Positions 1 through 43,807 of a stretch of 43,807 nucleotides of DNA are shown here, piece after piece. The notes beneath the pieces are model-generated. The model made no database searches and had not been told where the DNA came from. It was given only the letters and a program-made list of their open reading frames with translations. The position numbers were made by a program, and so were the translations under genes. The number at the start of each line of letters is the position of its first letter. The stretch's first letter is position 1. Source of the DNA: a virus (taxonomy: Duplodnaviria; Caudoviricetes); the IMG/VR virus record IMGVR_UViG_3300033146_001939, positions 1 to 43,807 of that record; one strand, given 5' to 3'.

Positions 1-354
1 CTCAACATCTCTTTTGGCAGCATCGATATTATTTTCGTCCCATCCCGCTCCCATAAAAAGACCGTTTGTTGAGCCGTTGGCTGAGCGCATGAACATTTTG
101 TCCCCACCAGTTTCGGTCGCAAACGATATAGCAGTTCTGCCAAGGAAAATATTCGTTTTCGTGTATGCCCCAACTTCGTAATCAAGCCATGAATAGGTTT
201 CTGTTTTACCCTTGGAAGCTTTGGTTACTCTCATGCTCAATCCCAGACGTTTACTCCAAAAATCCATGAAAGTCTTAAGTGCTGGTGGGAGAACCGCTTC
301 GTCCAATCGACTTTCACCGGTCAGTGTATTTTTCGTTTTTGTGATATTTGACAT
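1..354 (-). CDS. hypothetical protein, 3'-truncated by window edge (MSNITKTKNTLTGESRLDEAVLPP...)
   Basis: Not in ORF track. ATG at 354 with GGAG SD upstream, frame open to position 1, preceded by TATAAATA late promoter at 390-397. Confidence 0.7.
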   Translation of the reverse strand, partial: MSNITKTKNTLTGESRLDEAVLPPALKTFMDFWSKRLGLSMRVTKASKGKTETYSWLDYEVGAYTKTNIFLGRTAISFATETGGDKMFMRSANGSTNGLFMGAGWDENNIDAAKRDVE

Positions 355-389
355 ATTAGCTCCAAAAATTAAAAGACATATTATTAAAT

Positions 390-397
390 TATTTATA
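390..397 (-). promoter_or_regulatory. T4-type late promoter TATAAATA
   Basis: Exact TATAAATA on the minus strand, intergenic, just downstream of a terminator and upstream of ORF 1..354. Confidence 0.75.
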
Positions 398-402
398 AAA
401 CT

Positions 403-427
403 AAAAAAAGCCCGGTTAAGGGCTTTC
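403..427 (-). terminator. Rho-independent terminator
   Basis: Minus strand AAAGCCC-TTAACC-GGGCTTT followed by a T run, right after the stop of 432..770. Confidence 0.75.
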
Positions 428-431
428 TTCA

Positions 432-770
432 TTAGAAATTATAATCGTAGAATTTACAGGGTGAAAGACTTAGATGATATTTAAATCCATGTTTGTCTTT
501 CCAGCGGCCATATTTATCCAACCGGATTGCCACCTCTGGATTACTTTCAACCGAGGCGTAAGTGTAACTTTGTGCATAATTGTTATTACAGTGGCCAACG
601 AAACCACCGATGGTTGTATCACATTTGAAATTTGGATCAAGTTCAGCATCCATACCACGAACGATGAGTTTACGAGCAGTCCGTTTTTCAAGGATTTCAA
701 ATGGAGCAACATCAGTCCAACCATGTTGATTTGCGTGTGTTGCTTCTTCGATCGTAATTTCCTTAGCCAT
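432..770 (-). CDS. hypothetical phage protein (112 aa)
   Basis: AGGAG SD, flanked by promoter(s) and a terminator; no recognised family. Confidence 0.75.
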   Translation of the reverse strand: MAKEITIEEATHANQHGWTDVAPFEILEKRTARKLIVRGMDAELDPNFKCDTTIGGFVGHCNNNYAQSYTYASVESNPEVAIRLDKYGRWKDKHGFKYHLSLSPCKFYDYNF

Positions 771-787
771 AATTAATCTCCTTTGGT

Positions 788-829
788 TATTTATAGTGAC
801 ATTTTATACTATTTCACTAAAAATGTAAA
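788..829 (-). promoter_or_regulatory. tandem sigma70-type (TTTACA-N17-TAAAAT, 829-801) and late (TATAAATA, 795-788) promoters
   Basis: Both motifs read directly in the intergenic region upstream of 432..770. Confidence 0.6.
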
Positions 830-834
830 GGATA

Positions 835-1065
835 TTATGCAGTTAATGGGGCTTTTTTATCATGTTGCCATTTATTTTTTCTGAATTGCTCAACATCTAA
901 GTTGCGGTCTGGCATAATTACAGACTTATAACGAGCAATTTCATTTATGCTATCGCGGTTGGTTCTTTCCCGGAAAAACTTCCGAGCTTTATCTTCACCC
1001 ATTTCGTTAATAGCGTCAGTTATCAATTGGTTTCTAATCCCAATAAACTTTTCTTCTCTGGTCAT
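835..1065 (-). CDS. hypothetical protein (76 aa)
   Basis: ATG overlaps the TAA of the CCA gene (TAATG coupling); AGGAG SD. Confidence 0.7.
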   Translation of the reverse strand: MTREEKFIGIRNQLITDAINEMGEDKARKFFRERTNRDSINEIARYKSVIMPDRNLDVEQFRKNKWQHDKKAPLTA

Positions 1066-2282
1066 TACAGACTCCTTAAAAAGTGTTTTATGTTAGATAC
1101 TCTTATTTGATGCGCTTTTTCTTTTCTTCGTTTTGGGGGAACAGTGGCTAATTCCTCAAAATTAGTATTATTCAACACCTGCTCCAAAATGTCAAATATT
1201 TTTTCTTCTTTTTCCGAGAATGGGTGATCTGACTGAAAAACCAGTTTCATGTCTTGGAAATCTCTTTTCCCAATATCAACAATGAATTTGGCCAGTTTTC
1301 TGGGTTTCATTTCTTCAACTCGATGCCCTTTCATATGTAATTTTGCTGCTTTAGGTACGAATTCTTTTACTCTTTTACTGAATCTATGATTCTCCAAGAA
1401 ATCAGTAGCAATTTTTTCTGAGCGGTCTTCATGCCCGAAATGTTGAGGCAACAATTCTTTCTCAGTAAATGCTTTCCCAAAATCATGAAATACCATAGCC
1501 ATGAAAACATGAAACGGAGCGTCTAATTCTTTCGCCCGATCTATTGTTTTCATGGTGTGGTCGAATGCAGTGTCCGACCCGTGAAATTTTAATGGGCCTC
1601 CTGGGACTTTGTTGAGTTTTGAGAATTCTGGGAAGATTTCGTCGATGATCCCGAGTTCGTTTGCTTTCCTAAAAAATATTGATGGTTTTCTAGATTGTTT
1701 CCAAACTTTGTTAAGTTCCAATACGACTCGCTCTTTCGTGACATGCTTCAACTCTCCTTTGAATTTATCCGCCTGTAAACGAGTATTTAAATCCAAATCA
1801 AAATTAAATCTTGATGCGAATCTTAATGCCCGAAGTATGCGGACTGGGTCATCTTTAAATGAATTAGTATGAGTAACAACAATGCGGCCTTGATCTAAAT
1901 CCTCAAGTCCATTAAACGGATCAACAATTTCTTTCGTAACCACGTTAACAGCAACAGCGTTAAACGTAAAATCTCTTCTCAAGAGATCGTCCTCAATCGA
2001 AACACCCAGTCCAGTCAGTTCGAATGTTCCATAGCCTGAGCCAGTAGAACGTTCAGTTCTTGAAAGGGCAACTTCGTCACCATCAATTAAAAAAACCGGA
2101 AAGTCATTTCCTACAGTTTCAGCGTCCGTGAAGTGTGAGAGGAATTCCTCTTCCGACACGGTAACCACGTAGTCAATATCGTTTACCGGTTGATTTAAAT
2201 GAAGATCTCGGACCGCCCCACCAACAACGAATGTTTTATCGGCGAACGGAGAATCTAATATTTTTTTATTTATTGTAAGCAT
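1065..2282 (-). CDS. cca: class II tRNA nucleotidyltransferase (CCA-adding enzyme) with HD domain
   Basis: Motifs VGGAVRD, DIDY, DLLRRDFTFNA, DDPVRILRALRF, ERV..EL.K, and HD-domain FHDFGK/HFGHE. Start placed at ATG 2282 (MLTINKK) because the track's GTG at 2306 lies inside the promoter spacer. Confidence 0.9.
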   Translation of the reverse strand: MLTINKKILDSPFADKTFVVGGAVRDLHLNQPVNDIDYVVTVSEEEFLSHFTDAETVGNDFPVFLIDGDEVALSRTERSTGSGYGTFELTGLGVSIEDDLLRRDFTFNAVAVNVVTKEIVDPFNGLEDLDQGRIVVTHTNSFKDDPVRILRALRFASRFNFDLDLNTRLQADKFKGELKHVTKERVVLELNKVWKQSRKPSIFFRKANELGIIDEIFPEFSKLNKVPGGPLKFHGSDTAFDHTMKTIDRAKELDAPFHVFMAMVFHDFGKAFTEKELLPQHFGHEDRSEKIATDFLENHRFSKRVKEFVPKAAKLHMKGHRVEEMKPRKLAKFIVDIGKRDFQDMKLVFQSDHPFSEKEEKIFDILEQVLNNTNFEELATVPPKRRKEKAHQIRVSNIKHFLRSL

Positions 2283-2288
2283 GGATAC

Positions 2289-2317
2289 ATAATAACAAAT
2301 ATTCACCTGAATGTAAA
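2289..2317 (-). promoter_or_regulatory. sigma70-type promoter, extended -10 (TTTACA-N17-TATTAT, TG at -15/-14)
   Basis: Motif read directly; ATG 2282 follows the -10 box after 6 nt. Confidence 0.65.
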
Positions 2318-2320
2318 GGT

Positions 2321-2497
2321 TTATCTCCCATAAATAAATGCGGAATCATATTTTTCTCTCTCAGACCCTTTCATGTTAGCAGCAGAAATTTTATGATAAG
2401 TCACTTTATCCTTATTTGTGTAGAAATTAAGGACCTCATCATGCTTTTCATAGAAAATTAATAAATATTTTGGGGTAGGGGTTTTAATGACTTTCAT
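2321..2497 (-). CDS. small hypothetical protein (58 aa, MKVIKTPTPKYLLIFYEKHDE...)
   Basis: Below the ORF-track cutoff; strong AAGGAG SD; fills the intergenic gap. Confidence 0.65.
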   Translation of the reverse strand: MKVIKTPTPKYLLIFYEKHDEVLNFYTNKDKVTYHKISAANMKGSEREKYDSAFIYGR

Positions 2498-2537
2498 TTT
2501 TTCTCCTTTTTAACTTAAACTCAGTTTTATTTATTAA

Positions 2538-2545
2538 TATAAATA
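2538..2545 (+). promoter_or_regulatory. T4-type late promoter TATAAATA for the plus-strand fibre gene
   Basis: Exact motif about 60 nt upstream of ATG 2608. Confidence 0.75.
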
Positions 2546-2548
2546 ATC

Positions 2549-2580
2549 TCATAATAAATTTATGCATAAATTTATGATGA
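2549..2580. repeat. near-perfect 32-bp inverted repeat with perfect 22-bp palindromic core ATAAATTTATGCATAAATTTAT
   Basis: 2554-2575 is self-complementary, extended by TCAT/ATGA after one mismatch. Confidence 0.8.
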
Positions 2581-2607
2581 TTTTAACTTTCATGAAAGGA
2601 AATTAAC

Positions 2608-4869
2608 ATGTCTTTAAAGTATTATGATGTAAATAGCGAAACGCTAGACAATCGTTTTGCTGGTTTTACACATGGACACGCTATAGAAGCTATCACGAAC
2701 CTTCGAGCTGAATTGGACGCAACTCAGTCAGGGCTTTCTAGCACGTCAGATATTCAATTTAACAACGCAACAGTTTTTGGAGATATTATTCCAGACGCAA
2801 CAAACACGACTGGAACAATCGGATCTGCTGCTAATCCTTGGAGTACAGCTTGGATAGATGAACTCCACCTAGCTAATAACACTCTTTACTTGGGCGACAC
2901 TCCAGTTCTTGGAACAGATTCTAATGTTGTTGAGGTTAAGGCTGACAGCGATCAAGGGATCACTATTAAGACTACTGGTACTGGTGAAACTAAAATGATT
3001 TCTCAGAACGGTATTGAGATTTCCAACTCTGGTTTGAACGGCCAAATCGCTATTCAATCTACGGGAGCTGGTGGTCAAGTATCTTTCGGAGCAACTCAAC
3101 AACTAAATTTCACTGCTCCAGATACTAACGTTTCTGGTGATCTTAATGTCACGGGTGGAGCTCAATTCAATGCTGCTACTTTCACTGGCGACGTTGTTTT
3201 CCAGGGTGATAACATCACAATGGATACTACGAACTTTGTTGCTGAAGATAACAGAATCACTCTTAACTCTGGTGAACAAGGTGATGGGGTTACTGCTGGT
3301 TTTGCTGGATTCCAAATTGATCGTGGTAACTTAAATGATTGGCATTTTGTTTTTAACGAGTTTAATGACGAATTTCAATTTGGTCCAATCGGTGGAACAC
3401 AGCAAATCGTTGTAAGTAAAACATTCGTTGAGACTGGCTTAAATGCTAAACTTGATGCTGCTGTTTTCAATAACACATATACTGCCGCTGATATATTAGC
3501 AAAACTTAAAACAGTTGACGGAGTAAACTCTGGACTTGATGCTGATACTGTTGCTGGATACACTGCTGCTGAATTAACACAAACTGCTGCTGAGATTTTT
3601 GATGCTGTACTTTCTTTAGATGGTCCAGGCACACTTCTTAATGCAGACCTTCTTGATGGCTTTGAAGCTGCATATTTTGCTCCAGGTGCAACCACTTATA
3701 ATAAGACAGAAGTTGACACTGCTGTTAATGTTAAACTTGATGCAAGCGCATATACTGCTGCTGATGTTTTAGCAAAAATTAAAACTGTTGATGGCGCTGG
3801 TTCAGGACTTGATGCTGACACACTTGATGCACATTCTTCAAGTTATTTTGCTCCACAAGCCACAACTTATAATAAGACTGAAGTTGATGCTGCTATTAAT
3901 AACGTTATTGATTCTGCTCCCGGAGCATTAAATACGTTAAATGAACTTGCTGCTGCTCTTGGGGATGATCCTAACTTCGCAACAACAGTCACAAATAATA
4001 TTGCTACTAAATTGCCTACTTCAGCATATACTGCTGCTGATGTTTTGGCAAAAATTAAAACTGTTGATGGTCCAGGGTCTGGATTAAACGCTGACTATCT
4101 GGATAGTCATTCAGCTAGTTACTTTGCTGTCGCTAGTTCAACATACACTGAGTCAGAAGTTAATAACCTTTTATCTAATAAATTAAATGCTTCTTCTTAT
4201 ACCGCTGCAGATGTATTAGCAAAAATTAAAACTGTTGATGGTCCAGGGTCTGGTCTTGATGCTGACACACTTGATGGTCACACAACAACATATTTCTCGA
4301 TCGCTGGTCATGCTCATGATACTCGCTATATGAGAAAAGATACCAACACTACTCATGCTGGTAATATTACGCCAACTTCCAACAATAGTAAATATCTTGG
4401 TTCAGCATCTTACAAATATAAAGGTGTTTACGCTACTACATTTTATGGCAACGCTACATCTGCTAACTATGCTGACCTTGCGGAAAAATATACGATTAAA
4501 TCTAAAGAGGATATCGCTGCTGGTCAAATCGTAGTTATTAGCGATACTGATGAAGTTGATTGTATGATTTCTGAAGTTTATGGTTCACAAGGAGTTATCG
4601 GCGCTGTTTCAACTAATCCAGCGTTCCGTATGAACGAAGATCTTGAAGGTGGCGAATTTGTTGCTCTTAAAGGTCGTATTCCTTGTAGAGTTGTTGGAGC
4701 TGTTAAAAAAGGTGATCCTTTGGTTTCTGCTCCTAATGGCTGTGCTATTAGTATTAATCACCGTGATGTTCCAGGTGATATTAAATTTCTTCAAGGTATT
4801 ATTTTAGGAAAAGCGTTAGCTAGTTCTACTTCTGAAGACGTGAAGGAAATTGAAGTTATTATACTTTAA
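2608..4869 (+). CDS. tail fibre/appendage protein with internal repeats and a C-terminal Peptidase_G2-type intramolecular chaperone
   Basis: 4-5 YTAADVLAKIKTVDGxGSGLDADxLD repeats; P2 gpH-like APGALNTLNELAAALGDDPNFATT; HxH motifs; C-terminal YADLAE...GAVSTNPA...VALKGRIPCRV..KGD..LGKAL; AAGGA SD. Confidence 0.85.
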   Translation: MSLKYYDVNSETLDNRFAGFTHGHAIEAITNLRAELDATQSGLSSTSDIQFNNATVFGDIIPDATNTTGTIGSAANPWSTAWIDELHLANNTLYLGDTPVLGTDSNVVEVKADSDQGITIKTTGTGETKMISQNGIEISNSGLNGQIAIQSTGAGGQVSFGATQQLNFTAPDTNVSGDLNVTGGAQFNAATFTGDVVFQGDNITMDTTNFVAEDNRITLNSGEQGDGVTAGFAGFQIDRGNLNDWHFVFNEFNDEFQFGPIGGTQQIVVSKTFVETGLNAKLDAAVFNNTYTAADILAKLKTVDGVNSGLDADTVAGYTAAELTQTAAEIFDAVLSLDGPGTLLNADLLDGFEAAYFAPGATTYNKTEVDTAVNVKLDASAYTAADVLAKIKTVDGAGSGLDADTLDAHSSSYFAPQATTYNKTEVDAAINNVIDSAPGALNTLNELAAALGDDPNFATTVTNNIATKLPTSAYTAADVLAKIKTVDGPGSGLNADYLDSHSASYFAVASSTYTESEVNNLLSNKLNASSYTAADVLAKIKTVDGPGSGLDADTLDGHTTTYFSIAGHAHDTRYMRKDTNTTHAGNITPTSNNSKYLGSASYKYKGVYATTFYGNATSANYADLAEKYTIKSKEDIAAGQIVVISDTDEVDCMISEVYGSQGVIGAVSTNPAFRMNEDLEGGEFVALKGRIPCRVVGAVKKGDPLVSAPNGCAISINHRDVPGDIKFLQGIILGKALASSTSEDVKEIEVIIL
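3478..4275 (+). repeat. dispersed intragenic repeat, 4 good copies (~3478, 3751, 4027, 4198)
   Basis: Near-identical tatactgctgctgatgttttagcaaaaattaaaactgttgatgg units encoding the fibre repeat. Confidence 0.8.
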
Positions 4870-4888
4870 TTAATTTCATTCTAAATCT

Positions 4889-4925
4889 AAAAAGGCCTCT
4901 CAATTAATTTTGGGAGGCCTTTTTT
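4889..4925. terminator. bidirectional Rho-independent terminator
   Basis: AAAAAGGCCTCTCA-loop-TGGGAGGCCTTTTT with A run before and T run after, between convergent transcription units. Confidence 0.85.
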
Positions 4926-4952
4926 GTTTATTAAAATGTTTTATTAAAAGAC

Positions 4953-4981
4953 TTGACAAAACCTTTTAGTTATGTTATATT
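4953..4981 (+). promoter_or_regulatory. orphan sigma70-type promoter TTGACA-N17-TATATT (TG extended -10), antisense to gp5
   Basis: Near-consensus motif with no credible sense gene downstream. Confidence 0.6.
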
Positions 4982-5050
4982 AATCTTGGTTGCCCTTTAA
5001 AAAGCGATATGTGTGAGGAATACATTCTTTAATCAGAACATTATGTTATT

Positions 5051-5683
5051 TTAATTTAGAAATATAATTGGTGCTTGAAGGTGCATTACACCACCAGAAA
5101 TTATATCAGTTGTTCCACCAATATTTTTCTTCCAATAAGCACCAACTTGTTCTTGTTCATATTGACCTATTTTTCTTTTTTCATATCCACCAACTTTATC
5201 TGTTTTATTCTTATCGATATTTTCATTCTCATCTAGATAAATATGAACATTATGATTTTTATGAATATGCTCATTATGATCTTTAGAAACTTCAGAATCT
5301 TTTACTCCATTAACGAAGGTTTTCTGATCAGTTTCAACTTTAATAGTCATTAATTCTGGTTCAATATTCGTGTAAGTCCCATTAGGATGAAGAATATAAA
5401 TTCTCTCATTTCCAGCAGTTTCATCTACTAAAATAACATGTCCAGCATGAGTCTCAGTAACAACACGAACCTTGCCATATTTTCCAGCTTCTAGCTGAGG
5501 TTTAATATCTTTCTCGTTGACGTCACCTCCCGCTGAATTGTAAACGATCAAACTATCAGGGACTACTTGTCCTACTGATTTGCCGGGAGTGCGTGCTTCC
5601 TTACCTTCTTCTACGGGTATGAGCTGTTGTTGATAACGACTTGTGAAAGATTCTTTCTCTATTTTTTCTAAAAAGTCTGGCAT
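5051..5683 (-). CDS. baseplate central spike, gp5 C-terminal beta-helix part
   Basis: ETHAGHVILVDETAGNERIYILHPNGTY resembles T4 gp5 ETESGH..EFDDTPG.ER...HP.GTY; 8-residue beta-helix repeats; AAGGA SD. Confidence 0.85.
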   Translation of the reverse strand: MPDFLEKIEKESFTSRYQQQLIPVEEGKEARTPGKSVGQVVPDSLIVYNSAGGDVNEKDIKPQLEAGKYGKVRVVTETHAGHVILVDETAGNERIYILHPNGTYTNIEPELMTIKVETDQKTFVNGVKDSEVSKDHNEHIHKNHNVHIYLDENENIDKNKTDKVGGYEKRKIGQYEQEQVGAYWKKNIGGTTDIISGGVMHLQAPIIFLN

Positions 5684-5684
5684 A

Positions 5685-5990
5685 TTAAGATCCTTTAAGG
5701 CTACGTACCCATCCTAGCCAGATAATCCACATTGGATTTTTTCTGTCAGGGAATTGTACATAAAGATAATCGTCCTTATCTGGAATATCACCAGAAGAAT
5801 ATTTACTAAAAGCTAATCGGTCTGCCCAGATAGCATTTTTTAAACTAGTGTCAGACATATCATGAATGCCCATTACTCTAACAAGCACGCGCTCCATAGC
5901 TTTTGGATCATTATTATCAACCACCAAAGCAATATGAATACCACGTAAATCTACGTCTGATCCATAAGGATTAAAATCTTTTCCGTTCAT
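5685..5990 (-). CDS. gp5 N-terminal OB-fold protein (stand-alone)
   Basis: ALVVDNNDPKAMERVLVRVMGIH matches the gp5/VgrG OB-fold pattern GVVEDR.DP..LGRVRVRV.G.H. Confidence 0.8.
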   Translation of the reverse strand: MNGKDFNPYGSDVDLRGIHIALVVDNNDPKAMERVLVRVMGIHDMSDTSLKNAIWADRLAFSKYSSGDIPDKDDYLYVQFPDRKNPMWIIWLGWVRSLKGS

Positions 5991-5991
5991 T

Positions 5992-7221
5992 TTACCATTT
6001 TCCTATATCACCGCGTTTCATCATCCCAAAACTATCAGAAGTAAGCGTGATTGCTTGGTGATAAAATTCTTGTTTAAATATATGTCGGATATTTCTTACT
6101 AAATAATCACCCTCTAAAAATCTATGTAGAGTTTGGTCAGCTTTAGTATTAATACTTGGAAATTTAACCTCCGCAATCATTCCTGCTTCTCTATCAGTCG
6201 CTCCGTGAAGCAATACGTTAAACTTTACCATATCGCCAAAAACATTTATGTAATTATTATCACGAATCCCATCAACCCAGTTCTCAAATTCCTTTTTACT
6301 ATTTATTTTTTTCTGTTGATGAAAAGGGCCATAAGTTTTTCTTACACTCTTAAATTCTTTCGTTTGGTGCTCAGCTTTTAATGGAACCGATAACGCTAAG
6401 TGTTTACAAGCAGCGTCTTTAGCAGATTTATCACTCGTGTAAATCTCTGTTCTATCATAATTAAAACTCAGATAATCTGTTTGCCAGACACCTTGGTTTA
6501 AATATCTCATAGAATTAAAATAAGATTCCATCTGAATTTTCTGAGCTCGACCCTCAAAAACCATGTTCTGCGGATTAAGCATGATCTTCGATTTATGCTT
6601 ACCCCAGTTCTCATCATGTAAAAAATCTAAAGTCAGAGCGTATGTGATGCCCCCACCATTTAGATTCTCATAAATTTGATATGCATATAAACCGCTATCA
6701 TGACCCCAGTCTAAAATATATTTAATTAGATGCGCGACGGTCCAATAGGGAGTGACAAATCTTTCAATTATTGTGCTTGGTGGATCAAATGCACCAGCAA
6801 AGCTCCCACCACATTCTCCCCCGATTAAATCAGTTAAGATATCCTCAAATGTCACATCTTTATATGATTTTGACACTGTCTTAGTTATAGCTTTGAACCA
6901 CCAAGGAGTACAGAATCTAAGCGTGGTCATTGGCATAGTATTCTCTTCAGTGTACATGCTATTATCGGCATCAGTTAAAATACCATCATAAATTAATGGC
7001 TTAGTGCCAGCCGCTTTAGTGATGAATTCTAATTGAATTTTATCACCTGGTAGAAGTTCATGTAGCTCAAGGAGACCTTCTCTATCTTTTAGCGTAATTT
7101 CACCAGTTAAAGCTGGCACACCAATCCCCTCAAAAATACTAAGAATCTCTATATTACCAGAGTTAATAGTAAAACCGTTAATTTTAACTTTATTTAATAA
7201 AAAGTTACTAATATCGCTCAT
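5992..7221 (-). CDS. baseplate hub protein, gp27-like
   Basis: Size and position between gp53 and gp5; IFEGI..P.LTGEITLKD N-terminus and G.YLVRNIRH.F C-terminus are typical of hub proteins. Confidence 0.65.
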   Translation of the reverse strand: MSDISNFLLNKVKINGFTINSGNIEILSIFEGIGVPALTGEITLKDREGLLELHELLPGDKIQLEFITKAAGTKPLIYDGILTDADNSMYTEENTMPMTTLRFCTPWWFKAITKTVSKSYKDVTFEDILTDLIGGECGGSFAGAFDPPSTIIERFVTPYWTVAHLIKYILDWGHDSGLYAYQIYENLNGGGITYALTLDFLHDENWGKHKSKIMLNPQNMVFEGRAQKIQMESYFNSMRYLNQGVWQTDYLSFNYDRTEIYTSDKSAKDAACKHLALSVPLKAEHQTKEFKSVRKTYGPFHQQKKINSKKEFENWVDGIRDNNYINVFGDMVKFNVLLHGATDREAGMIAEVKFPSINTKADQTLHRFLEGDYLVRNIRHIFKQEFYHQAITLTSDSFGMMKRGDIGKW

Positions 7222-7745
7222 AATTGTTCAACACGTCTCATTCTTTGTTGTTCTTTCATTATTGCTTGGCGATAATCCCAAACAATATCAGCAATTGCTT
7301 CCTTCTTAGGGATATGAATCTCGCGCCGCTTCTCGTTTTCAAACTCAATTAGTTTATAATATACGTTCTGTGGGTATTTACCTTCTGCGGTTTCTAATTC
7401 TTTAGAATATTCTATAATCTGTTCTTCAGTTAATGGCATATCGAAAAATGGATTTCTTATATTATTAAATAAAGCAATTAACCACCAATATTCTATAGCA
7501 TCATAGAACTTAAAACTTATATTTTCTAAAAGTTCATTTGGTTGAATTTTATAAGTAGTAAAAGTAGAAAAATCACGCTTATAAGCATCAAGTATTTTAT
7601 ATTGCTCGAATAAATTCTTAACATTAACCTTAACTGGTTGTAAGTTTGAGAATTTTAACTTGTAATTTTCTGTAGAAAATCTTTTTAGAAAACTAGATAA
7701 GTCAATCTTAAGATCTTTAAATTGTTCACTATAATCAAAATGCAT
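7218..7745 (-). CDS. baseplate wedge protein gp53-like (LysM-like)
   Basis: YKIQPNELLENISFKFYDAIEYWWLIALFNNIRNPFFDMPL matches the gp53 pattern. Confidence 0.85.
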   Translation of the reverse strand: MHFDYSEQFKDLKIDLSSFLKRFSTENYKLKFSNLQPVKVNVKNLFEQYKILDAYKRDFSTFTTYKIQPNELLENISFKFYDAIEYWWLIALFNNIRNPFFDMPLTEEQIIEYSKELETAEGKYPQNVYYKLIEFENEKRREIHIPKKEAIADIVWDYRQAIMKEQQRMRRVEQL

Positions 7746-7756
7746 TTTAGTACCCT

Positions 7757-8500
7757 TTATTGCTGATTAATAGCAGGTAAGATTGATTTAAAAGAAGCAG
7801 TAAGATTAGCTGTAATAGACATCCCGTTTTCGTAAAATAATGCCTCGTTAGCTCCTCCCCCGTAATTAACAGTGAAGTTTTCCAAAATCATAGCTTCATA
7901 AGAGAATAATTTCGTATCAGCGGATGAAATAGAACTAGTTCCAGCCCCTTTAGTATTAATATCGATATTAAATACCGGTGGGTACTTTAGATTGAATCTG
8001 TCGCCCGCAGAAATCACTGTTGGTTGAGAGTGCTTTCTTAATTCTTTTATTATATTTAGGCAAGTAGCTGATTCCCCAGCATTTTGAGGAACTAATAGCC
8101 AGTTAAAAGTGATTGAGTATCTCCCAACAGAATCAAGAATTAATAAGTTACTTGGATTTAAGAATTTTCCCTGTCCCATAGCTTTGTATTTATCCACAGC
8201 AGATACACCACCAGCATATTTTTTCATGACACCTTGAGCTATATCTCTGGCAGCACCAGATAAAATATCACCATTATCACCATCAGTTAAAGCTTCTTTA
8301 GCAGCAAGACTAACATCTTCAACCGCCCACGAAGAACCAACAGCATCACCAAAATTTGTTGGTACATAAAGATAGATGTCTTCGCCAGCTGAACCTTGTT
8401 TTGTCCATTGTTCTTTTCCAACATTAGCATTAGGCAATTTATAATTAAATGGCTGTAATAAAATGTGTGGATTACTTTTTACATTTTCCGGATATTCCAT
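7757..8500 (-). CDS. baseplate tail-tube cap gp48-like
   Basis: IYLYVP, NP...R..TFNWLLVPQN..ES..I...LRK...P, YP..F motifs; synteny. Confidence 0.75.
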   Translation of the reverse strand: MEYPENVKSNPHILLQPFNYKLPNANVGKEQWTKQGSAGEDIYLYVPTNFGDAVGSSWAVEDVSLAAKEALTDGDNGDILSGAARDIAQGVMKKYAGGVSAVDKYKAMGQGKFLNPSNLLILDSVGRYSITFNWLLVPQNAGESATCLNIIKELRKHSQPTVISAGDRFNLKYPPVFNIDINTKGAGTSSISSADTKLFSYEAMILENFTVNYGGGANEALFYENGMSITANLTASFKSILPAINQQ

Positions 8501-10812
8501 TAATATGCTCCAAATAACTTCATGCCAAAATTCCCAGCATCAGCAGTTGTTATTGTACTCAGTGGAGTGGAGGCTGGCGGCGTCATTCCACCTGGCACAC
8601 CTTTCTCTCCACCACTATTACCAATTACTACCGTCTGGTTCTTAGATTCGAACTCAGCGTCAGACTGTGCTTGAACCGCCGTTTCAGAATTCTGATAACC
8701 TTCTAATACACTATCAGTAATTTGTTTTTTAGAATTATTAGTTGAAAGCGTTGATTCTCCATTATCGCTAACAGCAGCCACATTTTTCTCTGATTTATCT
8801 ATGTTAGAATTCTTTAAGATATTTTGATATTCTTTAGTAGCTTCATCATTCACTCCTGCAGAACCAACAACTTTACCGTCAACAAATTTCATACTCTCAT
8901 CGTCATAAAGTTCTTTAATACTTTCTTGGGCAGCGGTTTCTTTATTATTAGCTTGAGTTGTAATTTTGCTTTTATTCTCAAAAGCATCGGCTAAATTAGA
9001 AGGAGTTGCCGCGCCAGCCGGTGCTGGTTTCACCTCGCCCCACTCTCTAAATTTCCAAATTGCTCTATTATTAGCAATAGTTCTAGCTTTTCTCCGCGTT
9101 ATTAGACCGACTTTCCCACCACGCTTCTTAAGTAGTTCTTGAAAAACTTTCTTTCCTTCTGTCTGTTTGAATTTCATAAATTCTTTATATTTCTCTGGAT
9201 AATTTTCAAACATATAATGAGAGCTAAATGTGAATTTCTCAGATTTAGCTTTCTTCGTGTTTTTCCCTACTCTCGCCCCAGCACCAGATTTCTGAGCTTT
9301 AGGAGCTGTCCCAGAACTTGCTACTTTAGGAGCTTGTCCTTTTTCTCCACCTTTTATGACTGGCGACTTATTTTCCCCAGTCTCTTTAATTTCTTCAGCA
9401 TCACCAGCATTCATTACGTCTCTAGCAACAAGACCAGCATCGATTCCAATAGAAGCAGCAGTCCCTAAACCTGGGATCATAGACACAGCACCAGATGCGA
9501 CCTCAGCAGCAGCTCCAGCAAAGTCTCCATCTAACATTCTTTGAATTCCAAATCCAACGCCAGCTAATAAACCAATAACCGGTATCTTTTTAAGTAATGA
9601 TTTACCAAACCCTTTAGCAGCACCTTTACCAGCAACCTTAGCAAAACCTTTACTAGCACCTTTTAAAATAGTGCTTCCGCCGGCTTTAGCAACACCTTCA
9701 GTAGCTTTTACTCCGGTCTTACCTAAAATAGATAGTCCACCTTTAGCAGCAGCCACTCCCCCTTTAACTGCAGATGCTCCACCTTTAGCAACAGCTTTTC
9801 CACCACCCTTTAAAAGAATGTCATCTAAGAAACTTATTGCTGTGGCCCCAGCTGCGATAATTTTACCAACTTTTCCAAATTTAGATAAACCCTTGATTCC
9901 CTTTACAGCTTTAACACCTTTAGCAGCACCCCCAGCAGTTTTTGCTGCTTTCGCCCCTTTAGCACCTTTATAAAGAGAATATCCAAGTATTCCATCAGTG
10001 ACATCAAGATCAGGTAGTAGATTTTCTAATATTCCTGGAGTAGTATCTTTCCCGTTAAATGCTTTTTTACTTCCCCCAACGGCCATAGCAGTTGAGCTTA
10101 CAGCACCAGGTAGAAGTTTTTGGTTTCTGCCATTATTTGATAAAGCTTTATCTTCTAAAGCTTCCTCTCTAGCACGCTCTGTGCCTCGAATAGCATGTTC
10201 AATATCTTCTAATTTTTCGATCACAGTATCTAATTTTTCATTATTTAAATAGCCATTTTGTTCGATATTAGTTTCAGCATTCTTTATAGTTTCAGTATTA
10301 TTCTGTTCGTTCTTAACATCTCCTTCTTCATTCACTTTTTGCTTTGCTTCAGTAATTCTTCTACGTCGACTAGTTAATTGCATGGCTAGAAGATTAAATA
10401 ACGGATTCTCAGTCATTAGACCCGCACCATGCAATGCTCCTTCAACTCCCAACGAAGCAATATTACCCATCCCGCTTGCTGATTTTAAAACAGATTCATC
10501 TTGTCTTACACCAGCGATATCTTTTATTGATTTCCCAATACCTTTAGAAATAGCTTCGGTATTGATCTTCATCATAGATTTTGGATCTTGCTGTTCGATC
10601 GACTCATCGATAGAGTGCCGTTTAGCTTCTCTGATGTTCTCACTAAGATTAAATGTTTCCTTAGTGAAAGCTCGAGCTTCCCGAAGCTCTTTATGAGCAA
10701 CGGTCGATTGCTTAGTGAGTTTTTCTTGTTTGTCAAAAAGTTTATTCATTCTCTTCGAGAACAATTCCATAAACTTCTTATCATATTTAAGCTGATTAAT
10801 ATCTGCTTCCAT
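8500..10812 (-). CDS. tape measure protein (gp29-like)
   Basis: 770 aa; coiled-coil N-terminus, G/A/K-rich region, hydrophobic KKIPVIGLLAGVGFG..GDFAGAA segment; lies between gp26/gp51 and gp48. Confidence 0.75.
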   Translation of the reverse strand: MEADINQLKYDKKFMELFSKRMNKLFDKQEKLTKQSTVAHKELREARAFTKETFNLSENIREAKRHSIDESIEQQDPKSMMKINTEAISKGIGKSIKDIAGVRQDESVLKSASGMGNIASLGVEGALHGAGLMTENPLFNLLAMQLTSRRRRITEAKQKVNEEGDVKNEQNNTETIKNAETNIEQNGYLNNEKLDTVIEKLEDIEHAIRGTERAREEALEDKALSNNGRNQKLLPGAVSSTAMAVGGSKKAFNGKDTTPGILENLLPDLDVTDGILGYSLYKGAKGAKAAKTAGGAAKGVKAVKGIKGLSKFGKVGKIIAAGATAISFLDDILLKGGGKAVAKGGASAVKGGVAAAKGGLSILGKTGVKATEGVAKAGGSTILKGASKGFAKVAGKGAAKGFGKSLLKKIPVIGLLAGVGFGIQRMLDGDFAGAAAEVASGAVSMIPGLGTAASIGIDAGLVARDVMNAGDAEEIKETGENKSPVIKGGEKGQAPKVASSGTAPKAQKSGAGARVGKNTKKAKSEKFTFSSHYMFENYPEKYKEFMKFKQTEGKKVFQELLKKRGGKVGLITRRKARTIANNRAIWKFREWGEVKPAPAGAATPSNLADAFENKSKITTQANNKETAAQESIKELYDDESMKFVDGKVVGSAGVNDEATKEYQNILKNSNIDKSEKNVAAVSDNGESTLSTNNSKKQITDSVLEGYQNSETAVQAQSDAEFESKNQTVVIGNSGGEKGVPGGMTPPASTPLSTITTADAGNFGMKLFGAY

Positions 10813-10979
10813 TATGTATTCCCATTAGCTCGAGCTTCTCTAATCTTTTTCTGGTGTCCGACAGTCATATAGTAATGAATTTCAAATTCAAAAGGGTACA
10901 TGTTGTCTATTTCTTGTATATCGTAGTTACCGTACATTTTCATAAAAAATTTCGCGTTAAATATAAAATCAAGGGGCAT
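10812..10979 (-). CDS. gp51-like baseplate hub assembly protein (55 aa); possibly made as a -1 frameshift fusion to gp26
   Basis: Not in track. MPLDFIFNAKFFMKMYGNYDIQEIDNMYPFEFEIHY matches the gp51 Y...EI.NM.P.E.EIY pattern; stop overlaps the tape-measure ATG. Confidence 0.75.
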   Translation of the reverse strand: MPLDFIFNAKFFMKMYGNYDIQEIDNMYPFEFEIHYYMTVGHQKKIREARANGNT

Positions 10980-10990
10980 ATCTAACGCGA

Positions 10991-11698
10991 TTATCCGAAA
11001 AAATCTAAAATATCCTCTATGTAAACCAGAGTTTCTTCTTCACATCGAAGACATTTAAATGTCTTTGAAATACCTAATGTGCTAATATGTTCAGCGAATT
11101 GAGCTGTAAATTCTGTGAACTCTTCTGGTTGAATTTCTTCAAACAGAAACTTAGTGACATCTTCTTCAGAAAGATTAGAAAATACTTCATCATTTAATGA
11201 AATAGATTCTATAGAATAAACAAGATACATGAACCGTTTTTTCTCTTCGCTTTCTATATTGATTAAAAGATCAGCTTCTTTTCTTGAGATTTCTCTCATA
11301 AAAAATTGAACATCGTTAATTAAAATTGGTTCTTTATTAAACTCTTTAAAATCGACATCTTTATCGAGATCTATGATCACATCTTCATTCAGTGTTTTAC
11401 AGTGTGGGCATGTGAAAATAACCTCGTGCTCTGAACCTTTACTTTTCTTTCTTAATTCAATAACCAGTCTGAAGAAATCCATCTCAGATAAATCTTTTAT
11501 GTTAACATCGTCATCAAGACATTTGCTAACTAATTCATCGATGTGCTTCATTTTCTCCCCGCGGTCTTTAATTCCTTCTGTAGCATAAAGAAATTCTTGT
11601 TCGTGACGAACTAACCAGGGTTGATACTTAATTGTTTTCCCGTTTGAAAGAGTAAAGTCATATTCATGTCGTTTATTTCGTTTTGGTAAATTGCTCAT
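10991..11698 (-). CDS. baseplate hub assembly protein gp26-like
   Basis: IKYQPWLVRHE, LRKKSKG, two CxxC motifs (CPHC, CLRC), C-terminal DFF. Confidence 0.85.
   Translation of the reverse strand: MSNLPKRNKRHEYDFTLSNGKTIKYQPWLVRHEQEFLYATEGIKDRGEKMKHIDELVSKCLDDDVNIKDLSEMDFFRLVIELRKKSKGSEHEVIFTCPHCKTLNEDVIIDLDKDVDFKEFNKEPILINDVQFFMREISRKEADLLINIESEEKKRFMYLVYSIESISLNDEVFSNLSEEDVTKFLFEEIQPEEFTEFTAQFAEHISTLGISKTFKCLRCEEETLVYIEDILDFFG
10997..11003 (-). other. candidate -1 programmed frameshift heptamer T TTT TTC
   Basis: Correctly phased X XXY YYZ in the last codons of gp26; the -1 frame is open into the gp51 ORF. Confidence 0.55.
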
Positions 11699-11710
11699 TA
11701 GTTAAACTCC

Positions 11711-12268
11711 TTATTTGTATCCTTGAGATGAGCCATCAGATGTAACTAAGTGACCCTCGAATTTAAATGTTACTACTGTTTTAATTATACTGTTATTAGA
11801 GACACTATAATCTAAGTCATTTATTTGGTAAGGCACAGCATTAATGAAAACGTCACCAGCAGAGCCCTTTCCGGCATTATCAGCACTATGTATAACGATA
11901 CTAGAAGATTTAAAATCATCAGGATACCCTCGCACTTTTGATTTTTGATTATAAGCTAAAGATAACCATTTTTCAAATAATATTCTAACTTGCATATCAT
12001 GTGTTTCTAAGAATGAAATCCTTAAATCCTGATCGCTTCGTTCTGTTGCTGTGAATCTAGGTCTACTAGATAGACTCGCCATTTGCATATCTAAGCTTAA
12101 ACCAGATACACTTACATCAACAGCGTTTATTAATAATTTTTCTGAGATTAACCCTGGATCAGCTTTCGGGCCCTGCATCACGACGATATAATTATGTGAA
12201 TATAATAAACCTGTTATAAGATGACTACCTGATGTAAATTCGCTTGGGTCTAATTTAATTTGTGGCAC
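11711..12268 (-). CDS. tail-tube-fold protein (gp54-like tube initiator)
   Basis: LRISFLE..D..VR.LFEKW, YP.DF, F.NA.P, F.F pattern of the gp19/gp54 family. Confidence 0.65.
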   Translation of the reverse strand: MPQIKLDPSEFTSGSHLITGLLYSHNYIVVMQGPKADPGLISEKLLINAVDVSVSGLSLDMQMASLSSRPRFTATERSDQDLRISFLETHDMQVRILFEKWLSLAYNQKSKVRGYPDDFKSSSIVIHSADNAGKGSAGDVFINAVPYQINDLDYSVSNNSIIKTVVTFKFEGHLVTSDGSSQGYK

Positions 12269-12270
12269 GA

Positions 12271-12765
12271 TTATCCCTCTTTAATTCCAGAATATTTAAA
12301 ATTAACAGTGAATTCCATTATATTATTTTCTTCATTTAAAGTGATTTCACTTATTTCAGTCGGCCACATATTGATGAATGTTAATTTATATCCCATTTTG
12401 AAATCTGGCTGGACATATTGAAGTACTCCATCTCCATAATGAGTGCCACCAATAAGTGTTGTTGGAGCATCGCCGGTTTCAACGTTGTTCATGGTTTCAA
12501 ACCATTTCTTAAAAAACTTATAGACTTCAAAATCAATATCTATCACAAACGTGACAGGAAATGCCCCAAGTGTCGGCACTCCTTGAGTCGGTACATTGAA
12601 CCCACGATAAATTAATTCCGGAGCATTTATAGACATAGAGGGGATATTAGTATTTTTTATTGCTAGATCAACCATTGGTTTAGGAGCCATTGGAAACGAC
12701 ATCGTGTACATGTTCGTTCTGGCATAATCTCTAAATTCACTAACTATCTCATTAATACTTTTCAT
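12271..12765 (-). CDS. tail tube protein gp19-like paralogue
   Basis: ARTNMY, VTFVID, F.KW, F.NMWPTEISEITL, F.V.F.Y motifs. Confidence 0.75.
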   Translation of the reverse strand: MKSINEIVSEFRDYARTNMYTMSFPMAPKPMVDLAIKNTNIPSMSINAPELIYRGFNVPTQGVPTLGAFPVTFVIDIDFEVYKFFKKWFETMNNVETGDAPTTLIGGTHYGDGVLQYVQPDFKMGYKLTFINMWPTEISEITLNEENNIMEFTVNFKYSGIKEG

Positions 12766-13278
12766 TTAACTAACTTCCCACCAGTCATATGTGAATGTTG
12801 CTGAAATTTCCGACGGAGCATCGTTAGAATCTGTGCTCAGTTCTGTCGCCTCAATGCTTTTTATCCAGACATTACTAAAAGTGTATGTTTTCACCGCAAC
12901 ATTTTTCCCGTTCATCTGCTGAACAGTTATAAAAGTGTTATTAACATAGTCTTTCAATATGGCTTTCTTATTTGTAGCTAGATCATTAATTTTATCGATC
13001 CAAGCTTCTAAAGCTGACCGAAGTTTTAATTCAGCGTCACTAAGAAAAACGATAGTAAGATCACTATGAGATAAATCTCCAGCTATTTTACGTGTGGCGC
13101 CAAATCTTTTATGTTCTATTTCTGTTAGAGCTTTATCTGGTAGTGATGCAGACTTAGCAGTGTATGATAAAGTCTTATCACCAGCAAAAGACTCTTGTGT
13201 GATAGTCACCAAAAATCGATTTGATCTGGCTACTTCTTTTAAGTTACTTCGGAATTCAGATAAAGTAAACGCTGGCAT
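12766..13278 (-). CDS. tail tube protein gp19-like
   Basis: ARSNRF, KSASLP, KIAGD, LR..LEAW, C-terminal F.YDWWE as in T4 gp19. Confidence 0.85.
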   Translation of the reverse strand: MPAFTLSEFRSNLKEVARSNRFLVTITQESFAGDKTLSYTAKSASLPDKALTEIEHKRFGATRKIAGDLSHSDLTIVFLSDAELKLRSALEAWIDKINDLATNKKAILKDYVNNTFITVQQMNGKNVAVKTYTFSNVWIKSIEATELSTDSNDAPSEISATFTYDWWEVS

Positions 13279-13308
13279 AAAACAATCCTATTTCTTTTTG
13301 TATAAGAT

Positions 13309-13316
13309 TATTTATA
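13309..13316 (-). promoter_or_regulatory. T4-type late promoter TATAAATA
   Basis: Exact motif upstream of the tube/hub operon. Confidence 0.75.
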
Positions 13317-13325
13317 TTAAGAGAT

Positions 13326-13880
13326 TTAGGTGCAAATAGCTCTGCCAACAACCTGTTCGGAGAATGTTAATATGAGAGAGGAAGAAGAAACATGAGTAAT
13401 ATCAGCTTCTGCTGTAGCTTCTTTGATGAATTCTCCAGCGATAAATGCGCCAACTTCGATATGCACGCTAGGGAATCTTTCTAGATTATGTGTGATAATC
13501 CATGAATTAGAAACTGTTTCCTGAACATGCATGAAACTTGCTAATTCAAAAGGGCGAGTGTAAAGACGATTAAGAGTGTCTTTGGTCACACGAACTTGTA
13601 TTTTGGAACCAAGAGGGAATGATTTAACACCACTCCCTTCTTGGTTTCTTTCAATCGAAAACTGGTTTCCCAGACGTTGCTTAACTTTAATAATCTCCCA
13701 CTCTTTCGTTTGAACATTTTCTAATGTCGCTAGAAAATATTGTTCATTGAGAATCGGAGCTGGAAATTTATCAGCGTCATCTGTTACTACATAAAGAATA
13801 GAATCAGCAGAGGTACCACCAAGACTAGCAGAAATATATGATGCTGCGTTATTTTCATAAAGTTGTCTGAGAAAGGCCAT
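13326..13880 (-). CDS. putative virion structural protein
   Basis: Late tail cluster; EIIKV..R......IER.QEG module and C-terminal W.I.HNL.R.P.V motif seen in phage structural proteins. Confidence 0.6.
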   Translation of the reverse strand: MAFLRQLYENNAASYISASLGGTSADSILYVVTDDADKFPAPILNEQYFLATLENVQTKEWEIIKVKQRLGNQFSIERNQEGSGVKSFPLGSKIQVRVTKDTLNRLYTRPFELASFMHVQETVSNSWIITHNLERFPSVHIEVGAFIAGEFIKEATAEADITHVSSSSLILTFSEQVVGRAICT

Positions 13881-13882
13881 TA

Positions 13883-14236
13883 TTATTCCTTAAATAAAAT
13901 ACTCATTTTGATCATGTCTTGCGTTGTGATTTTAGCATTTTCGAAATGCTCCATGTCAAAAGGCTCGAATTCTAATTCTACAGATTCGCGCATCAATTCA
14001 ACATATTCTTCTTGAAATTTCGGGATGTTTTCTTTTGGTACTTGGACACCCATTCCATCATCAACGCCCAAAGTTTTAACTAATTTTACTCGAGCTTCTT
14101 CGATGGCTGTTAAGTTAATATCGACTTCCCTAACAAATTTATTAAGCTTAAAAGCAATCTTCAAGGGTAGTGGTTCATTTGTTAAACGAGAAAGTGGTTC
14201 TTTCATTTCTAGAATTTGGCCTAATTGTACTTTCAT
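13883..14236 (-). CDS. hypothetical helical protein, possible fibre assembly chaperone (DUF1617-like)
   Basis: AGGAG SD; LP.K.AFKL.K...E..R..LV pattern common next to tail-fibre genes. Confidence 0.5.
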   Translation of the reverse strand: MKVQLGQILEMKEPLSRLTNEPLPLKIAFKLNKFVREVDINLTAIEEARVKLVKTLGVDDGMGVQVPKENIPKFQEEYVELMRESVELEFEPFDMEHFENAKITTQDMIKMSILFKE

Positions 14237-14291
14237 TTGTTTCTCCTTAGTTAAGTTTAATTATTTATTTTAACATACTTTGTTCAGAATG

Positions 14292-14849
14292 TCAAATAAT
14301 TTGGACAACGACCCAGCCATACATGGTGTTAGACCATGCTAATTCGACAGAAGTGTTCACAGAATCAAAAACGTAATCATCTGGTCCACCCATTATATTA
14401 TTTCCGTTACCGAGAACAGAAAGATTGTTCACGCTAAAATCTGCTCCAGCATCAACTACTCTTACTCTATCACTCAAAGTTGGAGTGGCAGGAAGAGCGA
14501 CCGAAACGGCGCCCCCGGTCCACGTGATGAATAAGTTATCAACATTACCAGCGCTTATAGTACCAAGAGGATCACTTGTGATCGTTCTCCAAGTATTATA
14601 TTTCTTGATGTCCATTATATCACTTCCATTAACAGTGACATTCGCGTCAAGAGCAGATACGCTAGTTTCTAAAGAGGCTATTCTAGCTTCTTCTAACGTT
14701 ATAGTAGTATTGATTCCAGAAATATCAGTAACGTTCTGCGCAATATCGTTATGGGCAACCTCGATACCATCTTCAATCTTATTGAGATTAATATCATTTA
14801 ACGGGACGTTGATGTCTCCATTAACCCATGTAGTTTTTGTGTAAGCCAT
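14292..14849 (-). CDS. short fibre/appendage protein
   Basis: MAYTKTTW..GD...LN.IEDGI N-terminus, coiled coil, and C-terminal LPATP..D.V.VVD...F..NNL domain (gp34-N-like repeat). Confidence 0.65.
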   Translation of the reverse strand: MAYTKTTWVNGDINVPLNDINLNKIEDGIEVAHNDIAQNVTDISGINTTITLEEARIASLETSVSALDANVTVNGSDIMDIKKYNTWRTITSDPLGTISAGNVDNLFITWTGGAVSVALPATPTLSDRVRVVDAGADFSVNNLSVLGNGNNIMGGPDDYVFDSVNTSVELAWSNTMYGWVVVQII

Positions 14850-14861
14850 TTTTATTTCCTA

Positions 14862-16628
14862 TTAATTATGAGGTACTAATCCGTTAGAAGGTGTTAAGTC
14901 TGCTTGCGTAGCTAAAACAGGGACAATATCACTTATTCTTGGATATTCTTTAACCCTTAATACTGTGCTTGAGTCATTTGAATCTGATGTTAAAAGCAAA
15001 TATAGATTATTTATATCATGATCCATATGGAATTCCGGTGGATTAAGCAGAGGTGAAGATAATTCTGCGAATTCTGTGGTTGAAGGATAATTCCCGTCAA
15101 AAAGCAGATTAATTTCTTCCATCACGACCCCAGAACCAGCATGATCTTCAATAGTCAATGTTATCTTTGCTGCCCTAAACACGCTTTTATCAAATGTGGC
15201 AATAGCAACACCCGGTCTAGCATCAAAATGCTCAAGTCTGAGTATGTATTCAGAGTCTTTTAGCTGTTGATATTGAACATCAGTTATATGGTTAACCTGC
15301 GGTGGGATCATTGCGACGCCGTCACCTTGGACGTTCTTTAAAGAATCGTGAGACATGTCAATACTTGTCTCACGTTCAATAGTCTTTTTCCACTCTGAGA
15401 GATCTGACAACCAAAGATATTCTGCCCAACCATCATCAACATCTGGATCGTCAGTGGCATCAATAACATGTACTCTTAATCCGTTATATTGATCGATGAT
15501 CGCGTTTAGAGCAGTGATATCATCAACCACTCTAATATCTCTAAAACTTGGTAAATAATTATCTTCAATTACTCCAAAACTATTTAAAGGAGCCCAACCT
15601 ATAGTTGGTATACCAGCCATATTGCCAACGCCATAAAACGCTGGAGTGGCTAATCTTTCATTGATGAGAATATCATTCGAAGCAACATCTGTGTAAATGA
15701 TAGATAGATCGAAATCATATCCAACGTCTAATGCAGTAACTCGAATTTCATAATCGTTTTCTAAGACGGCCGAAATAAGTGGTTTATTATTTAATTCAGC
15801 AGTCATTTGAGCTACAAGGCTCTGTAGATCGAAGGTAGCAGAGGCCATAAAATATTGAGTGGTCTCGTCTTCGTAGGTTACACCAAATAATTCGCCAGGT
15901 GTTACCACTCCACTAAATGTGAAGATGTATGTTTTATAATCACGAATAAGTGTGGGTTCTTGTAAAAATTTATTTTCTATTTCTGTTTCGTCATTTAGTG
16001 GAGCATAGCCATCCGCTTCACCTTTATGTGTCGTGAATTCAACACCGTTAAATCCACCAGAAGCAGCATTCCATAAACTTTTTTCGTCGTCACTTACCAG
16101 TAATAATTTTTCGTCTGCGTCGAAACCAGTTTGGATAAGTATCTCAGGACTTAATTTTGCGTCATCGTCTAATCTCGGTATACCATTCGCTATATCAAAT
16201 AAATTAGCTAAAGTGACAAAGATTCCAGAATTGGTTGGCATTTCAACAAGCATGCCATCTTTTAGCACACCTATATCGATTTTTCCGTTTAGATCTAAAC
16301 CAGCATACCCAGTTGGTAAATCTTTTTCAGATCTTAATTGATAATTTTGGATAGATGAATTTATGTTGTTCCAATTAATGATATCTTGATCAGAAACAAA
16401 TCTATTAGCGTTATTAGTATTGATATTTTCTGGTAAAATTGTTTCGCCTTTATAAGCAAAAAATCTTACTTGAACACCGTCCCAATAAGCTGGAGCATCT
16501 GATAGCGTATCCCAAAAAATTCTTCCACTCTCCCCCTCAAAAACTTGGTCTGCGTCTCTATGTTCTAGCACAGCTTTTAAGAAGTGGTTAAATTTTAAGT
16601 CTATATCTGTATAAAAATGTTTACTCAT
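14862..16628 (-). CDS. tail fibre-like structural protein (588 aa)
   Basis: Four G(Y/I/W)A.L(D/N)..G.I-type fibre repeats; late operon. Confidence 0.6.
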   Translation of the reverse strand: MSKHFYTDIDLKFNHFLKAVLEHRDADQVFEGESGRIFWDTLSDAPAYWDGVQVRFFAYKGETILPENINTNNANRFVSDQDIINWNNINSSIQNYQLRSEKDLPTGYAGLDLNGKIDIGVLKDGMLVEMPTNSGIFVTLANLFDIANGIPRLDDDAKLSPEILIQTGFDADEKLLLVSDDEKSLWNAASGGFNGVEFTTHKGEADGYAPLNDETEIENKFLQEPTLIRDYKTYIFTFSGVVTPGELFGVTYEDETTQYFMASATFDLQSLVAQMTAELNNKPLISAVLENDYEIRVTALDVGYDFDLSIIYTDVASNDILINERLATPAFYGVGNMAGIPTIGWAPLNSFGVIEDNYLPSFRDIRVVDDITALNAIIDQYNGLRVHVIDATDDPDVDDGWAEYLWLSDLSEWKKTIERETSIDMSHDSLKNVQGDGVAMIPPQVNHITDVQYQQLKDSEYILRLEHFDARPGVAIATFDKSVFRAAKITLTIEDHAGSGVVMEEINLLFDGNYPSTTEFAELSSPLLNPPEFHMDHDINNLYLLLTSDSNDSSTVLRVKEYPRISDIVPVLATQADLTPSNGLVPHN

Positions 16629-17280
16629 TTTCTAATTCACCTAATCTGGCTTTAATTTCAACAAGCTCAGCCTGTTGTTCTTTAAAACCCTGAATAAGAA
16701 CAGCAACCAAATGATCATATGCCAAGCCTTGAACTTCGCCGCCTGTTTTCAAAACTATTTCTGGTAAAACTTTTTCTACTTCCTCAGCAATTAAACCGAT
16801 GTCATAAACACCGCTTTCCTTCCAATTGAAAGTTACACCTTCTAATCTTGAGATAATCTCAGTAGCATTTGAAATCGGGGCAACATTTTCTTTATATCTT
16901 ATAGAAGAAACGGAATTAAATTTAATAGCGTTAATCCCACCATCCCCATCTCGTATTACTATAGAATCATCTTCAGCAAGATGTGTAGCAGTATCGAAAA
17001 GTACTTTATCGTCCCTACTCATTAAACCATGCTGCTGGTGAGTGACCACCATATTCACCCAATTACCATCGATCAATATATACCACACGTCGGGATTAGT
17101 AGAAGTGTTTCTCCATATAGCACCATCAAATAAATTTAAATTTTGATTTAATGGATTATCTTCTCCAACGTAGATTATATTACGAAGCAAATCATTAAGA
17201 TAAACGCTGGTGAAGTTTTCACGTTCACCAGCGATTCTTGCTTTTTCTAATCTATGTCTAAATATTCTTTTTACAGCCAT
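16621..17280 (-). CDS. short fibre protein with Peptidase_S74 intramolecular chaperone
   Basis: SSIRYKENV...L.GVTFNWK...IGLIAEEVEKVLPEIV...Y..LVAVLIQ..KE followed by a coiled coil. Confidence 0.85.
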   Translation of the reverse strand: MAVKRIFRHRLEKARIAGERENFTSVYLNDLLRNIIYVGEDNPLNQNLNLFDGAIWRNTSTNPDVWYILIDGNWVNMVVTHQQHGLMSRDDKVLFDTATHLAEDDSIVIRDGDGGINAIKFNSVSSIRYKENVAPISNATEIISRLEGVTFNWKESGVYDIGLIAEEVEKVLPEIVLKTGGEVQGLAYDHLVAVLIQGFKEQQAELVEIKARLGELENE

Positions 17281-17304
17281 AATAAACGTCTTTTATGTAA
17301 AGAA

Positions 17305-18063
17305 TTAATAAGATTCATAGTTACAGTTACAAGTACATGCATAATTACAGTTACAAGTACAATAGTTACAATCGCATGGGCATACTGGCGCCGTGTAGTT
17401 ACAATCACAAGTACAAACGTAGTTACAATCGCAGGTACAGTTATAATTACAATCGCAGGTACAGTTATAATTACAATCGCATGTACAATCATAGTTACAA
17501 TCGCAGGTACAATCATAATTACAATCACAAGTACAAGCGTAGTTACAATCACATGGGCAACCAGTATTATTACAATCACAAGTACAGGCATAGTTACAGT
17601 TACAAGTACATGCGTAGTTACAATCACAAGTACATAAGTAGTTACAGTCGCAAGGACAAGCAATATAAGTAACACAAGTACACGCAGTGTAGTCACAATC
17701 ACAAGTACAAGCAGTATAGTTACAATCGCAAGTACAAGAATAGTTACAGTTACAAGAACAGATCACACCGTCGAAATTAGCATCCTCTTCAATGATTAAC
17801 AGATTTAAGAAATTATCATTTGTTAAGGGTGTGGGTGAAGTGTCGTTAGCAGAGATCAAGTCTCCAGAAATCATGTAATAGACTTCTGAGTCTCCAGCAT
17901 ATTGAGATGCTGAAAAACTTTTTGCTACTGTGTTAAACATTAATGAGACTTGAAATGTCGGAGCAACACTGATGAAAGTAGCTCTTACTTTAGCTATTTT
18001 ATCAGGAGGACAAGTATACGCGTCATCTTTGTATAGTCGTTTAGTTATTATCGTTTTAGCCAT
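17305..18063 (-). CDS. Cys-rich repeat protein (N-terminal beta domain plus 18 CxCxCNY repeats)
   Basis: ATG directly after the upstream TAA with GGAGGA SD; same strand and operon as the fibre genes; synonymous variation between repeats keeps the Cys frame. Confidence 0.8.
   Translation of the reverse strand: MAKTIITKRLYKDDAYTCPPDKIAKVRATFISVAPTFQVSLMFNTVAKSFSASQYAGDSEVYYMISGDLISANDTSPTPLTNDNFLNLLIIEEDANFDGVICSCNCNYSCTCDCNYTACTCDCDYTACTCVTYIACPCDCNYLCTCDCNYACTCNCNYACTCDCNNTGCPCDCNYACTCDCNYDCTCDCNYDCTCDCNYNCTCDCNYNCTCDCNYVCTCDCNYTAPVCPCDCNYCTCNCNYACTCNCNYESY
17308..17760 (-). repeat. coding tandem repeat, ~24-nt unit encoding C-T-C-D-C-N-Y-x
   Basis: 18 units of 21-33 nt, e.g. acaatcgcaggtacagttataatt repeated exactly. 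Confidence 0.9.
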
Positions 18064-18606
18064 TTAAGTTCCTCCAAAAAGGTCTTCGTCGAATAGAAAA
18101 TTCCCGTTCGTTCCGATTTTCTGATCAATTTCTTCTAAAACTTCTTGAACATCGTCACCAAAGAAGTTATCAAAGGGAATATTATTAACTGAAATTGCTG
18201 ATGCTGGATGAGCCCCGATCGCCATGTTGACATGATCAGCAGTTAAACTTGAGATCAACTGCCATGTTTTATCGCCACGTAAATACTGTGAGCTATCGCC
18301 ACCAGCTGGTAAATGAATTAATGAATTCGCCGCATGATTTTCCGCTATCTGGATTCTGCCCTCGAAAGGTCCATTTCCAGAAGCAGCATAACCAATAAAT
18401 GCAGTCAAATCTGTTTTCGTGAATAAAGAAGAAACTATCTTTAAAGGACTTCCTGGAATTCCGGTAGCTTCTGTTATTAAAATTCTATCTGCGAATCCTA
18501 GGGTACTAACTCCAGTACCACCATGCTCTGCGGGTAAAATATTAATCGCTCCGGTTAAATCATATTCCACGTACCTGTTGTCTAATAAGTCTGCCATATT
18601 TTCCAC
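18064..18606 (-). CDS. fibre-like structural protein (alternative start ATG 18597)
   Basis: LPAEHGGTG fibre motif, YLRGD.TW, and an HPASAI...VQEVLEEI motif shared with 18636..20930. Confidence 0.65.
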   Translation of the reverse strand: MENMADLLDNRYVEYDLTGAINILPAEHGGTGVSTLGFADRILITEATGIPGSPLKIVSSLFTKTDLTAFIGYAASGNGPFEGRIQIAENHAANSLIHLPAGGDSSQYLRGDKTWQLISSLTADHVNMAIGAHPASAISVNNIPFDNFFGDDVQEVLEEIDQKIGTNGNFLFDEDLFGGT

Positions 18607-18627
18607 TTTTTATAAATTGTTTAAAAT

Positions 18628-18635
18628 TATTTATA
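18628..18635 (-). promoter_or_regulatory. T4-type late promoter TATAAATA
   Basis: Exact motif immediately after the stop of 18636..20930; would drive the 18064-13326 genes. Confidence 0.7.
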
Positions 18636-20930
18636 TTATTGAGAGAACCGCCATCCACCACTATTGTTATAGAAAACTAAGAAAATCATAGAGTGGTCAG
18701 TATCAAAAACTTTAGAACCAGCAGCGCCCATAAACGGTTTACCATTAGGGTCGATTGTTAGATTATTAGTTGAAAACGTTCCGCCAAAATCCATGATTCT
18801 AATCACTTCCCAGTTTTCTGGTGTAGCTGGTAGAGTAATAGTGAACGGACCATCTGTCGTATCAGCTAAAATCTTTTCCCAGTGTTTTGCGTTATAAACA
18901 GCGTTCTTAAAATTCCAAGTTTTATCATCAGTGTGAATAGCATCAAAATCTAGTAAAACCTCTTGAACATTATTAGCTGAAGTATTATCAAGAACAGTTC
19001 CGTCAGCAAAAATAGCAGAAGCATAATGAGCGTTTGTAGTTAAATCAATATGTGATGTAAGCGCAGTTAATGCAGCAGTATCTAATTCAGTAAAAGCGGT
19101 TTGCCAATCTTCGACGTTCTCAATTCGCGTGTTCATTGAAGATAAAGACGTTGTTGATGCGCCACTTAAATCTACGTAACCATATTTTTCATAAAATTCT
19201 AAAATATCACCCGGTTCAAGACCCTTATGCATATTAACGATAGCTGAACTTACTTCAGTATAGTCAACATCTAATATTTGTCGAACACGGTTCACATATA
19301 ACTCAAGAGCTTTATCGCCGATACTATATTTAGCGTTGTTAGGTAAAACTAGATCAGTATCAGGTAAATGAACTTCTTGAATAGTAAGAAATTCACGCAT
19401 GCGAGTGTAAGGTGAAGATGAATAATTCCATATACCATAAAACACAGCAAAACTATGAAAAATCACTGTTGGCTCATTCCATTTAAACTTTAAGTAGAAT
19501 TGAGTAATTGGCACGACACTTTGAATCGTTTCATTAAGATCAACATCAATCCATTCTGGACTATTAATTGCTGGTGGAGCAGCGGGGTCACTTTCAAAAA
19601 GAGTATAAGCAACAGAAAGACCTGCGTTATTAAACTTATCTGTTAAAGCATGGATGAAGAATGTGAATGAGTTATTTTCGTCCTCAGTTCTCCAAATGTT
19701 TTGAGTTATCACGTAGCTATCAAGCAAAGGATCAATGGTTTTATAAGTACTATTCTCAGTATCGTAATCTACGTTCACAGAAATTACAGTACTATCTTGC
19801 CCTATCTCGTCGAACAAATCATAGTAAGCGTCGCCATAACAAGTTTTATCTAGAATTTCAGCAAAGTATTCCAACTCGCATTGGTTGTCAGATGCGCCAT
19901 CCCCAGTTCCAAATATCTTCCATTCAATACCATCGTGCGTGTATTCCCAACGATTGATAGACTCATTATATCGAATACCAGTAGAAGGGTGGTCACCTCT
20001 TCGAACCATTAAGCTGAAATAGTCACTAGGAATTCCAGTAGTTTGGCGATTATTAACAACCATGCTACCGCCCTCAAGAACAAGCTTAGCATTCTCTCCA
20101 ACGACCGCGTCTTTTTCAGCTAAGAAACCTTCGTCGAAAGTAATAACACCTTCAGCATGATCATCAATGTCTTTTCTTAAAAAGAACTCGTCAGACTGGA
20201 GTTTTGTGTACATGTTCTGACTCAACACGTCTAACAGAGCTTGAATATCAGTGTCTGAAGAAGTGAATAATCTAAAATAATTTATTCCATCATAACTGAC
20301 TTCATAAAAATTATCATTGACTCCGTCATTTGAGTACCGAATGTAATCAGTAAAAATACAGCGGTTGCGCTCAAGATTTAAAGCGAAAGTCCCTCTTACG
20401 ATCGAAATATTATGAATTAAAATATTATTATCATCTAAAGAGATAAAGTTTATTTTAGGCATATCACCTGGAACAATAGCACCAGTTTCAAAAGTATAAC
20501 TTTGGCGTACTCTGAGTGGTGTGTCGAATTCGTCTATTTCATGTTTCAAAATAGTGGTCGGTGGATTTAAATTCGATTTATTATAGAAGTCAATAAACTC
20601 AGAATTGCCCATAGTTTCAAAAGCAACACGAATATCAGCAGAAGCTACGAAATCAACAAGTAAAGTATAAACTTCGTTTGCTTTTAGTTTAAACATGTCT
20701 TGCTTGAACCAGTCTCCATCACCAAGATGAAATTCATTTCCATCTATGGTGGTAGAAGAATCATAACTTGATACCTGCTTTAGCCCAGCAAAAACTTCAA
20801 CGTTGTCCATATGAGGATTAACGACATAGTTTTCCATGCTAGATTCACTGAACTCGTCAATAAATTTATTATAGATGCTTTTAATGTTAAAAAGCGATGC
20901 ATTATTCGGAATTATGAAAGTTTCATTCAT
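18636..20930 (-). CDS. large virion/fibre-network protein (764 aa)
   Basis: N-terminus paralogous to 21475..23691; LELYVNRVRQ..DY.E module; C-terminal DTT.GPFTITLPATP...D..GTF.TNNL domain. Confidence 0.65.
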   Translation of the reverse strand: MNETFIIPNNASLFNIKSIYNKFIDEFSESSMENYVVNPHMDNVEVFAGLKQVSSYDSSTTIDGNEFHLGDGDWFKQDMFKLKANEVYTLLVDFVASADIRVAFETMGNSEFIDFYNKSNLNPPTTILKHEIDEFDTPLRVRQSYTFETGAIVPGDMPKINFISLDDNNILIHNISIVRGTFALNLERNRCIFTDYIRYSNDGVNDNFYEVSYDGINYFRLFTSSDTDIQALLDVLSQNMYTKLQSDEFFLRKDIDDHAEGVITFDEGFLAEKDAVVGENAKLVLEGGSMVVNNRQTTGIPSDYFSLMVRRGDHPSTGIRYNESINRWEYTHDGIEWKIFGTGDGASDNQCELEYFAEILDKTCYGDAYYDLFDEIGQDSTVISVNVDYDTENSTYKTIDPLLDSYVITQNIWRTEDENNSFTFFIHALTDKFNNAGLSVAYTLFESDPAAPPAINSPEWIDVDLNETIQSVVPITQFYLKFKWNEPTVIFHSFAVFYGIWNYSSSPYTRMREFLTIQEVHLPDTDLVLPNNAKYSIGDKALELYVNRVRQILDVDYTEVSSAIVNMHKGLEPGDILEFYEKYGYVDLSGASTTSLSSMNTRIENVEDWQTAFTELDTAALTALTSHIDLTTNAHYASAIFADGTVLDNTSANNVQEVLLDFDAIHTDDKTWNFKNAVYNAKHWEKILADTTDGPFTITLPATPENWEVIRIMDFGGTFSTNNLTIDPNGKPFMGAAGSKVFDTDHSMIFLVFYNNSGGWRFSQ

Positions 20931-20941
20931 ATTTAACTCAC

Positions 20942-21469
20942 TTATATGTCAAGTTGTAAAAAGTTAATAATTTTGTTTATTTGTTCTTGTTGCGCTTTGA
21001 TCGCTTCGACCAAAAGTCCGGTTAAACTATTATAAGAAATACCGATGATTTTTCCTTCATCATCTCTCGAAACAACTTCCGGTAAAATTTCGTCTACCTC
21101 TTCAGCAATCAATCCCATATCAGGAGCGCCTGATGCTTTCCAGTTAAACGTTACACCTTTTAAGCTCATGATTAAAGAAATAGCACTTTGAATTCTTTCT
21201 ACGTTTTCTTTAAACTCAATAGAAGAAGTCGAATGAAATTTATTAGCGAATAACGCCCCCTCAGAATCTCGTTGTGGGATAGTGTTTGGTATTGACCATA
21301 CAGAGGATCCGTGAACGCTACTAGTGAGGTTGATGTGGTTTGTAAATCCACTAGATTCCATCTCTTCTAAAAGACGTATATAATTTAAAGTAGTTTTATC
21401 AGTAGGTGTTGGTGTTACGGTTATCTCTCTACCGATTCCCTGTACTTCTTTTACAATGTGTTCAGCCAT
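20942..21469 (-). CDS. short protein with Peptidase_S74 intramolecular chaperone
   Basis: SSIEFKENV...LKGVTFNWK...GLIAEEVDEILPEVV...Y..L..LLVEAIK.QQ.QI. Confidence 0.85.
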   Translation of the reverse strand: MAEHIVKEVQGIGREITVTPTPTDKTTLNYIRLLEEMESSGFTNHINLTSSVHGSSVWSIPNTIPQRDSEGALFANKFHSTSSIEFKENVERIQSAISLIMSLKGVTFNWKASGAPDMGLIAEEVDEILPEVVSRDDEGKIIGISYNSLTGLLVEAIKAQQEQINKIINFLQLDI

Positions 21470-21474
21470 TTTTA

Positions 21475-23691
21475 TTATCCATTGTTAATAGTGTTTGTTT
21501 GTGCGAACCAACCAGTGTCCCCACCAACAAAAATCATTTTTATGAAAGAATATTGTTTAAACCCTACATAATTCTCGAAGTTCTTCAGAATCTTTTCTGT
21601 GTTGTGTAGAATAATTAAATTATGTTGATCGAATGTTCCATCAGCGTCAACGAAATGAACCTCGTCACCGATCTCTGGATTATTTGGTAGATCCATAGTT
21701 AGAGGACCTGCTGACGTGTAAACCAAAATGCGTTCGCCAGGAGCAGTATTTCTACTTATGTCACCAATAGTCCAATCAGATAGTAGTTGACCACTACCGA
21801 TGTTACTATTTCGCCAAACCCCGCCAATAAATTGGAGTAGTTCGTCTTCAACTGGAGCAGAATTATAGATGACATCGTCAAGATCAGCAAGAAGTCTAAT
21901 TCTCTGGGTTGGTTTATTCACCCATTCGTCAGCAGCTAAATCAAACGTTAGAACATCTCCGTCACTTAAAGAAGTAAGATTCACGTCAGTCAGAGAAGAA
22001 ACATCTGAAATATATTGATGATGAGTCCATTTATGTAAACCCTCATAAACCAGAACAGAATCAACCGGCGGTTCGTCAAGAGTATAGTCAATATCAACAT
22101 CATCAAGATCATTTAATTCTCTAGTGAAATTCGTGTTCGTTAAATCAAAAGAGAAATATTCTTGGAATTCTATAATATCCCCGGCGGTTAAGTTATCCAG
22201 CATAGAAACTTGGTTGCTTCTATACGTGTGACCAACTTCAACCTCTTCGTAATTATCGTCCACGACCAGCTTCAGACCATTTTTAAAAACGTTTAATGAT
22301 TTGAAATTTTTATGATACCACTTACCGTTTGGAACTGTGATAGTCGTTGGAACAGTCGTGTCAGCAGGAACAGTGTATTTTTCTAAGAAGTTATTATCGT
22401 CTTGAATAGAAAAATCATCCACGCCATAGAGCAGTCCATAAGAATAAACATTCGTTTCATTAAGACCGCCAAAAGTAACCTTTATTTTCAAGAACTTAAA
22501 GCCGGCGGACACATGAACAATTTCTTTTAATCCACAATTAAACGGACCAAACCATGTGACGTCGTCTTGGCTATATTCATATTCTATAGTGATATCATCA
22601 ATGTTGTTAAAAACATGCATATAGAAATAGAACGTGTAGTGCATATCATCATTATTGATAATTAAATCGCTAATATCAAATGAGTTCCCAGCCAATCCAT
22701 GAATTCTACCATAACCAGTGGAATCTTCTGTTTCAGTATAAGTACAGCCATTCAGAACAACGTTTTCTTGTTTCATTAATGAGTTATAAGTGACATTTTT
22801 AAAATCAGAATCTTCTAAAAGCGCTTGATAAGTAACGTCCTCTTTAGTCCAATCACCTTTTCCTAAGAAATCTAAATTATCTATATCAGTGGAAATAGTG
22901 ATCATCGGAGTTACACCATCTGGTAAAACGTCAGGAGTAATTTCTATTCCAGTACCACCCATTATATTATCTTGGTGGATTAAATGCTCAGTTCCAGCAA
23001 AAATTAATGCTGTTATTCTAGCAGTGAAATCATATCCTTCAGTCCAGATACGTTCCCATGTATTAGAATTATCGATCGAAATCTCCCAGTAATTACCAGT
23101 GTTATTCCATCGAATGAGTTGTCCCAGTTCGTTATATTCTGCGGCGAGCAAAGCAATTGTGCCCTGAGTAAGAACGATATTTTTGAACGACACTTGAAGA
23201 GTAGTCGCAGAATCTTTATAAACTCGTAGAACAACATCAGAAAGGTCGCCAAGCAGTCCAGTTTTGAATCTAAGAACGTTCACGCCGGATTGAATGGTAA
23301 CTTCAACATTATTAGTTATTACGCTATTCGCCACGAAATTGTCACCAGCTGAAAATACGCTAAACTTAAGTTCTGGATCTTCTAGATCAACATCTACTTC
23401 TAGGATTGCTACGTATTCTTTATCATTTTTTAACTCAAGACCCTGTTTTATGCTACAAACATTTGAAAACTGGTATGTAACTATTTCATTGTCTATGTCA
23501 ATAGCTGTTGGAGTGTTGAGATCAACATTTTGTGCATTCCACCAGAAAACTAATCCCTCGCGCATAGAACTAAAATGCGGGTTTATAATTTTATTATGAA
23601 ATTCTTGTAATCCTAAATCAGCAACGAACCGCTTGTAGCTGTTTTTAAAATTAAAAATAGATGAATTTTCTAAAATATTATAATGATTCAT
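21475..23691 (-). CDS. large virion/fibre-network protein (738 aa)
   Basis: Paralogue of 18636..20930; three L.DL.DV......G.VL.(Y/F)....W.N repeats; same C-terminal LP..P..GD.V...D..GTF domain. Confidence 0.65.
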   Translation of the reverse strand: MNHYNILENSSIFNFKNSYKRFVADLGLQEFHNKIINPHFSSMREGLVFWWNAQNVDLNTPTAIDIDNEIVTYQFSNVCSIKQGLELKNDKEYVAILEVDVDLEDPELKFSVFSAGDNFVANSVITNNVEVTIQSGVNVLRFKTGLLGDLSDVVLRVYKDSATTLQVSFKNIVLTQGTIALLAAEYNELGQLIRWNNTGNYWEISIDNSNTWERIWTEGYDFTARITALIFAGTEHLIHQDNIMGGTGIEITPDVLPDGVTPMITISTDIDNLDFLGKGDWTKEDVTYQALLEDSDFKNVTYNSLMKQENVVLNGCTYTETEDSTGYGRIHGLAGNSFDISDLIINNDDMHYTFYFYMHVFNNIDDITIEYEYSQDDVTWFGPFNCGLKEIVHVSAGFKFLKIKVTFGGLNETNVYSYGLLYGVDDFSIQDDNNFLEKYTVPADTTVPTTITVPNGKWYHKNFKSLNVFKNGLKLVVDDNYEEVEVGHTYRSNQVSMLDNLTAGDIIEFQEYFSFDLTNTNFTRELNDLDDVDIDYTLDEPPVDSVLVYEGLHKWTHHQYISDVSSLTDVNLTSLSDGDVLTFDLAADEWVNKPTQRIRLLADLDDVIYNSAPVEDELLQFIGGVWRNSNIGSGQLLSDWTIGDISRNTAPGERILVYTSAGPLTMDLPNNPEIGDEVHFVDADGTFDQHNLIILHNTEKILKNFENYVGFKQYSFIKMIFVGGDTGWFAQTNTINNG

Positions 23692-23700
23692 TTTATAACC

Positions 23701-25296
23701 TTAAATTATGATTTTGAATGTTTCAAGACCATCAATATATTTTCTATATACTGGCATCTTATTGGCTAGATAAAATAATGTGCCAGTTTCGTTCACGTGA
23801 TTATTAGGATCGAAAAATGTTGTTGCTTCGCTGTAATTTGGTCCAGGGTTGCTGCCGGAACCACATTTTACTAAAGCGAGACCATCATAATATTCTGGTC
23901 TCCAACTAATGAAAATTTGGCGATAGATATCTTGCGTGGGAGTAACATTGTTTAATTCAGCAGACACAAGAATTAAATTAAAGTTCTCGGCCATACCAAA
24001 ATCAAGATCTTGTGTGACAGCATATTTCTTTTCAATCAGAGTGTTAGTTAACACGTCCTCGTCAATCACCAGTGTTTCGATATCTAAGATATTCGTGTTA
24101 GCAATCTCAGCAGCCTTTTCGATGAAATAGTAATAACTTGGGTTATCAACAATCTCAGTTCCCACTGGATAAGGTCCAGGGATTTCAAAAGCTAACTGCA
24201 CGTTAGGCTGATTTAATTGATAAAGACCAACAACGTTAAAAATAGATTCGTCAATATCTTTTGATCTTACGTAAGAAATTGGTAAGCCTGGAGGATTATT
24301 ATCAGCAACCGGAGCAATATGTGATTCTACTGGTAAAGATTCTCTAAAAATAGCAAATCTGTTGTTGATATTATCAGCAGTCGTAATCTTGAAGCGCACG
24401 TTGCGTTCAGCAGTTAATGAGCTGTTTGGATCGTTAGTTATATGTTCACTAACCTGATATTTAAAAATGAATTCTGGTTGCCCATGCTCAGTTATGATTG
24501 TTTCATCATATTCGATTGAGTCAACCAAAAGTGCTCCATCCTTATCGATTAAGAAAAAAGCGGAATTTTTCGCAGTGTTTGTATTCTCAAGCCAGTCAAT
24601 AAACTCAGCGCCAATACCAGTAATATGATATTCGCCATTGATATTAACTCTTCGTTCTAAATCAGAACAACCTGGAGCAATATCAGCGACAGTAGCATTC
24701 GTTACGCCGTGTGAAGCATATTTAAGTTGAACTCTAGTTGAAAGACCAGGGTGCTCAAATTCTCGAATTATGTCCACCTCTAAAAGATTGTTAATATCTT
24801 TAGCATAATTAAATATAAAATACTTATAGCTTTTTTGTTGCGTGTCGTCGTATAAACTGAATTCGTATGTTGGATCAATTCCACGAATGTTAATCCATTT
24901 ATCATTTATGAAAATACATTCTAGATAATCAACTCCATTAACGATCCCACCGTTCGCATCGTCTGTAAGCCAGACTAATCTGTCTGTTACGTCTACGGGA
25001 TAATCTGACTCGCCATCAGCGTATTCAAACCTAGCCATATGGATGGCCGTAGTTCCTGCACTAGAGATATTTAAGAAACGATGTTGGTCATCAAAAATAC
25101 CACCAATGTCGCCAATTACACCGTTCGGCCATTCTTGCCCTGATGCTTTACTATAGCGAATAAGTGTTCCTTGACCCCAAGTTTCGTGCTGACGATTAAA
25201 ACCAAGATAGCATTCACCACTTCTAAGTAGTTCATACATTAATCTTAATTCATTATTAATTGTCGCACCTGATAATAGACTAAATTCTACAGCCAT
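23701..25296 (-). CDS. baseplate wedge protein gp8-like (enlarged)
   Basis: N-terminal YLGFNR...W and C-terminal YRQI...GTLFYLANKMPVYR....ETFKIII match gp8 termini; follows gp7. Confidence 0.65.
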   Translation of the reverse strand: MAVEFSLLSGATINNELRLMYELLRSGECYLGFNRQHETWGQGTLIRYSKASGQEWPNGVIGDIGGIFDDQHRFLNISSAGTTAIHMARFEYADGESDYPVDVTDRLVWLTDDANGGIVNGVDYLECIFINDKWINIRGIDPTYEFSLYDDTQQKSYKYFIFNYAKDINNLLEVDIIREFEHPGLSTRVQLKYASHGVTNATVADIAPGCSDLERRVNINGEYHITGIGAEFIDWLENTNTAKNSAFFLIDKDGALLVDSIEYDETIITEHGQPEFIFKYQVSEHITNDPNSSLTAERNVRFKITTADNINNRFAIFRESLPVESHIAPVADNNPPGLPISYVRSKDIDESIFNVVGLYQLNQPNVQLAFEIPGPYPVGTEIVDNPSYYYFIEKAAEIANTNILDIETLVIDEDVLTNTLIEKKYAVTQDLDFGMAENFNLILVSAELNNVTPTQDIYRQIFISWRPEYYDGLALVKCGSGSNPGPNYSEATTFFDPNNHVNETGTLFYLANKMPVYRKYIDGLETFKIII

Positions 25297-25309
25297 TGTT
25301 TTTCACCTT

Positions 25310-28045
25310 TTAAAAAGTTATTGTTGGACCAATAAATTCTTCTTCATTTATGTAAGCGTAAGATTCTACAGATATTCCAGTTAAACTAAGATTGACCTTT
25401 GGGGTCAAAGTTGAAACATCAAAAAGTGAATCACCGCCACCATTTTTAACAAGCCATCTAAATCCAGTAAAGACTTCTAATAAACTATTATCGAAGGCTA
25501 GAGAAATTGAGAGCGTGTTACCTGTTCGAATGATTTCAGAGTTGTTCGTTATTAAATTATTTATATCCGTGAGATTATACTCAAACTCAGTTTTGCCATC
25601 ATGAACAAAATATTCTCTTTCAGAATTACTATCATCAGCAATCAAAGCACTAAACAGATCAGCCGTCTGGTCAACAGATTGGTCTAAGAACGTTGTAATA
25701 TCTGCACGGTTCTTTTCATAACCATTAATTAATTTAATATGCTTGTGTTTATTAAGAAGGAAATTAAAAACTTTTATCTGCATATTATTAAAACGTAAAA
25801 CAAGATCAACTCTATAGGAATAGTTTTCATCTGTTTTATATCTTAGTTTTGGAACATTCGTTTTTATGATAGAATATAGTTGAGAATTTCTATGAACTTT
25901 CCAGATGTATTCATGAGCTATACCACTCTTAAGAAATTCTAATTCCCAGAATTTACCGAAGTATCTATATTTAAAGAGAGGTTTTTCTCCAGCGATCACT
26001 AAATCATCAAGCCCGTTCTCTGTGATAGTTCTGAAATTAGTTCTAAGATCGTGATAAAGTCCTTCTTCAGAACTAACTTTAATCGTAGAATTATACTCTA
26101 CGAGTGCTGAATAAGTCTGCTCTTTAAATGGAAATTCATGAAAATCGCTTAAATCATCGTAAATAGCATTTTGATGAAAATTCCCAAACCGTTTCACTGT
26201 TCCTTCTTCAGTCTGAAAGTCGGCAATATCTAAATAAGAAACCGGTGGTGTTTTAGCATAATATTCCCAGTTCTCTTCGAAATCCTCGACGGTCATGATC
26301 TTCATTTGATGCCAACTGTTTAAATCGTCTGGGACATAGATATAAAAATCATCCCACCCAAGAGGGTGAGTGATTTCTTTAATGTCATCATGCCAGAACT
26401 TTTCCGGTAGAGTAGTACTCACACGATAAACAAAATTTCGATATGGATCAGGATCTACAGAAACATAATAGTAGCCGATAGATGCACCAAAAATTGAAAC
26501 TAGAAATTGAATCTGCGTGACGTTACCCTTAAAGTAGTTCATTAATACGACGTTCTTAAATAATATTTCTTTAAGATTGTCACTTTCAGCGTCAGCAATA
26601 ACAGATAGAATAGGATCATTCACGTCATTAAGATACTTTGTGTATTCTGGCAAGTATTCTCTAATGAACAGCTCTTCTATGATTTTACTATTTTCAAATT
26701 TAAGAACAGTGTCAGTATCTTTCAGTCCCTGATCTACTTTAGTTTGATCAGGAATTTTAGAATAAGTTTTTGATTCTGGGTCAAACTCTGTTGGTTTATA
26801 TTCAAAATCAAAAACGTCCGCTACTTCATGCACAATCTCATCGATATCTATTAACATATCTAAATTTCTTGCTTTAAAATAGATATCATTAAAAAATTGA
26901 TTGAGATCTTCTTCTTGAACGACTGGCACCTCACCAACAATTTTAAAAATGCACGTTTTTGTGTCTAATGGAATTTCTAGCTCAACGTAACCAGAGGTTT
27001 GATAGGTTGCACTATTAACAAAATGCAAAATAAACGCTGTTTTAGAAAGACCGTTGTCGATCTGGCCACTCCAAAAATCCATTTCATTACTAAGTGCTTC
27101 ACGGTCAATTAGTGTTAGGAAAACATAATTAACGAAATCTTCAGATGAGTAAGTATCATAGAAATCAATATCATCAATTATATTATTCCACTTCGTGTGG
27201 GATTTGATTTTGGCAGTCGATGGACTAAGAACTAATTGGTAAGTATGTCCCTCAGAAAAATTATTTAAGAATGAGATAAAGAATTCATTACTCGTGCTCC
27301 AGTTATACGGAACGCTAATTTCGACCAACTCTTTATCTACGTCAACGTCTTCAGCAGCAGGAACATAACGATACATTTTAACTGAGTCGTTATTGATGCT
27401 TGATTTTCTTACATTAGTCTCAGTGAGAACCTGAAGTAGAGAAATATCTATAGGATTATCATATGGGTGAGCGAATAAACTTTCACCAGAATTAAGTACA
27501 TCGAAGATTTTAAAAGATTTCACGCCATCGAAATCTATTTGAACATTTATGTCTGTATATTGTGCAGTTTCAACGACTAAAATAGCATGGATTTTCTGCG
27601 AAAAATCTACTACTCCAAAGTTATGAAAAGGGACATCCTCTTTTTTCGCTTCGAGTTCACCAACCGCATTAAACTCTAGTCTATATTCGATATTTTCTGC
27701 TTCGATATCACTTACGTTTATTCTTGCGCCATTTTCTATAATCTCAACAAATGCACCCAGATCATTCTTATAAAAATGTAGACCATAATTTAGATCCATA
27801 TCATAAGGGTTTGTGATATTATTTGGAAACTTACAATCGCTAAAACCTAGAGCATAAACACAGTTTTCACCAGGGTTAACGTTATTAAAAGTTTTCATTC
27901 CAGAATTAGGAATTAGTTCAGAAAAGAGTCTACTTAAATAGGCTCGCCCTGTCCAAAATCCAGAAGGAGTTGTTTTCGTTAGATCTCCAGTGAATAGATT
28001 CTGATCTAAATTTTTCTTGGAAGTCCATTTAGGGTAAATATACAT
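25310..28045 (-). CDS. baseplate wedge protein gp7-like (with inserted domains)
   Basis: YFKGN...IQFLVSIFG...Y.V.T.LP..W...IK...HPLGW matches the gp7/gpI core KG....HP.G signature. Confidence 0.65.
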   Translation of the reverse strand: MYIYPKWTSKKNLDQNLFTGDLTKTTPSGFWTGRAYLSRLFSELIPNSGMKTFNNVNPGENCVYALGFSDCKFPNNITNPYDMDLNYGLHFYKNDLGAFVEIIENGARINVSDIEAENIEYRLEFNAVGELEAKKEDVPFHNFGVVDFSQKIHAILVVETAQYTDINVQIDFDGVKSFKIFDVLNSGESLFAHPYDNPIDISLLQVLTETNVRKSSINNDSVKMYRYVPAAEDVDVDKELVEISVPYNWSTSNEFFISFLNNFSEGHTYQLVLSPSTAKIKSHTKWNNIIDDIDFYDTYSSEDFVNYVFLTLIDREALSNEMDFWSGQIDNGLSKTAFILHFVNSATYQTSGYVELEIPLDTKTCIFKIVGEVPVVQEEDLNQFFNDIYFKARNLDMLIDIDEIVHEVADVFDFEYKPTEFDPESKTYSKIPDQTKVDQGLKDTDTVLKFENSKIIEELFIREYLPEYTKYLNDVNDPILSVIADAESDNLKEILFKNVVLMNYFKGNVTQIQFLVSIFGASIGYYYVSVDPDPYRNFVYRVSTTLPEKFWHDDIKEITHPLGWDDFYIYVPDDLNSWHQMKIMTVEDFEENWEYYAKTPPVSYLDIADFQTEEGTVKRFGNFHQNAIYDDLSDFHEFPFKEQTYSALVEYNSTIKVSSEEGLYHDLRTNFRTITENGLDDLVIAGEKPLFKYRYFGKFWELEFLKSGIAHEYIWKVHRNSQLYSIIKTNVPKLRYKTDENYSYRVDLVLRFNNMQIKVFNFLLNKHKHIKLINGYEKNRADITTFLDQSVDQTADLFSALIADDSNSEREYFVHDGKTEFEYNLTDINNLITNNSEIIRTGNTLSISLAFDNSLLEVFTGFRWLVKNGGGDSLFDVSTLTPKVNLSLTGISVESYAYINEEEFIGPTITF

Positions 28046-28058
28046 TTCAAACCTTTAT

Positions 28059-28382
28059 TTACATTGCATGTTCTGTTGGTTGCTGAGGTCCAAATTTGAT
28101 ATACTTCAAATAACCACTCTCGTGTGAATAAATTTTAATTCTATCAATATCATATTGTCCTCCGCCATCAGCTACACCTAAAAACACTAAATCAAATGAA
28201 TATGGAGTATTTAAAACAAAAGATCCTGTTTCATTTAAAATTAAATTACCTTGATTATCTAAAACTTCAATCTTTGAAAAATTTAATGAGCATTCTATAA
28301 AAATTTTGTCAGGTCTATAATCTGTAAACCATACATTATCTGAATATCGCAATGAGCAAATTGTGTCTATACTTACAGGCAT
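28059..28382 (-). CDS. hypothetical protein, paralogue of 28394..28813
   Basis: AGGAG SD; shared W..DY.PDKI...C, NQG.I and GPQQ motifs. Confidence 0.7.
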   Translation of the reverse strand: MPVSIDTICSLRYSDNVWFTDYRPDKIFIECSLNFSKIEVLDNQGNLILNETGSFVLNTPYSFDLVFLGVADGGGQYDIDRIKIYSHESGYLKYIKFGPQQPTEHAM

Positions 28383-28393
28383 GTTTTTCTCCT

Positions 28394-28813
28394 TTAGCTT
28401 GGCATGGTGTCTTCAAAAGACCAACCCTGACCAACTGTATAATTTACGCCATAATCAGGATCCCCAGAGAATTCATTAGTAGCATTCCACCAAGTTGGTA
28501 TTTGTTGAGGTCCACATTCAATTTTCATAATTACTCCACCTTCATTATTTGGTTCTGGGTCGTGCCAATCATGGTGGAATTCAATTTGTTCTATTCCAGT
28601 GTTAGTTCCATATAAATTTTCTAAATCGACCATAAAATATTCATAAGCAGGAATATTTAAAGAATTATCTTCAAATATCATTCCTTGATTACCCCAAATT
28701 CTTAATCCCCTCAATATAACATTACATTTTACACGTATTTTATCAGGTGTATAATCTAACCAATTACCTCTGGTCATTAAATTACAACTTGTTCCGCCTG
28801 CTGAAAGTCCCAT
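28394..28813 (-). CDS. hypothetical protein, paralogue of 28059..28382
   Basis: AGGAG SD; shared motifs; C-terminal WW...DP.YG...GW.F also found in 28827..29666. Confidence 0.7.
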   Translation of the reverse strand: MGLSAGGTSCNLMTRGNWLDYTPDKIRVKCNVILRGLRIWGNQGMIFEDNSLNIPAYEYFMVDLENLYGTNTGIEQIEFHHDWHDPEPNNEGGVIMKIECGPQQIPTWWNATNEFSGDPDYGVNYTVGQGWSFEDTMPS

Positions 28814-28826
28814 TTTTCAATTCTCC

Positions 28827-29666
28827 TTAAACTGCTGAAATAAATGTCCAACCACTGTCAGGATAGCTAGTAGTTGATGTTGAATTATCGTACCATTCAG
28901 AACCATATAGTGGATCTAATTCGGATTGTTCTGAATAATCCCACCAAATCATATTAGGAACAACAGTTTTTATCAATCCATTTTCGACGGTAACTGTTTC
29001 GTCTTCGGCAGTAATAAAACTCCCGGTGAAACCTGAAGTGTCTATTGAACCATTTATCCAACGTTCGTTTGTCCCGTCATAAGTTAAAATGTCACCATCG
29101 CTCGCGCCGCCAGTCTGTGTGTCGCCGAGAGTAGACATGTTCATACTTTTATTCTTCCATATGCCACTAGAAAACATAATAACTTGTTCTTCGGAAATAT
29201 CATTTAAGTTTGTATCTACAAGATCTTCTAAAGAAGCATTTAACCCGCTGAACGTGCTATTGATCCATTGGCCCTCGGAATAACGCACGATGTGATTATT
29301 TTGAAGACTTGTTAGATTAACATCATGTAGATTACCGAAATCAATTGCTCCGATCGCAGTGTTAATTATTGGAGTCACAGTAGCATTAGTCAAGAAATCA
29401 TCGTGATCATAATCAGTTTCATGTAACGTTATTTTGGCATCCATTTTCGGACCAGCGATAGCATCAACATTCTGGTTGATGAGCACCAAAGCAGACGCCT
29501 CAGTAAGATATTCTGTCATATCGTGATTATTATTCAGCTCATGATAAGCGAATAATTCAGTGATAGTGACATTATATTCTTGTTCGCCGGTCGTTATGAT
29601 TATCTCGAATTCTGAATCTATATGATTGCGATCCAAGTTGTTAAAATCAAAAATATATTTAGACAT
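28827..29666 (-). CDS. fibre-like protein with L.DL.D(V/T) repeats
   Basis: Three L.D........(I/V)..(Y/F)....W.N repeats and a VTVENGLI motif. Confidence 0.65.
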   Translation of the reverse strand: MSKYIFDFNNLDRNHIDSEFEIIITTGEQEYNVTITELFAYHELNNNHDMTEYLTEASALVLINQNVDAIAGPKMDAKITLHETDYDHDDFLTNATVTPIINTAIGAIDFGNLHDVNLTSLQNNHIVRYSEGQWINSTFSGLNASLEDLVDTNLNDISEEQVIMFSSGIWKNKSMNMSTLGDTQTGGASDGDILTYDGTNERWINGSIDTSGFTGSFITAEDETVTVENGLIKTVVPNMIWWDYSEQSELDPLYGSEWYDNSTSTTSYPDSGWTFISAV

Positions 29667-29681
29667 TTTGCATTCCTCTTT

Positions 29682-31082
29682 TTAAGAGTAAGTAATATAA
29701 TTATGGTCAGCTGACATTAACGCGCCATACTGTGATGATAAAATAGAATTTACTGGTTCAGCTTCAGCGAACGAGACATCTAAATTAACATATTGTTGGT
29801 AGTATTCATCGTAAACTTTTATCACGCATTCACGATATTCTCCGTTAGAAGTAATCGTAAATGTTCTATCATGATTATCAATAACAGTGGCATATGAGAA
29901 TTCGTGTTCAGCGTTCTTTAATACTATAAAAGGCTGCTGATAAGAACCACTAGGATATCTCGTTAATCCAATAACTTCAAACACAGAACCATCACCAACT
30001 CTCCAGTCTGAGATGATATGATAAGGTGATGGTGCAATTTCTACGTACTGAGTGCCCTTGAAAACCTTTCCATTTAGTTCCATGATGAACTGTATGTTAT
30101 AAAATCCTAATGCAGAAAATAAGTGAATAACCTCTCCATAATTATTTACAACCAGTGTAGTCGGGTTGGTTGGATCAGCATATGGATCATTAAATTCCCA
30201 CCTGAACTTCGCGTCTTCCACATTCAACCCACCAGTGCATGTTTGACCCGCCGAGCAATTTTCTTCACTCATATCCTCACATTCGATCGTCGAGTTGAAT
30301 CTTAAACCAAATTTAGAGAAAAAACCTAGAGGGTTAGTTATCATACCATTAATGTTATAAAATGCTCCCCCACCAGCGATTCGGTTGATTACGATCGTTC
30401 CAAGACCATCATAAGTCGTAGAAGAACCAGAGTTTATCGGTACAGTGTTAATTGGATAAGAGTTGATCGCTCCTGAGCCCTCATCACCCTCATCGAAAAT
30501 TAAATAAACGTCTATAACACAATTACTATCTTCAAAGAACTTTTTAATCGTTTTAGATTCTTTATTACATTCAAGCATTCTAAGATAATTCTGAACGATG
30601 CCTGGAATAAGCTCATATTTTTCAAAGTATCGCTGCGGATAATAACGTTTAGCAGATAAACTAATTAACTCACCTTTAATCTTAAACTTTTCTTCACCGT
30701 AAAGAGCGAGTTTGGTCAAAGTAAAACCAGAAAGAATATTTTTAAAAGATAATCTCACGTAGACTGGATTAATATCAATAAATCCGGTCCATCCTTTCTC
30801 TTCATCTTTCTCAAAGAGATACCAATTTATACCATCAATTGAATGTTCGATCCAGACTTCTTCATAAGCACCATCAATTTCCCATTGAATCTCAAAAATC
30901 TCAGTTGGCTCGAAAAAGTTAACTTCAACCCAGACGATTCCTTCTATTTGCTCAGCGAAAAACCAGCGTATGTCTTCAGGTTTCTTAACGTCAAATCTTT
31001 GAGCAGCGAGGACTGGTGTTAGCCCGTTACTATGCGAAAAGGTTATTTTATTATTTTTCTCTGAAATTTTCTCAAGAAACAT
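29682..31082 (-). CDS. baseplate-associated protein with discoidin-like N-terminus and PKD-like domain
   Basis: IEHSIDGINW (F5/8-like); FRWEFND...HLF...G.Y.I (PKD-like); lies between gp6 and gp7. Confidence 0.55.
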   Translation of the reverse strand: MFLEKISEKNNKITFSHSNGLTPVLAAQRFDVKKPEDIRWFFAEQIEGIVWVEVNFFEPTEIFEIQWEIDGAYEEVWIEHSIDGINWYLFEKDEEKGWTGFIDINPVYVRLSFKNILSGFTLTKLALYGEEKFKIKGELISLSAKRYYPQRYFEKYELIPGIVQNYLRMLECNKESKTIKKFFEDSNCVIDVYLIFDEGDEGSGAINSYPINTVPINSGSSTTYDGLGTIVINRIAGGGAFYNINGMITNPLGFFSKFGLRFNSTIECEDMSEENCSAGQTCTGGLNVEDAKFRWEFNDPYADPTNPTTLVVNNYGEVIHLFSALGFYNIQFIMELNGKVFKGTQYVEIAPSPYHIISDWRVGDGSVFEVIGLTRYPSGSYQQPFIVLKNAEHEFSYATVIDNHDRTFTITSNGEYRECVIKVYDEYYQQYVNLDVSFAEAEPVNSILSSQYGALMSADHNYITYS

Positions 31083-31091
31083 TTTTCGCCC

Positions 31092-34000
31092 TTAAATTTG
31101 AGTAGAAATTACTGGATTAATATTAGCTCTAACCACTTGGGTGTGAACAGAATCGAAATCTGTTAATGAACCAACTCTAGTTTTATAAGAATCCACAATC
31201 TCATAGTCGTTATCGGGAATTATGTTGATGACATCCATCTTTTTATCTTTTTCTAAGATGCCATAGTTATTAAAGTAGTCGCGAATGTGAGTTTGAACTA
31301 ATTCTAATGAATTGTTCCTGCCATTAGTTTTTCCTTCGATGATTCTGTTAAAAGTCATTTTTCCACTCTCATACTCAAACTGCCCGATCGTCGTGTCGTG
31401 ATAAATTCCGTAGCAGAAAATACCAAATCCTTGGATATCATATTCTTTACCCTCTTCATCGAAATGTTTAAAAACGAGCGGCTCAAAATAAACTTCTTTT
31501 CTTAATTCCAAACTAACAAAACTGTCTGGCTCAACGATACCATAGTTAAATTGACCGTCATATTGAAACATGCTAAATAAAGAATACTCATCGTTCCAAG
31601 AACAATGCACAACAGCGTCATCATTTTCACTAAAGACTAATGGAATATCAACCCCGAATCTATTTCTAAAAGTTCTAGTATATACAGGATAGAAAGAAAA
31701 TTTATTATCTTGCGCACTTTCATCAAAAGTAAACGCTCCAATAAGATTCTTTTCATTTACTCTGATAGAAGATATCGAAGAATTCATGGTGACTTGAACT
31801 CTGTACTTATCATAAACATCTATTGAGACGTCAAAGATTTTAAGAGCGGAATATCTTCCATCTCCGGAAATTTGTTTCACCTCAAAACCCTGGCCAGCTA
31901 ACCAAGTGGCCTCTTCTTCCAAAGTAAAAAATTCAAATTGCTCTATCCCTTCTTTTGATTTATCCCAAATCATAGTAGCGACTTTTTTGCGATCTTCGGT
32001 CGTGATATTATTAAAATGTATATTATACTCTACTATATTACCCTCAACAAGAAAGTTTTCGCTTTCACGAGTCAGAGAAACTGTGTACTGATTAGCTCCT
32101 TGGCCGTTAAATGAATTGGTTTCTTGAATCAAGAACGGGTTGCCTTCGTTGTTTTGTAAAACGAACAAATCAATAACATCAGTCGAATAAACGTCGTTAT
32201 TAAACAAGAATCTGCTTAAATTATCGTGCGTTAATGCTCCATGAACAGAAGTTCTTCCGGCGATAGCGTTTTCAATAAGTTCTGGTAGAAGATTATACTT
32301 ATTAAATTTTCTACGTATTCTAACACTTATATAGTTAATCCCGTTTAATGGATCAGCGTCAATAATATCGAATTCTGTGTTGACCTCTACTATGTTACGT
32401 AAGAACGCCTTAACGTCTATACCGTTTATGAGTTCAAAATCGTCGAAAGAAAATGTTTTATTTTCGTAAAATTTGATTTCACCAATAGCTAAACGAGTAC
32501 CGTTTCTATCATAGTTGATAGTGATGTCCCATTGCTGGAGAACATTATTTCCATCTCTAGGTGTTTCATTTATGCCAATCTCCCAATAATTATCATATAA
32601 ATCTTCTGCTGGATCTCTATTATGCCAGATCTTTGTGACGAAATCGAACGTAACTTCATCCTCATCTGAGACGTTAATTCTGAAAAGCTCAATGATACTT
32701 TGGTTATTCGCGTTATAATCTTCTATGATCTGCGCGTTCTTCTTAACGAAGTTCGTTGTTTTTGGTATCTGATTTTCGTTTCTTTGAACAACGCCATTCT
32801 CGATCAAATATTTAACAGGTAACCAATTCACCGTGTCCTTATCAATGTAGAATGAATCACGATTTAACACAAAATTGTAGTCAATGTCAATATCGGTTGC
32901 GATGACCGTGTCTATAGCGTCAACCTGCGATCTAACCTTTGAATTTCTAAACGGTTGTTGGAAACCTTTAAACTCAGTTTCAAAATATTCCACAAGAGTG
33001 TTATAAGCTTTTTCCTCAGTTTCTTTCAGGTCTGTCGGACTAATATTAGCGTTGACCTCAATTTTTGGTAGAATATCGATGTAAATATAAGTTGGTTTTA
33101 GAAAATATTTCTTAGTAGCAACAATACCAGAATCACCAAGTTCAGAAAGAATTACAGTTTCAGTTGCTTCAGTTAGATATAGTTGAAGATTCTCAGAGAA
33201 GTCTTCTGCTGTGATAGATCCAAGCGGTGTACAAGAGATGTACGTGTCGCCAAGGAATGATCTATTCCCTGGAACTAACGTATCACCACCGATAACAGCA
33301 GCAGAATCAATCATATGCCCATATTCGTTTAACAGTAAAGTCGTATAATCATTTTTCGTGACAGCACGACCAGCAGCGGCGAAGAATCTTGGTGCGTTAG
33401 CTTTAATTTTATCAAGAGTCTCAAAATTAAGACCACCAAATGAAGGTCCAGATGGCTCGAAACTTAAATTCTGTACGTCCACGAAATCTATGTCAAAACT
33501 TTTATTGATAACCACATTAGCAGGGATATCTAAATCAATCTCGCCGTTTGCTTCTGGTCCAAGAGTCTCAAGATATTCTACGACGATGGTTTCAGTCAAT
33601 GACGGTGCACGTCCCACAATTCCATTACCAAATATGATTTTTGGACAACCTTCTTGTACGATATCTTCTTCTACGAAATAAATTTCATTAGTCTTAATAT
33701 CGAAAAATGTTTTTGCGTGAGTCCACTGAACTCTTGTAGCTTCATCTTCCTGAGTAGTGTAGATAGAAACTTTCATATTATTCTCGTCTATTTTTATAGA
33801 TGGAATAACGAATGCTTGAAGATTTTTACCGTCGCCAAGCACACTGTATTTCTTAAACACGCCTTGAATCAACGCGACTCTTGGGCTTTGCTCGTTCGCC
33901 AATGAAGTTAGTTCAAAAGGATTTTTAGGGTTTCTGTAAAGTAAGATTGGTTCTGTGTTGGTCCATGTATAACCATCTTCAGATCCAGGGAAAACGCTGT

Positions 34001-34361
34001 TAGCTGGGATAATTAATCTAGACTCTTCAGAGAAAATCGTGTCTCCAGGGTTATAAGTAAAAACACCCTCGATTCTTGATGCTTGAATTCGTTTTGGTTT
34101 ATAACCTAAAGTTTTTGAAATCGAAACAGCATTTTTTCTTAGCGTAGTAGTATCTAAGAAATTATCATTAGCTACTGTAGAAACCATGTATGACATAAGC
34201 ATAGTGGTATATGCCATTGTGTCGATGATGTATGCTAAGTTTGAACCTTCAAAATCTAGCGGTGAGCTATAACTTCCTTGCTCAGTTAAAAACTTAACGA
34301 TTTCAGCACGAATGTCTTCAAAACGAATAGCATTTAAAGAAAACTGAAAAGTATCTGACAT
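31092..34361 (-). CDS. baseplate wedge protein gp6 (enlarged, 1089 aa)
   Basis: DFEGSNL..IID.MAY, FLDT..LRKNAVS..K.LGYKP, FGNGIVG, YL.T.G..ANG, IK.NAP......RAVT..DY. Confidence 0.9.
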   Translation of the reverse strand: MSDTFQFSLNAIRFEDIRAEIVKFLTEQGSYSSPLDFEGSNLAYIIDTMAYTTMLMSYMVSTVANDNFLDTTTLRKNAVSISKTLGYKPKRIQASRIEGVFTYNPGDTIFSEESRLIIPANSVFPGSEDGYTWTNTEPILLYRNPKNPFELTSLANEQSPRVALIQGVFKKYSVLGDGKNLQAFVIPSIKIDENNMKVSIYTTQEDEATRVQWTHAKTFFDIKTNEIYFVEEDIVQEGCPKIIFGNGIVGRAPSLTETIVVEYLETLGPEANGEIDLDIPANVVINKSFDIDFVDVQNLSFEPSGPSFGGLNFETLDKIKANAPRFFAAAGRAVTKNDYTTLLLNEYGHMIDSAAVIGGDTLVPGNRSFLGDTYISCTPLGSITAEDFSENLQLYLTEATETVILSELGDSGIVATKKYFLKPTYIYIDILPKIEVNANISPTDLKETEEKAYNTLVEYFETEFKGFQQPFRNSKVRSQVDAIDTVIATDIDIDYNFVLNRDSFYIDKDTVNWLPVKYLIENGVVQRNENQIPKTTNFVKKNAQIIEDYNANNQSIIELFRINVSDEDEVTFDFVTKIWHNRDPAEDLYDNYWEIGINETPRDGNNVLQQWDITINYDRNGTRLAIGEIKFYENKTFSFDDFELINGIDVKAFLRNIVEVNTEFDIIDADPLNGINYISVRIRRKFNKYNLLPELIENAIAGRTSVHGALTHDNLSRFLFNNDVYSTDVIDLFVLQNNEGNPFLIQETNSFNGQGANQYTVSLTRESENFLVEGNIVEYNIHFNNITTEDRKKVATMIWDKSKEGIEQFEFFTLEEEATWLAGQGFEVKQISGDGRYSALKIFDVSIDVYDKYRVQVTMNSSISSIRVNEKNLIGAFTFDESAQDNKFSFYPVYTRTFRNRFGVDIPLVFSENDDAVVHCSWNDEYSLFSMFQYDGQFNYGIVEPDSFVSLELRKEVYFEPLVFKHFDEEGKEYDIQGFGIFCYGIYHDTTIGQFEYESGKMTFNRIIEGKTNGRNNSLELVQTHIRDYFNNYGILEKDKKMDVINIIPDNDYEIVDSYKTRVGSLTDFDSVHTQVVRANINPVISTQI

Positions 34362-34362
34362 T

Positions 34363-34821
34363 TTATCTTACCTTTTCTAACGTTGTTTGAAATTTTACTG
34401 GTTCATTTGAAGTGTTAACAGAGAAATATATGTCAACAATAAAAGTTTGAACGTTTAAATCTGGAGTGACAACAACTTCTAAATTTATTGCTCTAGGCTC
34501 AAAATCCTGAATCGCGTTATAGATTTCGCGCATTAATTTGAAGCCGGTGACATCGTCCAACGGCTCAAAAAGATAACGATCTAAATCACAACCAAAACGA
34601 GGATTCATCACACGTTCTCCAGGCTGAGTTAAAAGAATGTTATAGATAGATTCCATAACAGCCTCTTCATTTATCACCAACGCTAAGTCATAAAATCCAT
34701 CCTCATTTCTGCTTTTAGTAGAAATGATGCCAATCTTATTAATGTCGAAATAATATTTCTCGACATCTTTAACATTAAAACGCTCGCGCTCCTCTTGAAT
34801 TTCAAAAAGTGTTTTACCCAT
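34363..34821 (-). CDS. baseplate wedge protein gp25
   Basis: AV.ESI.NILLT..GER...P.FGC.L...LFE.....I..FEPR. Confidence 0.9.
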   Translation of the reverse strand: MGKTLFEIQEERERFNVKDVEKYYFDINKIGIISTKSRNEDGFYDLALVINEEAVMESIYNILLTQPGERVMNPRFGCDLDRYLFEPLDDVTGFKLMREIYNAIQDFEPRAINLEVVVTPDLNVQTFIVDIYFSVNTSNEPVKFQTTLEKVR

Positions 34822-34849
34822 GATTTTAACCTAGTATAATGTTTTAAAT

Positions 34850-34857
34850 TATTTATA
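34850..34857 (-). promoter_or_regulatory. T4-type late promoter TATAAATA (start of baseplate operon)
   Basis: Exact motif between the gp32 terminator and gp25. Confidence 0.75.
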
Positions 34858-34862
34858 ACACT

Positions 34863-34897
34863 AAAAAAGCTGGTGTCTAACAAAAGACACCAGCTTT
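34863..34897 (-). terminator. Rho-independent terminator after gp32
   Basis: AAAGCTGGTGTCT-TTTGTT-AGACACCAGCTTT followed by a T run on the minus strand. Confidence 0.85.
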
Positions 34898-34920
34898 CTG
34901 GTTTCAATATGTGTTACTTT

Positions 34921-35913
34921 TTATTTTTTTAATGAACTAAAGAAAGCTTCATCATCATCTAAACTTGTGTCTTCGGTTGGTTCTGGTTCTGGTTCTGTTG
35001 TTCCAGACTCTGTTGCTGGTTCAGCATCAACCGGATCTGTTTTTTCATCCTCTTTCTCACCTTCTTCTGATTCCATAAAGTGGCCACCAGTTTCATCTCC
35101 TTGTGCTTGACCAGATTCTTCCTCAACAAGTGGAGTTGCTCCGAGTAAATGTCCGACCTGCTTAATAGTTTCTTCAACAGTTGGGAAATTCTTAGGATCA
35201 GTGAATTCGTCAAGAAGATGTACTTGCTCCATGATAGCATCAAGTTCCTCGTCGTCGTTCGTGATCGGACGTGGATTACTAAAACTTGAAGAGTCATAGT
35301 TTGGCACAGGGTCTTTGGCGATTTCAGCATCAACGATTTTCAGTTTGAAATCAGCGCCCTCGAAAAGATCGTAAGGCATGAATTCTTGAAAATCTTGATC
35401 CTCGAGATCTGTTTCAGACGGGAACATTTGATTATCGATTTTCTTAAAGATACGATATCCAAACTTATAAAGAAATACTTTACCATTATTTTCTGGTTCA
35501 AACGGATCATTCACGATCAGAATATTTGAGACCCAGTGTTGTTTACGCTTGCGCTGCTTGGCGATTTCTTTATCAGATTCATAGGCAGAATCATAATATT
35601 CGCTATTTTTAGCACAAATTGGACACTTAGGATCCCAACCGAAAGTAGAGATACAGTTGTTGATGTACCACTTTTTACCAGAACCATCAGTGTTCGCATA
35701 TTTGAAACTGTGGCTGTAATAATGTGTGTAGGGAGTACCTTCAGGATCAGGAAGAAAGCGGAAAGTATAGAATTTCTTCTTTTCAATCGCCATTTTCCAG
35801 TTTGGAACAAAGAATCGGTCGTCTTTATAAGACTTGGTTTTACTTTCTTTTTCTTTTTCGATGTCGTTCTTGATATCTTGCCAATTGAACTTGTTTTTCC
35901 ATTTACTAGCCAT
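34921..35913 (-). CDS. single-stranded DNA-binding protein gp32
   Basis: D.RF, RFLP, H.F, WYI.NC..T...CP.C, KRK....NIL...DP..PENNGKVF..KFG..I, GADFKLK, NYD.S.F, acidic tail. Confidence 0.95.
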   Translation of the reverse strand: MASKWKNKFNWQDIKNDIEKEKESKTKSYKDDRFFVPNWKMAIEKKKFYTFRFLPDPEGTPYTHYYSHSFKYANTDGSGKKWYINNCISTFGWDPKCPICAKNSEYYDSAYESDKEIAKQRKRKQHWVSNILIVNDPFEPENNGKVFLYKFGYRIFKKIDNQMFPSETDLEDQDFQEFMPYDLFEGADFKLKIVDAEIAKDPVPNYDSSSFSNPRPITNDDEELDAIMEQVHLLDEFTDPKNFPTVEETIKQVGHLLGATPLVEEESGQAQGDETGGHFMESEEGEKEDEKTDPVDAEPATESGTTEPEPEPTEDTSLDDDEAFFSSLKK

Positions 35914-35930
35914 AATTTTTCTCCTTGGTG

Positions 35931-35977
35931 GGGCTATCGACCCTCAGTGAGTGTTGTTAATAATGGGCTTTCAACCC
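35931..35977 (-). promoter_or_regulatory. two similar hairpins GGGT(T/C)GA(A/T)AGCCC in the gp32 5' leader
   Basis: Copies at 35965-35977 and 35931-35943; the second lies just upstream of the AAGGAG SD. Confidence 0.55.
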
Positions 35978-35993
35978 ATAAACCTTATATAGT

Positions 35994-36001
35994 TATTTAT
36001 A
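35994..36001 (-). promoter_or_regulatory. T4-type late promoter TATAAATA upstream of gp32
   Basis: Exact motif overlapping the DHH gene stop codon. Confidence 0.65.
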
Positions 36002-36965
36002 TAAAATAGAGATTATCAAGGTTTTCCATGAAGCCCTCAAAAACCTCCTCGAGTGAATGTGTGCTTGGTATAACGAAGCCAGCAGCACCTTTATGACCGC
36101 CGCCTTTTGGGCTTTTGAAAATAGTGCTCATCCCAGCCGCTATCTTATCAGCATCAAAATATGAATTTCTAGATCGAATACTAAATTTATAGATTCCATT
36201 TTTCTCATAAGCAAAAATTAAGAACAGATCAGCTTCATAATTCAGCGTGTACAGATTCGTGTACTTTCCCTCGGGATTAAACGAAACAAGTAATTTTCTA
36301 TCTTTAGCTAAATCGAGAATAGTAGCATATTTTTCATTACGATCAAAATACTCTTTCTGTTCGGTGGTTTTTCTTATGACAATTTCTTTTAATTTTTCTG
36401 ACCAGACCAAACCATTAAACGTTTCATCGAAAAATTTATGAAAACCTAATTCCCAGAATGTTTCATTTAATCCAAAGCCTTCGTTAAATTTTTCTTCGTC
36501 TAGTTTCCACTCATCGTAACAATCTACACATTCAACGAACAGATCAAGTTCATCAGTAGTTGGGATGCCATGTTCTCTTGCTAGATCATAACATAGTTGA
36601 GTGGCGGAATATCCTTTTCTCCAACGATACTCGAATTTTGACGGATGTAGATATTTAAGACCTTCTAATCCTTTCCGACCATCTTCACGCTCATGGTGAT
36701 CAACGTAAAGAATTTTCTTAACTTGATGATAATCAGTTAAAAGCTTTTTAAGGAAAGATGTTTGTACTCTGACGTCAGTGATGATTAGAAGTGTGTCCTC
36801 TTGAGAAGAAGAAACTTCATTAGAAATAATCTGCTCGGTGTCGTTATAAGAAACAGTTGTGCGATGAACTTTACCTAAGCCCAACTTTTCTTTAAACAAG
36901 TGTTTAATTATAACAGCACAACCGGCGCCGTCCATATCATGATGTGTAATATTTTTTATAAGCAT
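35997..36965 (-). CDS. DHH/DHHA1 family phosphoesterase (NrnA/NrnB-like)
   Basis: H.D.DG, ITD, VDHH, SA, D..D.W, S.RS and GGGH..AAG motifs. Confidence 0.9.
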   Translation of the reverse strand: MLIKNITHHDMDGAGCAVIIKHLFKEKLGLGKVHRTTVSYNDTEQIISNEVSSSQEDTLLIITDVRVQTSFLKKLLTDYHQVKKILYVDHHEREDGRKGLEGLKYLHPSKFEYRWRKGYSATQLCYDLAREHGIPTTDELDLFVECVDCYDEWKLDEEKFNEGFGLNETFWELGFHKFFDETFNGLVWSEKLKEIVIRKTTEQKEYFDRNEKYATILDLAKDRKLLVSFNPEGKYTNLYTLNYEADLFLIFAYEKNGIYKFSIRSRNSYFDADKIAAGMSTIFKSPKGGGHKGAAGFVIPSTHSLEEVFEGFMENLDNLYFI

Positions 36966-36971
36966 AGAAAT

Positions 36972-36999
36972 ATTATATCATACTTTCTTAGTTTGTCAA
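36972..36999 (-). promoter_or_regulatory. sigma70-type promoter TTGACA-N16-TATAAT with TG extension
   Basis: Consensus boxes; ATG 36965 follows the -10 box after 6 nt. Confidence 0.75.
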
Positions 37000-37003
37000 C
37001 AGT

Positions 37004-37240
37004 TTAAAGATCATTTTCTTTAAAAAAATCATCAAGTGTGCATTCGATTTTGCGGTTCGGGAAATAATTATTCTTAATAAATTCCACTTCGATTTTCTTC
37101 TTAAGATTAGAATCGATGTTATCTACAATTTCCTCGACCTCAATTTCATGATGCACAGCAAAGTCTAGAACGGTTTCAATATAAGTTTCTATATTATTGT
37201 CCTGTTTGAAACGTTCAATTAACAGATTAATTCCGTCCAT
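37004..37240 (-). CDS. late transcription coactivator gp33-like
   Basis: IE......Y.E.VL.F....IE.E.I...I...LK.KI..E....N pattern; near gp32 as in T4; TATAAATA promoters present. Confidence 0.7.
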   Translation of the reverse strand: MDGINLLIERFKQDNNIETYIETVLDFAVHHEIEVEEIVDNIDSNLKKKIEVEFIKNNYFPNRKIECTLDDFFKENDL

Positions 37241-37491
37241 TAAAGTTCACCACCTTCTAAAAAACGTTTCTTCACGTCTTCTCTGAAGAAGTCAGCAACC
37301 TCACCTTTTTGCGCTGATGTTAAAGTTATTTCCGGATCGAAATAATAATTAATACTAATTTGCCCTTTGCCAATTATCTCAAGCTCTGCGATAAAATCCA
37401 CATTGATGCCATTCTCGTTATAATTAGCAGCAATCTGATTATCTTTAGTGATTACTAACTGGTGTGTTTTTGTGTCGCGTTTAAATCCCAT
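37240..37491 (-). CDS. hypothetical protein
   Basis: Start MGFKRD at 37491 has an AAGG SD (track start 37512); stop coupled to the gp33 ATG. Confidence 0.6.
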   Translation of the reverse strand: MGFKRDTKTHQLVITKDNQIAANYNENGINVDFIAELEIIGKGQISINYYFDPEITLTSAQKGEVADFFREDVKKRFLEGGEL

Positions 37492-37973
37492 TTTTCTACC
37501 TTTATTCCACAATCTTTCAGAAAAGTTAATGGATATGAGTCTCTATCATATTCTACTAAATAGACTACCCGCTTTATACCAGATTGGATAATAGCTTTTG
37601 CACAATCCATGCATGGGCTGATAGTCGTGTATATTGTGCCCTCATTAACTGGTATACCATTCTTTGCACACATTAAAATAGCGTTTTGTTCAGCATGAAC
37701 TTCATGCTTGCTCCATAGGCCGTGGTCATGTCTGAAAGTAAGATCATCTCGAGCTCTGGAATCATCTTTGAAATGATAATCGCAGTTAACGTAACCTGCT
37801 GGAGTACCATTATAACCAGTAGATATCACACGATTATCTCTCGTTATAACGGCACCAACTTGGACTCTTACACAATGGGAGAGATTAGCTAAAGACTCTG
37901 CGAAATCCATAAATGTTTTGTCTAAACGTTCTTGCTTAGATAATTCTTCCATCCAAAATTCAGTTTTATGCAT
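37455..37973 (-). CDS. cd: dCMP deaminase
   Basis: S.C...VGAVI, TGYNG.P.G, HAEQNAI, SPC..CAK. Confidence 0.95.
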   Translation of the reverse strand: MHKTEFWMEELSKQERLDKTFMDFAESLANLSHCVRVQVGAVITRDNRVISTGYNGTPAGYVNCDYHFKDDSRARDDLTFRHDHGLWSKHEVHAEQNAILMCAKNGIPVNEGTIYTTISPCMDCAKAIIQSGIKRVVYLVEYDRDSYPLTFLKDCGIKVEKWDLNATQKHTS

Positions 37974-38633
37974 TTAAAGCTCCTCTACAAACTTAAAGTG
38001 CCGCTCATAAACATGTAAACTGCCAGCATTCCAATAAATGTCACCCATTGGAACTCGAAGATCTTTTGCTAATTTATAAAGAACATATTTCTGCCAGCTA
38101 TAATCGTTGTTAAACCCAAATACCGCATCGTTCGATCTCATTTGAACCACGGCATGAAGTTGTTCATCTCGAATAAGATACTGCACAGCATTTGTGCACA
38201 TGAAATCTGACATTCCATTAGAATCATATTCGTTCCACATAGACGGGCGATTATAAATCATTAAACCACGTCTAGAATAACGATGCGCTAAAAGTTCTTG
38301 GAGTACATTCTCATATTGCTGATCGTTTTCTTTTGAGAAAATACACCAACCATAATTTGAATTAATAAATCCATCTTTATCAGCAACCTGTTTCCAAATT
38401 ATTGGAACTGGCGGAACGATATCGAAGACGTTCAGAGATTGTGAGTTATACCAATCAATTTCTCGTTTAATATATTCTTCATTCTCTTTACGTAATATCC
38501 AAGACTCGTCAGCAATAAAAGATGCTCCAACAATCTCAAGCATCTTTACCCCAGATTTATCGATAACGAAATCTTTAGCTAATAATTTTGATTTAAAAAT
38601 CTTACGAACATGTTGAATTTTCATTTCAGTCAT
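37974..38633 (-). CDS. dCMP hydroxymethylase (T4 gp42-like, thymidylate synthase fold)
   Basis: DFVIDKSGVK..EI.GASF.ADE, YI.RE..WY, NSNYGW, SRRG.MIY.RPSM, GMSDFMCTN.VQYLIR, MRSND.VFGF.NDY.WQ and GSLHVY.RHF closely follow T4 gp42; Asp at the dCMP-specificity position. Confidence 0.9.
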   Translation of the reverse strand: MTEMKIQHVRKIFKSKLLAKDFVIDKSGVKMLEIVGASFIADESWILRKENEEYIKREIDWYNSQSLNVFDIVPPVPIIWKQVADKDGFINSNYGWCIFSKENDQQYENVLQELLAHRYSRRGLMIYNRPSMWNEYDSNGMSDFMCTNAVQYLIRDEQLHAVVQMRSNDAVFGFNNDYSWQKYVLYKLAKDLRVPMGDIYWNAGSLHVYERHFKFVEEL

Positions 38634-38655
38634 TCATAATACCTCCATTTATGTA

Positions 38656-38683
38656 ATTATATCATATTTTTCTAATTCGTCAA
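38656..38683 (-). promoter_or_regulatory. sigma70-type promoter TTGACG-N16-TATAAT (TG extension)
   Basis: Upstream of the gp42-like gene and its GGAGG SD. Confidence 0.65.
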
Positions 38684-38917
38684 CTTCTTGGAAAATTCGA
38701 TCATTTGAGTGTCATGGTCAGCCCACAGCTCATTAATCTCATATTCTGAGTTCACAAGTAGCATATCAATATCTTCTCGGCAGTCGAGTATTTCATCATA
38801 ATTTTCTTTAGATGTCCGGTCGCCAGTATCAATTCGTACGTAAAATTCGCCAGATGAAATCATTAGTTCTCCACCATGAAATTCGGCGATTTGGAGTAGT
38901 TCTTCAGGATAATCCAT
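38672..38917 (-). CDS. hypothetical acidic protein (81 aa)
   Basis: Translationally coupled (TAATG); AAGGA SD. Confidence 0.7.
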   Translation of the reverse strand: MDYPEELLQIAEFHGGELMISSGEFYVRIDTGDRTSKENYDEILDCREDIDMLLVNSEYEINELWADHDTQMIEFSKKLTN

Positions 38918-39195
38918 TAGTTTTTCCTTTCGTGTTTGAATATTACAAATTCTCTAAATTTTCTGAAATATGGGAAATCCCGCACAGTCGACACGATGTA
39001 AATTAAAAGCATAAAGGTAGCGACTGGGCCAGCAAAAGCTAAAACTGCGAATTTAGTTAGATCAGCTAAACTCAGAATATAACTTTTCTGCTCAGTGATG
39101 ATATAATCATACCACTCACCAAACCCTATACTAACTAATCCAAGAAAATACCATGCAACAAAAATCAAAATCCAGAGTGTCATTAGTGTCTCCAT
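38917..39195 (-). CDS. small membrane protein (2 TM)
   Basis: Two hydrophobic segments; WYFLGL...GP motif. Confidence 0.65.
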   Translation of the reverse strand: METLMTLWILIFVAWYFLGLVSIGFGEWYDYIITEQKSYILSLADLTKFAVLAFAGPVATFMLLIYIVSTVRDFPYFRKFREFVIFKHERKN

Positions 39196-39413
39196 CTAAA
39201 AAGTAATTTGTGACCGTGAGTATCAAGAAGGTAAAATATCGGCAGAAATATAGTTATAGGGCCGAGAACAGAAGCAACTAAAATTCCCACGAATTCTAGC
39301 AAAGTAACACTGTTCTCTGTTTTATAGAAAAATACACCTAGAACCGCCAGACCAATAAAGTACCACATAACCCCAGCAAAATACCAAGAAACAAAAGAAA
39401 TCATTTCGTTCAT
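39183..39413 (-). CDS. small membrane protein (2 TM)
   Basis: Two hydrophobic segments; WYFIGL...GP motif. Confidence 0.65.
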   Translation of the reverse strand: MNEMISFVSWYFAGVMWYFIGLAVLGVFFYKTENSVTLLEFVGILVASVLGPITIFLPIFYLLDTHGHKLLFRWRH

Positions 39414-39415
39414 TT

Positions 39416-40138
39416 TTACTCCAATTCGACGACTTTATGATAGAGACAAGACCACTGATCCATGAATGGATCGTCCCTATTCTCGTGATAGTGCCCAAAG
39501 AACCAACGTTTGAATGTGACTTGTGATTCTTGCTTAAACCGACTCAAACGCTCTTCGGAATGATCCGGTTGCCAGTATTGCATTAAATTCATTGGCATTG
39601 CGAATTTTGCCCATTCAACTGGACAACAATGTGATAGAATGTAATCAAACTCGAATAACGCATCTTCAGTTGCTTGTTTAGCTTGCTCAACCTCTGCGTC
39701 GGTGATTTCCTCACGTTTCCACATGGACTCTCCCCATTTTCTATGCTCACGATCATGGGAATGAGCACCACCAAATGCTAAGATCTTTCTCCCAGCAATT
39801 CTGTAGAAAACAGCTCTTCTAAGGTGGAAAACAGAATGCCCAGCAACACCAACAAGACTACCAAACATTTCCTTATCTTGAAGATTATCGATTAAATCGA
39901 AGTTCTCGTGGTTGCCATCAATAAAGAGTGTAGTCCATGGTTGGTCATCGAGCCATTTAAGATTATGTTCTTCTTCTTTGGTGCGTTTATAGGACCAGAA
40001 TAGTCCAAAGTCACCTAAGATTATGACGAAATCTTTTTTAGTTAAAGATTTCCCTTCTGGGAAGTGACGACCTGAGAGAGATATTTGTGGATTTCCGTGA
40101 ATATCTCCAGTAACAAAAAGTCTTTGCGCTTTTTTCAT
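39416..40138 (-). CDS. calcineurin-like metallophosphoesterase
   Basis: GDIHG, LGDFG, DGNHE, SH and FGHYH motifs. Confidence 0.9.
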   Translation of the reverse strand: MKKAQRLFVTGDIHGNPQISLSGRHFPEGKSLTKKDFVIILGDFGLFWSYKRTKEEEHNLKWLDDQPWTTLFIDGNHENFDLIDNLQDKEMFGSLVGVAGHSVFHLRRAVFYRIAGRKILAFGGAHSHDREHRKWGESMWKREEITDAEVEQAKQATEDALFEFDYILSHCCPVEWAKFAMPMNLMQYWQPDHSEERLSRFKQESQVTFKRWFFGHYHENRDDPFMDQWSCLYHKVVELE

Positions 40139-40166
40139 AAATCCTCATTTATTTAATTGATATGCT

Positions 40167-40195
40167 ATTATAACAAATTCTTGGTGATAAGTAAA
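40167..40195 (-). promoter_or_regulatory. sigma70-type promoter TTTACT-N17-TATAAT (TG extension)
   Basis: Intergenic, upstream of the metallophosphoesterase gene. Confidence 0.65.
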
Positions 40196-40198
40196 GGT

Positions 40199-40342
40199 TT
40201 ATTGCTTCCCTATCTGATAACCAATATCATAAGCATAATATTTTTCGTACTCATCAAAAAAATCAAATGGGTTTCTATTCTTTATTTGCGCCTGAGCATC
40301 TAACACGCCGTCATTAAATTCTTTAGTAAGGTGCAGCGCCAT
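40199..40342 (-). CDS. small protein (47 aa; MALHLTKEFNDGVLDAQAQIKNRNPFDFFDEYEKYYAYDIGYQIGKQ)
   Basis: Not in track; fills the gap between 40378 and the promoter; an in-frame GTG at 40375 is an alternative start. Confidence 0.55.
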   Translation of the reverse strand: MALHLTKEFNDGVLDAQAQIKNRNPFDFFDEYEKYYAYDIGYQIGKQ

Positions 40343-40377
40343 TGCTGCACCTTTTGGTATTAATGCATGTCTCACAG

Positions 40378-41097
40378 TTAATCTTCTTCTTCAACGTCCG
40401 GTTCATGTGTGAACGGCTTGAGAGCTTCATCAATCGCGTTACGAGTATCTTCGATTTTTTGAAGGTCGGTTTGGATATCTTTACCAAGTTTTTCTTTAAC
40501 GGTGAAATCCAGTGCTTTCTTGAATCCAGCAGGTGCCTGATTAAATCTAAAACAAGCTTCTTCAGAAACAGCTTCGACATATTTGTTAATTTTAACTATG
40601 TCATCTTCTGTGTTTTTAGCATGGTCCATGAGCATCTTGAGAGTTTCAACACCAGAATAAGGTAGTTCCTCACCGAAAAATTCAATGTCCCAGAGCTTGG
40701 TGATTTTATCTGAGTTATTGAGATTTTTATGATTTTCATATTTGTTGTTAATCGGCTCAATCTTTACACCAGCTTCAGCAAAATATTTCTGGAGGTTTTC
40801 ACCTAAGCCTAGACCAAACATGAGTTCAACCATAGCACTGATCTGCTTCCTAAATCCTTCCATCTTTGCTTTAGAATCAGGATTAGGAATACCAGCTTGG
40901 TAGTACATCAGTTTTTTCGCAAATTCAAATTTGGAAGTATCTGATTCTTCAAAAATCAGTTTCCATAATTTCTTCTGCCGAGATTTAGCGGGATTGAATA
41001 ACTCACGGATCTCCATTTTAGCTAATGCAGCAGTTTCCAGAGCGTCTTCATAAGAATCCAAATCAGGAATTTCTACAATATTAGTTTCTTCAGCCAT
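40378..41097 (-). CDS. hypothetical protein (239 aa)
   Basis: AAGGA SD; helical and acidic; no recognised family. Confidence 0.8.
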   Translation of the reverse strand: MAEETNIVEIPDLDSYEDALETAALAKMEIRELFNPAKSRQKKLWKLIFEESDTSKFEFAKKLMYYQAGIPNPDSKAKMEGFRKQISAMVELMFGLGLGENLQKYFAEAGVKIEPINNKYENHKNLNNSDKITKLWDIEFFGEELPYSGVETLKMLMDHAKNTEDDIVKINKYVEAVSEEACFRFNQAPAGFKKALDFTVKEKLGKDIQTDLQKIEDTRNAIDEALKPFTHEPDVEEED

Positions 41098-41109
41098 AAT
41101 CTTTTCCTT

Positions 41110-41373
41110 TTAGTTAATAGTTTTATCGGAAATTTTCACAGAATTTTCAGTGAATTTATCCAGATCTTGTTTTAAACACATGACGTTACAATAAGCATTT
41201 CTGCTTTTATCACCAGCAACAAATTTGGTTCGGCATGTTTTCTGCATCGGAGTATTATCACCCCATTGCTGTTCACGAACCCACCTCATGTCAGCCATCA
41301 TAACGATATTTTTTTCTTTAAACAGATTTTTCCCGCAAAATGCGCAGGTTACACTAGTTTCGGCAATCGACAT
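41110..41373 (-). CDS. small zinc-finger-like protein
   Basis: CAFCGK ... YCNVMC (CxxC...CxxxC); GGAG SD. Confidence 0.65.
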   Translation of the reverse strand: MSIAETSVTCAFCGKNLFKEKNIVMMADMRWVREQQWGDNTPMQKTCRTKFVAGDKSRNAYCNVMCLKQDLDKFTENSVKISDKTIN

Positions 41374-41389
41374 ATTTCACTCCATAAAA

Positions 41390-41941
41390 TTATTCAAATA
41401 ATGTTTTCTTAACCATGTCCCAGACAATATTTTCATCTCGGCCGGCAATATCAATCAAGTTCTTATGAGAGATAATTGAACGATCATGAGTCTCAACGAA
41501 CAAGTCGATTTCTTTCTGTTTCATGCTTTTATCGATCGAGAATGATTGGCCATCATCGCGGTCAATCATTTTCATAGAAGAATCAACGAATGTGATTAAC
41601 CGAAAACCATAGATGTCATGAGGTTTAATCAGTTGTTTTTCTATTTCAAAAACATAATCACCAGATTTATTTCTGTAGAGTGGTCCATAGACATTCTCGC
41701 CGAGCCAACTACGATCAAGAATCACGTCATAAATATCAGCATCGCTCCACTTGATGACGTCTTTCATAATTTTATAGTAATACATTTCTGAGAATGATCT
41801 GCTTTTACCATTTACTGGTAAACCAAAATTGGTACAATGAATATTTAGCGGCCAACGATGTCTTGAAGCTAATTCTTTATTTAGCTTAGAAATCTGAGTG
41901 GATTTCCCGCAATTATCTGGACCTTCAAAAACATAAATCAT
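41390..41941 (-). CDS. deoxynucleoside monophosphate kinase (thymidylate kinase-like)
   Basis: FEGPDNCGKST P-loop and ILDRSWLGE.VYG motif. Confidence 0.85.
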   Translation of the reverse strand: MIYVFEGPDNCGKSTQISKLNKELASRHRWPLNIHCTNFGLPVNGKSRSFSEMYYYKIMKDVIKWSDADIYDVILDRSWLGENVYGPLYRNKSGDYVFEIEKQLIKPHDIYGFRLITFVDSSMKMIDRDDGQSFSIDKSMKQKEIDLFVETHDRSIISHKNLIDIAGRDENIVWDMVKKTLFE

Positions 41942-41960
41942 GTTTATCTCCTATTTAACT

Positions 41961-41989
41961 ATTATAATACGTTTTTAATGAATTGTCAA
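41961..41989 (-). promoter_or_regulatory. consensus sigma70 promoter TTGACA-N17-TATAAT
   Basis: Perfect boxes upstream of the AGGAG SD of the kinase. Confidence 0.8.
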
Positions 41990-41992
41990 TAT

Positions 41993-43630
41993 TTAAAAAA
42001 TCAGGCGATCTTTAAACCAATTTGGTAAATTATTTTTATCGAGTCTATAGAAATACTCCATCGACTCGTCTAAAATATAAGTCAAACAATAATCATCATC
42101 AGATCTAGTAGCACGGCCGCTGGCTTGCATGATTTCTTGCCACATTTTGTTTCTGTACCATGTGTTAGAAATCTTCATCTTAGCCTTCACGCGTGGGTCA
42201 CCAAGGGACAAGAACGGAAGTTTAATAATTATCTGAAACCTAGCAAGATCATCATCTAATGATATACCAGTGCCCATAGACGGGCTTAACAGCACAGTTG
42301 GTTTTTTCGACTGCTCGTGTTTCTCAAGAAGTACATTATTCTTAACTGGATATCTGTTAATATTTCTATGAAGTAGTCTATGAGCGTGCAAAGATCTTTT
42401 CGCGATGTACTCAGTTATTTTGTAATTAGTAGAATGAATAATCCCTTTATCATCTTTATGTTCATTTAGTAAAGAATCAATAACCTTAAGCGCTTTTGGA
42501 AGAGTATTATCAATTTCCGTGTAATTAAATTTACCAACAGAAATATGAATAATCGGTGAATCCTCTTCATCGAATGTAGTATCCACTTCTACGTAGTTAC
42601 AATCGCTCATAGAAATTCCAAGCTCTTTAGAAAATTCTTTGGGGTCACCGATAGTGGCTGACATGAAAAGAAATTTATGAGCAGCACCAGCATCACACAA
42701 TGGACCAAACAAACCTTCTGCTTTAAGTGGTGTGACCGTTAAGACATTTTCTTTGCTTGAAATTATCCACCTATACTCTTCACATGTGCCCACGTAAATA
42801 CCAATTTTCTTATAGATCTTATCAATTTTATCAGATTTATAGATTAAATCTTTTACTTTCTTTTTAACTTTATCCGGCAGAGCTGCTATATCACGATCGC
42901 TCGAGTCAGTGGAAATCCCATTATCTAAATAGATAGTTTCAACGCTTCTTTCATATTCTAGTTTTTTATCACTAAGCGCTTGGTAAATTGATTCGACTAT
43001 TTTCACGTTTTCTTCATCAGAACCAACGAAAATCCATGACATATCATAAACATCATACTCAGCCTGAAGTTCTTCTGGATCTAGTTTAAACTCAGCAAAA
43101 TTGATGAGCTGGTTTTCAAGAATATGCGCTTCGTCAGCAATCAATAATGAACGAGGGTCAATTTCTGCGAACGGGCCACACAGTCTAGAGAAGAGGAAAT
43201 ATGTGTAATTAGTTACGATATTTCTTGAAGCTAAAGCTTTCTTTTTCTGGTTGATGTAAGGACAGATACCACGCATTGCGCATTTCTTAATGATGTGCTT
43301 AAAGGTCGTGCATGGGGCGTCGGCGGCGGTCATGGTGGGATTTATTCCACACTTATAATTCCCTCGGCCTCTTAAATCTTCAATGTCTCCTTCACCGTTA
43401 ATATATTGGTCTTGAAGTTGTTTTGTATGAGTAAGAATAAAAGAATTACCAGCAGCATAAGCAGCGGCCATAGCTATAAATTGTTTACCAACTCCGGTGG
43501 GAGCAGAAACGATATGATATCTCTTCGACCAATTTTTAGCGATCAGCTCAGCCGCTTTGACCTGGGAAGGCCTAGCGACTAATCTGTTCAGTTTATACCA
43601 CTCTAACTGTTTCTTAAGAATATCTCCCAT
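41993..43630 (-). CDS. DinG/XPD-family SF2 helicase with Fe-S cysteines
   Basis: RPSQ, APTGVGK, LQDQY, GR.NY.C..C..C..CPY, DEAH, MSAT, GI...D, K.PF, Q..GR..R..DD. Confidence 0.9.
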   Translation of the reverse strand: MGDILKKQLEWYKLNRLVARPSQVKAAELIAKNWSKRYHIVSAPTGVGKQFIAMAAAYAAGNSFILTHTKQLQDQYINGEGDIEDLRGRGNYKCGINPTMTAADAPCTTFKHIIKKCAMRGICPYINQKKKALASRNIVTNYTYFLFSRLCGPFAEIDPRSLLIADEAHILENQLINFAEFKLDPEELQAEYDVYDMSWIFVGSDEENVKIVESIYQALSDKKLEYERSVETIYLDNGISTDSSDRDIAALPDKVKKKVKDLIYKSDKIDKIYKKIGIYVGTCEEYRWIISSKENVLTVTPLKAEGLFGPLCDAGAAHKFLFMSATIGDPKEFSKELGISMSDCNYVEVDTTFDEEDSPIIHISVGKFNYTEIDNTLPKALKVIDSLLNEHKDDKGIIHSTNYKITEYIAKRSLHAHRLLHRNINRYPVKNNVLLEKHEQSKKPTVLLSPSMGTGISLDDDLARFQIIIKLPFLSLGDPRVKAKMKISNTWYRNKMWQEIMQASGRATRSDDDYCLTYILDESMEYFYRLDKNNLPNWFKDRLIF

Positions 43631-43807
43631 TAAAGTAAACCGTATTCACGGTTTCGTTCAACACTGAAAGAAACATCAATGATGCTGTCAAACCGAAAGG
43701 ATCTCCAACCATCAGCTTCGAGGTCCCAGACAGTACAGACATCAGGACGCGGAGCGCGGGCTTTCACGGGTTTGTCAGGATCAGCGGGAACCAGGGGAAC
43801 CAGGGAA
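43630..43807 (-). CDS. Sm-like/SH3 beta-barrel (WYL_2-type) protein, 5'-truncated
   Basis: ...DVCTVWDLEADGWRSFRFDSI matches the V(W/F)D....WRSFR motif; stop coupled to the helicase ATG. Confidence 0.75.
   Translation of the reverse strand, partial: SLVPLVPADPDKPVKARAPRPDVCTVWDLEADGWRSFRFDSIIDVSFSVERNREYGLL

Follow-up and report, generated by a model that had tools for sequence, protein, structure and literature searches.

What a protein ending in a dense cysteine repeat does in a late tail operon is the question raised by this locus. The window, by which we mean the whole stretch of 43,807 nucleotides analysed here, covers the tail and baseplate genes of a T4-like phage and is a fragment about 23% complete. 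A first-pass annotation of this DNA had considered three fates for the repeat protein: (a) a virion appendage binding metal ions or Fe-S clusters along a solenoid, (b) a substrate of a radical SAM (rSAM)/SPASM maturase, i.e. a RiPP-like modified structural protein, and (c) a disulfide-locked fibre. Our analysis suggests, with a probability of roughly one half, that the protein (P0001) is a fibre tip cross-linked by phage rSAM/SPASM enzymes encoded outside this fragment. The following features of the window bear on the question:

16621..17280, minus strand: S74-chaperone gene (Pfam Peptidase_S74), downstream of P0001, conserved
17305..18063, minus strand: Cys-repeat gene P0001 (252 aa) with a match to PHROG 26958, likely a module for the fibre tip
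17308..17760, minus strand: repeat region of P0001, 18 units C-[T/P/S]-C-[D/N]-C-N-Y, residues 102-252
17761..18063, minus strand: N-terminal domain of P0001, predicted all-beta (AlphaFold2, single sequence), residues 1-101
18064..18597, minus strand: fibre anchor/shaft gene, 177 aa counted from the ATG; in relatives the protein runs on from this point into a variable tip domain
18070..18075, minus strand: GGAGGA, Shine-Dalgarno-like, within the last codons of the anchor gene and 6 nt before the P0001 ATG
18628..18635, minus strand: TATAAATA octamer preceding the anchor gene, which we take to be the T4-type late promoter consensus
18636..20930, minus strand: tail/fibre-type structural gene, upstream, conserved in relatives

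Sequence of the repeat protein

Translation of the P0001 reading frame gives 54 cysteines in total, 53 of them within residues 102-252, in agreement with the first-pass annotation, which had counted 53 in about 150 residues behind an N-terminal domain of about 100 residues. Its title of 18 CxCxCNY repeats holds for the number of units but was slightly generous on the motif: 17 of the units have three cysteines (15 fit CxCxCNY strictly, the other two read CTCDCDY and CTCDCNN), and one two-Cys unit completes the 18. The last unit is followed by three residues, with no S74 motif after the repeat. Cysteine makes up 21% of P0001 compared with a median of 0.4% for the 47 open reading frames of the window, and shuffling the repeat region 10,000 times produced a mean of 0.44 and a maximum of 5 units versus the 17 observed. 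Because the 17 full units are written in 15 different DNA sequences, and GC3 (0.28) matches that of the neighbouring genes, selection seems to act on the protein sequence, and a DNA microsatellite is not the explanation. Unit positions 4 and 6 are kept as Asn, Asp or Gln, and 38 of the 53 repeat cysteines have Asp (16/53) or Asn (22/53) at i+3.

The N-terminal domain was modelled from the single sequence as an all-beta fold of six strands (AlphaFold2, pLDDT 60). Sequence searches with these 101 residues returned no credible homologue, three apparent matches being spurious and inflated by the repeat; matches in the ESM Atlas are unnamed, and Foldseek gave nothing at E<=0.001 and weak beta-sandwich rows only. 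Neither the fibre tips of the relatives described below nor a 106-aa small tail protein with an apparent resemblance gave a BLAST alignment to the domain.

Operon and fibre position

The anchor gene ends in a TAA that directly abuts the P0001 ATG in frame, a junction that the first-pass annotation does not mention. The elements of the operon proposed there were recovered: the GGAGGA ahead of P0001 is present at the spacing given above, the S74 gene behind it has its Pfam match, and the octamer of late-promoter type stands at the head of the operon. About five octamers of the TATAAATA type are expected by chance on the minus strand of the window, so that one alone is weak evidence; this one lies ahead of the same anchor gene in all five relatives.

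These syntenic relatives (L050-L052, L068 and L078, mostly 40-60% identity) share the N-terminal fibre anchor with the window. Each of their fibres has a tip of its own (one Collar, one Gly_rich_2, one Gp53-like_C and two without a name), five different ones in all, and P0001 is missing from every one of them, the fibre gene being followed directly by the S74 gene. On gene order, P0001 occupies the slot that holds a variable fibre tip in the relatives: it follows a conserved anchor, at the end that varies, within a late operon. Since the fibre of the window stops at 177 aa, P0001 sits in the tip slot and the tips of the relatives differ, the gene probably supplies an exchangeable fibre tip, and the virion-appendage role proposed earlier is supported by its position. 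Taken together with the predicted fold of the N-terminal domain, we infer a chimeric gene in which an all-beta domain replaces the helical domain typical of the repeat family (see below). The downstream S74 gene was considered as a chaperone dedicated to P0001 and rejected, as all five relatives keep it without P0001.

The best gp32 and hub-protein matches of the window phage are of cyanophage type (about 40% identity or less), on which grounds a Campylobacter-phage-like genome was rejected; judged by these matches, the phage is without a close cultured relative. Longer relatives covering the rest of its genome were searched for, and none was found.

The window holds further genes of the tail region. 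A second short S74 protein is encoded at 20942-21469 (minus strand), where the C-terminal parts of the relatives are unrelated, marking another variable fibre position. Three tandem gp19 tail-tube paralogues at 11711-13278 are conserved in the relatives; multiple gp19 genes have been reported in Campylobacter phages as well. The gp5 hub/spike homologue is split into two reading frames (5051-5990, minus strand) in which no lysozyme domain was detected, and a phage tRNA nucleotidyltransferase with an HD domain lies at 1065-2306 (minus strand). The lone plus-strand tail-fibre gene (2608-4869) has its own TATAAATA at 2538, and parts of it match the fibre family that precedes a trio of rSAM genes in L034, L010 and L042, probably through shared fibre/chaperone domains.

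A widespread family of repeat proteins

P0001 has one match in PHROG (26958, E 1e-9, function unknown) and none in Pfam or NCBIfam, and neither P0001 nor a family profile found a match in a PDB sequence search. With tblastn, P0001 had no match among cultured phages either, a negative that the low-complexity filter probably explains. A protein search from P0001 retrieved 169 homologues at E<=0.001, by which the repeat family is widespread in phages. Tandem CxC[D/N/Q]CNY units spaced at 7-8 residues are the family trait and are found in P0001. The typical order is optional CxxH repeats, a helical domain, the CxC[N/D/Q]CNY repeat and an S74 start motif. Among the 120 matches listed of the 169, 53 carry the N-terminal CxxH repeats and 74 the S74 start motif after the Cys repeat, of which 63 end shortly afterwards and 11 run into a longer domain, while 46 are without the motif. 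A three-helix N-terminal domain was recognised in 60 of 61 other distinct N-terminal parts (>=8 bits), whereas its profile has no match in P0001.

AlphaFold2 with a 100-sequence alignment led by the family member P0087 modelled the three-helix domain and an S74 domain confidently and the repeat with pLDDT <50 and no regular structure; Foldseek found no fold match for this model. S74 domains act as chaperones for trimeric fibres and cleave themselves, and their presence on family members ties the family to fibres. The rest of the S74 domain is the next gene in 6 of 27 representative loci, of which Pfam confirmed four and missed one tested. In the six split loci (L013, L022, L028, L031, L033 and L034) the repeat protein ends about 12 residues past the S74 start motif and the remainder is a separate gene of 88-103 aa, which two tandem repeat genes share in L013. 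Two other members, P0074 (weak Pfam match) and P0003 (no Pfam match), have a Hint-like C-terminal domain, another self-cleaving module, after the repeat in place of S74. In L001, L002 and L109, of T4-like lineage, the repeat gene lies right behind very long Gly/Ser/Ala-repeat fibres, and the contig ends just downstream.

Radical SAM genes accompany the repeat

Whether carriers of the repeat co-encode radical SAM/SPASM genes was a question already raised by the first-pass annotation. Searching DNA with two patterns that describe consecutive units, and proteins once, we collected 117 loci, dropped five in which no repeat reading frame was called (L030, L049, L147, L151 and L153) and grouped the remainder by their N-terminal parts at 70% identity, which gave 38 clusters. 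An rSAM gene is present in the flanks retrieved (at most 10 kb on either side) in 35 of the 38 clusters as compared to none of 29 control loci, which were fetched via tail or gp32 genes and are redundant and not random; in 31 clusters it lies within two genes of the repeat gene. The loci themselves supplied the 29 proteins behind the rSAM profile; Pfam and NCBIfam confirm the rSAM assignment independently. In two of the three clusters lacking rSAM genes the contig stops 0-1.6 kb downstream, and one of the two records shows no rSAM gene in 60 kb upstream. The third is L154, which has no rSAM gene nearby but orthologues of two rSAM families (41% and 32% identity) on another contig of its bin, although binning could mix genomes.

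In a first scan, three rSAM families were present in 25, 23 and 21 of 27 representative loci, mostly one to six genes upstream of the repeat gene, together with two unnamed accessory families (23 and 21 of 27) and a fibre-type family upstream (15/27). NCBIfam classified 24 of 30 neighbour proteins as rSAM-type with PapB as the best match for 23, all scoring far below the cut-off (183 at best versus 340 bits), and none of the 24 reached the cut-offs of the maturase models PapB (NF047865), TIGR04463 or TIGR04115. By profile similarity and gene neighbourhood, the three families are PapB-like and linked to the repeat family and to fibre genes. This family-level linkage, with the thioether-forming PapB family as the closest relative, makes RiPP-like maturation (option b) the best reading.

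Downstream of the repeat gene lie further rSAM genes and sugar-modifying genes (glycosyltransferase, epimerase, aminotransferase), and because the two are mixed some of the rSAM enzymes may act on other substrates. The region downstream in L003-L047 packs as many as 10 rSAM genes into 20 kb, alongside glycosyltransferases, epimerases, 2OG oxygenases and carbamoyl-/aminotransferases, and is possibly a virion glycosylation or modification island.

The window itself contributes nothing to this linkage: the profile search detected neither rSAM nor accessory genes of the module on either side of P0001 (17 kb downstream, 26 kb upstream), as the first-pass annotation had stated for rSAM, nor in the fragments of four relatives. 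Option (b) has thus gained strong support at the family level and none within the window. The P0001 locus adds positional evidence that the clustered loci lack, namely a repeat gene where five relatives have five ordinary tips; it is the clearest fibre-tip position, but without the enzymes.

Scattered modules in cultured Campylobacter phages

A cultured carrier of the repeat is Campylobacter phage CP220 (Firehammervirus), whose protein CPT_0180 (PHROG 26958; 534 aa, encoded at 161-162.5 kb) has six matches to the repeat pattern. Homologues of CPT_0180 were found in 15 of 50,697 phage records, all of them Campylobacter phages. CP220 has 11 rSAM matches, including orthologues of all three families: CPT_0184 (35% identity) lies 2.2 kb past the repeat gene, and the other two are encoded at 16.4 kb (37%) and 84.0 kb (33%), which puts them some 31 and 76 kb from the repeat gene when the map is read as a circle. 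The rSAM module can hence be scattered, yet one enzyme stays close; no complete genome with all three families far from the repeat gene was found. The accessory families have weak matches in these Campylobacter phages (E 1e-3 and 3e-6).

In the available text of the 2010 CP220 report, the repeat is noted only as 21-bp DNA units in a hypothetical gene, the 11 rSAM proteins are described as probable metabolic enzymes and highly unusual, and CPT_0180 is not among the 11 identified virion bands, which comprise major bands only (PMC2853527). For phage IBB_35, in which the gene of interest is 3-9 by our count (AEF56812), the accessible part of the report gives 38 virion proteins (PMC3322345). Homologues of CPT_0180 in HE815464 (CP21_105) and OP654737 are annotated as N-acetylneuraminate pyruvate lyase, a likely misannotation, since Pfam finds no such lyase domain in CPT_0180.

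Proposed maturation and alternative explanations

We propose that P0001 would be expressed late, together with the fibre anchor, and that its N-terminal domain would dock on the shortened fibre. Unlinked rSAM/SPASM enzymes, predicted in the missing part of the genome, would act on the repeat and install thioethers from Cys to Asp or Asn along it, an i to i+3 geometry that fits the first two cysteines of each unit. Such cross-links could stiffen a chain that lacks a hydrophobic core and would not need an oxidising compartment; the third cysteine of the unit may stay free for metal or further modification, and the stiffened repeat would be displayed at the fibre end. CP220 and L154 are precedents for rSAM genes unlinked from the repeat gene. 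More tentatively, the repeat may be a receptor-binding tip that large phages have stapled by dozens of RiPP-type rSAM thioethers, a swappable part grafted on an ordinary anchor and served in trans, which would explain at least three of the 11 rSAM proteins of CP220.

Several observations count against the main reading, among them the rSAM scores far below the PapB cut-off, the one rSAM gene that stays near the repeat gene in CP220, the absence of CPT_0180 from the major virion bands and the mixing of rSAM with sugar-modifying genes. No rSAM gene is encoded in the window or in the four relatives' fragments, and the S74 motif is missing. Many of the putative acceptors in P0001 are Asn, whereas PapB uses Asp/Glu. 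If the helical domain that P0001 lacks is the recognition leader, P0001 may escape processing. Alternatively, the repeat may have been captured as a new fibre tip without its maturases, the product being unmodified and stabilised by metal or post-lysis disulfides, or decaying; the lack of rSAM genes in the window and in the relatives' fragments and the absence of the gene from all five relatives and of both the helical domain and the S74 motif from P0001 agree with this. We consider such a capture doubtful, given that the fragment is about 23% complete, that rSAM genes are unlinked in CP220 and L154, and that the repeat is intact, long, synonymously diversified and native-like in GC3. Quite unlikely, too, is a fibre segment that binds many metal ions or Fe-S clusters in all members of the family, with the rSAM enzymes acting elsewhere, for example on virion glycans or DNA, or helping to load clusters. 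Cysteine density, the CxxH repeats in 53 of the 120 listed homologues and the presence of genes for glycosyltransferase, epimerase and aminotransferase alongside would suit it, as would a metal-binding role suggested for CrpA itself in the available text on that protein (PMC13692751), but the nearest relatives of the three rSAM families are peptide thioether maturases, the genes of these families immediately precede the repeat gene, and unit positions 4 and 6 are occupied by Asn, Asp or Gln as expected of acceptors. The solenoid of option (a) finds no support in the AlphaFold2 model of the family member, where the repeat is of low confidence and without regular structure, and leaves the rSAM linkage unexplained. 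Cross-linking and metal binding are not mutually exclusive. The disulfide-locked fibre of option (c) likewise finds no support in that low-confidence model, and the rSAM linkage would be unexplained here as well.

Two further explanations dispense with a separate virion tip. P0001 might act inside the cell, for instance as an Fe-S or sulfur store for the phage rSAM enzymes or as a precursor cut into small modified peptides, and the repeat could be freed by C-terminal domains of the S74 or Hint-like type; CPT_0180 is also absent from the CP220 bands in the available report, although these are major bands only. The late-promoter fibre operon, the tip slot in this lineage, the S74 fibre chaperone on homologues and the fibre genes upstream of the clusters make an intracellular product very unlikely. 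It is highly improbable that P0001 is the C-terminal half of a single 430-aa fibre divided by a TAA that is read through, recently mutated or an assembly error: the TAA does abut the ATG in frame and the relatives carry their tip as one polypeptide, but a well-spaced GGAGGA precedes the P0001 ATG and in-frame abutting occurs elsewhere in the window (12765/12766 and 37973/37974). We retain the rSAM-cross-linked fibre tip as the main reading. If true, virion structural proteins can be matured by natural-product chemistry and a covalently stiffened fibre can be built in a reducing cytoplasm; the unusual rSAM genes of CP220 would have a testable substrate, in phages that can be grown, and would represent new protein-acting thioether enzymes.

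Comparison with known systems

In a literature search that covered few subscription journals, neither the modification of virion proteins by rSAM enzymes nor the CxC[D/N]CNY repeat was described. The available texts on the Thermus rSAM/DUF483 module (PMC11437467) and on cyanophage S-SCSM2R (PMC12801897) do not describe this repeat system. This kind of thioether chemistry is already known and would be new only in its application to a phage fibre. The chemical precedent on a protein is CrpC, a SPASM rSAM enzyme of Methanococcus voltae (TIGR04463), which according to the accessible part of the report installs ranthionine thioethers on CrpA; this protein of 29 kDa has C-X-X-Q/D motifs in its C-terminal Cys repeats and engages the enzyme through its N-terminal domain (PMC13692751). 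Whereas CrpA, as far as that text describes it, is an archaeal cellular protein with a 17-residue repeat and one adjacent enzyme, the repeat described here belongs to a phage tail operon, has three cysteines in 7-8 residues and lacks an enzyme in the fragment, and the three phage rSAM families score far below the TIGR04463 cut-off. PapB, of the PapB/PapA ranthipeptide system, requires a leader and joins cysteines to Asp/Glu, and it copes with nested motifs and with CX0-6D spacing, according to the portion of the report available (PMC9413430). It is the best NCBIfam match of 23 of the 24 neighbouring rSAM-type proteins, but below cut-off, and its substrate PapA, in that same portion, is a short leader peptide with CX3D/E, in contrast to CX2D/N in a folded structural protein here.

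CPT_0180 resembles P0001 in the repeat, and the CP220 genome has orthologues of the three rSAM families; it differs in its length of 534 aa and its N-terminal region, and the window phage is not close to the Campylobacter phages. No sequence or fold match links P0001 to S74-chaperoned fibres or gp38-type tips, and to our knowledge gp38-type tips are neither Cys-rich nor cross-linked by enzymes. The likeness lies in the arrangement of the genes: tip adhesins of the T2 gp38 type are encoded in a late operon by a separate, exchangeable tip gene behind the fibre anchor gene, and the P0001 locus likewise consists of an anchor gene followed by a putative tip gene.
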